Shown here in pieces: positions 1 to 64,000 of a DNA stretch of 64,000 nt (position 1 is its first letter; every line of letters starts with the position of its first letter). A program made the position numbers and the translations under genes. Below the pieces are notes generated by a model. The model was not told where the DNA came from, ran no database searches, and saw only the letters and a program-made list of their open reading frames with translations. Origin of the DNA: Vicugna vicugna (taxonomy: Eukaryota); NCBI GenBank assembly GCA_013265495.1, contig MU062841.1, positions 2,914,001 to 2,978,000 on the forward strand, read 5' to 3'.

Positions 1-399
1 TCTTCCTTCCACCCTGCTTCCTGGAATATCGACGGTCTCATCTTGGACGATTGCTAAGGTCACGAAAGGGGAAGAACAAGGTAGAAGGGTCTGCAGTGCC
101 TACCTTCCTAAGTCTACAGCTATTTGAGGGTTTCCATCACCCACGGCAGAACTTAATCCTAATTATTATTAATCACAGTTCCCAGTGATTACTATAGTTA
201 ACCATCTAACCTTTCTTGACTCCGCTTATATACAGACACAATATTCACACCTTTCCTCCCCAAATTAAGTTCAATGTCTCTATTTCATACACAAGTTTAT
301 TAAGAATGTGGCTAAACTGCTGTACTTCAAATTCTTTTTACACTTTTTCTGTGACTTGACCGAACTCTACCTTGACACTTTTCCACCAGCTCCAACCCC

Positions 400-960
400 T
401 ATCTTTTTGTTTTCAGAATTGTCTTGGATATTCTCACATGTGTATTTTTCCAAATAAACTTTAGAGGGATTTTTTTCAAGTTCCCAGAGAGGGTAAAAAA
501 AATCTCACTGACTTTTGAATGGACTCTTTTAAGCTAGAAGAAAACTAAGTATCTGACATTTTTGTAAGATTACAGTTCCTTAGACTTCAATAAGATACAC
601 CCTGACATCTATGTCTTCTTTCATAAGTCTCAGTAAAGCTTTATGGTTTTCTTTACGTAAATGTTTCACCTTTCTCATCAAATCGATTCCTATACATTTT
701 ATGATTTCTTCCATTATTAAATGGATTTCGATTTTATTTTTAATTTTGATCTATTTTGAAATCTCTAAATTACTACATGAGCTTTATTATCGACCACCTT
801 ACCAAATTATTTCATTATTTCTAGTAGTCTCTCTAGTTAATTCTCTTGAGTTTATGGGATTTAAAATCACATACCATTGAAATAATGGTAATTCTTCCTC
901 CTCTTATTTTTAATAAAACTTCAAAGTTCTTTGCTTCACAGAAGAGAGGCTCGAAATAGG
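400..960 (-). mobile_element. Old L1 (L1M-type) fragment
   Basis: T-rich sequence resembling antisense L1 ORF2 (e.g. ctctctagttaattctcttgagtttatgg...ataccattgaaataatggtaatt). Boundaries approximate. Confidence 0.5.
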
Positions 961-1654
961 GTGCTCTGTGCTTTCCCATAGCTCCCTGTATTCCAGTACC
1001 TCTGTCATCAATCTTGGGAATATCAGTAAGTTTTTTTTTTTTATAGCTGAATTGCATTTTCCTGTCTTCCATGCCACGTCACATTCCTCTCTGGCCCAAG
1101 AGCCATTTATCTGCTGTCCTTAAAATTCCCCCTCCATGAGAAGAAGGAACTTGTAGGTAATGGCCTTGACCCTATGCCTTTAACCCAGGCCTCTCCCCAC
1201 ATGGCTTGCCCCAAATAAAAACCAACCCAGGCATCCTTGCCACATTCTCCACAAATGCCCTAGACCATCATGCCTCATGCCCACCTTCGTTTCTACCCCA
1301 ACCTTTGTTTGTCCAGTTCTTCACCTTTTCACTTCATTTCCCACTGGCAGGCCTGTTCTCACCTCTGTTTAGGTTGCATGATACGTGTGGTTTAGCCCTA
1401 ATTCTTGTCTACCGGACAAGGTTGGCACTAGTCCTTTGCATCTTGCTATCCACCCCATCCTATTAAGCCTTAACGTTCCCACTTCCAGACCTATGCCAGC
1501 CCCCAGGCAGGAGAAACTCAACAACCTAAGAGAGCTTTGGTCTCTGGGACACCAGGAAGCCCGAGATGGCTGTGGTGGAGGATCTGGGAGCAGGCAGACT
1601 GCTGACCACAGAAGTCCGAACAAGCCCCAGAGGGAAGCCCAGGGAAGAGCTGAC

Positions 1655-1814
1655 CTCTGGTTGGTGGGATACAGCTCCACCGTGATGACATCCAGAGCAT
1701 TCCAGGCGGCAATGCTGGTCCCGCAGAACAGGCACTGCCAGCCGATCATGGCAGACTCACTGTTGCCAAAAAACAGGAAGAAACAGCAGACCGCCGAGAT
1801 GAGCATGGAGCCAC
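1655..1814 (-). CDS. SV2B: SV2B exon 12, 160 nt
   Basis: CTGCAG|GT GGC: GSMLISAVCCFFLFFGNSESAMIGWQCLFCGTSIAAWNALDVITVELYPTNQR. Donor AG|GTCAGC. Confidence 0.98.
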
Positions 1815-3334
1815 CTGCAGAAGGAGATCAGGGCAGAAAGAGACGTGAAGCCCGTGTCAGACAAGACCTGAAGGTACGGGTTCATCTCTACATGAAGAAA
1901 GCACAGCCTGCATCCCCACAGGGTCCCCCAGCCATGAGACTAGTCTTCTGCCTGGGTCATGTCACCAGAATTAGCCTCTAGGAAGGATTTCGAAATCCTC
2001 ACTCTGTGGATTGTCGTCAGTTATTCAGGGCTGGGCATCAGCTGAGAGTCTATGATGCACCAGACATTGTTCCTGATGCCTGCAATGCATCAGTGTCAAA
2101 AAGACTCTTAGATTCCACTGAGAACATAGCTGTGAACGGGCTACAGAAGGACACCTGAACAGCGCGAGGCTGCTTATTCTCCATTCATGCCCATCTCCAC
2201 CCCAGATATCCAAGCTGCCCTTTCCAGCTCTGCTCTCTGCCCTGTGGACTGCGTACCTGGGGCTCCCTTGTCAGTGGGGAGGACAAAAGGATTGGAGTAT
2301 TCCTTCCCAATTCCCAACCTGCTTTATAAGCCCCTTTTGTGGCCAATGCTGCGTCCCTCCAGGATTCCAGTTCCTTCTGGTGCCTCTTCCTTCTTGGTCC
2401 CAGCTCTCCCTGGGCTCTGTTACTGCTGCCTTCTCCCCTTGTCCCTGCAGCTCTAGAAATGGTGCCTGCTGCCCACTTTGCTAGTATCTGGGTAACTCAT
2501 CAGCCTCATTTGTTCCCATAACCCTGCCCACATCTCTAAAGCTGCCCCACCGACATAGTCTCTTCCATAGAACTACCTGGGGTGAATTATTTTTTCCCAC
2601 CAGGACTGTGGGTGATACAGTTAACGGTAAGAGATCCCACTGAAAGAAGACTGTGTCAAATCCTGCCCAGATCCAGTACGTCCTGCCCAGAGGAGCTCGG
2701 GATGTCTGGCGTGGACGCAGGGCAGGGACCAGCTGTATGTCTGGAAATGCAGTGGGAATAGTTAGCAGAAAGGAAACAAGGAAGCAGGTCCCAAACAACC
2801 AGCTGGGAAATAGGGCAGGAGCCCCCACCAGGCATCGGGACCCTGGGGAAGGGAGGTCTTCCGGTTGCCAAGAAGCCAGAAGGCCAGCTTGGCCTCACAA
2901 CAAGTGCCTCCCCGGGGAGCCTCCACCTGGAACCTCACGCTTAGACCTGGAGCTGCCAAGACTGGTGCCAAACCCTGCTGGCGAGCTGGGGAACGGTTAC
3001 TGCCCACCTGGACTCTGCTGATTCTGGGAAGGGGCAGAGCTGTGCGTGGGTAGCCTGGTGACTTCTTTCCAAACAGCTAGGAGAGCACTAGAATGATAGG
3101 GGACTGGCTTCTACTGGACCGCGAGTGCCCTGAGAACTGTACCATCAATATGCACGCACCCCTCCAAGTGGCCAGCCATGAGGCTTGGTGCACAGTAACT
3201 GTTGACAAACGTTTCCTGAATACAAATATCAAATAAACCAAATGACTCCTCAACTATGTTAGGTCTTCCTGCTAAAAGTCCCTATGACCCACTGTACTTC
3301 CATCCTCATAATTAATTCTTATTCCCCTTATGTT

Positions 3335-3512
3335 GAAGAGGCCTGAGGTCAAATCCCAGCTCTCCCTGTGTGACCTTGAGTGAGTCACTTAACCTCTCTG
3401 TGCTGTCTCACTTTCCCCATCGCAGGGTTATTCTAAGGGTTAAATATGATACTATTTACAAAATGCTTGGAACAAAACCTGACCTATAATAAGCACTTCA
3501 TAAGTGTTATTT
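3335..3512 (+). mobile_element. MIR SINE
   Basis: caaatcccagctc...tgtgtgaccttgagtgagtcacttaacctctctgtg MIR core, then ...aagcacttcataagtgttatt. Confidence 0.8.
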
Positions 3513-3524
3513 AAATGAAATTTC

Positions 3525-3675
3525 TAGTTTATGTCTGTCTCTCCCAATTGATCATTTGCTCCTTAAGCACAAGGATGCTGTCTGCCTCAATTACTGCTGT
3601 ATTCCCATTGCCTGTTGTACAGCCTGGAAGAGAATTGCACTGCATAAATTAATGTTTATTGGATGAATAAATGAG
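3525..3675 (+). mobile_element. L2 LINE 3' end
   Basis: tgtctgtctctccc...gctccttaagcacaagga...actgctgtattccca...tttattggatgaataaatga resembles the L2 3' terminus. Confidence 0.7.
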
Positions 3676-4755
3676 GAGTAACCGGCTCATCAGGAAAACT
3701 TCTACTCTCCTGTTAACGAGTTGCTACTTCTGCCCAGGAAAGGGCGCGGCAGCAGAGTACGCGGGACAAAGGATGCTCCAGCAGACTCTACAGGGGGATT
3801 TGTCTAAGGGTCACGGAAAAGGCAATTTCAAAACAGGTCACCCACATGCCGTTGTGATACGTATTGAGTATATAGTGTTTATTGTGTCCCAGAATATCCC
3901 AGATGATATAAAGAAAGCACTGCTTGAGTTTTAATAATCTAGCTCAGAAACAAAATACCGACATTAATAAAAGAATAAGATATAAAGAATAATAAAATTA
4001 GTTTCAGATATCCAGCTTGGGGTGTATGGCTCTATTTAGCATTACAGAAACCAATTTTTGTCTGGGATACATTCATGATGGCAAGAAAGGCTTCAACAGC
4101 AAAGAAAAGGATGTCCACCCTCCCCCTGCCCTGCCTGGGCCCTGCACCCAGCTCTCAGCCCTCCCTCCGCTCCTGTGTGGCCGTGTGCGGCTGGCCAAGG
4201 GAGGCGGTCCATTTTCGTTCACAGGTGCACCCACCCCACCCTTCATAGACCTTACTTTCCCGAGAAATTCCTCAGCCACCCTAGGAGCTGACCACAGAAT
4301 TCACTCTCGACCCTGGGACTGAAAAGGGCAGTGACAGACAGGGAGAAGTGTCACACATCTACTCTCACATGCCTTCTCTCACTGGAGCAGAGGTGCTCTT
4401 AGAACCGTTGTGCAACAGAAGCTCAGAGAGGCCAAGGAAGGTGTGCAGGCTCACGAAGCAAGCGTTGGCTGAGATGGCCACCTGACGGCCAGCCACTGGT
4501 CATTTACACCGTGCCAGCCTGCAGCACCTCCCACTGAAAAGCTTGGTGCTTCTGACTCATCTTCGCCGATGCCGGTCAGTTCCACAGCAACACCAAGTGG
4601 CAGGCACTGTGCTGGTCACGGGCATCACAGAAGTTAATAAGCCGCCTTCTTCCCTCCGTGGGTTTCAGGTCTAACCAGGGCACTGCCTCTGACAGAGGAC
4701 AAAGCTCAATCTGCCATGCCAGAGAGGTGACGCCGTCCTCACCGCAAGATTACAA

Positions 4756-4870
4756 TGGGTGAGGGGCGGTAGGAGGGTGGAGAGCATGTGTAGCTCAGCG
4801 GCAAAGTGCGTGCTTAGCATGCATGAGGTCCTGGGTTCAATCTCCAGTACCTCCACTAACAAAAAAAAAT
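4756..4870 (+). mobile_element. tRNA-derived SINE (camelid Vic-1-like)
   Basis: A box TAGCTCAGCGG (4791), tgcttagcatgc, B box GGTTCAATCTC (4834), A-tail from 4861. Possible TSD aagatta(c/a)aa at 4746 and 4872. Confidence 0.75.
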
Positions 4871-5223
4871 TAAGATTAAAACCATATATTCTTAAAGATT
4901 AAAAAAAAAGCAGAAATCACAGGCATGTCTTGTGTTCACCATTCTAAATATTCATGCCACTACCAATAACAATAATATTCAATATGAGCCAAACACCAGG
5001 AAATTCTTCCCAGAAAGACCAGATCAATTTGCTCTTCTCTGACAAAATGACTATGTAATTTATTTTGTTTCCTTTTGAGTTTTGCCGCGAGGATCTTGGA
5101 ATTAATCTTACTACATCCCTGGGGCAGAATTCATGGCATGTTTACTAGCACATTGTCTACCTCCCCTCCCCTAGCCTTGACTCACATTCTAATATGTGTA
5201 CATTTCCCTGGCTCTGGGTGTAT

Positions 5224-5225
<2 letters not shown>

Positions 5226-5254
<29 letters not shown>

Positions 5255-5255
5255 G
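5226..5255 (+). repeat. (TTTTG)6 microsatellite
   Basis: Seen directly. Confidence 0.95.
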
Positions 5256-5942
5256 TTTATCATGCCAGGCATGTGTTTTTCTAACAAACTGCTGCAAATC
5301 TGGTGGAATGAAGCAAGACAGACATGAAAATGGCTACCATTTTTGAGAACCTGCTATGAGATGCTTTGGGTACATTACTTTCCACCCTCACAAATCCCCA
5401 CCAGCCCATGATAGGTTTCCTTATCTACAGGACAAGGCCCAGAGAAGCAAAGGAACATGTCCAAAGTCAAACAGCCTTTAGGTGTTAAGAGTCCATCATG
5501 AGCCTGTCCAACTCCAAAATCCAAAATGCTCTCCCTATTAAATAATAATAAGTAAGTAATATGATTTATTTTAAATCATCAAATGAAACCAGGGTTCATT
5601 TAAGAGCATTTTATGTATTTTTTTCAACAATAAGAATACGAAGCTGGTAGAGTGGATATATTTAATATCCTATTGGACTACTAACATAATAAGGAACTGT
5701 CACAGAATTGCTGAGTCAGGAAATGAAGATGTGTTCCTGGCATGGACCAGAGGTCTCAGACCACCTCCCCAGGACCCCAGGGCTTTGCAGACAGACCTCC
5801 TTGGCTCTACACCAGCAGATGCCATCTTACCTGTGTGGTTTCCAGATCTCTTTAAGAAAAAGAAAAATTCCACTATTTTAATACACTTTAAGCCAAGGTC
5901 CAAGCCCACTCGGACACAGATGTGGCGTCCCTACTCACTCAC

Positions 5943-6143
5943 CGATCATCTTGAGCCTCCCGACTTTATCCATGAGCAGGGCAGAAATGATGTTCCCAGG
6001 CAAGACAGACAGACTGCCGAGAAAGCTGACAAGGTAAATCAGGAAGTCGTTGTCTTGCTCAAAGTCCATGTGGCAACCCTCCTTCTGCTCCAGAAAGGTG
6101 ACGTTGATAAAATGACAGTTGATGAACTTGTGCTGGTAGAGGT
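5943..6143 (-). CDS. SV2B: SV2B exon 11, 201 nt
   Basis: CCGCAG|AC CTC: DLYQHKFINCHFINVTFLEQKEGCHMDFEQDNDFLIYLVSFLGSLSVLPGNIISALLMDKVGRLKMIG. Donor G|GTGAGT. Confidence 0.98.
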
Positions 6144-6154
6144 CTGCGGAGAGA

Positions 6155-6202
6155 AGGGGACTTTGGGTTCGTGTGAAGTGTAGGGGACTTTGGGTTCGTG
6201 TG
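6155..6202. repeat. Tandem duplication, period 27, two identical 21-mers AGGGGACTTTGGGTTCGTGTG
   Basis: Copies at 6155-6175 and 6182-6202, immediately upstream (gene sense) of the exon 11 acceptor. Confidence 0.9.
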
Positions 6203-6599
6203 GGGAGACTTGGGGCAGAGTCAGGGATGGAGGAATGCCCCTTCCTTTGGCAGGCGTCCCCACCCTCTGGCAATCAGACAGTCTCAAAGTCAAGGTGACG
6301 TGTGGCCAGGTATGGAAGAAGTGAGAAACCCTTAAAAATGTCAGGACCTGTTGAAGTTCCTATAAGCAAAGGGAAATGAACATTCGTTGAGGGACATACA
6401 TCATCTTTCAAGCTAGATGACAGTCTGGTTTGTATCAATGGGATAACATTGAGGTTCACAGCAACTGGGCTATTCCTCTGAGGCTACTCAGCTTATAGGA
6501 GGCAGACAACCAGAGAATTGGGTCCAGCTTGAGCCAATCACCCCAAAGCTCACACAGAAAACTGAACACACTTCAAAATAAAAGCCATTTGCTCAGTGG

Positions 6600-6947
6600 T
6601 TTGGGGGGCAGGGCAGGAGTAGACATGAACAGACTTCAGAGGATTTTTAGGGCAGTAAAAATGCTCTGTGTGATATTATGTTGATGGATATATGTCATTA
6701 TCCATGTGCCCAAGCCCACAGAATGTATCACACCAAGAATGAACCCTAATGTGAATGATGGACTTTGGCCGACGATAATATGTCGATGCAGGTTCATTAA
6801 TTGTCACAGAGGTACCACTCTGGTAGGGGATATTGATAATGGGGGAGGCTCAGGTGTGGGGGCAGGGCATACATGGAGATCACTGTATCTTTCTTCCAAT
6901 TTTGTTGTAAGCCTAAAACTTCTCTTAAAAAAAAGAGTCTTAAAAAA
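6600..6947 (+). mobile_element. L1MC-like 3' end
   Basis: gtgaaccctaatgtgaatgatggactttgg-like block (gaaccctaatgtgaatgatggactttgg), ...aggttcattaattgtcaca...gtaagcctaaaacttctcttaaaaaaaa. Confidence 0.75.
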
Positions 6948-8293
6948 TAATGACCATTTTCTTTGGATCATACATGTTTTCTGACACGTTCTAACATCAG
7001 CTATTCTAGCAGAAAAATCACTACACAGGTTCTCAGGAGACGTGGGTTTGGGGGACTGGCTCTGCCACTGACCCTCTTTTACCTCCCTGAGCCTCCACCT
7101 GTAACAATTAGAGGAAGACACGGGATATTCTCTGCTGCTGCCCAGCTCTGACATTCTTCATGACCATGCATTTGCAAAAAAACAAAAACAAAAACAAAAA
7201 AACCATGTTAAGAATATGCAAACCAAGAGGCATCATTAAAACTTGAAAGAAGAAAATAAAAGCTATGCCAGGTTTTGATGACAAATAGTAAATGTATAGA
7301 AGTCATTATTATTCTTTTAGGATAAAAAATAAATTAGGAAGGGGAATCTCATAATGGTTTGAGACTGAGGGATATTGAAGAGGCCAGATATTAAACCTCT
7401 GGGGCTGACATCATGAAGGAAAAAAAGATTCTCTTGCATAAACCGTGCCTTGGTGCCAACGCCAGGGAGAAAGAACTGGCCTGGACATACAGCAAGTAGT
7501 TCAGTGAAAAGATTGCAGAGTTTAGAGCTAAATAGTTGAGGTGTGAATCCAAGCTCCCCCAGCTTGCTAGCTGTGGCTTTGGGCAGCTTGCTTAAGCCTC
7601 TGCGTCCTTAGCTAGAAGACCGGGATAATAATAAATCTCTCACTTGAGACAATGGAGGTGAAGCCCCTGGTAAAGCTCAGTTCACTTCCTTAGAATCCAA
7701 CTCCACTTGGTATTAATTTATGATGAGAGTATTAAAAATAACAAGGAGTGAGGAAGTGGTACAATCTTGTGATTTTCTTTTAATCGTGGAAATCTGAAAT
7801 GGGGTGATTTTAAAATAGTCTTGTCTCATTTCATGCGCAAAGCTTGAAAAGATGCAATTTTTTCTTTCCATCTGTTATTGGGAAAACATGCATCTTGAAT
7901 TTTGTAAATTTCAAATTATGCAAGGTCTGCAAGAATGCACTCTACACATAAGAGGCAGCCCTCCCCAGAACGCTGATTTTTATCTCTGTCATATTCTGTT
8001 CCTGCCAAAGACCCTTATTGCAAAGCATCCGTCTCATTGAGATCAGAACACTTGCCCAGTACTTTTGTGCTTTTCCATTTCACATGTGATAAAACTGAGA
8101 TGCAGATCAGTTCAATGCCTCAGTAAGGCTGCGCAGCTTCTCTGTGCCGCACCTGGGGCTGGTACCCACTTCTCCACATGAAGGCTCACTTGTATCTGTG
8201 AATACTTTACAACTTCTGAAGCTTATGACTGAGCAGCGTGGGTCTAGACAACAAGCCCTTATTACAGTCTCCTCACTCTGTCCACGCTCTTAC

Positions 8294-8427
8294 CTGTGTT
8301 ATAAAAGACGGTCGATTCAATGGTGCAGTTCTTGAAATAGGTATCAGTAGATGTAACGTCTTCAAAATAGCACTCGTCAAATAACGTGTCCTCAAAGAGT
8401 ACGTGTTTAAAGTACATCTTTGTGAAC
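8294..8427 (-). CDS. SV2B: SV2B exon 10, 134 nt (pentapeptide-repeat beta-helix)
   Basis: CCACAG|G TTC: FTKMYFKHVLFEDTLFDECYFEDVTSTDTYFKNCTIESTVFYNT; Phe at most fifth positions; N491-C-T sequon. Donor AG|GTAAGA. Confidence 0.98.
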
Positions 8428-11113
8428 CTGTGGAAAAAAATATTAGCCCCTGAGTGATCCATTCAGGAAAAAAAGGAGCCTTGAGACTCAAATGAAAAAC
8501 ACAGAAAGGCAGAAGAAAATGGAGAACTGTAAATCCAAAGTTGCTAGACGTTATTTTCAACCCAGACTAGTTTCCCATTTCTTTGCTGTGGGTTTATAAA
8601 TGGGAGAGATCTCAGGACCGTGGAAGCAGGTGTCTAGTCCAGGTGTATATGCATCAGCCTGGTGGCTCCCAAATGCAGGTCCATGGACCATGTATATCTG
8701 CATCATAGAAACCTGAAATAGTGTGAAATGAAAATATTGATAACATCTCATGTTATGAACTTTAAAAACATGAATGTCCCTCGGTTGATCTTAGAAAGTT
8801 TAAAGGCAATAGATGTGTGAGGGCTTCATAATCTTTGTTTTTAAAATTGAACCAACAAAGATGTGGGGAGATAGGCACTTCCATTCACCTTGTCAGTAGA
8901 ATGTAATTGGTGCAGCCTCTTTGGAGAGCAGTTGTGCAAAATTTAAAATGTACAATCGTTTCGACCTAGGCACAGCGCCTTACAAATTTACTGTACACGT
9001 ACCTGCTCATGCCTTCAAAGAGACACATTCACTGATCTTCATTGCAACATCGCTGACAAGAGCAATGGGTTACTAGATAGATGGATAGATAGATAGGTCT
9101 GTGATGGACAGTGGAATACTACACAGCTATTATAATAAAATAATTACTTAGGTCTATATGTCTTAATATGTAACAATCTTTAAGATACATTGTTAATGGA
9201 AGAAATGAAATGTAATTTAGTGTTCACAGCATGTGATCATTTGTGTAAGAAAGCAGCTATGTGTGCAAGTGCACAGCATATACCTGGAGGGTACACAAGA
9301 CACTGGTGGGTGTGACTGGCACTGAGGAGGTGCAAGAGGAGGTCAGGCATTTCTTTCCACCAAGTGTATATATTACTTTTCCACTTGAAAATAAAATAGC
9401 ACATGAGGGGTAAAGCGCCTAGATGATGATGGGGTGCAGCCACATTTGGGAGCTGCTGCAGGACCCCAACTCCTGCATAAACTGAATAGGAAAGGACTAC
9501 CTTACACTTAAACACATATACTGGCATATGTTCACATCATCCTCTGCTGGTTACATTTCTCAAGTTTGGTCAGACTTTTCAGCTAGAAACCTTTGGCTGT
9601 ATCTTCCTTTGTGAAGAGTGGCAACCCACTCCTTCATTTATTCGTCTGTCTATTCATTTAGTTAGATATTCAGCCTTCAGCAGATTCTTACTGAGCATGG
9701 CATTAGGGGTTTTGTGTACAGAGAGGAAAGACATGGTCCCTGCCCTTAAGACTAATGGGGAAAAAAACAAGCAAATAGATAACTACAATACAGTGGGAGT
9801 CACGGTAACGGGTAACACCAGGTGCTGAGGGTCATTGTTCCTCTCTAGAGCCATCAGATAATTCAATCCATGACCGCAGGTGGTGGCCACTGCCCCTTAC
9901 CCTTCACGCTCCCTTGTGTTCTGCTGAAAACCCTAACTAGAACCACCTCTCATTAGCTTCTGCAAAAAGACCTCTCAGAAAGAAGGCCTGGGCGGGTACT
10001 CCTCAAAGAGAGGTCCCCACACACCCGCAGCACAATAAAATGGGAGCTTATTATGAAAGATGCAGCTTTCCGTATTCCAGCGTAAGACCTCTTGAACCAT
10101 AATCTCCAGAGGAAGATGCCAGATTATTATACTTTAGAAAATGTGAGCATCGTGGGTCCAGTAAACCAAATTATTTTCAGCCATTTTTCTTAGAGTTAAG
10201 TTTGCTACAGACTTTTAAACAGAGGCCTCCAAAGGCTACCACCGAACTCTTCTGATTTCCATGGAAAGACTAATTGGTAAGTCTTTTGTTACAGGAAGAT
10301 GCTTCCGAGGTCAAAATGAATGTAATTTGTGTGCTGGGTGTATTTACTCAGGAAAGTATTCCTGGAGACTGTCTCGGGTCTCTGCCTGTCTTAATATATC
10401 CTTGTCTTTAATATAGTAATAGGCCAGAGACGTGGCCTTCAGTGATATTTTAATGTTCTGCCAAGGGGGTGGGGTGAGAAAGCAGAGTCATAAATCATAA
10501 CAGGTCTGACACAAGCAGACCTTAAAATGTATCTCCAAGTGAGTTATAAAAAGCCAAAGTTATAAAAGAAGAGATAAAAGGAGAAAGGGCCAAGGCATAT
10601 TTTATGAGTCTTTGTATCAATCATCTCCTCCAGTCTCTCATTTATATAGTGAACTGGTCCAAGATGCTCCATTCAGGAAAGTCCAAGGGCTGAAAGAAAG
10701 GATAACAGAAGTATCTTGGGGAACTTTTCCTTTAAGGAAACAGAAGCCATTGGTGATCCAGGGTCTGCGGTAGAGTTGTTACCACAAACACTTTACTTCC
10801 ATTACCCTCCAGACCAGTGTTTAAGCCACCACGTGATCTAAACTCTGCCAAAAGTCACATCTAGGCAGTCACCATGTTTTAGGCTTGAGGTGTCACCCTC
10901 AAGAAACTCAATCTAATTAAAGAGATAAACAAGGATCTTGGCTAAAAACCCAAAATATTAAAAAAAAAAGGCAACTGACAATTAAAATTAGTTGGGATAA
11001 TTAGCAAGATAGAGATACATTACAAAATCACTTCAAAGGGGGCACTTACGATCCAGTTGGGTAAAGCATGAGATGACATATCCTAAAGGGTAAGTAAAAG
11101 CTATCCAAGCAAA

Positions 11114-11257
11114 NNNNNNNNNNNNNNNNNNNNNNNNNNNNNNNNNNNNNNNNNNNNNNNNNNNNNNNNNNNNNNNNNNNNNNNNNNNNNNNNNNNNNNN
11201 NNNNNNNNNNNNNNNNNNNNNNNNNNNNNNNNNNNNNNNNNNNNNNNNNNNNNNNNN
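11114..11257. other. Assembly gap (N run)
   Basis: 144 N. Confidence 1.
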
Positions 11258-11793
11258 AGTAGAGAATTCTCTTTTATGTAATTTTTATCACCTTTCAGGA
11301 AGAAAATAAACAAAGGGTATATTTCCCCAAAAGTTCACACACACATAACCTCCTGCAATGAGCCTTCCAGGTACAGTGAAATAAAAGAGAATTCTTCAGC
11401 AAAAGACTAGAACTCTATCTAGTTCCCCACACATGATCTCCTACCAGTTCCCGATCTGAGATAAAGCAAAGCACAAATTTTTAAAAAATCATTCATTTCA
11501 GAAAATATATGCTTAGTTTGCTTAAAGAATGGAGGAAACGCAAAGTATTCCCTCAATACTCTATATAACTTCTTAAATTCTCCAAATACAAGCATCGGGC
11601 CTCTACTGTACTCTGACATCACCCTCCAAAAAATAAAGAGTGGAGTTCAACTTCCAGGGCTCAGTCACTAAAGAATTTCAGACAATTTTCTTCTCCTCTA
11701 CAGGCTCGTATTTTAAAACCGTTAAAATAGAAGTATGGAGGAGCTAGCTTTTTCCAGCTCTAGTATGTGGTTCTATAAAGGAGAAGCACTTTC

Positions 11794-12232
11794 AACATGA
11801 TGGACCTAGAGATTATCATACTAAGTGAAGTAAGTCAGACAAAGACAAATACCACAGGATGTCGCTTATATGTGGAATCTAAAATACACACACACACACA
11901 CACATGAACTTATTTACAAAACAGAAATAGACTCACAGACAGGGGAAACAAATTTATGGTTACCAAAGGGAAACAGGGAGAGATAAATTAGGAGTTTGGG
12001 ATTAGCAGATACAAACTACTATATATAAAATAGATAAACAGCAAGGTCCTACTGTGCAGCCCGGGGAACCATATTCAATATCTTGTAATAGCCTATAAAG
12101 GAAAAGAATCTGAAAAAGATACATATTTTTTCATATACATATATATATTCAGCTATATATATGGAGAATCACTTTGCTATGCATCTGAAACTAACACACT
12201 ATAAATCAACTATACTTCAGTTTTTTTCAAAA
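11794..12232 (+). mobile_element. 5'-truncated L1 3' end, cetartiodactyl-type
   Basis: tggacctagagattatcatactaagtgaagtaagtcag...gggattagcagatacaaactactatatataaaatagataaac...aatcaactatacttca, with an internal (CA)n at ~11886-11903. Confidence 0.9.
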
Positions 12233-12499
12233 GTACCTTTACCGTGGGTAGCCTGAGAAAGAAACAAAAGACTTAGGAAATGGCCATCTTATGTCCCCAA
12301 ACCACTGAAATATTATTTCATGAGGAATGAGAGGTATATAGTGGGAAATACCGTCCACCAAACAGACTCTGAGGCAGTATGTTCTTGTGCCTCAGCCAAT
12401 TTGCCAGTAAATCCAATTTCCTCTCTTTTTCTTCTCTTACACATAAGGCTTCTTAAGTGCCGAAATCACAGTATCTCCTATTGTTTTGACAAAGATCCT

Positions 12500-13400
12500 A
12501 GCACATCTTAAAAAGAGAGTATATTCAACCAAAGTTGAATGCAAACAAGGTAAGGAAAAGATACACCCATCTCACCTAGATGCAAAAATCCTAAACAGAA
12601 CATTGGTAAATCAAATTTGACAATGTATTGCCATTTTTAAAAATTCACACTGAAATGAATGAGATATATCTCAGGAACCAAGTATGGCTGAATACCAGAA
12701 AAATATTATTTTAATATATCATATGAATAAGTCCAAGGAGAAAATCATCTAATTGTCAAAACAGATGCAGAAAAAGGTTGACAGATTCAATACACCTTCA
12801 TGATAAAAACTCTCAGCACACTTAAAATAGAAGAGAATTTCTTTAACTTTATAAAGAAGATCAATCAAAAACATACAGTAAATGTCATACTTACAGATAA
12901 GACACTCAAAGTAACCCCACTGAAGTCGGAATACCCATTAGCATGGGTTCTATGCATCACCAAATCAGGGGTCATAATCAATGTAATATTGTACATCAGC
13001 TATGCCTCAATAAAAAAATTAAAAATAAAAAAGTATATAGCCTTAAAAAAAACTAGTTGCAAAATTTATAGTATAAGAATTATACATTCACATCTGTGAT
13101 ATAGTCTGACATTTATCTAGAATGTAAACCATACTAAAGAATGCTGCACCATGTGGATAGACAGATAAATACACAAGGAAAGTATAAATGCATGAATGTA
13201 AAATACCCAACATATGACTGTGGTGGCCATCGCTCCAGGGGGACAACAGAGGAAGAGATGTTTAATCTATATTAAAATCTGAAGTCAACAGAGCGTAGTT
13301 TATGATTTTACAAAGCTAGGTGCTCTGAATAGGGTTGTTGGCATCATTCTCTATTCTCTACATATTGGATATATTTCATGATGGAATAAAAAAGAAAAGG
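12500..13400 (+). mobile_element. Degenerate L1M fragments
   Basis: gatgcagaaaaaggttgacagattcaatacaccttcatgataaaaactctcagc is a typical L1 ORF2 remnant. Boundaries approximate. Confidence 0.6.
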
Positions 13401-16400
13401 AGATGAAATGATGTTACTGGCAGATGCTAGGATTATGTAGCAATAGCAAGGGGAAACTGTTAGAACTAATAAAAGAGCTCAGTTAGAGACCAAAAGAAAA
13501 AAAAAAAAAACCAAAAAGCAACAAGATTTCTACTGAATTGCAATAACCTGTGTAAATGCTTGGTGGAGGACCAACAATCTCATTTTCAGTGCCAGCTAAC
13601 TGTGAAATAGTCAGGAAGAGGCTCTACAAGAACTATGCAGGATCTAGATTAAATTACAAAATTTTACCGAGATAGTTTATTAACTCTGAAGCCTGGTGGA
13701 CATTCTATATCAATATTATGACATTCAGATGTGGAATCAGAGGCTTAAACAGATCAGAGGTGGCTCAGCTAGTCATTGACCCATCAAGGCTTGGAACCCA
13801 GTCCCTTAAGCCTTGGCTATTCCCTCAGACCTGGAACCAGAAGGTACACTTAACACATTTCCCACCGTTGGCAGCTTCATGGAGCTTTGCTGCCCGGAAC
13901 ACGCCCACTGCAGCTGAAGAAAATTCTTACTGATGCCCCACGCAAAGGAGCTTTCAACAGTGTGGGGTAGCATTTCACTGGGATGTGTGAAATCAACCTT
14001 CTCTTTTCTAGAAGCACATTTGCTTTGTTTCTCTCTGCTCTCCCTGCCAAGAGTAATGTTCCCCTATGTGTGATAGTCAATAAATAAATAAGTTTATCTA
14101 AATGTTTAATCAGCAAAGTGTGGATAAAGTCAAAGGGGGAATACTGGCACGAATGGGGAAAATGCTCCACCCAAGCCAGAGAACGTCAATTTAATGTTCC
14201 GAAGGGGCTCAGGGTTTCCAAAGATGAGGTGTTTTCCAGTTTATGACCACCAGATGACAGCATAACTCAAGAAAAGAAATGGAAAGCAGCAAAGAAAAGG
14301 TTCAAGTCCTTAGATCAGTTTCAAAGTTTCTTAATCTTATGAAAAACATCCTTTTTATCCAAACAAATCGCTGGGGGTAAAAATTATGGGCTTCAAGTAA
14401 TGGTGGTTGTATTTTTAGTATCCGTTGGTTAAAAATATATATATACAACAAATTAAAATTAGCTCGTTGAAACTTTTGAAGGCAATTTATACTTTAGTCA
14501 TCACACGAAAACGTTCACACACATTTGAAACACAGGAACATGGCAGAATATCTCTGTGTGCAGAATTTTTACACCCAGTCCCAGACAATCCTTGGCCTGC
14601 CGAGGCATCCCCAGACTCTTGACAATAACTCTATGGTCCCTGGGGTCCTGGGTCCACAGAGGAGACTCCCCCCGCCACCTTCATCAAGCCTGGCTTCCTC
14701 CTCACTCTCACCTGGCAGCTTGCTGAAAGCTTTGGGAGGCTTGGACCTTTTCAAAGGACAGGACGGACCAAAAGTTTCCACTTTGTGCATAGCTAAGCCT
14801 TAGAATGCCAAAACCTACCTGTTAAAAATCATAACGGCTCTGGCATTGAGATCAACTTTTTAACGCAGAAAATACCATGTAAAACAGGGCCTGGGAGAAC
14901 GGAGAGTTTCCCAATGAGACAATATTTGCAGTCGTCAAGGGAACGGGACTGGACTCCGAACACGTGAACTGAATGAGAGACAGTTCTATCTATGTTCACT
15001 GTGTGATCTGGGCAAACCACTCAGCCTCTCTAAGCTTCCGTTTCCCCACCTGGAAAACAGAAGGCACCTTCCTAGCCTCCTGGAGTTGCTGTGGGGGTCT
15101 AACGAGATGGGCTGGGAGAGGCACTTCAGGCAGAGCCTAGCACACAGACGCTGGTCCTGTATTACCAGTAATGTTGGCTGTCCTCATTGTTACTAGCGTA
15201 GTTGTCAGCATCATTACTGTCACTGTTGTTACTAACACCACACCAGAGCATCACTGAACACTGGGAGTTTCATAGACAAGGTTTCTTTTGCTGAATTCAT
15301 CTCTGCAAGGAGTAACATCATACCATGGGTGACATCCAGCCATCCATAATGTCCCTTAAGTTTCAACATTTTCAGAGCATTCTAATAAAGAAAAACATTT
15401 CTCTCTTGGCTTATACTGAAGAGCCCTGACAGGGAGAAATCCTGGGGGCACTGCTACCACCACCAACCACTAGCCTTGAAGCTTTCAACCCTGGAGTGGT
15501 CAGTCTCAGCAGATTCCACTGACTCTGGAGTGTCTCCACCGAGGGTGTGTGCACATGTGGGCCATGAGTGTGCAGATGTCTGTGACTGAGCCTCAGCTTT
15601 TTAAAAAAATCATCTGAGAGTCTGAATTCTATGTCCACTGATACTGGGTCCTAACTTTCCTCCACTCGAGTTCTCATATTTGTAGCAATAATATTCCTGT
15701 TTTCATTTCACACTTTCTTTCTCACCCTAAATAACAGTGAATATTTGCTAAGGTCTGGCCCGTGAGAGCCATATGGACTAGAATGCAGAAGGCACGCTCC
15801 TTGGACTTCACCCGGAAGTACACTCTTTTCCCATCATGGCTAACAGCCATGGGAGGGGCCACCTCCCTCAGATACGGAGCTGGGTGCAGGCTGGGGAGGC
15901 GGAACCCGCACTGGAGGAGAGAATCCGTGGTGATAATTCTCGCACACAGAGGCGTCAGCTAAGGGGCAGTTTACAGCACTGACACTGAACTGTCTGGGCT
16001 GTGGTGTTCCTGGTGCATCACACCCTCACCCGAACCAGTGAACTTGCTACGTATAATTCAAGAAAGGAAACAGCAGAGGTGAAAATGCTCAGCTTAGTGG
16101 GTAACGTGGCCTGGGGGAAACTCTGTCCTGCCCTGAACCGTCTGGGGGCCTTCAAAGGGCGACCGGGAAGAGGCAGTCTGAGAGCCCAACAGGCTGCACT
16201 GGCCACCGCAATGCCCCAGGAGTAGAAAGAGGAGGAGCCACACAGGTGGAGGAGGATGCAGGCAGGACTTCCCTAACACTCCACTCATCTTTCCCCCCGA
16301 AGAACATCAATATTCTTGATGGCAATGGGCTATGCCGATCGACCCTGGGAAGTAGTATTAGATAAAAGAATAACATGTTATACAGCCTCTGGACTTGCTT

Positions 16401-16817
16401 CTGGAGAAGCATCCAGAATCAAAGAAAAAGCTCAACCACCAGGCTGCGAGTTGGCGCAGGACCTCAGCGGTGAGAGCTCTGGGCCCTCTCTCCAAGCAGG
16501 CACCACTGAGGGGCTATGGCTCTCTGTGCACCACCATTTAAGGTGCGAGGTCTCAGGAAAGATGGGCTGGTTAACCCTCCCTGTAGGAATCGACCATAGC
16601 CAGGATGACCTGTGCTGTGGGGGACAGCACAGGACAGACGGAGCCACCAGGGGCACTGCCGAGTCTCCGGCATCCGGACTAAGTTGCCATGCTCCACCAG
16701 CCTTGGAGCTCACTTCTCCACCATGTTGAACTCTTATCTTCCCAATGGCTCTCTCCCCAAGACAGTCCCCGCAGATGGTCACCCTGACCTGAGGAAAGTC
16801 CTTGGTCTCCCACTTAC

Positions 16818-16982
16818 TTGTCATTCACGAGTTTCCCGTGCTGGTGAATCTGATTTTCCATTGTGAAGTTGATTGTGGCGCCGTACACGTGCTCATCAGA
16901 AAATACCTTCATCTTGGACTTATATTCTTCATCTTGAAAATATCGGATCATATCAGGGAACCACACTATCAGTCCGTAGTAA
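16818..16982 (-). CDS. SV2B: SV2B exon 9, 165 nt (start of luminal domain 4)
   Basis: Read manually. TTCCAG|T TAC TAC: YYGLIVWFPDMIRYFQDEEYKSKMKVFSDEHVYGATINFTMENQIHQHGKLVNDK, with the N441-F-T sequon. Donor AA|GTAAGT. Confidence 0.97.
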
Positions 16983-17049
16983 CTGGAACAGAGAAGACAG
17001 AATATTCAAGCAGCAACGTGATCAGAGTCTGCATTCCTGACGGCTGTAA

Positions 17050-18180
17050 ATCAAGCTCATTTTAAATGTATTGATACGGTCCATTTGAAAATCTAATAAT
17101 ATAACTCATATTAATGATCTAAGGAAAAAAGATCATATTAATGGATCTAAGGGAAAAAAATCACAACCATCTCCATAGATGCTAAAAAAGGCATTTGATT
17201 TTTAAAAAACCAACATTCATTCTTGATTAAAAAAAAAGAAAAAAACAGTTAGATTAGGAATTGATGGCCACTTTTTAGCATATAAGAAAATACACCTCAG
17301 TTCTAAGGGCAGACTCTTACTTAATGGGAAAACATATCTCCACTAATATCGGCGACAAGACCGGGACACACACTATCACCACTACCGTTGAACACTGTAC
17401 TGTAGGTCTTAGCTAACTCAGCTAGACAAAAGAATATAGAAATACAAAGTTGCAAAGTGGGAAGGAAAGCTATCTCTGTTTGCAAATGATATGATTTTAT
17501 ACCTGAAAACTCAAGATCACCAACTCAAAAAAAAAATGGCCATTAAACATAAAAAAGGTGCTCAGTCCCACTCATAGTAAGAAACAGGCAAATTAAAACC
17601 ATAGTGTGTTAGCGTTCTCGCCTACCAGACTGCCAGAACCTTAAGTTTGCCAAAACACTGTGTGAGGCTATAGGTAAACAGGGGCTTTCATAGATTGCTG
17701 GAAAAAGGACAAACTTTTACAATACCCCATGGAGGAGAATTGCTCAATGCCTAAAACAATTACTGATGGATGTATTCCCTTTGACTCCATAATCCCATTT
17801 CTAGGAATCTATTGCACTCATAAACCTGCCCAGTGCAAAGCAGCCTACAACCAGTTACTCGTTGCGCCATTGTTTGCAACAGCAGAAGTCTGCAAACTCC
17901 CCAGCAGTCTGGCAACAGGCCCTGGCTGAATAAAACGTGGTGCTGTCCTGTGTGGTGCTATGCACACACCCGACGCCACGGTAAAGAGGACAGGGAAACC
18001 CCGATTTACTGGTATGAGAAAGCTCCAGAATACGTGGATGCATGCAAAAAGATGCAAAACTGCTTTCTTGCAGTTTCTTTGCATAAGAAAATGATGACGA
18101 AATTTGTAAATATATTCATTTACAGAATTTGCAAAAAGGAACACTGGAATGATAAAGAGGGAGAAAAAAGATAATTCTGC
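17050..18180 (+). mobile_element. Degenerate L1ME-like fragments (ORF2 remnant and 3' region)
   Basis: atctccatagatgctaaaaaaggcatttga..., ttgactccataatcccatttctaggaatctatt. Contains a ~27-bp tandem duplication at 17107-17161. Confidence 0.6.
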
Positions 18181-19482
18181 AGAAGAGGCAGAAGGGAATA
18201 GGTGGGAGGGAGGAAGGGACGCCAGATGTCTCTGTGGTTTCAACATTTGAAATGCATCGCCCATCCAACAAAATTAAATTAGACACATGCAAATATGAGG
18301 AAAACATATCTGAAAACTGTCAGTGAATTGGATCCTCGTGTTTACCACTTTGGGCTTCCGAAATGCCCTCTCCTTGCTTAGCTGGAACAGGTGGAGGGGA
18401 GCAGGGTTCCTCTCTACCTTCACCTGCCTGGGTCTCCATGAATAGGCATTAGAAGACATTTGGTAAGATACTGGGAGAAGTAGATCTCCCCATGTTCCTC
18501 CCATAATCAAAGAGGTCTCTAGAGCTGATTTAATTTCCTGGGCTGAGGGAGTGTGCCTTTGAACAAAGTAATTTCATAGAGGGAGGTTTAAAATCTCACT
18601 GAAAGTTCCTAGTTGATAACAGCAATTTATCAAGCACTTATTATGTGCCAGAAACGATTGCAAGTACTATTTATAGACAGTAAAACAGCCTCATAATGCT
18701 GGAAGTGGGCCTCAAAACTTGCCAAGAAAGAAGGGTCATGCTATTTGGATGTGAATCAAAATGATTGGGGTGAGAGCCTACTGTTTAAGAGTGGAGCCAG
18801 TTCATCACCAATTGTGTTATATGTAATTTTCTTTACTGTCGGGCACATTATTGCAAAGCTTCACCGTTTTATCCATGTAATGTTCACAATGACACTGACG
18901 GCTGCCCACTCAGCACTCATTCCTGGATTCTTCCTTGGGAACAGGGAGTTGATTTTGTTTGGATTCTCCAGAGAGTTAATGGTATCGTCAGCTGACAGGC
19001 AAACCCTGATTTGTCTAAAATCACTGGGAAAGCACATCCCTTTCACAGGTGATTAGTTTAGCCCCAGGTGTGTGACGCACATCTGGATAACATAACGGCA
19101 GAGGAGAGGGTGCTGGGGCCTTCTGAGAAAGGTTTCCTTGCTGTTAAAAAGTGAAACTCAGAGAAAGGCAGGCTCTTCCTCACAGGGACACTTTTCCGTG
19201 TCTACAGGACCTCAAGAACAACTCAGGCATCTTGGGCATCTTGCCATTGGATGACGAGTAGCCTGAGGCTGAAACGCCCCCTGAAGCCTGCCTCCCTGTG
19301 GAATTCTTATTACAAAGTGTAAGAAATCTATGTTGCAGAAGCCACTAGAGTGGGTCGCCTGTTACAGCCCAAAGCATCCAATCTGACACAGACTCTGTGA
19401 ATTAGAACCGACTGTAACCCTCAATGCATAGACGAGGCATCTGAAGCACAGGGAAACTGATGAACTTTAAGATAGAACTTAC

Positions 19483-19571
19483 CTTAAAGCCATGGTGAAC
19501 CAGACCACGGCCAGAATCAGCGTGTTCATCCTGTAAGGCCCCATCACACAGTACAGGGCATTTTCCCAGAC
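19483..19571 (-). CDS. SV2B: SV2B exon 8, 89 nt
   Basis: Read manually. TTATAG|GTC: VWENALYCVMGPYRMNTLILAVVWFTMALS. Donor AG|GTAAGT. Confidence 0.97.
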
Positions 19572-19646
19572 CTATAACCCAGAGCAGAGACGGGCTATCA
19601 AAGGCAGAAACTTGTAACTTGGAAGAGCTCATTTTTAAGATTTTCT

Positions 19647-19846
19647 TTTTTTTTTAATTGAAGTATAGTCGTTTCACAATGTTGTGTTGATGTCTGATGC
19701 AGTGATTCAGTTACACATATATATATTCCTTTTCATACTCTTTTTCATTACTGGCTATTATAAGGAATTGAATAATAGTTCCCTGTGCTATACGGTAAGT
19801 CCTTGTTTATCTATTTTATATATAGTGCAGATACTAACTACTATAT
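19647..19846 (-). mobile_element. Short L1 3'-end insertion with 17-bp TSD and 20-bp 5' inversion
   Basis: Poly(T), then antisense L1 3' end. TSD CATTTTTAAG(A/G)TTTTCT at 19630-19646 and 19847-19863. The segment gcagatactaactactatat (19827-19846) is in the opposite orientation. Confidence 0.85.
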
Positions 19847-20620
19847 CATTTTTAAGGTTTTCTAATAAGTTGCCTAGGAACCATGGAGACAAGGAGCAAT
19901 GATTATCTCCCAGAGGCAGCAATTCTGCTCAGATAACAAGGAAAGCTTCTTCTCTTCTCACCGGCTGGTCTCAACCTCCCATAGCATCTGGGAACACAGC
20001 AGTGCTCCATGCATGTGACAAAAGCACACCGAGTGGGGATTTCTAGGCACTGAATAACTTTGAGTGCAGAGCTCTGCTCCCCGCCTGTAGGAATGGGTCA
20101 CATTCCAAACATTTAACCACCAGACACGAAGGAGGTCATCCAGTCTCAGCAGACTCTGGCCGCTGGCTGCCTCGGTGCTCAGCAGCTGATTTGCCTCATA
20201 GGAGCCACTTCCCTGGAGAAGCAGCCTTGCCCTTCGTGAAGATGTTCTCAGAAATCACCAACAGCCCTATGGAGTCACTTCATTCACCCGCTCCTTTCTT
20301 CCTATGGATTATTTAAAGAGAATTTGCTAGAGAGAAGGATATTGACTCAGACTAGACATTGCACCTCCATTCAACATCCCTGCCTTGAGAAAGAAAAGCA
20401 AAGAAAAGAAACTAGGGTTTACAGAGTCTGTGGCTCAAGGGCTCACAGCGAGTGAGAGGCAGGTGTGGGCTGGGACCCGAACAACCCCACCCAAGGTTGC
20501 TTGCTGCCCATCACACTGCCTTGGGTTGGTGGGCATGTCCGAGAGCTCTATTCTTCATCCACTGATGTAACAGATTTCCATAGAGCCTCCCTCTCACCCA
20601 CCACACGTCACCAATCATAC

Positions 20621-20731
20621 CTGCTTAAAAGTGGTCTTGAATCTGACTAGCCAGCGCTGGTACCAAGTTCCTGTTGAACTTTGGATCTCAATGAATTCGT
20701 CCATTTGCTTGGGCGTTTTAATGTTGCAAAC
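20621..20731 (-). CDS. SV2B: SV2B exon 7, 111 nt
   Basis: Not in the ORF track; read manually. TTATAG|GTT: VCNIKTPKQMDEFIEIQSSTGTWYQRWLVRFKTTFKQ. Donor CAG|GTATGA. Confidence 0.97.
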
Positions 20732-21120
20732 CTATAAAGCAAAGACAGTCGAGAGAATCTTAATCCCGCTTACTTTGTGTCCGACGTTTCAGTGTTTCGT
20801 TTAAGGCAACTACTGAATTCATTGACTTCTTGAGGGCTAGAGGGGCCTTTGGTGACCCTCTAGTTCAGTGATTTTTAACCAAAAATGCACATAGCATCTC
20901 TTGGGGGGGGGTGTCTTTCTCAGGTGGATATGTCCCATTGCAGACAAAATGAATCAGGGGCTTTTCACTCCGTTATGGCTCTGGGAAACTAGTGGGTCAT
21001 AATACACTGAATTCCTGTTTTTATCTGATTTGCCTACAGTAGCGTTGACTCCACCTTAAAATTCACAGGTCTATCCGCATTAATATCACAGAAACCTAGA
21101 ACCCATGTAGGTAACAGTGC

Positions 21121-21122
21121 GT

Positions 21123-21158
<36 letters not shown>
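21121..21158 (+). repeat. (GT)n microsatellite, ~19 units with one AT
   Basis: Seen directly. Confidence 0.95.
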
Positions 21159-21160
<2 letters not shown>

Positions 21161-21229
21161 TAGGAGAGGAGGTTTGCTCTGTAAGACATTTTGAAAATAC
21201 AGCAGAATAAAAGACATTGTGTCCTCCAT

Positions 21230-21590
21230 NNNNNNNNNNNNNNNNNNNNNNNNNNNNNNNNNNNNNNNNNNNNNNNNNNNNNNNNNNNNNNNNNNNNNNN
21301 NNNNNNNNNNNNNNNNNNNNNNNNNNNNNNNNNNNNNNNNNNNNNNNNNNNNNNNNNNNNNNNNNNNNNACGATCCAACTGATATAAAATGGGCAGAGGC
21401 GCTGAACAGATAGTTTTCCAAAGAGGACACANNNNNNNNNNNNNNNNNNNNNNNNNNNNNNNNNNNNNNNNNNNNNNNNNNNNNNNNNNNNNNNNNNNNN
21501 NNNNNNNNNNNNNNNNNNNNNNNNNNNNNNNNNNNNNNNNNNNNNNNNNNNNNNNNNNNNNNNNNNNNNNNNNNNNNNNNNNNNNNNNNN
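21230..21590. other. Two assembly gaps (21230-21369, 21432-21590) around a 62-bp L1 ORF2 island
   Basis: The island translates to DPTDIKWAEALNR, similar to the L1 ORF2 C-terminal KWAKDLNRHF region. Confidence 0.9.
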
Positions 21591-22395
21591 TTGTGCACTG
21601 CTGGTGAGGATGTAATTGGTGCAGTCACTATGGGAAATAGTATGGAGTCTCCTCAAAAAATTAAAAATAGAGCTACCCTACAATCCAGCAATCCCACTTC
21701 TGGGTATTTATCCAAAGGAAATGAAAACACTAAATCAAAAAGATATCTGCCCTTTCAGGTTCACTGCAGCATTATTTATAAAAATAAAAATATAGAAACT
21801 CTTGATAGATGAATGGATAAAGAAGATGTGATACACACACACACACACACACGCACACACAGTGGAATACTACTCAGGCATAAAAAGGATGAAATATTGC
21901 TATTTGCAGCAATGTGGATGGACCTAGAGAATTTTACTCTAAGTGAAATAAGTCAGCCAGAGAAAGATGAATATTGTAATGATCTCACTTAATACATGGA
22001 ATCAAACAAACAAACAAAACAAAACAGAACACCAAGCTCATAGAGACAGAGAGCAGATTGGTAGTTGTCAGAGGGGTGGGGGTGTCGGGGTGGATGAAAT
22101 GGGTGAAAGGGGTCAAAACGTACAAACTTTCAGTTATAAAATAGGTCATGGGAATGTAATGTACAGCATGGTGACTATAGTTAATAACATTGTATTCATT
22201 ATTTGAAAGTTGCTAAGAAAGTAAATCTTAAAAGTCTTCATCACAAGAAAAAAAATTTTTTGTAACTAGATGTGGTGACAAATGGTGACTAGACTTATTG
22301 TGGTGATCATTTTTCACTGTATACAAATATTGAATCATTATGTGATACATAACTAATATAACGTTATATGTAAATTTAACCTCAATTTTTAAAAA
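21370..22395 (+). mobile_element. L1 (L1MA/MB-like) ORF2 end and 3' UTR, partly in gaps
   Basis: gcactgctggtgaggatgtaattggtgcagtcactatgg...atccagcaatcccacttctgggtatttatcc...ctaagtgaaataagtcag..., with an internal (CA)n at ~21833-21860. Confidence 0.85.
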
Positions 22396-23585
22396 TAGAG
22401 AGAGTGAGAAATTGTATCCTCCTTGCTACCCCTGATTTTACTGGTGGAAATCAAAGAACTAGTGGGTGGGGATAAGACTGTGTATCTCAGGACTCCCCCA
22501 AGGGCCCTGGAAAGTGTTGATTTGGCCAACGCCACAAGTAGCCCCAACGCTCAATCCTGACTCACCGACAGTGATTCTCAGCTTAATCAATGTTTAAAAC
22601 AACCACTGAATGCCATAACTAACCATCATGTCAAGGAGACTCCTGACCATACAAACTCTTAGCCAATTTATCAAGGTTCGTGCATGCAGACCAATTCAGA
22701 GGCAAACGGAAGAATGTATTCAAAAAAATTCAAAAACAGTTTCACCTCCTCCAACAAACCTTCCTTCTAGGGAGAAAAGGCTTTAGTCATAAGAGTGTCT
22801 CCATCATTTTCTTCAGCCCAAGGACTGAGACTGTGAGGAGACAAAGGAAGAGACGAAAGATGGGGCTGGATATCCGCAGGGGAATATACAGTCCCCGAAT
22901 TGGGGGCAATTGGCTCATTAATTCCCAAGCACTGAGCCTAGGATGGATTGACTTTGTTTTTCTAAACCCTGAGAACAGTGGTTCTTAAATTCTTGGGAGG
23001 GCAGGATACCCCTTTAAGAATCTGGCAGATGCACAGGCAGGTACCTAAGCATGCCGCAATGCCTTTCCCAGCCCTTCCCAGCCGTGTGGCCTTTGCAAAT
23101 GCTCTTCTGCTTGGATCAGACAGGGATGCAGGAGAGGGAACACAGCAGGCTCTGCAGGGGGACTCTTGGCTGGAGCTGGTCCTCGTGTGATGAGATACCC
23201 CAGGGAGACCAAGAACCCAACTGCAGCCACAAGAGGCCAGGGGGCAGGTTGACTCCAAATTAGGAAGCACCTTAAGAATCACACTCAGATGCAAATGTCT
23301 TTTCTTTGCTCCTGGGGAAAATAATAGGCTATTCCCTAGGGATGGGGGAGTGGGTGTGTTGACAACTTCAAGCACAATTACTCTAATTTACAATTAACTA
23401 GGATGCTTGTCTCTGCTTCAGTCTAAATTAGAATATGGCCTGTGTTGGGCCCAGCCCTGCAGAACACTGGGTACGCAGGGGAATATTTCAACTCCTTCCC
23501 CTTCCAAAGGTTTTACAGGCATACCTGCCGTCGGGCAGTTCAGAAGCTTGTGCGGCAGTGAATGGGGTTGGTGAAACCTCGGCTC

Positions 23586-24115
23586 TGCAGGGGAGGGAGA
23601 AGTGTCCTCCACCCTCTGGGGCTCCCTGGCTGGGTCTCAAAGTTAAACTGGCAAAACAGATTAACAGGAGAAAAGCACCCGCATTTTACTGAATTTTTAC
23701 ATGTCCATGGGAGCCTTCACAAGACAATGAAGCCCCAGAGAAGGGACCAGAGCAGAAAGCTTTTCTACCTTTTAGATAAACAGTAATTTGTCAAGAGTTG
23801 ACAAGACAAAGGGGTTTGGACTGGGGTGAACCACTGGTGAAGAAGTAACTAAGAGGATAAGGGTTAGTTTAACAAGGTTTGTTTATACAGCCTTCTTGGC
23901 CCTAGGCTCCCCACCACTGGTCAGAAGAACGTCTTCTTTCCTCCTGGTGCGAGGAGGGCACTTTTCACTTGGGAGATTTATGCCCTGTTTCAGGGAAGAA
24001 GGGCTAGTTGGGGAAGGTCAGAGTGACCTTCTGCTGTTTTCTCAAACTCCTTCAGCTTAAAATAGTCAATACGCCAAGGTACATATTTGGGGGTAGCAGG
24101 TCCTGAACCCCAGCA
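23586..24115 (-). mobile_element. ERV1-class solo LTR (MER34/MER39-like), 530 bp
   Basis: Minus strand starts TGCTGGGGTTCAGGACCTGCTACCCCAAATATG and ends CTCCCTGCA (TG...CA). Perfect 4-bp TSD GCTC at 23582-23585 and 24116-24119. Confidence 0.85.
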
Positions 24116-24499
24116 GCTCAAAGGTGGAAATGAGGAGGGCCACATCCAGGGCTCCCTGTGAACTCCAACAGCCTGGCCTCCCCTAAGCCCTTCCTCCAGG
24201 CTGCTGAGTGTGCTTACTGTCAGAGCAGGCACATAACTAGGTATGAGCAGAGAAAGGGGGACGCAGGACAAATGGCAGGGCAAAAAGGCGGGGCACGGGG
24301 CCAAATGCAGGAAACCCTACAACAGGCAAACACCAGGGGTCCCTGGGCAGAGAAGGAAAAGCAGGAACCTCTGGGTCATACCTTTTGGGGTGATAAGTGG
24401 CCTAGAGGCCGACAAAAAAAGGTGGGAAAAGGCAGGAATCTCCAGTGTCTGAGTGTAACTTTTTGCTCATTCATGCCCTCATTTCAATAAAATTAGCCT

Positions 24500-24855
24500 T
24501 ATGTGAAGTTCCCCTCATGCACCGATGCCATGACACTTCCGATCCAGACTAAATAAGGACAAAAATCCCTCCTCCCTTTGGGAAGGTGGAGCTGGGATGA
24601 TAATCAGGAATATGACCCCAAACCCTTTCCTCCCCAGTGAATATTCTGAGCGTTCATTTTTGCACTGTATGTAACCAACTTGCCAAAGAAACTCAGGGCA
24701 GCCGCTCAGCTGAGCCTGCCCGCTTTCCCCTTGAGAGTGTACTATCCATCCCTTAATACGTCCCCACTTTACTTTCTTAACCTCCGTGTCTTGTCTCTGA
24801 AGTCTTTCTGGGATGGGACAAGAACTCGGACACCCTTTACATCTACAAGCAACGC
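24500..24855 (+). mobile_element. Possible second ERV1 LTR fragment
   Basis: U5-like tgtcttgtctctgaagtctttctgggatgggacaagaactcggac and a degenerate poly(A) signal (ttaatacg). Boundaries uncertain. Confidence 0.4.
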
Positions 24856-25921
24856 TGTGAGCATGTTTAACGGCGGGGAGCAGAGCAGGTGCAGGGGACC
24901 CCACCCAACCTGGCTGCATATTCACTCCTGACTGCCGGCCACAGCCCAGCTCTCTGAGGTCAGTAACACTTTGGGGTTGATTCTTTTTTCTTTTTTTTTT
25001 CCCCCCAGTCCAGCCAGTCATCCATTTCTACCTAATCAATATGATTAAGTCAGTATGGAACTACTGGGCCCACATCCTTTTTAATTCTTTTCCTGTGAAC
25101 TGGTGAAAACTACTAAAAGCAGAGGTTAAGTGCCCAAGGACTCGGTAACTAGCAAGCATGTTGGGGGGAAGACAAAAATCTCAACCTTCAGAGCCTTACT
25201 CAGGGATTCCTGCTTGAGCTTTCTTCCTGGGGACGCATTCCCTTCCTGAAATGAGGAATTCTGGTCCTGAAGTAAGGGCTGAGTGTTGCCTTTGGAAACT
25301 GGAGCTTTTACTGAATTCCAGGCTAGGATCGAATTTCTCAAGAGTAAGCTGTTTACGTCAGAATGGGTTGTTTGTTAAGAGAGAACAACAGACCACTTCT
25401 CTAAAAACGGGCTCCTGTCTGGCGAATCCCCCGTGGTTGGTACAGAAGTGGTCCTTCCAGAAGCAACATTAGGAAAACCACTGTGTGTAAGTAAGGTCCT
25501 GCATGGGACGACCAGGGTAAGACAGAGGTGGAAGGTGGGGGAGGTCTGTGGTTACTGGGAAAGGCAGAGTCAGACACGCAAATGAGGGGGCGAGTAATCT
25601 ACCGTCAGACTCCCTTAGGAGAACGTGGGGTTTGTTTGGAATAAATACGTCAATAACCTGCTTTGGGAGATGGGCTCAAAACTTGAAAGACCAGTAACCT
25701 TCACACAGTTATCCCCATATGAATACAGCTGGTTTTTACTTCCGTCTTTTTTTGACAATTAGCAGGACCGAGAAGGATTATCCATCAAAATGCAAAGAAT
25801 AATGATGACTCAGGGATAGGGATGTCATCAGGGGTTTTTGGCTCCTTTTGACAGATTTTCTGGGATGTGCTTACATAAGAAGATTTGTTCTGTAGCAAAC
25901 CAAGACAGTGAAGGGGAGAGA

Positions 25922-25943
25922 CCCCCACCCCCACCCCCACCCC
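25922..25943 (-). promoter_or_regulatory. G-run cluster GGGGTGGGGGTGGGGGTGGGGG (G-quadruplex / intronic splicing enhancer candidate)
   Basis: Four runs of 4-5 G with 1-nt loops, starting 25 nt after the exon 6 donor. Confidence 0.6.
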
Positions 25944-25968
25944 GCGGCACAGGTGACCACACACTCAC

Positions 25969-26058
25969 CGTGAACACCTTCTCCGGGGCCCCTTTAGCCC
26001 TCATGTTGGTGTCGTGGACGTGCTTGAGAATCATCCAGGCTTCGTCGTGTTTGCCCAT
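25969..26058 (-). CDS. SV2B: SV2B exon 6, 90 nt
   Basis: CACCAG|ATG: MGKHDEAWMILKHVHDTNMRAKGAPEKVFT. Donor ACG|GTGAGT. Confidence 0.98.
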
Positions 26059-26707
26059 CTGGTGAAACCAAGGGAAGAGACATGAAGAATCCTTTGCTGA
26101 CTAGGGGTGGAAAAGAAGGAATTCAACAAGGAGGATCAGTCTGTAGAAAGCCTGAAGGAGGCACGTGGGTGGAGTCTGAGCACTAGGGCTGTGAGAGCCT
26201 GCGAGTCCTACAGCCCCTCCGCCAGCCCTGCCCGTCTGACCACCGCAGGCAGGGAGGCTCCCCCAACGTCGGAAGCCTCGCAGGACTCCAGGAGCAGCGT
26301 TCTGGAGGGGAGCAGTCCTGCAGAGCTAACAGTCATGACGGGTTCAGGAGCAGTGACAGCTTTACAGCGCATCGCATGGCCATAACATGGAAGAACTCCA
26401 CGCATCTTTGAAAAGCCTCATCGTCGGAACCTCTGAAGAGAGTGGGTGCAGGCAGCAGCCCCAGGAGGGCCCCATCCAGCTCCGCCTAGCCTCGGGGAGC
26501 AGTGCTGCTGCCCTGGGCTCAGTGGGCTCCTGTGTCCCTCCGGCTCTGGCAGTCTGTGAACCCCAGGCACACAGCCGTCACAAGCAGCAATGGAACCGGA
26601 TGTAATGACGGGTCAAGGCAGCCGACCTGGGACAAAGGGGCTGAGACAGCAGGCTAGCTCCTGTCACCGTCCCATCACTCTCACGTGGGGCCAGGGCGCT
26701 GACTCAC

Positions 26708-26841
26708 CTCTAGCAGAAACCTCGGGCTCTCTGGCATGAACTTCAAGGCCACCATGGATATGGTGCAGGGCAGAGCGCAGACGATGACAAACACTCTCCA
26801 GCTGTGGAAGTGGTAATTGGTGCCCATGCTGAAGCCCCAGC
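26708..26841 (-). CDS. SV2B: SV2B exon 5, 134 nt
   Basis: CACAG|GC TGG: WGFSMGTNYHFHSWRVFVIVCALPCTISMVALKFMPESPRFLLE, containing the MFS PESPR motif. Donor GAG|GTGAGT. Confidence 0.98.
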
Positions 26842-29204
26842 CTGTGAAGGAACAGGATTTCTGATGCACGATCTTAGAGGGACCATAAAGAACTGGCTCT
26901 CGAACTACAAGAGCATCACTTGGGGAGTAAGGTAAAAGGCAGGCTTTCCAGCTATGCCCCCAAAGCGTCTGATTCCGACAGGCTCTTGGAATCTCCATCT
27001 TGTCAACCCTCTAGGTAGGCCTGGCTGGACATTTATGGGGCCTTGGGTCAGGGTTGAAAAAACAGGCATCACTCCATATCTCTATGTATCTATTAAAATT
27101 TCAGCTAACAGACTGATAGATGACAGATGTTCTAATGCCCTGCCTTGACAAATAAGGAGCTGGAATGCCAGGCCCAGAACTGTCCAGGACCCACTTTTAT
27201 AGGACCCCCTTCTGTCCCCACACCAGCTCCTCTTGCAGAATGAGGGGCCTCCTGCCAACAGATGCAGTCACTCCACACACCACCATGGTGACAGTGGGTG
27301 TCCTTGTCATGATCCCTCGAGTTTAGGGGGGATTCCTAAGTCCTAAGTACCCAGAGTGTGATCTAGCAGTCAAACTCAGATGGAGAAGAAGGGTTATGTT
27401 TAGAAAGTATTCTACCTCTGAAAGATTTTGTTTTCTTAATATGTGCAGATTATCCAAAATCCATCATTCCCTCATGCGTCTATGGTTTTTATGGTGATTT
27501 CAGTAATCTGCACTTAACACATTCATTAGGTACATCTTTGGGCCTTAAATTAAATAGAATTAAACAATGAACTGCTTCCAAATATATGAAACAACGGTTA
27601 ATCTGGAGACAGGGATTGTTCTACTCAATGATTTTTTTAGCTTGCCCTACTTTTCTCCATCAGGATTTCACAAGCAGCTGCTGGTGCTGACTACAATGGG
27701 AATTAATCTTCCATAATATATCCTTTTTTTTTTCCTGGGCTGTGCCCCTGAGTTCCCAGAAAAATATTCTGAGTTTTGTAATTTTCTTTCTCAATGACTC
27801 AGTCACCCAAATTCCTGGTGCCAAGACCTCCCATCACTTCATTCCTGCAAAGGCAATTAAATGGGTTGCACAAGCTGTGTACAAACATCAGGGCTCCTCT
27901 CTGGATTACCCTTGCCTTTGTCCCTGCTGAGTGGAGGGGGCGTGAGGGATTAATGTCTTAGGCCTGTTGAGAAATACCATCAAATGTCTGATTCACTGTG
28001 GACAAAACATCTGGTCCTAGTAAAATGAGGCTGAAAATAAATAACCACTCCTCTTACACTGTGATTCCAGTCCACCACATCTCTAGGATTGGTTTTCCCC
28101 AAGCTAACGCCTGTTTCAATTAAGCCTAATCATCCGAGAGGGTGGTATTTTTAAATGGATTGTAAAACTCACAGATTTTATACATATGGAGTAAAATACT
28201 CAACCACAAGCCCTGCCATCAGCCAGCAATGGTCAGCCAGCAGCCATACGCCCACCCACCCCCCAACCCCACTGCCGCCATGGGCATCCCACTCAGCCTT
28301 GAGATGCAAAGAGAAACATGGAGAAAATTTCTGAGATGATTCTAGTACTAGGGCTGGCTTCCTTCTCAGCTGCCTTAGCAATTCTAGCCCTATTTGCAGA
28401 CTGCCGGTCCCACAAGGGAAACACGCCCTCACACTCAGCCCATGAGCAAAGCTCTTTGGCTTCTCTCTGATTGGATCACTTTAGGTCACGTGCTCGCCTC
28501 AGCCATCGCTAAACCCCAGAGGATGCCAGGTCCTGAAGGCTTCCATATACTTCCTTCCTCGTCCCTGGCACGGGGAGTGGGGTCAGTCGCACCCAAACCG
28601 CAAGTCTGCAACCCAGCGGAGAAGGAAGGACGGGAAGGATGTTGTGAGGACAGCAACCCATAATAGTCACTAGAAACTGCATCAGTTTTTCACTTCACTT
28701 ACCACACACAGGCACACATCAGTGTGTCTAGATCAAAAAGCAGTAAAAGAACTCAGGCTGGGAACGTGTCAACCAAGACTGAAGGAACCAAGGCTGGACA
28801 AGACAGAAGAACTTGTCCCAAATTACACAGCACCATTATTTTGACTCAGCTTTTATTCAGATTCTGTTTGTCTCCTTGCCCAAAAAGGTTTCTAACTCAT
28901 TTAATTTAAATGTGGAAATAGTTTCTCAGTGTTAACACATTTGGATCAATTAACAGGGGAAATGATATTATAGCAAGAACTGCGGGGGAAGAAATCAATT
29001 CCTTGGACCCACATAACCAACAGCCCGCGGATAATAAAAGTGTGGGTCTGAGGGAAGGGTCGGGTGCAGAGCCTGATACTGGGAGTAATACAATTTTGTA
29101 TCTAAAATTAAGGAGAACTGCCAACAGTGACAGAATCATCTGGAAAACCCTTCAACAATTTATGTCACTTTTCCTGTTCATATTTCTTCTCTGTCTCTGA
29201 CACA

Positions 29205-29629
29205 AAGTCCAGTGGGATATGCCAAAAATTACATGATGTTCCCAAACCCATTTCTTCTACTTCTGGGCACACAGCTAGGTTACATTTTCCAGGGTCCTTT
29301 GCCATAGCGTGTGGTCATATTACAGATCTGGGGGCCAATGGGATATGAGCAGAGGGGCTGTGATCCACTTCCTAGCCTGCCCTCCAGAACCACCCATGTA
29401 CAGCTGCCCCTGCTCCTTCCCCAAACCCACAGGTAGGCTCCGCGTTGAAGAGGGCAGGGTCACATGCTGGAAGGAACCTAAGCCCTGGGACTACTGATGC
29501 AGCAGAGCTGCCTGCAGATGAGAAACAACCAGCCAGGCTTTACAAGAGGGGAAACTTCTACTGTATGAAACCACTGAGATTTCAGAGGTTTCTGAGGGTA
29601 ATACAGGCAGCACCCACTTAACTAATACA
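29205..29629 (+). mobile_element. MaLR solo LTR (MLT1J/K-like)
   Basis: gggccaatgggatatgagcagagg..., aaacttctactgtatgaaaccactgagattt, ending ttaactaataca. Confidence 0.7.
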
Positions 29630-30553
29630 ATAGGCATTGTCTTCGCCAAAGCTCCTTGTTTAAAAGATAAGACAGAAGCCTCCATTAGCCCAGAATATGC
29701 ATCAGAGAGGGTCAGATTTAAAGCAAGCCCACCATGGAGGGGAATGGGTGGAGAAGGGTTGGTTTCAGGGGCAGCTGTCTGCTACTCCGTCTGGGCTGCA
29801 GGATTCTAGATGATGGCAAAGCTTACGTCCATAATCAGTGGTTTACCAGAAACAATTTTGAAGGATGCTGATGGTACTACCCAGGATACTCAAAAGGCGT
29901 AATCAAATTCAAAACTGCTGCCTTCTCCCTACTTGACTCTTAATAAAAACCAACAGTGAAAGTTAATGTTGCCAAGTCTCCATCCGGAAAATCCAGTTTT
30001 TGCAATTACCCAGGATAATGAAATTGTCCTGGCTGAAACCAAGACCTTGTCTGTAAGGGCTGCTCCATGTCTACAGCCAAATAAGAGTGACAGCAGGCAC
30101 CAGAACGGAAAGTATACAAGAAAACCACACAGAGCGAGAGAGCGGCATCGGGCTTCAAGGTCATGCCAAGGCCAAGTCATCAATTTGGCCAAGTCGTTGA
30201 CTTCTTGGTTTCTGTGACATCTATAAAATGGGGTTACCAGGCCTAACTTGCTGTGAGGACGAGGGCTGTAGGAGATGAAGGTTGACGTCCTTTCAAACAA
30301 AAGGGAGGAAAGAAGAAAGGAAAGGAGTGGGGGAGGGAGGAAGGAGGGGAGGACAGACTGTATGATTTCCAGAAAGACATGAGCACGGAAATTAGCAATG
30401 TGTTTCCAGGGTTGGAATTTCTTTAGAAAGATCAAGGCCATACACAGGAACTGTGTGTGACTGTAGGAATAAGGCGGAGGACAGGAAATGCTGCTTGGAA
30501 GCAGGTACCGTAGGAACTAGGGCCCCTGGGCTCTCTTGTGCCAGTGCACTCAC

Positions 30554-30705
30554 CATAGTGTGGAATGATGCTCCAGGCCATGGCAGATGCATAGATGCCT
30601 CCAGTCATCCAGAAGATGCCCAGCCAACTGAGATGCTCTCCTCGTTTCTCCCGGGACAAGAATTCAGAAAAATAGGCAAAAACAATGGGCAGAGCACCCC
30701 CAATA
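30554..30705 (-). CDS. SV2B: SV2B exon 4, 152 nt
   Basis: TGCAG|T ATT GGG: IGGALPIVFAYFSEFLSREKRGEHLSWLGIFWMTGGIYASAMAWSIIPHYG. Donor G|GTGAGT. Confidence 0.98.
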
Positions 30706-31036
30706 CTGCAGAAAGAAAAATGCCAGAAAGAAAGAATCAAGTCAGACACTAAAAATGGTCATAACAGGAACCAAAGTGCCTGTCTCACCCTTAGGCTCTG
30801 TGATCAAATATGCCAGTAAATTCGAAAGACCAACCAAGACAATGTCGGTTATTTTGCCCTTATCCACTGACTTTACCACCTAGCCCCTTTTTAAGGTTCA
30901 ACTTTAACACAGCATCTTGGAAGTCAGACAAAAAACTCAGTCCGAGGTTTTCTGGAGGTACCACTCAGAGGCAGAGTACCAGGATGGGCGGACCATTGGT
31001 CCAGGGGCCTCCAGCTGAGCCTCTGTGATTACGTAC

Positions 31037-31217
31037 CCTATGCCCGAGATGAGTCTGCAGAAGAGAAAGGATCCGTATCCCTGTACGAAGGAGGAGAGGG
31101 AGGCGAAGGAGGCATTGACAGCCAGGGACATGCTGAGGACTCTCTTCCTCCCCAGTTTATCAGCCAGGCCCCCCAGGACGAAGGCTCCCCCCATCATTCC
31201 TAGGTAGACTATCAGCC
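31037..31217 (-). CDS. SV2B: SV2B exon 3, 181 nt
   Basis: CACAG|GG CTG ATA...: LIVYLGMMGGAFVLGGLADKLGRKRVL...CRLISGIG, containing the MFS motif A (GGLADKLGRK). Donor GG|GTACGT. Confidence 0.98.
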
Positions 31218-31985
31218 CTGTGAGGAGGGGACAGAGAGAGGAAAAGGTGGAGAGAGAAGACAGGAAATTAGGAACCACGCTATGGTTTAGAAAATCCGAT
31301 GCCCACTTTTAATGCATCCTAGAAATTCCATGTCACAGACATAAAAGGTGGAATGTGACAGATGTTGGTGCAAATTAGAAGTGCTGAACAAATGTGACTT
31401 CTTAGGAATGCTATTCAAAAAAAAAATAGCTCCCCCCACCCAGGCTTACACATATGTACACATACTAAAATAGATCCACCATAGCTGGGTTTGCTGTACC
31501 CTTTCTTAAACCCTACTCGTTTAGATGAGTAATCCGCAGATGAGAGAAATGCTGTTGTTTTATTTTTAAGCCAAAAAAAAAAGCATTTATGCTATAAAAG
31601 TCCTTACCGGTGGGGTTAGGTTTAAAGAGAAATTTTCCAGGGGAAAGTGTGGCAAAGTGGGCATGGGGAACATTGGGAAGGGAAAAAATGGTGCGAGTGA
31701 AAACAATTGCCAACAAGATGGCTTATATATTTAAACACCCAAGAAGGGCTTTTTCCAAGCCACAACCAGTGTTCAGATTTCTTAGGGAAATATGGAAGAG
31801 GGTAGCAATGAGCTGTCCTTCCTTCAACACATGTAACCCCTATGTGCCTCAGAATAAAATCAGTTAATTTAAGATAGCATATACATATATGGTTGTAGAC
31901 ACATTTATGGCTGGTATTCCAATGAAAGCCAGCATCCTCATAGAGGGGGAACACTTTCAGAAACACATGGATAATTCTTTCCTAG

Positions 31986-32419
31986 TGTGAAGGAAAAGCC
32001 GGGCTGGGCTAACAAGCTAACTCACAAATCTGAGTGTAACAAGTGTCGGATCACTGATCTGAGTTCTGCTGGGCTAACTCGTAAATCTCAGTTAATAAGT
32101 GTCAGTTTGCTGATTATGTTCATGTTTTTTTTTTTTTGCTAGCCAGCTGGATTTTCAAAGAGACATATCTGGCCTTGAAATGTTGGTTTGCTGCCTCCCT
32201 GCCCCCACTTTTGTGATCATGATGCTGCTAAAGCTGTTCCATGCCTTTTGGCCAAATACCCCAAGCTTGTAATTAACCCTATAAAACCTCACGCACACGT
32301 CTTGGAGGGGCTCAGAGCTCCGGAGCAGAAGCCCCTCTGAGCCCGCCGGCGTAATACATCTGAGTACTCCAACCCTCCGAGTGGTGCTTGTTTCTTGCTG
32401 GCCTGTCATTTCCGTAACA
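31986..32419 (+). mobile_element. ERV1-class solo LTR, 434 bp, antisense to SV2B
   Basis: TGTGAAGG...CCGTAACA. Flanks ctag/ctac (4-bp TSD, 1 mismatch). U3 direct repeats (gctgggctaac...aagtgtc twice), TATAAAA at 32280, R hairpin gggctcagag/ctctgagccc (32308-32344), degenerate poly(A) signal AATACA at 32353. Confidence 0.8.
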
Positions 32420-32435
32420 CTACTAAATACTGAGT

Positions 32436-32650
32436 ACTTAACTAATTAGCAATGACTGTGCTAAGTGAACACATTATTGACTAAACCACGAAGGAAATTC
32501 TGGAGAACGTCTTTCACGTGGTGAAAATATTAAATACAAATTAGGTAAGTATCCTTTTGCTCAGCCTTGAGGGTAAATCAAATGATGAACACAAACTGCC
32601 TTTCACAGAAAGGAAGCTTCTCCCCTCCTGTGGATGCTTGGTTCACGCAG
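32436..32650 (+). repeat. Left arm of a perfect 215-bp inverted repeat
   Basis: Base-by-base reverse complement of 33685-33899 with no mismatch found. Confidence 0.97.
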
Positions 32651-32949
32651 ATGTGAGCTAGGAAGGGTGCGCGTGAAGCCAAGAGCTTCATTCACTGCTT
32701 AATCAACTTGAAGGTAGATCCCCGAAGGGAGAAATTTAACTACACTCTGCTGGATCTTCCCCGTGGCAGGTTTCTTTCTCTTGTTATTTTATTCCAGGAG
32801 ATGAAAAGAAATGATACCTTTGGTGTTGTCAACAGCTTTCCCTCACGTGTGTTGTCATGTTTTACCTCTGCGTTGCTCAAAGTCATGAAATGTGTTTATT
32901 TACTTTTTCTTCTTTGTATATGATGTCACTTCATGAAATATCCTTATGA

Positions 32950-33300
32950 GGCTACAAGCATTTATTAAGCGCCTGTTACTAGATAAGTGCTATTTTCGTT
33001 ACAAGGATACAGAGGGGTACAAACACAGTAAATCCCTTTCTTCGTGGAGCTTACATTCTAGTTGGGGAAAGGGGATAATACGTAAGTGAGTAAAATATAC
33101 AGTAAGTGGGTTGCTGATAAGTGATACAGAGAAAAATAACACAGAGGCAGGGAAAGAGAGTGTCAGGTGGGAGGTGACAGCTCTAGATAAGATGGTTCGG
33201 GGAGCCCTCAGGAAAATGGGACAGTAGGACAAAGAGCTGCAGAGAGCCCAGCATGGGGCCATCTAGGGGAAACTGCTGACCCTGTGCTCCTGGACACACG
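32950..33300 (-). mobile_element. L2a-like 3' fragment inside the inverted-repeat spacer
   Basis: taagcgcctgttactagataagtgct...ggagcttacattctagttggggaaag...gataagtgatacagagaaaaataa matches antisense L2. Confidence 0.75.
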
Positions 33301-33684
33301 TGGAGGGCACACAGAGAAGTGACAGAGTGAGGCTCAGAATCCACTGTTTACCAGTTTTCCAGCCCGCAGCTCAGAAAACGCAGTGAGCAGTTGCCCACTA
33401 CGTAAGTGTCACTGACACTTGTGTTTGAGAAAGTGAGTCTAGGCTTACAAACCCAACGCAGGCCTGGGTCATGCTATATTGTAATGACATGAGAGTCAGT
33501 GTTCCCTGCTAGACTGTGAGTTCATCTGTCTGATCCAGCCCTGACCAGCTGGGGGCTTTCAGCATCTGGTTCCCAGCAGACCTCATCCTGCCTGGTTCTT
33601 AGCCACTAAGTGTATGTCTAGCAGGACTCTTCTTTCTCCCTTTCTCCCCTTCTCACACTCCCTTTCTCACTCCCTTTCTCACTC

Positions 33685-33899
33685 CTGCGTGAACCAAGCA
33701 TCCACAGGAGGGGAGAAGCTTCCTTTCTGTGAAAGGCAGTTTGTGTTCATCATTTGATTTACCCTCAAGGCTGAGCAAAAGGATACTTACCTAATTTGTA
33801 TTTAATATTTTCACCACGTGAAAGACGTTCTCCAGAATTTCCTTCGTGGTTTAGTCAATAATGTGTTCACTTAGCACAGTCATTGCTAATTAGTTAAGT
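33685..33899 (-). repeat. Right arm of a perfect 215-bp inverted repeat
   Basis: Reverse complement of 32436-32650. Spacer is 32651-33684 (1034 bp). Confidence 0.97.
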
Positions 33900-35650
33900 G
33901 ATGAGGATATCTTAAAATCGTCTTCTGCTGCCATGACCCAGCTCCAGCAAGGATGAATTTGCTTAGGTGCTGGGTGAGCCCCAGGCTGCAGCTCCTCTGA
34001 TTCTCACCTGGTGGTGCCATGCACATGACTGGCTTTGTGCCCAGTCCTGAGAGTCTGGTCCCCACGCTAGTTTCCTACCAGCATCTGATGCCCCAACCAA
34101 TTGGAAAGTCCCAAACTCTGCCCATGCCCAACCAGGACTGGATTCTACTCTCTCAGACCTAGACAGCTCACCTAACACCATGCCACGGGCAGAAGCCCCA
34201 CATCTGAGAGGCCCTCCCTTCCTCCGCACTCCCAGATGGGCCCCTGGGAGGTCACCACCACCCCTCTCACACTGGAGTTTTCCACAATTCCTTATACTTG
34301 GTCATTTAGACTTCCAGATCAGAGCAAGAGAGAACTCTTTTTTCTTTTTTCCAAGTTCGGTCTGTTCCACTTCCAACTGCTGTTAGCCTCCACTTAGAAC
34401 CACTCCTTGCCGAGAATTTCCAACTCTCCATTCAGCCAACGAATGCCTTGTGCTTCTCTCGTGATACCTGGTCAACAAACATTTGGAATAAAGAACCTGA
34501 TGCTGAAAAGAAGGAAGGGAGTGAGGGATGTCCTGAGCGAACTGCAGATTCATGAGGAAAGTAAAGGCGACAGTGGCTGTAAGCCACCGAGTTACACAGC
34601 AGTAAACAATGGGGCAGTAAGTGCCAAACAAACTTGGGAGCCTGATGTATCCTGTAACAGCAGCAAAAGAGCCAGCACAGAGTGAGCACTTGCCACTAGG
34701 CAGCCCCCACACCAAGCACTTCACAGGCATTGCTCACCCCATGTAATGCTCCCAGCAACCTGTAACGGAGACACTGTTACCGCGCCTGCCTTATACAGAA
34801 GGAAACCGATCTGCAGAGAGAGAAAGTCGCTCCCCAAGGTCACACAACTGATGAAAATATCAAGGTTTAGAACCAGTAACTCTGACCTCAGAGCCCATGC
34901 TTTAACTCCTAGACTTGACTGCTCTTTAGAGATAAGCACTGGTCAGACTTCGTAGCTCTGTGTCAGTTCATCCTTTCTTCATTTGCTCACCCCCAGGACT
35001 GCTTGCTATGTGGGGCATGGTTTCTTCCGTTCAAGGAGAGAAACAACAAAACCAGTGATTATCTCCTGGTGAGAAAGAGTGCTCCAGTCCAAGTATTTAT
35101 CGGGCATTATAAAAACACAGAGAAGGAGCAGAGCTTGGATACGCCTCACCCAACATGGGAAGGCTTCCAAGAGAAAGACATTGAGCTGCTGTTGAAGGAC
35201 AAAGAGAAGTTAGTCAGGTCTTCATCTGGGTGGTGGGGGTGTATCACAGGCAGGTGCAGATAGCACGGACAAAAATGGGGAGGTGAAAAGAACGCCTGAT
35301 GTGTCGGGCAACGGCCAGCCAAGTAGTTCAGTGCGAGAAGAGCACCGTGCACGTGGGGGACCTGGTGAGGGACTGGGGCTGGAGATCAGGACAGAGACCA
35401 GGTTGTAAATGGCTCAGAGCCTGAAAAAGAGAGAGAGCGCGCGTGCACGTGTATGAGTGCAAGCATATGTGGCATCTGCATGTGTGTGGGCCTATGAATT
35501 CGGAGGAGGAGGGGAAGAGGAGAATTAGAGGAATGGTGAGGAGATGAGCTAAGAACCAGTCCATACACTCCATACCCAGTCCCACCCCAGACAAAAACAC
35601 TAGCATCCTACGCAAGTGCTTTTTTTTCCTGACTTCAATGAAGCTATCTT

Positions 35651-35808
35651 CAGCACTTTCCAAATTTCACTGTGCACACAAATCACGGAGGTATCGTGTT
35701 AAAATCAGATTCTGATTCTCCAGTTCGGTAGGTCTGAGGCAGAGCCTGAGGTTCTGCATTTCTAACAAGACTGGAGCTGCCGGTCCGTGGACCACACTCA
35801 GTAGCAAG
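35651..35808. mobile_element. MER5A-like hAT MITE
   Basis: gttaaaatcagattctgattc...gagcctgaggttctgcatttctaacaag...gtggaccacact. Confidence 0.75.
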
Positions 35809-36985
35809 AGGCTGGAGCGCACCCCCCCACACCCTTGGGGACACACTGGGAGGCGCAGTGACAAGAGTCCTGACCTTGGAACCTGAAGATCTCATCCACA
35901 GTCGTGTGATTTGGGAGAAAAGCCTCTCACCCTCTAAGGGCCTGACCACTGCACTGTACACTGCTTCCTGAGCTAGCTACTCTCCAAGCTGCCTTCCCGT
36001 TCATTTGTTTCTAAAAGGTGTAAATCATGGAAGATGAAGTTCTGTCCCAGAAAGAAGATTTTCAGATTAAAAGAACAAACCCAGACACAAATGTTTGATT
36101 AAACCATTGGGAGAGCCACATGAGACATGTCTGTGGACCATATGTGACCCTAAGTGGCTTCTGGGCCACCAGTTTGCAATCTTAGCCATGAACATCCTGA
36201 TGCTTATTAAGCTATTATCGCGCAGCCACCCTTCTGGCCCCTACTTTGTCTACAAATCAGTGTGCTTTGCAGGCTGCTCCCTGCTAGGTCCTGCCAATAG
36301 GGGGCACTAAAAGGAGGCTTAAAGGCTGGTGAAGGAAAAAGGACCTGTTCTTTCTGTCCCTGTAAGTTTTACCGGAGCAACACGTCTTCACCCTGGCAGC
36401 AGCAATTCCCTTCCACAGCGACAGCTGAATCCAATGAGCAGAACCAGACATCCTGCCTTCCCTCCCCTCCCACAGCAGTACCAGCCAACCAGGGTCCCCT
36501 CTCTGGAGATCTGAGCTGTGGCTCCATGGGGCTCCCTTCTCTGAGCTTCTAAGTTATCATAATTCCAATTTCTTCCCTTTATTCCCACAGCCCTAGGGGT
36601 GGCAGCTGCTCCCTACCGTCGCCACCTCAGTATACGTTTTACAAACATTTCACTTAGCCAGTTAATAATTTTTCACATTGAATTCTCTCTGTTCCAATAA
36701 CTGCTATGTTTTCTGTCTCCTACCTACACCCTGACTGATCCAGATGCAGAGGCAGATTGATGAATCTTAGAGATCAGACACTGAGCTCAGTCCCTTAGCT
36801 GTGCTAGATGACGAGGCTGAGCCCCAGAGAAGGTCAGTGACTCTCCTGGAAACGCTCTGCTGGCCCAGGACCTGCTGACCCTGCACTCTGGTCTCCTGGC
36901 TCCGAGCCCAGTGCTTTTCCTACCAAACTTCGCTGTCCAAAGCAAAGAAGGAACTAGAAAGAACAAAAAGAGCTTCTCAAAATGC

Positions 36986-37514
36986 TGTGGTAGGGATCAC
37001 AACACACAGCTTCCAAATATGCCACTTTGATAGAAGGGTTATTTTGAGCTGAAGACAGTTGAGAAAGAGCAGATTCCAAAAAAGAAAAAAAAAAAAAAGC
37101 TCTTTGCCTTTCCCCTTAACCCACATTTGCCTAAGAGCAGGCTTACACTCTAAATCACAGAGAGACTCTTATCAACCCAGAGACAACACAAAGAAGCATC
37201 TGCATAACAAACCTTACTAAAGGAACTCTGTATTAGTTTGCCCCATCTGTTTACCTTCCCACCGTTTGCCACTCTTGGGAATCTAAAACCCTAGTTGTCT
37301 TGTCATTTCTCTACAAATGCATTGTTCCTTGTGAAGATGCTTTCTAAGCCCAAATTCTAACCCTCCCTAGAGTGACCCATGAGTATGTGCACCATGCATG
37401 TTAATAAAGTCTCTTTGCTTTTCTCTTGTTAATCTGTCTTTTATCAGTTTAGTTTGCAGGCCCCCAGGCACTGAACCTAGGAGGGTAGAAGGAAGAAGTT
37501 TTTCTCCCCCTGCA
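36986..37514 (+). mobile_element. ERV1-class solo LTR (MER34/MER39-like)
   Basis: ccaaatatgccactttt...ttattttgagctgaagacagttgagaa, AATAAA at ~37403, ends tttttctccccctgca. No clear TSD. Confidence 0.75.
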
Positions 37515-38573
37515 CTATCTTGAGAGGCCATGAGAAGGGAGAATAGAAGAAAAATGAGCCTATGTACAGAGAAGAGAATTAGAAATGGCTGTGCTACTGA
37601 ACTCATTTAAAATCTGTCTTTCACAGAAGAAATTAAGACAATAAATTTGGAAAATTGGAGTGCAATGGAGTTATCAAAAATGACTTCAGCGTAAAGCGGA
37701 TAAGGGACTAGTTAGAAAGTGGGAAAGTTTGTCCTTCAATTGCATTCAACGTGCTCAGAGGCATTTTAAGGCAATGTCTCCGCTAATAACACTGAACTTT
37801 TGGAGGTAATTAAAAGCCATGATTGCTACTTGCAGAGTAGGAGGGATGGAGGTGAAAGGAGGGGGATGTTTTGGGACGAGAAGGGCTTTCCATCGGTGAT
37901 AACACCACAAAATGGAATACCCTTCCCTGGAAGAGGGAGGAACCCACTCTGACAGGTGCCTATAAAAGGAAGAGCCCAGTCTTGAGGCACAAGTCATGAG
38001 ACACAAGACTTAAGTCGGTCATGGTTACAGTGCTTGCTCACGGACTAGCAGCAGCATGACCATAGGCACCCTGCTCAGCTTCTCTGATCCTTGCTCCTCC
38101 TTTCTAAGAGACCAGTGCTCACCTTGCAGAGCTGTGAGGGGGTTATGTAGGACAGTGGGTTGAACATGTCTAGCAGAATGCCTGGCCCTAAAGTAAATGC
38201 ACACGTGCTAAATGCCGCTGTTTCTATGAGCGGTGCCGATTAGAATCGGCTGGGACCTGAGACTGGAAAGATGAAAATAAGTTGGTGGTATTTTAAAAAT
38301 CAAACCAACCATATATCAGACCTTGAGGAAAGAGGATCAAGACTAGCGGAAGAAGCTTATTTATAGCAGCATGCCCTTTAAGTGTACCTCCCTCTCTCCT
38401 TACCTGAAAAGGAAGCCAGCTTCCAATATAAAGCTCTCTTTGACAAAAATATTTTCAAGTTTCCTCTAACAAGACTTGTGGGGGAGGTACTTCTTTTTTC
38501 GCTAACTCTTCTGTTTCTTAAGTTCTCAGATTAAATGTCATCTCCTTAGAGAGGCAGCCCTGGTGTTCCAACC

Positions 38574-38906
38574 TAGGACTCAACACACTTTTTCTATAAA
38601 GGATCAGAGAATAAATATTTGGCTTGCAAATAATTTACTTTGCCGATGCCTGGTGGTCTGTGACATAGTCTTCTTCCCTTTTTTCTTTATAATCCCTTAA
38701 AAATGGAAAAACAAGGTGGGGAGGGTATAGCTCATGTGGTAGAGTGCATGCTTAGCATGAACCAGGTCCTGGGTTCAATCCCCAGAACCTCCTCCAAAAA
38801 TAAATATGTAAATAAACTTAATTTCCTCCCCACCAAAACAAAAATTTTTTTAATTTAAAAATAAATACAGGCCACAGACCCGTGGGCCATAGTTTGCAGA
38901 CCCCAT
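38574..38906. mobile_element. MER58B-like hAT MITE interrupted by a SINE
   Basis: 5' actttttctataaaggatcagagaataaatattt; 3' cccgtgggccatagtttgcagacccc. Confidence 0.65.
38718..38850 (+). mobile_element. tRNA-derived SINE (camelid Vic-1-like)
   Basis: ggggagggtatagctcatgtggtagagtgcatgcttagcatg...ggtcctgggttcaatccccag (A and B boxes), then an A-rich tail. Confidence 0.85.
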
Positions 38907-41661
38907 CTCGCCCCCAGTGTTATTCTGTCATCCCTGTGTTATCCTGGTCTTTCTGCATCATACTTCTTCCTTCATGTCACATATGTCTACTTGCTATTGC
39001 GTATTTACGGGTTCAACGTTTGTCAAACTCCTTTAATGGCAAACTCATGGAGGACGGACCTTTGCCAGTTCTGTCTGAGTGGAGCTCGCCCTGTATCTCT
39101 AGCATCCAGAGCAGAGAAAGATACACAGTAAGCTCTCCAGTAATATTTTTCCAAGAAATAAACAAAATAATATTAAAATAATTCATATCCACTGCAGAAA
39201 AAACTGAAGAATACATTACAAATGTATAAAAGGTAAAGCCAAAACCAGCCATCCTACCACCACTCAAAGACAGCTATTATTAGTATGTTTATTCTTCGTA
39301 TTTGTACGCATACAACTACGTGGTTGAGACCATTCCGTAATGGAAATTTCATAACCTGTTTTTTCCACTTGATAAATAACTCAGCGAAGAACATCTCTGT
39401 GCATATGTCCTTGTCCGCATTGCTGGTTATTGGCTCAGAATTGATTCCAAGAAATGAAATCATGAGGTCAAAGAGCTTCTTGGGACACGGCGCTGAATTT
39501 CTTTCCAGAGAGCTGGTATGGATCATCAACCTCTCGCCACCTCTAGAGATGCTTTTCACAACAGACAGGATACACTCTCTCAGCGCCAGAGGCAGCAGTT
39601 GAAGAGATGAACAATCAGACTGGGCTGGCTTGGCTGGCTTATCTGTGATGTGAAAGAGGAGCCCCTGCATGATAATCTTCTTTAATTTAGCAATTAACCA
39701 AGGACAAAGAAGGCACTTTTTAACATTTTTGTTTTGCTTGAATACCTAGAAATTAAGTGTATTAATTATCCTGGGAGGATTCTGAGCTCCCTTCTCCTGC
39801 AGCCACTCCAATATTTATTTGACTGCATGCATATGCTTTGCAGGAATAAAATCCAGCGTCTCTCAGTGGAACTATTTGTATTCCACTTCTTTATTATTTC
39901 ACCAAATATACCTTTTTGAAGGGTAATGTTCTCTTGGACTAGGGTCTGGGAGTCAGAGATCCAAAAGGTGGTAAATGTGGTAACTGTTGAACGTATATGG
40001 GAACCCCCCAGAGAAGCCTCACTTTGGTATCAGGTCATGGGTATCCATCTGCACACCTCTATGAAGTCAGATGCCTTGGGTAAGTTGGCCAAGTGCTTTG
40101 TTTATAGGACATACGGATGCTTGAAAACTTCTGGGATGAGTAAGTACTTTCTTTTGGGTCTCAGTGCTTAGCACAGAAAGGGTTTCACTTCAACAATCTA
40201 TCTAGTGGAAACCAACCTGCCAATCACCATACTGGACTCTCCTAGTACTTTGTGCAGTCAACTCAAGTGAACGAATCTTTGGAAGCAGGCTAACTTTCCT
40301 GGTCTACTGAAAGTTGGAATTCTCCAAAATGTCACATAAGATGTTTGGAAACAAGTGTGGAGAGGAGAAAGGAAGGGACAAAGGAATCAGCACCTCCTAA
40401 GACACTACCATGTGCTAGGTACTGTGCTAGGTGATGTATGTAAAAATTCCAATTTGTCATTCCAACCATGTGAGGGAAGTGTTAATCCTTTAACAGATGA
40501 GGTTAAGAGCTTTCCTCTCTGATCACAATGATTGAAATATCTAAGTAAATTTTTCTAATATCTGATGGGAAGAAATCCCGCTTTATTGTTGGGTGATTCA
40601 TCAGTGCCCCAAATTATGGAGTGGTCCACGAGAAAAGATGCACCGATACTATTCAAGGACACCAGGGCTGGAGGCATTTGTCACTCTGTCTGAGGACACA
40701 GGTCATTCACTCACTCTTGGTTCTTCAGCTCAAGAGAAGACATGACCCTACAGAAGAGCAGAATCATCCTTCCTGGAACTTCTAGGTTCTGCTTGTAGCC
40801 AACAGACCCAGATATAGGGGTCTGCAGGTGGGCTGGGGAATCTGAGGGACAGAGACCCCGCTTCAGCAACATAGTGAAAGGACGGGGCTTTAAACCTATA
40901 GGTTTAGGAAGGATAGGAAAGCGTTCTTTGTCTAGCCATACTTATGGGAAATTAGAGACCCTGCAAGGAAGTCTAGAGACTTTATCATCCCAGGTAATGC
41001 ATAACTAAGCTCAAGCCACAAGGCAGTATTTTGGGCCAAACAGTAAGTCTGGAAGGATACCCAGACCTCAGATCCCTCGCCATGCCTTTGGTGAGTGGGA
41101 GACAGGCCCACAGTCATGGCAGAAGCAATTGTAACAGAAAAAAATTCAGGACGCTAGTGAGGTTTCTGCCCAGGGCTTAGCTTAGCCCTGAGGCAACGGG
41201 GTATCTGACATGTACCTTAATATTCTCTCAAGCTGATAACAAGAATCATTAAGAAATATTCCTTGAAGATGCTGTGAGAACCCTGAAATTGCCTATTCAC
41301 ATATGACCACACTAGAGACATCTCAGAAAAGCAGAGATTTCCTTTTGGTACTTCTCAATGCAGGTGAGAAGGGGTATCACCTGGGCTAAAGCCAGCAGAG
41401 GTGTGACATCTCTGATGGCTCTCCTGGGCACTGTGGGCATCTCAGATATGATCGTCACCCACTGAGACTCAGCAATCCCTCAACCACTCTACTAAAGCCC
41501 AAATTGTGGCTGACACTGTGGTCATTTCTAGAAGGTAGAGTAATGTATCTGATGAGATCTAGGACCAGTCCAGGGGAATCATAATAGGGCTGATTAGTTG
41601 CAGATTTTGGCTAAAAGCTAGATGCTGAGACAGGAGTAGCAGATAAAAGATCAAGAGAGGA

Positions 41662-42160
41662 GTCCATCAACAAGTGAATGGACAAAGAAAACGTATATAT
41701 ATGCACTGGAATACTACTCAGCCATAAAAAAGAATGAAATTTTGCCATTTGCAGCAACATGAATGGACTTGGAGGGTAATATGCTTGGTGAAATAAGTCA
41801 GACAGAGAAAGACAAATACTGTATGATATCACTTATATGTAGAATCTAAAAAATACAACTAACTAGTGAACGTAGTAAAAAAAAGAAGAAGCAGACTCAC
41901 AGATACAGAGAACAAATTAATGGTTACCAGTGGGGAAAGGTTAAAGGGGAAGGACAATAGGACAATAAAGTGGTAAGAGATTAAGAGGTACAAACTATTA
42001 TATATAAAATAAGCTACAAGGATATATTGTACAACACAGGAAATACAACCAATATTTTATAATAACTGTAAATGGAGTATAATTCTTAAAAAATGTGAAT
42101 CACAATATTGTACACTTGTAACATATAATATTGTACACCAACTGTATTTCAATTAAAAAA
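41662..42160 (+). mobile_element. 5'-truncated L1 (~500 bp) with TSD
   Basis: ggaatactactcagccataaaaaagaatgaaattttgccatttgcagcaacat...caactgtatttcaattaaaaaa. TSD AAAA(G/A)ATCAAG(A/C)GAGGA at 41645-41661 and 42157-42173. Confidence 0.9.
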
Positions 42161-43430
42161 AATCAAGCGAGGAAACCAAGTTCTTTACCAAGGAAATTTG
42201 TTCAGCCCCATTCTCTACATATAAGCATGTATGGAAAAGGGGCATAGAGATTAAATAAATCTCAGTCTTCTGTTTTCAAAAACACTCACAATATAGCAGA
42301 AATAAAGAGGTGAAAACAAGTTAAGTTGTGGAGCATGGCAGGGGTCAGAGAAGAGCCACAGCAAGAACTCTGGCACGTCGGTAACTGGAAAGACGATGGG
42401 AGCCAAGCTTGGCTGTCTTAGAACAAGCAGATGGCTGGGGGTAGTGGGGGATGGTTGGATGGGGGTGCACAGGGCTGAGCTTCCCATCAAGGCATCAGAA
42501 GGTGATGAGGCTCGTTATTGACAGAGGTCAAACTCACGACCTTCCAGAATTTGGATGTCTTTTTGGTACAGTGACTCTGCACAGGCTGCCTTGTCTTCAA
42601 AGAACATTATCTTCTATGTTACCATAGAATTGATTTACAGCCGGACTGAAAAAGATCTATCTTTCTCTCCAGGGACACCTGGATATCTGGCTCTGACTTG
42701 TGGCCAAGATAAAGACAATGAGATTGTGATGTGCTGTTTAAAGTCTGAAACTCCCCTGGCCATCCCAAGGGCCAGTTCGTTTACTCATGGTTTTCAGAGG
42801 CATAACTGTTTAGTCAACATGGCTCAACCACACAACCAGAAGGACAAGAAAACCCCTCTGGAAACTTCTGCCTTCAGCTCTCTCAAAGTGAAGATTTCCT
42901 GCACAGGTCTTGGTGGTTTTACCTGGAGACAGGTTCAAGGACCCTGAGGACTGTGCCTAGATGTGTCTTGATTCCCCAGTGCTTGCCTACACTCTCTCTG
43001 CTCCACTGTGTTCTTTGCTTTTAAATAAGAGCCTCTGTGACTATCCTCAGAGGAGTCTTGTGAATCCTTTCAAATATCCAAAGTGATGAAATCTTTTCAC
43101 CTCTTAGCCCAGGATTTCAAAAGCAGGTGCCTTCAGGGGCCAGGCAGTAAATGCGAATGAGTCAAGTTGAGAAGGCATACTTGATAGCAAGCAGGAGGGA
43201 CCAGGGATACACACCCATCTAAAGGAAGCAGCCATGCTTTACTTCAGCCAGTTGCTGTGTTATAGAAAATATACCCTATTCCTACAGTTTCAAAAAGAAC
43301 TAGAAATTTGATTTCTAAATAAAATTCTTTGCTTTTTAAAACACTCTACTAACCAAACAATTATTTTCATCCAATGTTTGTGAACCCTATGTGACAGAGA
43401 TCTATGCAGGTTTTAATATTACTATGTTAG

Positions 43431-43522
43431 TAGCCTATACTGAAAAGAATATGAAAAGGAATTTATTTATATATGTATAACACAACATTGTAGACCAACT
43501 ATACTTCAATAAAATAAACAAA
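43431..43522 (+). mobile_element. Ultra-short L1 3'-end insertion (~92 bp) with 16-bp TSD
   Basis: tagcctatactgaaaagaatatgaaaagga...caactatacttcaataaaataa. TSD AATATTA(C/G)TATGTTAG at 43415-43430 and 43523-43538. Confidence 0.85.
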
Positions 43523-43849
43523 AATATTAGTATGTTAGGAAAGTGAGTATTCATACTTTTGTTGACATAAAATGTATCTCATGGGTCAGATATTTTAATT
43601 TTTCTACTCCTATGACAATTAACCTTAATTTTCTCTTTACCTTTTTATCAGGTATTGCCTACCCCCTGGATAGTGATGTTCTGTGCTCTTCCCCATCGGG
43701 TCTTCACACTGCTTCGTCTTCCATCCAGCACATTCTTTGTTCAGATGTGGCTCCTTCCCATGCTCCAGGCCAAAGCTTCCTTGACCACCCACCCACTGTG
43801 GCCTCTCCCTCCAACAGGTGGAGTCACAAAGACCAGTTTCAAGACCATT

Positions 43850-45680
43850 AGTTCCCAAGGGAGGGGAGCACTACTGATGGCTTGGGGTGGGATGATGGAT
43901 AGCAGTGGAAGTGGTAAGAAGTGGCTGGATGGATTTTAGAGGTAAAGCCAAGAGAGGACGGTATATAAAGTAGAGATTGGATCAGGTCTCCGAAGAAGTG
44001 AGTGGCAAGAGAGAGGAGATTCTAGGTTGAGTAGTGACATGTTCCCATGTTTAAGGGTCAGAAAGATGAAGAGAAACCAGCAGTGGAGAATAAGAAGGAA
44101 TGGCCAGTGGAACAGCAGGAAAACTGGAGGCAGGGATAGCCTAGAAGTCCACTAAGGGAAACGTATCAAGGAGAAGGGAGGGGTCAGCTCTTACAGCTGC
44201 TGCTGACAGGCCAAGAAAGCTGAGGACTGAGAATGGACCACAGGATTGATCAAGCAGGGGTCACTAGTGATCTAGACAGGAACAGTTTTCTAAAGTGTTG
44301 GGGACTAAATCCTGCTCACAGTGGATATAAGTGAGGATGGGAAGTGAGGACTTGGATTCTGTGAGTTTTACTGAAAACAGAATAGAGAAATGGAGAGGGC
44401 ATGCGTGGGGTCAAGATCAGGGAAGCTCCGATCATGTATCATGTTTGTGTGCGGAGGAAAATGGGAATTACAAAAGTGATGCTCTGGGGAGGTAGGTAAG
44501 AGGGGATGGGAATCTAGTGTGGGAGAGGACAGATGAGCCTCTCAGCTCCTCCACGGCAACAGGAATAAGGTGAAGGCACAGAGGCAGTTAGGAAGGTAAG
44601 AGTGGTGGCAGGAGCTCCAAGATTTCTTTTCTGGTTGCTTCTGTTTTCTCAGTGGATGAGGAACTGAGTTCATTATGCTGAGGGTAACGATGGGGAGGAG
44701 GGCCTGGGGATTGAAGAATAGAAGATAAGGCACGAAACAGCCATCAAGGAGAGTGGGAAAGTGAATGGTTCAGGGAAACGAAGGATGATGTCTGGCAGCA
44801 TAAGGGTCCCCTTGAGGGTCTTGACAATGAATTTAAAGTGAGGCCAGTGAACCACGTTGTGCACATCTCACCAGCCATGTTCAGCTACAGGGTACCGGGA
44901 CAGACTGATGAAGAGTTGGTGTAAACAGAACTGGGGAACACAACAAAGTGAGGGAGGCACGAGGAAACTGGTGGCATACCCAGGGAATGGTTATGATTCT
45001 GGTTCACAGAGCTTAAGTTCAGTGAAGAATGGGGTGAGGACAAGAGGATGGTAAGAGACAGCCCAAAAGGCTGTAGGTGTCCGTGACGTTGAACAATTGT
45101 AGAAGCTAGAGGACTAGACAGAGTGAGCTAGAAAGACAGAAGGAGCACTTGACATTGGGATTGTGGAGGGGTTGGAGTTATTGACAGTGATATGAGCTGG
45201 AGTAAGACCAGGACAGTAAGAGACTTAGAAGGGGGACATAATTGCCGAAGACTTTAAGGAACAAAGACACTAGGGTACTGGAAAATGCTTACTGAAATCA
45301 CCGAGAATTGTAATGGAAATAGTGTTGGATGGTGACAGTAAACCTAGAACTAAAATCCTCAAGGAACCAGGGGGTCAGTAGATGACTTCTACAAGGTGGG
45401 TTACACTCTGGGTGATACACTCTGATGACAGGAGATTCAAGTAAGGGATGTTTTAGAAAGGAGGGAGGGCGAATGGTCTTGGCGTGTTACTGAGGAGCTA
45501 AGAGGAGCTATGGAACAGGGATGTGGAGTAGGAGAAAGAAAAGAGCCACCCACTAAGAATGCAGGGCTAAGGAATGTCCTCAGGGAAGCAAGAAAGGTAA
45601 ATGGCTGTAAGAGAAGACCTTGAGGAGTGAGGATTAGATAAGAAAAACACAAAGGATGCACAGAGCTGTAAGGGGAAGAA
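43850..45680 (-). mobile_element. Long degenerate L2 LINE
   Basis: Purine-rich plus strand with antisense-L2 motifs (ggtaagaagtggctggatggattttagaggtaaagccaa; aaggaatggccagtggaacagcaggaaaac). Boundaries approximate. Confidence 0.7.
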
Positions 45681-46339
45681 AGTCTGGGTGGAAAAGGAAC
45701 TTCTTGGGAGACACGGACGTCTCATGGTGACAACACACACAGTGATAAAGGTCGTGACAACAGTCCTGAAGGTCTCAAAACCAGTTTGGGGGGGTGGGGA
45801 GAAGTACTGAAGGACCTACCCAGAGCACACTGAATTCTGGAGCCCTCTTTGTTCCTGCCAATGGAAGGATGGAGGTTGGGAAGGGGGGTGGAGAACCACC
45901 TTACTTATTGTCTGTTTCCCCCTAAAATGAAAGAGGGACTTGCATGTCATTCATCAATGAGTCACTCAACAAATAATTGATTCCTTAAAGAGTTATTCAG
46001 TAAAATGAAGAAAGAAAATACAAAGCAAGGTCATATTTATTGGGTCCTTATTGGGCACTGTGATGAGCCCTTGATGTGAGCTCTCTTATTTAAGCCTCAC
46101 AATAGTTCTGAGGGGTAGTCACTAATAATATCTTAATTTTATAGATAAAAACCAGGGTTCAGGGAGGTGAAGTGACTTATCTAAGGTGAGATAGTGAGTG
46201 ACAGAGCCAAACTATAAAGTCAGACAGTCCTCCTGCAAAGCACTTACACATATGATAGACACTGTTGGTCACGTTCCCAACAAAACTTTTTCCCTCTTCT
46301 TCCTTGTTAAAGGGAACCGTAGTTTTTGTTAGGTTTTTG

Positions 46340-46780
46340 TTAGCTGTGCTCAGAGAAATTGCCACACACACACACACACCCAACCCTAGAGGATGAATCA
46401 TAGTTAATTTAAAATGGTCATGTGAATCCAATTCAGGGAGAGTAAAAAAAGATATATGTCTGTCAGGGGCTCCTGGACAATATTTTTGTGCCCAGTGAAA
46501 AAGAGAACATTGAAGAAGAGGTACTTTCTTGCCACCATCTCTCTTCCTATTTGGAAAGCCATCATGGGAGGATGTAGTATTTAGAGCTCTGGTGGTCATC
46601 TTGCAACCATGAGGGAAAGGCAAGGAGAATCACAAATGCCAGACCTCGAGCCCTGACATCACAGTAAGCCACTGACCCAAGCCTGGAACCACCTACTGTA
46701 AGAAATCTTGGTAAGTAAAGAATAAACATCTTCATGATTCAGAGTCATTGTTACCAGCAGTTGCATGCATCCTAGACACA
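46340..46780 (+). mobile_element. MaLR solo LTR (MLT1-like)
   Basis: ggtggtcatcttgcaaccatgagggaaagg...agccactgacccaagcctggaaccacctact...aataaacat...catcctagacaca. Confidence 0.65.
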
Positions 46781-49379
46781 TAGTGCCTCCTGGAAAAGGA
46801 ATCATACAGAGGAATGATCACCTGATTGATTCATACAGTCACTCCTTTAGAGCAAAAGGTGAGATAACTCGATGTAGAGGAAAGAGCTCTGTGCCAGTAG
46901 TCAGGGTCGCAGGTCCCGCTTTCGGAGCACATGACCTTGACCAACTTACTTCCTCCTCGGAGCTCAGTTTCCTCCAACTGGAAACAAAAGGTGTGCCAGG
47001 AGTTCTCCTTTACCCCTTCCCCATCTAATATTAGATGATTCTATAATGTGGTAAGTAATGGCTTATGCCTTATAATCTGTTGTCACATTTCCTTCAAAGG
47101 ATAAGACTTCCCTGCGTAGGACCCAAGGAGAGGTGAAGCAGAGAGGCCAAGGAAAGGATGCGACTTCTCTGGGCTATTTCCTGCACATCCCCAGTGAAGA
47201 TTGATGCACGCCTCTGAGTCAGCAAAATCTCCATTGTTGAAAGAGAAGATGCTCACTCTGCACATTTGAGCAGCTGGGCCAGTCCCCACAGAGAGAAGAG
47301 TGTTCACTTTCAGTCTGTTCAGCGGACCCCATGGGGCATGTCAAAGGCTATTACATTTCCAGGACCATCTATCTGACTCTCCCTTCCCTCCTCCCTGCCC
47401 TGCTAATATCTGAAACTTTCAAGCTTACTTCTCTGGAAACTAAATCAATCCTTTGCACAGTGAAAACCAACTCGTCCAGGCTTGCACTGCATTAGAGTTA
47501 TAAATAGAGAGACATTTTACACCCGCTGGCCTACAAAGACCCATTACAGCTGCACAGTCATGAACTCCACTTTGGGCGTGAGTGTTCCACCATCTGATGT
47601 GGTTCCTGGCGGGATGGGAGGGCGGGGGAGGCAGTCCTTTGTGCCTCTGCTGCTCTGGTCCGTACAGGGTGATGGTGCATCCCTTGGGACCCTTTTCACG
47701 GGAGGATGGTGGTACTGCTCTTCAGTTCCCTGACAGCCTGTTCTGGGCTGAGAGTCTATGCCTCGGGGATCACTGCAGGAATTTCATTGCCTGGGGTAAA
47801 ATCAGCACCTGGCCTCTCTGGCCCAGCCTGCTGGGACGTGGGCTACATCACCCTCTCACCTACAAAGATAAACTCCAGCCCTCTGATGGAGGCCTGGTGC
47901 CTACTTGGCAACTGCCTCTTATTGGAGTGATGCATTTTGCATAAAAGCTGGCTCAAGGTTACATATGTACTGGGCACCTGGAAACATCTTCTACAGGTGG
48001 CACAGCCAGGTAAAGGAGAAGCAATAGATTTTGAAGTCAGATACATACAGCTGGTTTCAACTAACTAGTTTTGACGAGTTACTTTAATCTCTTAGGGACT
48101 AAGTTTTCTTATTTGTAAAGTGGTGAAAATAATGCTTCCCTTGCAGGTCATTATAAGGATCAGAAATGTCATGTATAAAATGGATGCAAGGTTAAGAGTT
48201 TATCAAATCGTAACTCTTGGTGGTGGTAGTATAATTAGTATAAGTTGCTTTTAGTTTAGAAGAAAGGTAACAGAGGTTGTACCAGCACTGGGAAGTCACT
48301 GAGCCTTTAGCATCCGTTCCCTTTGCTTTCTGTGAAGAAATCTGTACATGAGAAAATAAACCTTCCAACCCCATTACTGTGAAGTAACCCACAGCGGACA
48401 CAAGTGGCAACGAGTGACAGCAAAGGACAAGAAAACTACCTTAGGGACTGCAGGCATCTCTTACAGTCTCCAAGCAGCTCTGCCCTCATCATGCAAACTG
48501 GGCATTATCACTCTGACCACTCACAGGGTCAGTAAAAGGTCACTGATCATCCCTAAAACCCTGTGCAAACACAAATGTTTTTGGGTCCGACTCCATTTTT
48601 TCACGCTGGTCAAGCTGTGTGCAAATATCCCAACCATCATCCTCCCCTTCCCCTTCTTCTCCTCCTCCTCCTCCTTCTCTCTCCAGTCAATGCTATTCCC
48701 TCCATGTAAAACTAAAACCTACACACATACAAGCGCCACATATCTTTGACTCAACCTTGATAAAGCCAAAGTAGAAATCCAGGATCCGTAAATTTGAACA
48801 AGCAGTTAATAATTAGAAGTTGCGGACACAAGGGCTTTCAGACTGAGGTGGGCTCTATCCTTTGATGTAGGACTCAGTTGAAAGACACACAAAAAAACAC
48901 AAACTAGCTGGAGACATGTGGGAAAAGTGCGTCACTCAAAGCTAAATCCATACTCAGCCTGGATCCCACATCATAAAAGTAAGGGTTTTGTCTTAAGAAG
49001 ATCTCTTTGCAAAATTTTTCTTAACCCCCATGGTTAATTGTGAAATAACTCTTAATCTTACGACTATAATGCTGGTAGTTGATTAGCTGGTTGGTGGGTT
49101 CATTGGTTGTACAGGAAATTGTTTTTATTCATTGTATGTTTGCTGCAGAAAATTGAATTTACTCATCAGCTTTGTAATAGCCAACCCTGTGACTATGAAT
49201 TCACTGTTCTTATTATAATAAAAATACAACCAGCTGTATAAAAATGTAAATCTCTTGAAGTTAAGAGCGGTTGTCTTCTTTGCGTAAGTCAGTCTGTTTT
49301 CTTCCTTGCATAAATTAAATAAGAAAAATGGTGCTTACAGCAGAGATATTTTAAAGCTTTATATAAAAATCTCGATTTG

Positions 49380-49507
49380 TCAAAACACTCAAACAATTTC
49401 AACTATTTCCTCTATATCCAAGAATTGCAGGTTTCTCCCTTGGACTATTCTAATGAACTTCAGCCAGGTCTCCCACCTCTGGTCTCTGTCTCTGAAAATC
49501 CATTTTT
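49380..49507 (+). mobile_element. L2 fragment, left half (split by the ERV-L insertion)
   Basis: ttggactattctaatgaacttcagccaggtctccc...aatccatttt aligns to the L2 motif ctggactactgcaatagcctcctaactggtctccc...aatccattct. Confidence 0.65.
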
Positions 49508-49508
49508 A

Positions 49509-51550
49509 ATCAATGTGGAGATTTCACTAGTTGCCAAATATGTCTNNNNNNNNNNNNNNNNNNNNNNNNNNNNNNNNNNNNNNNNNNNNNNNNNNNNNNN
49601 NNNNNNNNNNNNNNNNNNNNNNNNNNNNNNNNNNNNNNNNNNNNNNNNNNNNNNNNNNNNNNNNNNNNNNNNNNNNNNNNAGATCGCAGTGGTGTTTTGA
49701 GTCTCCTGGAATTAGTGTCAATTCAGATCCAGTGTCCAGTAATCCTCATAAGGTCTGCTTATGTCCTTTTCCCCAATGCACAGTCACTCTGGCAAAAAGC
49801 TGCAGGTCTCTTGGGGGAAGACTGGGAGAAGGAGAAACTGTGGACTGGGATCCTTCCCCAAGGGGACTCAGCCTCCCTTTCATTCATAGATCCTGGGTCT
49901 ATAAACTGGCTCAAAGCTGGGAATGGATTGAGGGGACATGCCCTTATTTTTATGAGACAAATTCAACTTTCGTTCACTTGATCTGGAATTTTTCTGCTTA
50001 TGCAGATCAAATAAGAATTTAGTGAACTTCCTATCCATCTCACTTCTGGGAATACTCGAGTTTCCAAGAGTCAGGCTATTCTGATCAACGCTTTGGCTCT
50101 GCTGTCCATTAAACACATCCACCTTGATTTTGGTGGTTAAGTGCTGCCACTTGACCCCTGCCACCCCAGGACCCAAGTATTCCCACTGCACTTAGGTTCC
50201 TCAGTTCAGGGACTGAAGCCCCCACTGTGAGGTCTGCCCCACATAGAAGAGTGCTCACAGAGCTCTTCAAGGAAGCCGGGGGTCCCTTTGCAAATTTTTT
50301 TCTCACAGTCATGGTGAAAAGTGTGTCCTCCCAAGGCAGGTGAGTAGGCTTTAAATGACAAATCCTCTCTTAAAACTCCAATCTCCCTAAGCCTTTGACT
50401 CTCTTCCACTACAATAAATCGAGGCAGATCTGGCATTCAAGATCATTGACTCTGGGCCAACTTTTGGCCCATGTTTTAGCCAATCAACCAACCAAACTTC
50501 TAGAGCCTTTTCTAACTCCCCAATCCCCAATGTTAAAAGCAGAATCTCTGTTTAGTGGGTCCATATCAATCAATGGGGCTCAATCCTACTTTATGTTCCT
50601 TCCACCATTATCCCACACCCTGAATCCATCCCCACACCTACTCCCTGAATTTCTGCCTGTGTAAATTAGAAAAATCAAGAAGTTCTTTTGCAGTGTAGCA
50701 TACCTCCTTATCGGTCACTCTGAACCTCACTTTTAGGGACCTGCTGGGACTTGAGTCTAGTTACAAGTCCAGAAGGAAAAAGGGGTGGGGTGGGGGTCCT
50801 GAGGAGAAAACACAGTGTCTCCCAAGGCAACTGCCTCGTGGGAGGCCATTGCAGCTTCCTCATCAATGCAGGGTTAATCCCCCCAATACAGGGGTGGAGA
50901 GGATGCTTCTACTGGCCAAGAAGACTCAACAGAATTTCATAGTTCAGTGTCCTCAGCTTCATCAGGGTCTTCCCACACATCCCCATGCTGGCTTCCAGGA
51001 TCCCATTTCTTCCCCACCAATGCTCTCACTTTAATAGTAGACACCCTGCGAGGCTGGGAATTCAATTTGCACTGCAAGTCAGCCTCAGAGGGTGAGATTC
51101 TGGGTTTGGCTGTCAACAATCTCAGGAGATAAAGGTCTCTTTCAGGGCAGACATAGAAGCTTTCGGGTCGTTTATGCGGTGCTTGTGCTGGGAATTTGAG
51201 TCCCTGAGCTCATTTGCTTCTTTTCCCACTTTGTCAGTGACCATCAGGAGCAACCAGCCAAGCTCATACTCATTAATTTGACAAAAGTTAGTTTGACAGC
51301 AGTGGTCACCTAGAGCTTTGCCTCTTATAAATGTTTGATTGGGAGTACCAGATGATGTCATTTTATGTATCTCTAGAGCCACAAGATGCCGTGAACAATC
51401 AGTGCTCTCTTTACGACTGGAAATAGAGTCAATAAACAGTGTCTTTAAATCTAACCAGATTAGAGGGCTGACTGCAGAAACCCCAGAACCAATTCAGAAA
51501 ATTTATCCTTAAGATTCTGTTCCTCTAAAACCACTCCCCGCGCCAAAATC
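49509..51550 (-). mobile_element. ERV-L internal fragment (PBS, decayed gag and protease), no LTR
   Basis: The minus strand starts GATTTTGGCGCGGGGAGTGGTT (ERV-L internal start, tRNA-Leu-type PBS). Translated pieces ELRDSNSQ, KLNSQPRRVSTIKVRALVGKKWDP, GSWGGRGQVAALNHQ and GLLDTGSELTLIPGDSKHHC (aspartic protease DTG motif) resemble HERV-L/MuERV-L Gag-Pro. Frameshifts and stops throughout. Confidence 0.9.
49546..49680. other. Assembly gap inside the ERV-L protease
   Basis: 135 N. Confidence 1.
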
Positions 51551-51551
51551 A

Positions 51552-51700
51552 CTGGAGCAGCGTGATCATCCTAAATCATAGGTCCCTCCTTACCACTCCC
51601 TTTCTCAAAGGCATTTACTAGCTCCCCATTAAACAGCTTTTCACATTGCCTGTGGACTCAAGTGCACACTGTTAAACATGGCCATGAGTGTAAACTCTGT
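51552..51700 (+). mobile_element. L2 fragment, right half
   Basis: ctggagcagcgtgatcatcctaaatc...accactccctttctcaaaggcatttactagctccccatt continues the L2 consensus ctgcagccagagtgatcttcctaaaa...tcactcccctgcttaaaacccttcagtggctccccatt. Confidence 0.65.
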
Positions 51701-54104
51701 TAAGGGAACCCCTGGCTATCATTCTGTTCTAAAGAAGCTTATGATCTAAAAAGCATAAATAAGGACACCAGATATAAATCAAACACAAAAAGATGCCATG
51801 AAAAGTCCTAGTGGTAGATTTCACCAACATGAGTACTTGCTTCCATGATGGTAAGTAAGTATTTATTGAGCACATATTTTGTGCCAGGCTTTAGGGTACA
51901 GAGTGGCCCCTCCTTTCAGGAACTGACGCTCTGAATTCAGGGCTAAAGAAAAAGTGGCTCATAATCAAATGATCTGCCCTGATGCTCTCACCTCGAATCT
52001 GCATATGAAACAAAGGTTAATCTTTCAAGAAAGCAGAGTAATACATCTGTCTCTGAGCTGCTATGGAAATTCAATGTGCAATTTATTCTAATGAATCCAC
52101 CCCATCTGGCTTTGCTCTGCGTCCTTCCTTAGCTCAGACACCAAGCCCCAGGGGTTCCCTGTTAGGCTCTAAGTCACTGTCTGAAGTGTGGGACTTCCTA
52201 ATCCTTCCCACTGGGGATGGCACGCAAACTAACAGCCAATAAAACAAAATAACTAGACTCTTTCAGGAAATCAAAATTCTGAAGGCAAAAGTGGAACTCT
52301 TGCCTAAAAATGAGGTTCTCTTTCTCTGGATCAGTATGTGCTAGAAATTGCCCACTGTTCCAGCTTAAGGGATATCTTGACAATTATGGGAAAACTTTGT
52401 TGTCAACTGACCAAGTGCAGGCAGAGGAGGATGCTGTAGGTTTGTTCAAAGTGTCATCAATAGTAGGTGCTATCCTGGTTAGAAGGAAACAAGGCTTTGA
52501 GATGCCAACAATTCGAGGTCATTTGAAATGACAAATGACAAGTCAAATTAAATGCACTAAACTCATTTAGTCCTCACAAAAGCCCTGGGAAGTAGATACC
52601 ATTAGCATCTCCATTTTGCAGAGAAGGAAACCTAGGCACAGAGACACTAAGTAATTTCCAAGTCCCCCTCCTAAGAATTGGCAGGGCAAGGATTCAAACC
52701 CAGGCCACCCGGCTCCAGTGTCCCTGCTGCTGCGTTATCTCCCTGAAGCTATAATTCACTGCAGATGCTGAAGGGAGACTGTCATAACACAGAGTAACAA
52801 GAGCTAACAGTTGCTCAGCAGGCGTGGAGCACTGATTGCTTTATCAGCTTTATCTTACTTAATCCTCACAACAAATGATCATGACCCTATTCCATAGATG
52901 GGAAACCTGATCTTTAAAGAAGCGATGGCTTGCCCAGGGTCACTGGCAGGTATAGCCAACTGCCAAACCCTAGTGGCCAGACACCAGTGTTCACACCGTT
53001 ATTCCCCACACCATGCTATCTCTCTGTTAGAGGCAAATCACGGTGCTCAAGCAACCTATGGGGTGCTTAATGACATGGAGAGAAAGCCCACCCCAGGTCA
53101 TGACCTCCGTCCTGAAGACCATGCATGAAGGGAGGGCAGTATGGTGCAGCAGGACAAGCACGACCTTGAAATTAAAATCCCAGCCCCAGCAATGACCACG
53201 TGACATTAAACGCAGTTCTCTGAGCCTGTTTCCTGATGTGTACGGATGGGATAAAAGTCCTCTAAGCACCACAGTGACTACGCAGCTGACACGAGACATC
53301 ACGAGGAAAAGCTGGCCTCGCGAGACCCTCCAGTCATCTGCCTCCTTGGATCCACTCAGACGCATTGTCTGACCATCAAGGGGGCCCACAAGTGTATAGG
53401 GAGTCCATCTCTGCTCAGGGGTCTGCCTGCCCCCCTTGGGCTGAGTCATAGCATCTTCACGGTAAACACTTAGAGCAAAATTGCACACGCATGGGCTCTC
53501 CAGATTGGAACCGGGTTCCCTCCACTCCCAGCGTTTGCCCGGGAAGCCAGCGGGAGCTATAGCCATGCTGCAGCTCTGTTAACAGGGTTGCTGGGCACCA
53601 GGGTGGCCGAGAGACCAAGAGGGCATGAAATCACTACTAACAGTACGAATTTGGACCAACAGGGACCGAGGGTTTCAGTTGAGAATAGCAGAACACAAAA
53701 TAATATCTTGGAAATGTTTAGATGAACTGGGGATGGATTGGTTTGGTCAGGAGGTTGGGGTTTGTTTTATCTTGTTTTTTACCCTTTAAAAAAATCTATT
53801 GAAACTTAAACACAAACTTCTGTTGATAAAAAAATAATGAAAATAATTAAAAAAAATAAAATTTTGTTAGTGTTTAAAAACTCTGGGTGATATCTTGCTT
53901 CTCAAATCATTTCTTTTGTTTGTACATATTTGGTCTCTTTTGATTCCCTGATGGCCACATCTCACAGAGTTCTCATCATTTTAAATGTCCCTTTAATTAA
54001 GCGGGAATGGATAACATCATTTTTAAACCACCCCCCCAGGGACAATTCTTTATGCAGATGCCGTCTTTGTTTTATATCCCAATCTTATTTACTGTGGCTC
54101 TAAA

Positions 54105-54336
54105 TCGGGGGCAAAAAAACTATAGCCCATAGGCCAAATTCAGCCTGCTGACTTTTTTTTTTTTTTGGTAAATCAAGTTTTATTGGAACACAGTCATGCC
54201 CTTGTGTTTACATATTGTCTATGGCTGCTTTGGTGCTAAAGGCAGAGTTGAATAGTGGTGACAGAGACCATCTGGACCTGCAAAGCCTAAAATATTTACT
54301 CTCTGAGCCTTCCCAGAAAATGCTTGCCAGTCCTTG
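54105..54336. mobile_element. MER58A-like hAT MITE
   Basis: gggggcaaaaaaactatagcccataggccaaattcagcc...ttttattggaacacagtcatgccc...aaagcctaaaatatttactctctg. Flanks ctctaaat/ctctagag resemble an 8-bp hAT target. Confidence 0.85.
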
Positions 54337-55185
54337 CTCTAGAGCAGGTACTGGACCAGAATGGCACAAAGCGGTTCGCAGCACGTGTGTCCCTACAGCA
54401 ATCAAACAATTCCCTGCGTTTGTTAATGCCTGTTTGTCCTGCTTTATGTAATTTCTTTGAGAGGCAAGGACTACACCTGCCTTGCTCCATATTTCCTCCC
54501 TGGGGCCTGAGCACAAAGACTAAAACACGGTAAACAAGTAACAGATATTTGTTAAATGAATGAACTAAGTTGCTAGACGGATTCTGAATTCGTGAGGCCC
54601 GTAACTATGACTCAGTCTGGAGTGAAAACCCGACTCCCCGTCAGTTCTCGGTAACTGTATGTCTGCTAGACAATCGACTGCATGGACTCTAAATGCAGAG
54701 AATGGGTATGTTTTGCAGGACATTTAATGATCAAGACAAACCCTTGTCTATATTTTGATGAATCTCTTCTATGCCGCACTATTCACGCCCATCCTCTCTC
54801 TAACTTCACAAACCCCTCCCTGTCTGCAGCCCTGAGAGCTGATGTCTGGCTCCGAGGATGCTAGTCTCATCATTGATTTGCAAAGCTGGTCCCCCATCCT
54901 GCGGAATCCATCTACGCTTCACCCCTGCAGGGGCCTCTGCGGGTGCGCTCAGCCTGGCGCTCACCGCCAAGGCACAGGCATTCAGCCCACGGATGCTTAG
55001 ACACAGGAGAAACCAGGCGCGGATGCTATCGGATTCTGGAAGGACACAGAAAGAAGGACAGCGTGAAAGAGACCTCTGGCCTGGCACACACAACACGTAT
55101 TTGTCATTTGGATATGGAAGATGGTTTAATACGAAGAAGAGAAATCACATGCTCAAGGAGGCAACAAGACTTGGGAAAAAAGAGC

Positions 55186-55272
55186 ATAACCTCTAAAAAT
55201 TGTGAATCACTATATTGTATGCCTGTAACTTATATAATAATGTACATTAACTATACTTCAATTTAAAAAAAA
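55186..55272 (+). mobile_element. Ultra-short L1 3'-end insertion
   Basis: aattgtgaatcactatattgtatgcctgtaactta...aactatacttcaatttaaaaaaaa. Probable TSD TTGG(G)AAAAAAGA(G/A)C at 55171-55185 and 55273-55286. Confidence 0.75.
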
Positions 55273-55529
55273 TTGGAAAAAAGAACTTAGGAGTCAGATC
55301 TGGTAGAAATCCAAGCTCCGATACCTACTAGCTATGTAAACCTAGGCCTATTAAATTCTCTGAGATAAAAATACCTTAATGACAAAATGGATTTAAATGA
55401 TAGTGTTGCAAGGACACTGTGATAGATTTAAGATGCCCAACACTGACAGGTGCTATCCAATTTTTACTGCTCTTTCTCCTTCACATTTTAATGCCACAAA
55501 GAGAACGATCTTTGAAAATTTCCACTTAC

Positions 55530-55980
55530 CAAGCATTCCCTTCTTGGAACTGGACAGACACATGTCCTTCTCTGCACTGGGCAGGGCAAAACTCACCACG
55601 AACACTTCCACCCCATCTGCCATGAGGGCCAAGCCCAAAACAAAAAAGAGAATCCACTGGAAGCGCCCGTGGCCACACTCATCAATGATGGTCTCGTACT
55701 GGTGGGCCAGCTGCTCCTCATCTTCCATCCTCTCCGCCATCAGGTCTTCCTGGCCCCGAAGACCATCTGCCCTGGAGGGCGCCATCTTGGTTGGCTTGGT
55801 CTTGATGTCATCCGGGTGAGGGATGCCCTGGTACTCGCCCTCGTAGATCTCGTCCTCCTCGTCATGGCCTTCTGTAACATCACTCTGTGCATCTTCTTCT
55901 GGATTGGACTCATTTCCACGATAATAGCCATCACTGGGGCCATAGCCCTCATAGTGGTCCTGATATTTGTAGTCATCCAT
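55530..55980 (-). CDS. SV2B: SV2B coding exon 1 (exon 2), 451 nt, aa 1-151: acidic cytosolic N-terminus and TM1
   Basis: ATG at 55980 (ggaATGG). MDDYKYQDHYEGY...DAQSDVTEGHDEEDEIYEGEYQG...GHGRFQWILFFVLGLALMADGVEVF...KKGMLG. Donor G|GTAAGT at 55529. Confidence 0.98.
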
Positions 55981-56015
55981 TCCTTGGTCCTGGGACTGCC
56001 TGGTTGCCTCTTGAG

Positions 56016-56066
56016 CTATATCCCTTGCACGGTGATAGAGGTTTGGGCTGTTTCAATAACCATCAT
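56016..56066 (-). promoter_or_regulatory. uORF MMVIETAQTSITVQGI* (overlaps the MDDGY uORF in another frame)
   Basis: Read directly: tandem ATG ATG at 56066/56063, TAG at 56018-56016. Confidence 0.5.
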
Positions 56067-56070
56067 CCAT
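56053..56070 (-). promoter_or_regulatory. uORF ATG GAT GAT GGT TAT TGA (MDDGY*), in frame with the main ATG
   Basis: Read directly. Context ataATGG has A at -3 and G at +4; it starts 90 nt upstream of the main ATG. Confidence 0.6.
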
Positions 56071-56150
56071 TATATGTTTATGTTCAGAGGTTTAAATGTA
56101 GCCTGTACTTTCTTGGGTGAAAGTGAACCTGTTCTCTCCCCCTTTGTGTC

Positions 56151-56198
56151 TCAAACAGAGCAAATGTCTTCAAAGGCAATCCAAGGATCCTTCTGCAT
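56151..56198 (-). promoter_or_regulatory. uORF MQKDPWIAFEDICSV*
   Basis: Read directly: ATG at 56198, TGA at 56153-56151. Weak context (cgaATGC). Confidence 0.45.
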
Positions 56199-56944
56199 TC
56201 GATGTCTTACTGGAAGTCTTTGGAAGTTTCAGATTCCGGTCTGGTCTCCTTGAGCGATCCAAAGGTGTTGTGCTGGGAGACGTTGATTAGAAATAGGTCC
56301 AGCTGTTTTCCTTGATGAGGAGCCCACAGGACTTGGCAGCTGGCTGGCTGGCCTGATTTGTTCTGCTACTGAAGGTTATGCCCTGCGAGTACAGAGAAAG
56401 GAAAGAGGAGAATGGTATGAAATGCAGAAATTCTAACAAAATACTCTCAGAATTAAACAAATATATTTACTAATGCCAGTGCTTCCCATATAAAGTGGAG
56501 GAAATCTTGACTAGACATCCGATTCCCATCAAATGAAATGAGCCTTAAATCCATGAGCTAGAGGACAAGGGGAGAGACAGCGGTGGTCAGAGAGGAAGCA
56601 TTGATCAACCCATGAAAGGGGTCAAATCTTACATAGAAATGAAATGTAAAGGGGACAAGAGATTTCCAATACAAGACAATTCTGTGATATGGATTTTCTG
56701 TTAGAATTTATCAAGCTTTTGGCAACAGTGCAGGTTTATTACAGCTCAGTGTCTGTTATGAGAGTGCCAGCTTTTCTAACTTTGTTGGAAGCAGCTGTAC
56801 AATCTTACATCTAGAAATGTACGGCAAAGAAACTCCTGGGACCATTTTCCCCAAAGCCCAGCTTACTTTGGAGACACAGCATTGTGCTCCCAGGGCCATT
56901 GTGACCTTGTACTTGCCTTAAATAGGCAAGAACAGTGTCTGAAG

Positions 56945-57110
56945 ACCCAGAGCTCGAAAGTTCATGTCTGAAATTTGATTCTGCCACATAAGAGCCGTGT
57001 GATCATGCACATGTTTTTCTGAGCCTCAGTTTTCTCATCTGTAAAAGGGAGATAATAGTACTTAACTCATAAAAGTTGTGCATGAAGTGCTTAGGGCAGG
57101 GCCTGACCTG
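56945..57110 (+). mobile_element. MIR SINE
   Basis: ctgagcctcagttttctcatctgtaaaagggagataatagtac is the MIR core. Confidence 0.8.
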
Positions 57111-58053
57111 CTTGGTTAAGCATCGATGTCATTGCTGCTCTTTTTCTTTCTAGTTCCAGTTCTGGAAACCAGGACCCAGTGTTGTCAGAGCCAAGACCCT
57201 GCCTTCTATCCCAATTTCAATCCCTGGGTCTGTCTGTCGATTCCTATGCCCAACACACCCCGTCCAAATCACACTTGTAAAATCCTGGTTCTCACAAGGT
57301 CCAGAGCCACCCTTTAACGATGGATGCTGGCCACCAGGAACTGTGAAATGTGTCACATGCCTTACCCCTGATGGTGACAACAATCAGAAAAGAAGGAAAG
57401 AAAGAAAAATGTATCCTTATCTTACAGATAAGAAACTGCGGCTCAGATGTAGATCAAGGTCAAAGAACCAGGACTCAACCCATGTTCGCTGATCCCCAAA
57501 GTCAGTGTTTCTGTGGCCACTGTGCTTCCCAAAGGCTGTTCCAAGGGACTGTCACATTGGAGCCCCTGGGGAGCCTTAGAATACAGATTCTAAAAGGCAT
57601 GCAGAGGGACCAGTTCAAGCTCAGAAACCTGAGTTTTCACAGGGCTCGCCAAGTGGCTCTGAGGTCCAGCTTCTCACTAAGCAGCCCCTCGGGGTGGAGG
57701 TCAGGACCCTCCCACACACCTTAACCCATTTCAACTCTTGCAGCTTCCAGATCTCTTCATTGGGGTTGCCAGAAATGCACTCCCCAGTTCAACCCATCTG
57801 CCGTTATCCACTCCATCAACCTTTACGGGCTCCTGTTGCACCTGAAATTCACACTGCCCTTTCACCTGGCTCAGCAGACCCACCTCACAGCGGACTGGAC
57901 ACACTCGCCCTCTCCTTTCCCTCAGATCCCCGGACCCTCTGCACCACATCTGCCTGCCTGGTCCTCCTCGCCCTCAGCCCTGGACAGACTCCAGCTCCGG
58001 AACTCATTTGAATCCCACAACCCAACACATTTCTACTGCGGCATACCAGACAC

Positions 58054-58230
58054 CAGCGGTTCTCAAACGCAGGGTGGGCCAGAACCACTCAGGGCAAGAG
58101 CGGCTCATGAGAAATGCAAATCCCAGTATCTCTCCCACCAAAGACTCTGAACCTGCAGACTGGGTGGGATGGAGCAGGAAATCTGCACTTTCCATGAGGA
58201 ATCCAGTAGACCACGCTTTGAGAAACAGTG
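58054..58230. mobile_element. MER5-like hAT MITE
   Basis: TIRs CAGCGGTTCTCAAAC / CTTTGAGAAACAGTG; internal gaaatgcaaatccc and ggaaatctgcacttt. Confidence 0.8.
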
Positions 58231-58809
58231 CGGTAAAAATCATCAAAAAATAGTTACTGAGAACTGATTCTCACTTTATCCTTTCAGATTTTTCACCATC
58301 CCCAGTAAATAAATTTGTATTAGACCATGCTGGTCTGAACCATGGCAGATTAATATTCTAAATCTGTTTTTATTATATCCATTTAGGGACCACAGGAGGA
58401 ATATAAATCACATGTAAACAGCATGAGAGTTTTGCAGAGTGCTATAAAAAAACGGAGAAAGAACGCCAACTGCCTGAGATCTGGTGTGTTATTTCCATCC
58501 TGGGGGCTCTGCAAAAATGTCAGGAACCAGCAGTGATAGATTTGCAATTCCAGAAGCACATGTGGGAAATACCATTCAGGGCAAAGGTCCTGGGACTTGC
58601 TTTATGGAAAGAAGCAGATCTTTGTCAAAACGAATTCTACTCATCTGATCCAGTTAAATGAACTGCTGTGTATGGCAGAGGCTTTGTGGAGTCAGGAGAA
58701 ATGGCTGTCAAGGGTTGTGGGGGTTTTTTTCCCTCTTTCATTGAGAAATGTCAAGTTATTTTTTTCAGCAAAGCATTTTCTAGAGAATGCAACTATTAAT
58801 CTTTTTCTA

Positions 58810-59287
58810 TGTGATAGTTTGAATGGTTCACCCCGCCCCGCAGAAAGGTGTATTAGTTTTCACCCCCAGTAGCTCTGAATGTGACTTTATTTGGAAACAT
58901 GTCTTTATACAGGTAATCGAGTTAAGATGAGGTCATTGGGGTGGGCTCTAATCCAATATGACTGGTGACCTTATAAAAAGGGGAAATTTGGACGCAGAGA
59001 CAGACAGGCAGAGAGGGAGGCGCTGAGGAGACACAGGGAGGGTACGAGACATCTACAAGACAAGACGAGACAACTGCAAGATGAGGAATGCCTGGGGCTA
59101 CCAGAAGCTAGGAGAGACAGATCCTCCCTCTCAGCCCTCAGAAGGAATCAACCCTCATCAGGACTGATCAAAATCAACACCTTGATTTTGGATTTCTAAA
59201 CTTCAGAACTGAGAAACAATACATTTCTTTGTTTAAGCCACCCAACTTGTAGTCCTTTGTTCTGGTGGCACCAGGAAAACTCATTCA
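58810..59287 (+). mobile_element. MaLR solo LTR (MLT1B/C-like)
   Basis: TGTGATAGTTTGAATGG...gaatgtgactttatttggaaa...gttaagatgaggtcattggggtgggctctaatccaatatgactgg...ttaagccaccca...actcattCA. Confidence 0.9.
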
Positions 59288-60451
59288 AAAACATTGGCAA
59301 GTCTAGTGTTTATCAACTACACAGCAATAACAAAACAACCAGAAGAGCAGCTACCAACTGAAGGTGAGCAGGTCACGAGCCCAACCTCATTTATCCTCGT
59401 AGTCAGTAGTGAAGAAAGAATATTCTCTCTATTTCACAGACGAAGAAACTGAGGACTAAAAGGATTAAAGAATGTGCCCAAATTAACACAAAGAATCAAT
59501 ATCAGGGCTTGGATTTGAAGCCAGCTTCAAAGAGATCGTGAGGGATGATGTACGGTGGGAGGGACTGGGAGCTCAAGGAGACAAGTCAAGATCACACACC
59601 AAGATCCCTGCAGAGCTAAGACTGACATTGGGTTTCTGACTCCCACGTGCAAGACTGTTTGCCCATCCTCCACAAACACTCCCCAGGATCTTTGGTGCTT
59701 AATGCATTTTATTAGATGTGACATGACTTGACTGCCATTCTCAAGAAGTCAACCCCTCATGAAAGAGTCAAAGAACACAAAGTATCATACAGTTATAAAA
59801 ATGACAATCTTAATTATCAACAATATTATCTTTCATTTATTTAACACTTGCCTTGTGGCTTTGAGCCAGGTGCAATGCTAAGTTTATCCTGTGCTTGACC
59901 TCTTCCAACTGAGACAACTGTATGAGGCAGGGAATGTTTTTACACTCAGTTTACAATAGAGAAGACTGAGGCTGAAGAGGCTGGACAGATGACCAGGGTC
60001 ACAGGTTGTAGGTTCTCCCAGGGGCTTCAGGGGAGGGAGGGATCACTATGGGCTTGCCTGCTGCTAAGCATCCCAGAGGTCAGGGGACTTCCAAGGGCAG
60101 GAACGGGCTCAGAGAAGCAACAACGGAGAGGAAGGTGCTGTGGGCTGGGGAACAGGGAAGCAAAGGCCAGAGGGAGGAATGGTTTGTTTTGGCAGCAGTG
60201 AAGCATCTGCCCACAGCAGATGATCCAAGAAGGGGGAATTACGGAAGATACGCTGGGGACGTAAATAGCAATCAGTCTGAATGCCCTGCTCAGGGACTGG
60301 GAACTTTCTTTGAGCAAGGGGAGCCGTGAAGGTTGTTGTTGAAGATTGCAGGGCAGCATGGCATTCAGAGCAGGGATCTGGAGAGATTTTCCTGGTGGGG
60401 ACATGCATCTTGGTTTTTAAGTGAAAACCTAGGGATGACTCAACCAGGTAG

Positions 60452-60453
<2 letters not shown>

Positions 60454-60489
<36 letters not shown>
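60454..60489 (+). repeat. (GT)18 perfect microsatellite
   Basis: Seen directly. Confidence 0.97.
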
Positions 60490-60491
<2 letters not shown>

Positions 60492-60754
60492 GTAGTCCAG
60501 AGGTGAAGTTAGGGGCCTGTGCAAAGCTGGTGGCCTTGGGACAGGATGGACACAAGGGACTTTCACAGGAGAACAAGAGATGCACTGCCTGTCAGATGAG
60601 AGGGAGCAGCAAGGGTGACTGGGACCATAATGAATTGGAGGAGGCAAATCCTGGACTGGAAATCTTTCCAGCATCCGACAATTGCCACGTAATTGAGACA
60701 GATGAAAATCTTTCTGGGGGCTGATCTGCCTTTTTGGAGGAGTGGTAGGATACA

Positions 60755-61010
60755 CAGCAGAGTGGTTCAAGAACACAGCCTCTGGTGTCCGAGGCCCCAG
60801 TTTCAAATCCTGACGCTGCCACTTCCTACTACCTGTGTGCAAGCTACGAGCCTCTCTGTTCCTAAGTTTCTTCTTCTGCAAAATGGTTGTAAAACCAGGA
60901 CCTACCTTGCAGGGTCCTTGTGAGGATTAGGGAAGATAATCCAGGAAGACGGCTTAGCCCAGGGCCAGGCACAGATGTGATCTCTATAAATTTGTTTTTA
61001 TTATCATTGT
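60755..61010 (+). mobile_element. MIR SINE, near full length
   Basis: agtggttcaagaacacagcctctgg...tttcaaatcctgacgctgccacttcc...cctctctgttcctaagtttcttcttctgcaaaatgg...gtgaggattag. Confidence 0.8.
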
Positions 61011-61589
61011 TGTTGTCATTATGATTGCCATCTGACTGAGGATTGATAAGTAAAATGTAACCAGGATCTCAGCTTGAGCCCTGCCCAGCTCCACTTGAGA
61101 TGTGGGGCCCACCTGGGCTGGGCTGGGGGAACAAGAATAGAGAAAAACAAACTGACATTTACTTATTTGTGGAAACCACTGCCTCTCAAAAAATGTCCCA
61201 GCGTGAATCTCTTAAGTGTCCTCCTTTAATGTTTACCTTCTATTAACCTCTGCGTCTATGCTATTTGATTTGAAATCATCGCGCGGTAAACACTCGTTCA
61301 TAATTAAATATCACAGAGAACAAAGCTAAAAATAATATAATAATCAAATGATCTCATGCTTTCCAAAATGTGTTCTGCAGAACATTAGGCCTTTTAATAT
61401 GCTCATTTAAGGGGGAAAAAAAGAATTTTAAGAGCAAGTAAGTTCATACCCTATTCACCATTTTCTCTCAGAGATTCATACCGCACGTGGCTGTATGAAA
61501 AGCTGCACGAGGACCTGAATAAACACCTATTTCACCCCCCAGTGAGCTACCCGTCCACACCCATCGGAGTAGCTACAATCTGCAGGCAG

Positions 61590-62285
61590 ATGAGAACAAG
61601 TGTCGACAAGGGTGTGATGAACCAGAACTCAGATATGCTGCTGGTAAGAATGAAAAATGGTTCAGCCGCTTTGGAAAACAGTTTGGCAGTTTCTTCACAT
61701 GTCCAACATCCACTTACCAAAGAACCCAGCACTTCTATCCTAAAATCTACCTAAGAGAAATAAAACCATATGCCCACGCAAAGACTCACACATGAATGTC
61801 AATAACAACACCGTTTATAATAGCCCCAAACTGGGGACAATGCGAATGTCCATCGACTGGTGAACAGATACACGAAAGGTGGTGCATCCATGCAACGGAA
61901 TAACACCACAGCAATAAGAAGGAACAGAATACTAATACATATTACAGCGTGGATGAAGCTCCAAAGCATGATGCCAAGGAAAAAGAAGGCAAACACAAGA
62001 GGCCACTTGGCCTGTGACTCCATTATATGAAATCCCCAGAGCAGGCAAGTCCATAGAGACAGAAGGTAGCTAAGTGATTGCCTGGGGCCAGGGGTGGGAG
62101 TGGGGAGTGGCTGTAAATTTGAGGAGAGCTGAGCCAGAGGAGTGTTGGGAATGCGCAAAAACTGGATTACAGTGACGGTTGTTACACAACTCTATAAATT
62201 TACTAAAAATCGTCTAATTGTACACTGATGAGTGGATTTGTGCCATGTATACGTTCATAATAAATTATTATATTCAATAATTTTA
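61590..62285 (+). mobile_element. L1MB-like 3' end
   Basis: tgctggtaagaatgaaaaatggttcagccgctttggaaaacagtttggcagtttc...ataatagccccaaactgg...catagagacagaaggtag. Confidence 0.85.
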
Positions 62286-64000
62286 TACTTTATATTATAT
62301 TATAAAGCTGCTGTTCTTTCCGCTCCCTCCTCCCCCCAAAATCTATTTAACTGGTTGAAATCAGTGTTTCCCGCGCTCATGGGCCTCTTTTTTCCCTTGG
62401 AACCCATGTTAACATCTATGAAATATCAGCTCTTCTAAATAGTTAAGTACTGATTTTGTGCTCAGAGCCTAAGCTTTACTCATCCTAGGGTTTTACCATG
62501 TCTTGAAAGCCCATTTGGCAAGCATCCCGGAGTCTGTTTGCCTGCAGGACCCATTAGAAGTGAGAGTTAAGGAAAACAGCCTGGTTATAGACCAACAGGC
62601 CACAGCTGGAGCGAGAGAGAATTCTGAGAATTCAGTTCAATCTTGGTGGTATCGCAAGAGTCCAGAATGTAGCAACTTGGTTGCAAACAATAATGGAAGA
62701 TGGTCACCGCAGTAAAGATATCAGCACGCCCTGACCCACCCCTGGAAAGCTGAGCACACTCCCTGGCCCCCTGGCACGAGTCAGTAGCGGCTGTGCCTTC
62801 AGCTGCAATTGGCCTTGATGGGAGATTCACCCTAAAGAGTCAGGGCAGAAGAAAATGACTGATAACCGTATGCTTGGAAAGGCTAGTTGGTGTATCAACA
62901 CATGAGATAGACTGGGTGCCCCGAAACTATTTGGCAAGAATTAAAGAGGAATTTGGAATAGAGGGGTAAAGCCCAAGAAAATGTTATTTGAGAACCTTAG
63001 TGTAATTCTATTTTAATGAGCAAGAGATAGGAAGGTCGGCAAACTCAGATGGGTACCAACGAGATAGCTAAGGTGTCCATTGGCTTTGCAGACACCTCTT
63101 GAGTTCCCATCCTCATCGTGCAGGTCGGGCCAGTGAGTCCAAAGAGAGGGCAGGGGGCTCAGTACAGAATATTTTCAGTTGTTTTAAGAGAAAGACCATT
63201 GGACCACTGGTTCTATGTCTGCCATCGCAACCTTGAGGGACCCTGGATGAGGCCCTCAATTTCATGCATCTAAATGACAGGCTGTGCTGGATGACTGACT
63301 TCTCAAGTCCTTTCCAGCTCTCTGACTCAATAGTTTTTCTGTATCTGTGACAGTGCTTTGAACCATCTAAGCAACATATAAAGCATAGCGATCATTAATA
63401 TTATTTTAATATTTAGGATAGTGTCCATTTTGAGTTAAGGGCATCATTTCCAAACTGAGTAACCCTTTGTTGGCAATCTGATGGCTCTTTACTCTTAAAC
63501 GTTTAGAATTACTCCAAGAGGTCCCACGGCACTCTGCACCTATTTCTATGACTACAGTATACTGTTAGTGTTTATATGTCTTTCTGCCAGGAGATTTTGA
63601 ACAATTCTAGGATAGATAAAGCACAGGATTTTACTAATTTTTTCATTTCTAGCATCAAATACAGTCTTTAATCATAGAAAATGTTTGCTCAGTAAAGGAG
63701 GTTAATAGTTATTCAGTAACTGGCTGAAAGCAAGTCAAAAATGGCCCAAGGGTCAGACGGCCCCTGCCCTGCTGTAAATAGACCAATTGGTTTACCTTTC
63801 TTTACCAAAAGTGTTGGATCAGCTGACATTCTGAAGATGCCACCTTTTACAAGGAGTCATTCACTTTTTTACTTCCCTGCCCGCCTTCTATTTACATCAA
63901 GTTCCCAGATGAGATTGCCCCGTGCCCTGGTTCTAAGGACTACTTGAGTTATTTGTATCAACTTCCCGACGGACCATAAAGTATGTTTTAGCCACCTGCG

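What the first reader, a model, noticed from the sequence alone, without database searches (positions are those of the whole stretch)
32436..33899. Perfect 215-bp inverted repeat of apparently non-repetitive DNA around a 1034-bp spacer in SV2B intron 2
32436-32650 is the exact reverse complement of 33685-33899 (215/215 by manual comparison), whereas the old repeats in the window are visibly diverged. I do not recognise the arms as a transposon, and I see no TIR/TSD pattern of a DNA transposon; the spacer holds old L2 sequence. Options: (a) a very recent inverted duplication by replication template switching; (b) an older pair homogenised by intrachromatid gene conversion, making the 1-kb spacer a recurrently flipping inversion; (c) a short-read mis-assembly. 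If real, SV2B pre-mRNA forms a 215-bp perfect duplex 1.2 kb upstream of exon 3. That would be a strong ADAR substrate in neurons, a potential siRNA/dsRNA-sensor ligand, and a structure that loops out 1 kb of intron. The left arm starts only 16 bp after the solo LTR.
Basis: partly seen in the sequence, partly recalled or inferred. Interest (0 to 1): 0.8.

Follow-up and report, generated by a model that had tools for sequence, protein, structure and literature searches.

The report
Young inverted duplication in camel SV2B intron
A 215-base piece of an SV2B intron was copied backwards and inserted 1 kb away in the Old World camel lineage; the copy is real DNA and one animal still carries a chromosome without it, so it looks like an ordinary scar of faulty DNA copying or repair, and any effect on the RNA is untested.

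Summary
32436-32650 is the exact reverse complement of 33685-33899 (215/215), and it is the only high-identity repeat in the window.

It is not a mis-assembly. In four independent camel DNA runs the arm is its own 215-bp contig at about twice single-copy depth, and one run shows all four junction contigs. It is not a multi-copy element: no other copy at 85% identity or more appears in those runs, and there is no TSD or TIR.

The direction of the event is resolved. Contigs of a relative about 4.5% diverged (probably a New World camelid) run straight through both ends of the left arm. They join the spacer to the right flank through a single 12-nt CT-rich unit, with no right arm. One camel run is heterozygous for the same empty site.

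So the right arm, plus about 43 bp of CT-rich tandem units, is a derived insertion that is still polymorphic. A 6-nt microhomology (CTCACA, 11/14 homeology) lies at the switch point. This fits a one-step template switch or snap-back repair synthesis (four-point type 3-2-1-4).

Perfect identity needs no gene conversion, because zero differences in 215 bp allows any age up to about 3-7 My. The dsRNA/ADAR idea and spacer flipping could not be tested. The scan noted similar local inverted duplications elsewhere in this genome.

The parts
32436..32650 (+). Left arm. This is the ancestral source segment of the duplication.
   Evidence: Contigs of the ~4.5% diverged relative cross both of its boundaries without a break: 32395-32554, 32399-32566, 32534-32760, 32610-32975 and 32518-32818. 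It matches the right arm 215/215.
32651..33629 (+). Spacer. This is ancestral intron sequence in its ancestral orientation and includes the core of an old interspersed repeat at about 33030-33068.
   Evidence: The relative's 1088-bp contig covers 32780-33613 and continues into the right flank in the same orientation. In the camel runs a 1095-bp contig covers 32621-33714.
32652..32657 (+). Microhomology next to the source arm: TGTGAG, whose reverse complement CTCACA also ends the ancestral target site.
   Evidence: Local alignment of the ancestral target against the reverse complement of the spacer start gives 11/14 matches, including CTCACA at 6/6. About 1% of random 20-mers from the window score as well.
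33630..33684 (+). CT-rich tandem units at the inner junction. The camel allele with the repeat has 55 nt here, including two exact copies of CCCTTTCTCACT. The empty alleles have a single 12-nt unit.
   Evidence: The heterozygous run X9 has CCTTTCTCACAC between 33629 and 33899. The relative has CCTTACTCACAC. The unit structure was worked out.
33685..33899 (-). Right arm. This is the derived inverted copy of 32436-32650 and is still polymorphic.
   Evidence: It is absent from the relative's contig (joint 33613 to 33899). It is also absent from one haplotype of X9 (joint 33629 to 33899 at depth 5.8, against the filled junction contig at depth 4.9). It is present at 2x arm depth in X1, X2, X6 and X4.
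33785..33792 (-). Consensus 5' splice-site octamer AGGTAAGT, placed on the SV2B sense strand by the inverted copy. In the predicted hairpin it would be paired.
   Evidence: Motif scan. The same octamer is on the + strand at 32543 in the left arm.
31986..32419 (+). Solo LTR (TG...CA), a high-copy element that ends 16 bp before the left arm. It is context only and not part of the duplication.
   Evidence: Summed word depth is about 10^4-10^5, and the loose ends of other copies fall at 31986 and 32419.
31033..31230 (-). SV2B coding exon (residues ~147-212), the next exon downstream of the repeat in transcript sense.
   Evidence: phmmer against PDB: SV2B 8uo8_A residues 147-212, E 1e-29, a better match than SV2A.
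55522..55980 (-). SV2B first coding exon (residues 1 to ~150). It defines the ~24-kb intron that holds the repeat.
   Evidence: phmmer against PDB: SV2B 8uo8_A residues 1-153, E 5e-93.

Best explanation
The repeat is a genuine germline structural variant of Old World camels. The 215 bp at 32436-32650 were copied once, in reverse-complement orientation, and inserted about 1 kb away, between ...CTCACAC and TGATGAGG of the ancestral intron. About 43 extra bases of CT-rich tandem units came with it at the inner junction, and no ancestral sequence was lost.

The most likely mechanism is a single switch-and-return of a growing DNA 3' end. An end finishing in ...CTCAC(A) left its template. It annealed to the complementary GTGAG just inside the source arm, either on the other strand at a replication fork or on its own resected strand by snap-back at a break. 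It was extended for 215 nt and then returned to the original site with 1 nt of shared sequence. In the four-point template-switch model this is type 3-2-1-4, which creates an inverted repeat.

What is shown: the copy is real, it is derived, it is polymorphic and it is two-copy. What is inferred: the polymerase-level mechanism. By default the variant is neutral. In carriers the SV2B pre-mRNA is predicted to fold into a 215-bp perfect duplex with a 1-kb loop inside one intron. That duplex would be expected to be deaminated by ADAR and removed with the intron, but this was not tested.
For: The repeat is exact at 215/215.

The contig graphs of X1, X2, X6 and X4 match a true two-copy inverted repeat. 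The arm contig is exactly 215 bp, at depths of 24.9 vs 13, 21.3 vs 11, 56 vs 23 and 66.7 vs 30-36. The 1095-bp spacer contig overlaps the arm at both ends. X4 has both outer junction contigs, 32395-32465 and 33870 onward.

The empty site is seen in a ~4.5% diverged relative, whose differences are of all substitution types and so reflect species divergence rather than editing. There the joint runs from 33613 to 33899 with one 12-nt unit between, and the left arm is crossed by unbroken contigs.

The same empty site is heterozygous in X9, at depth 5.8 against 4.9, and is linked to 33941 G>C and 33962 C>G.

No other contig at 85-90% identity or more lies on the arm, so it is not a repeat family. 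No Rfam family matches.

The microhomology CTCACA, 11/14 in register at the switch point, has P of about 0.01. Tandem re-copying of the target unit at the junction is typical of serial slippage.

The product matches the inverted-repeat-creating type of the four-point model (PMC5453318) and the MMBIR templated-insertion signature, which is an inverted copy of a nearby template flanked by microhomology (PMC8421209).
Against: The inner junction is not a clean single switch. Two mismatched bases (TC where AT is expected) separate the 5-nt match from the perfect arm, and the CT-rich units need extra slippage steps or later microsatellite change.

The outer junction shares only 1 nt.

The 215-nt copy and the ~1-kb distance are well beyond the tens of bases, within about 100 bp, for which short template switches and MMB-TIs have been catalogued.

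The polymorphism rests on one heterozygous run kept as contigs at about 10x. In that run the arm contig runs on into the right flank, whereas a branch would be expected at the arm's outer end. I attribute this to graph simplification at low depth.

The identity of the relative and of organisms A-D is coded, so their taxonomic spread is inferred.
Confidence: 0.8

Rival explanations
1. An older inverted pair is kept identical by intrachromatid gene conversion, and the 1-kb spacer flips recurrently by recombination between the arms.
For: The arms are identical in every camel run examined, because each collapses into one 215-bp contig. A 215-bp perfect inverted repeat is in principle long enough for homologous exchange (general knowledge).
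Against: The right arm is absent in the diverged relative and in one camel haplotype, so the pair is not old. Zero differences in 215 bp is expected by chance for any age up to about 3-7 My. In X9 the last base of the right arm differs (33899 T>A), so homogenisation is not complete. The window's spacer orientation is the ancestral one. Flipping itself was not testable, because k=31 graphs are blind to orientation.
Confidence: 0.06
2. The derived allele has a function, or is under selection, through the RNA. It could form a neuron-expressed 215-bp intronic duplex that recruits ADAR, changes SV2B splicing kinetics, masks or exposes the new sense-strand donor AGGTAAGT, or yields small RNAs.
For: The predicted fold pairs the full 215 bp (MFE -731 kcal/mol for 1496 nt). 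The derived allele looks frequent: 4 of 5 animals appear homozygous, one is heterozygous, and the reference carries it. The copy places a consensus donor on the sense strand.
Against: There are no RNA data from carriers. The only RNA runs holding this stretch belong to the relative without the repeat. Both arms lie in one intron 1.2 kb from the nearest exon, and intronic duplexes are normally removed with the intron (general knowledge). High frequency is also expected under drift. The scan lists several similar inverted duplications elsewhere in this genome, which suggests a mutational class rather than a selected device.
Confidence: 0.08
3. Assembly artefact: a fold-back or chimeric read was built into the reference.
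For: None was found beyond the prior that perfect inverted repeats can be artefacts.
Against: Five independent DNA runs from at least four studies reproduce the arm at 2x depth together with the junction contigs.
Confidence: 0.01
4. The arms are the terminal inverted repeats of a young DNA transposon or MITE, or the copy is an L1-mediated retrocopy.
For: The geometry (inverted arms around about 1 kb) superficially resembles a non-autonomous DNA transposon.
Against: The arm is two-copy in the camel genome, with no other contigs at 85-90% identity or more. The left arm and the spacer are in place in the relative without the right arm, so the unit never moved as a whole. There is no target-site duplication and no poly-A at the insertion.
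Confidence: 0.01

Closest known systems
Template-switch mutations, four-point model type 3-2-1-4 / 1-4-3-2 (Loytynoja & Goldman 2017, PMC5453318). Later work shows that such events create RNA hairpins and new miRNA stems (PMC8794818; bioRxiv 10.1101/2023.04.19.537475).
   Same: [quoted passage not shown] This creates a perfect inverted repeat in one step. The ancestral state is recoverable from an outgroup.
   Different: The copied fragment here is 215 nt and lies about 1 kb from its source, whereas catalogued events involve tens of bases within the same short neighbourhood. The junction also carries extra tandem units, which implies more than one slippage.
MMBIR/FoSTeS templated insertions (MMB-TI signature, PMC8421209) and snap-back synthesis in synthesis-dependent MMEJ by polymerase theta (PMC2943611, PMC5728401).
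   Same: An inverted copy of a nearby template is flanked by microhomology, with imperfect, re-copied sequence at the junction and no loss of flanking DNA.
   Different: Those signatures are defined for insertions of about 10 nt up to read length, with templates within about 100 bp. This is a germline, population-level allele with a longer copy and a more distant template. The enzyme involved cannot be identified from sequence.
Intronic inverted SINE/Alu pairs as ADAR substrates (general knowledge).
   Same: Two inverted copies in one pre-mRNA intron are predicted to form a long intramolecular duplex.
   Different: The arms here are unique sequence and perfectly matched, not diverged repeat-family members. 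No editing data exist for this locus.

Membership tests
Template-switch / templated inverted insertion (four-point 3-2-1-4; MMB-TI-like) | The inserted fragment is the reverse complement of nearby sequence on the same chromosome. | tested here: met
   215/215 reverse-complement identity, with the source 1034 bp away.
Template-switch / templated inverted insertion (four-point 3-2-1-4; MMB-TI-like) | The ancestral allele lacks the insert and keeps the source. | tested here: met
   The empty site is present in the ~4.5% diverged relative and in one X9 haplotype. In the relative the left arm is continuous with both of its flanks.
Template-switch / templated inverted insertion (four-point 3-2-1-4; MMB-TI-like) | Microhomology at the switch points. 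| tested here: inconclusive
   At the inner switch, CTCACA matches 6/6 within an 11/14 homeology, P about 0.01, but it is offset from the perfect arm by 2 mismatched nt. The outer switch shares only 1 nt.
Template-switch / templated inverted insertion (four-point 3-2-1-4; MMB-TI-like) | A single switch-and-return explains the whole change. | tested here: not met
   About 43 nt of tandem CT-rich units at 33630-33684 need additional slippage or later expansion. The event is therefore template-switch-like, not a textbook single four-point event.
DNA transposon / MITE | Multiple genomic copies, terminal inverted repeats bounding a mobile unit, and a target-site duplication. | tested here: not met
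   The arm contig is at 2x single-copy depth and no other contigs at 85% identity or more lie on it. There is no TSD. The unit is not inserted as a whole in the relative.
L1-mediated retrocopy | A poly-A tail and a TSD at the insertion. | tested here: not met
   Neither is present at 33630-33905.
ADAR-edited intronic dsRNA | Clustered A-to-G changes in RNA (T>C on the plus strand here) over both arms, relative to the same animal's DNA. | not testable with these tools
   The RNA runs holding the stretch are from the relative without the repeat and are kept as contigs.
Inversion-prone inverted repeat (NAHR flip) | Both spacer orientations are found in a population. | not testable with these tools
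   All DNA runs are kept as k=31 contigs, whose graph is identical for both orientations.

The most novel reading that the evidence does not exclude
The allele is more than a scar. In carriers, the neuronal SV2B pre-mRNA carries a perfect 215-bp duplex that is heavily edited and measurably alters intron 2 processing, for instance through the sense-strand consensus donor that the copy introduced. Alternatively, the arms drive recurrent inversion of the 1-kb spacer. With carrier and non-carrier chromosomes segregating, camels would then offer a natural allelic series for testing what a long perfect intronic duplex does in vivo. A related possibility is that this is one member of an unusually common class in this genome: inverted copies of about 50-700 bp placed about 1 kb from their source, reflecting a fork-scale switching process.
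Probability: 0.1. Interest if true: 0.55.

Novelty: new member of a known kind. Interest (0 to 1): 0.3.

Why it matters
This is a clean natural example of a large local template switch, with all the pieces needed to read the event. The source, the copy, both junctions, the ancestral empty site in an outgroup and a surviving empty allele in the population are all in hand.

It shows that the process which creates short hairpins also works at the scale of about 200 nt over about 1 kb. That scale lies outside the range searched by current template-switch and MMB-TI callers.

It also corrects a tempting inference: a perfect 215-bp repeat needs neither extreme youth nor gene conversion.

For SV2B itself nothing indicates a consequence. 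The segregating presence/absence alleles would nevertheless make a direct test of intronic dsRNA effects easy.

Tried and rejected
- **RNA editing test.** The RNA-run search returned only weak holders (0.06-0.16 of words). When laid, these proved to be a ~4.5% diverged relative without the right arm, with substitutions of all types. They say nothing about ADAR editing of the duplex, although they gave the outgroup state.
- **Metagenome scans.** Exact-pattern scans for the empty-site junction and for an arm 30-mer found nothing.
- **Rfam.** A scan of 31800-34300 at E up to 1 gave only a chance-level miRNA hit outside the repeat.
- **Spacer orientation and flipping.** This cannot be read from k=31 contigs, and no raw-read or long-read DNA run was offered.
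- **Depth to the right of 33941.** It is zero in all runs. This is the tool's filter for human-like contigs, not a deletion, because X4 covers the region.
- **Provirus leader idea.** I considered whether the LTR plus the arm could be a provirus leader (PBS and splice donor). I rejected it: no PBS-like sequence follows the LTR.
This could not be checked because no repeat library was available. Only a short, widely repeated core at 33030-33068 was seen.

Full report
**1. The observation**

The two stretches 32436-32650 and 33685-33899 are exact reverse complements, 215 of 215. The repeat finder extends the pair to 239 nt at 96%. The register plot shows an abrupt end at the outer boundaries. At the inner boundaries there are two mismatches, then a 5-nt match, then noise.

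A self-comparison of the whole window finds no other pair above 80% identity. The repeat is therefore unique in 64 kb and far beyond chance. The four N runs are all more than 10 kb away.

**2. The setting**

SV2B lies on the minus strand.
- The ORF at 55453-55980 matches SV2B residues 1-153 (PDB 8uo8, E 5e-93).
- The ORF piece at 31033-31230 matches residues 147-212 (E 1e-29, better than SV2A).

The stretch 31986-32419 (TG...CA) is a high-copy LTR. Its summed word depth is 10^4-10^5, and the other copies' flanks break off at exactly those two positions. The left arm starts 16 bp after it.

**3. Is it real DNA?**

Twenty DNA runs under four coded organism labels and nine studies hold 0.80-0.92 of the stretch's words. 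All are kept as k=31 contigs. In such a graph a true inverted repeat has a specific signature:
- the arm is a separate node at double depth;
- the spacer node overlaps that same arm node at both of its ends;
- there are two different outer flanks.

Exactly this is seen. The table gives arm depth against flank depth.

| Run | Organism label | Arm contig | Arm depth | Flank depth |
|---|---|---|---|---|
| X1 | A | 215 bp | 24.9 | ~13 |
| X2 | B | 215 bp | 21.3 | ~11 |
| X6 | C | 215 bp | 56.2 | ~23 |
| X4 | B (another study) | 215 bp | 66.7 | 30-36 |

In each of these runs a 1095-bp contig covers 32621-33714. X4 also shows both outer junction contigs, 32395-32465 and 33870-34100+.

Mis-assembly is excluded. 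No other contig at 85-90% identity or more lies on the arm in any run, so the arm is a two-copy sequence and not a repeat family.

**4. Which arm is the copy?**

The 'RNA' runs X25, X26 and X27 (three studies) hold contigs that differ from the window by about 4.5% (99 of 2199 positions). Every kind of substitution is represented. This is species divergence, not editing. At the cited Camelini-Lamini split of about 16.3 Ma (PMC12337305), it fits a New World camelid. That identification is an inference, because the labels do not name a host.

In these contigs the left arm is continuous with both of its flanks (32395-32554, 32399-32566, 32534-32760, 32610-32975, 32518-32818). One 1088-bp contig runs from 32780 to 33613 and then straight on at 33899. 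The letters between are the end of the spacer plus a single 12-nt unit, CCTTACTCACAC. The relative thus has the source, the spacer in the same orientation and an empty target site.

The same empty site is found in a camel. In X9 (organism D), the contig that ends at 33629 splits into two branches:
- a branch at depth 4.9 that enters the right arm (33600-33714);
- a branch at depth 5.8 that joins 33629 to 33899 through CCTTTCTCACAC. This branch carries 33941 G>C and 33962 C>G.

The two depths add up to the local single-copy depth of about 10. X9 is therefore heterozygous for presence and absence of the right arm.

Hence the right arm, together with the enlarged CT-rich block at 33630-33684, is derived. 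It arose after the split from the relative and is not fixed. A precise deletion that restored the outgroup's structure is much less likely than retention of the ancestral allele.

**5. The junctions**

The ancestral target reads ...AGGACTC-CCTTTCTCACAC-T-GATGAGG. In the derived allele the copy ends ...TTAAGT and is followed by GATGAGG. Nothing was lost, and one T is shared at the outer junction.

At the inner junction the copy is preceded by two exact units of CCCTTTCTCACT plus more degenerate CT-rich sequence. The reverse complement of the sequence just inside the source arm (32651-32670) aligns in register with the ancestral target at 11 of 14 positions, ending in CTCACA at 6/6. About 1% of random 20-mers from the window score as well.

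A 3' end finishing in CTCAC(A) could therefore anneal next to the source and be extended through it. Two discordant bases (TC for AT) lie between that match and the perfect arm.

There is no target-site duplication, no poly-A and no terminal inverted repeat other than the arms themselves.

**6. Mechanism**

The product is what the four-point template-switch model calls type 3-2-1-4. The strand leaves at point 1, copies 2 to 3 in reverse complement from upstream sequence and returns at 4 next to 1, creating an inverted repeat (PMC5453318). It also has the MMBIR templated-insertion signature: an inverted copy of a nearby template flanked by microhomology (PMC8421209).

An equivalent route is snap-back synthesis at a resected double-strand break (SD-MMEJ; PMC2943611, PMC5728401). 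There the 3' tail folds back about 1 kb on its own strand, primes on GTGAG, copies 215 nt and is then joined to the other end.

Sequence alone cannot separate the replicative and the repair versions. The repeated target units point to several abortive slippages before the productive switch, or to later microsatellite change. The size (215 nt) and distance (1 kb) exceed what the published callers search for.

**7. Age, and the gene-conversion idea**

With no difference in 215 paired positions, the 95% upper bound on age is 3.2-7.0 My for rates of 2.2-1.0 x 10^-9 per site per year. Perfect identity is therefore uninformative and needs no homogenisation.

The derived allele sits on haplotypes that differ at 32983, 33478 and 33640, and it occurs under all four organism labels. 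It is therefore not brand new.

The empty allele still segregates. Gene flow among Camelus species is documented (PMC12337305). The spread across labels could thus reflect either shared ancestry or introgression.

In X9 the last base of the right arm differs (33899 T>A), which is a first divergence between the arms.

**8. What it does**

Folding the minus-strand RNA of 32420-33915 pairs the full 215 bp around the 1-kb loop (MFE -731 kcal/mol). That result is trivial given the sequence.

From general knowledge of ADAR, a long perfect nuclear duplex would be edited promiscuously. An intron-internal duplex should be degraded with the intron and is unlikely to reach cytoplasmic sensors.

No RNA from a carrier could be examined. 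My default reading is a neutral scar (about 0.8). A measurable RNA-level effect gets about 0.1.

**9. Comparison and novelty**

This is a new, well-resolved member of a known kind of mutation. The scan's own notes list other local inverted duplications in this genome: SPG7 209 bp, NOTCH1 150 bp, ZHX2 ~500 bp, GALNT14 ~0.7 kb, a 92-bp pair, and a 54-bp palindrome in SMOC2. Follow-ups there also reached 'repair scar' verdicts. I did not test those notes. They suggest that the class is common here, which argues against a special role for this one.

**10. Caveats**

- The polymorphism rests on one run at about 10x, kept as contigs.
- In that run the arm contig continues into the right flank where a branch would be expected. 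I attribute this to clipping of the 76-bp left junction node.
- Organism names are coded.
- Spacer orientation in the population is unknown.

Noticed in passing
window 32543-32550 (+) and 33785-33792 (-): The arm contains the consensus 5' splice-site octamer AGGTAAGT. The inverted copy puts it on the SV2B sense strand. Only one other sense-strand copy exists in the 64 kb, at 19477. In the predicted hairpin it would be paired with a U1-5'-end-like AUACUUACCU.
   Followed up: partly
window 33027-33029: All five camel DNA runs and the diverged relative have an extra C after 33027 and an A instead of T at 33029. The window carries either a private allele or a small assembly error here.
   Followed up: no
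window 32399-32566: The relative's contigs differ from the window at only 2 of 168 positions here, against 4.5% elsewhere (binomial P about 0.017). This may be a conserved patch covering the end of the LTR and the first 130 bp of the source arm, or it may be chance.
   Followed up: partly
window 31986-32419: This solo LTR (TG...CA) belongs to a very abundant family, with summed contig depth of 10^4-10^5. The relative's contig begins inside its 3' end next to the same flank, so the insertion predates the split from that relative.
   Followed up: partly
window 33030-33068: A short segment of the spacer matches many unrelated contigs at 85-90% identity in both the camel and the relative. It is the core of an old interspersed repeat. 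The family could not be named without a repeat library.
   Followed up: no
window 33899, 33941, 33962: In run X9 the haplotype with the insertion has A at 33899, the last base of the right arm. The empty haplotype carries 33941 C and 33962 G. These are useful markers for phasing the two alleles.
   Followed up: no
other windows of this genome (scan notes): Several other local inverted duplications of 50-700 bp, mostly spanning about 1.3-1.6 kb, are noted in introns of SPG7, METRNL, NOTCH1, ZHX2 and GALNT14. They may form a common mutational class worth a genome-wide count.
   Followed up: no
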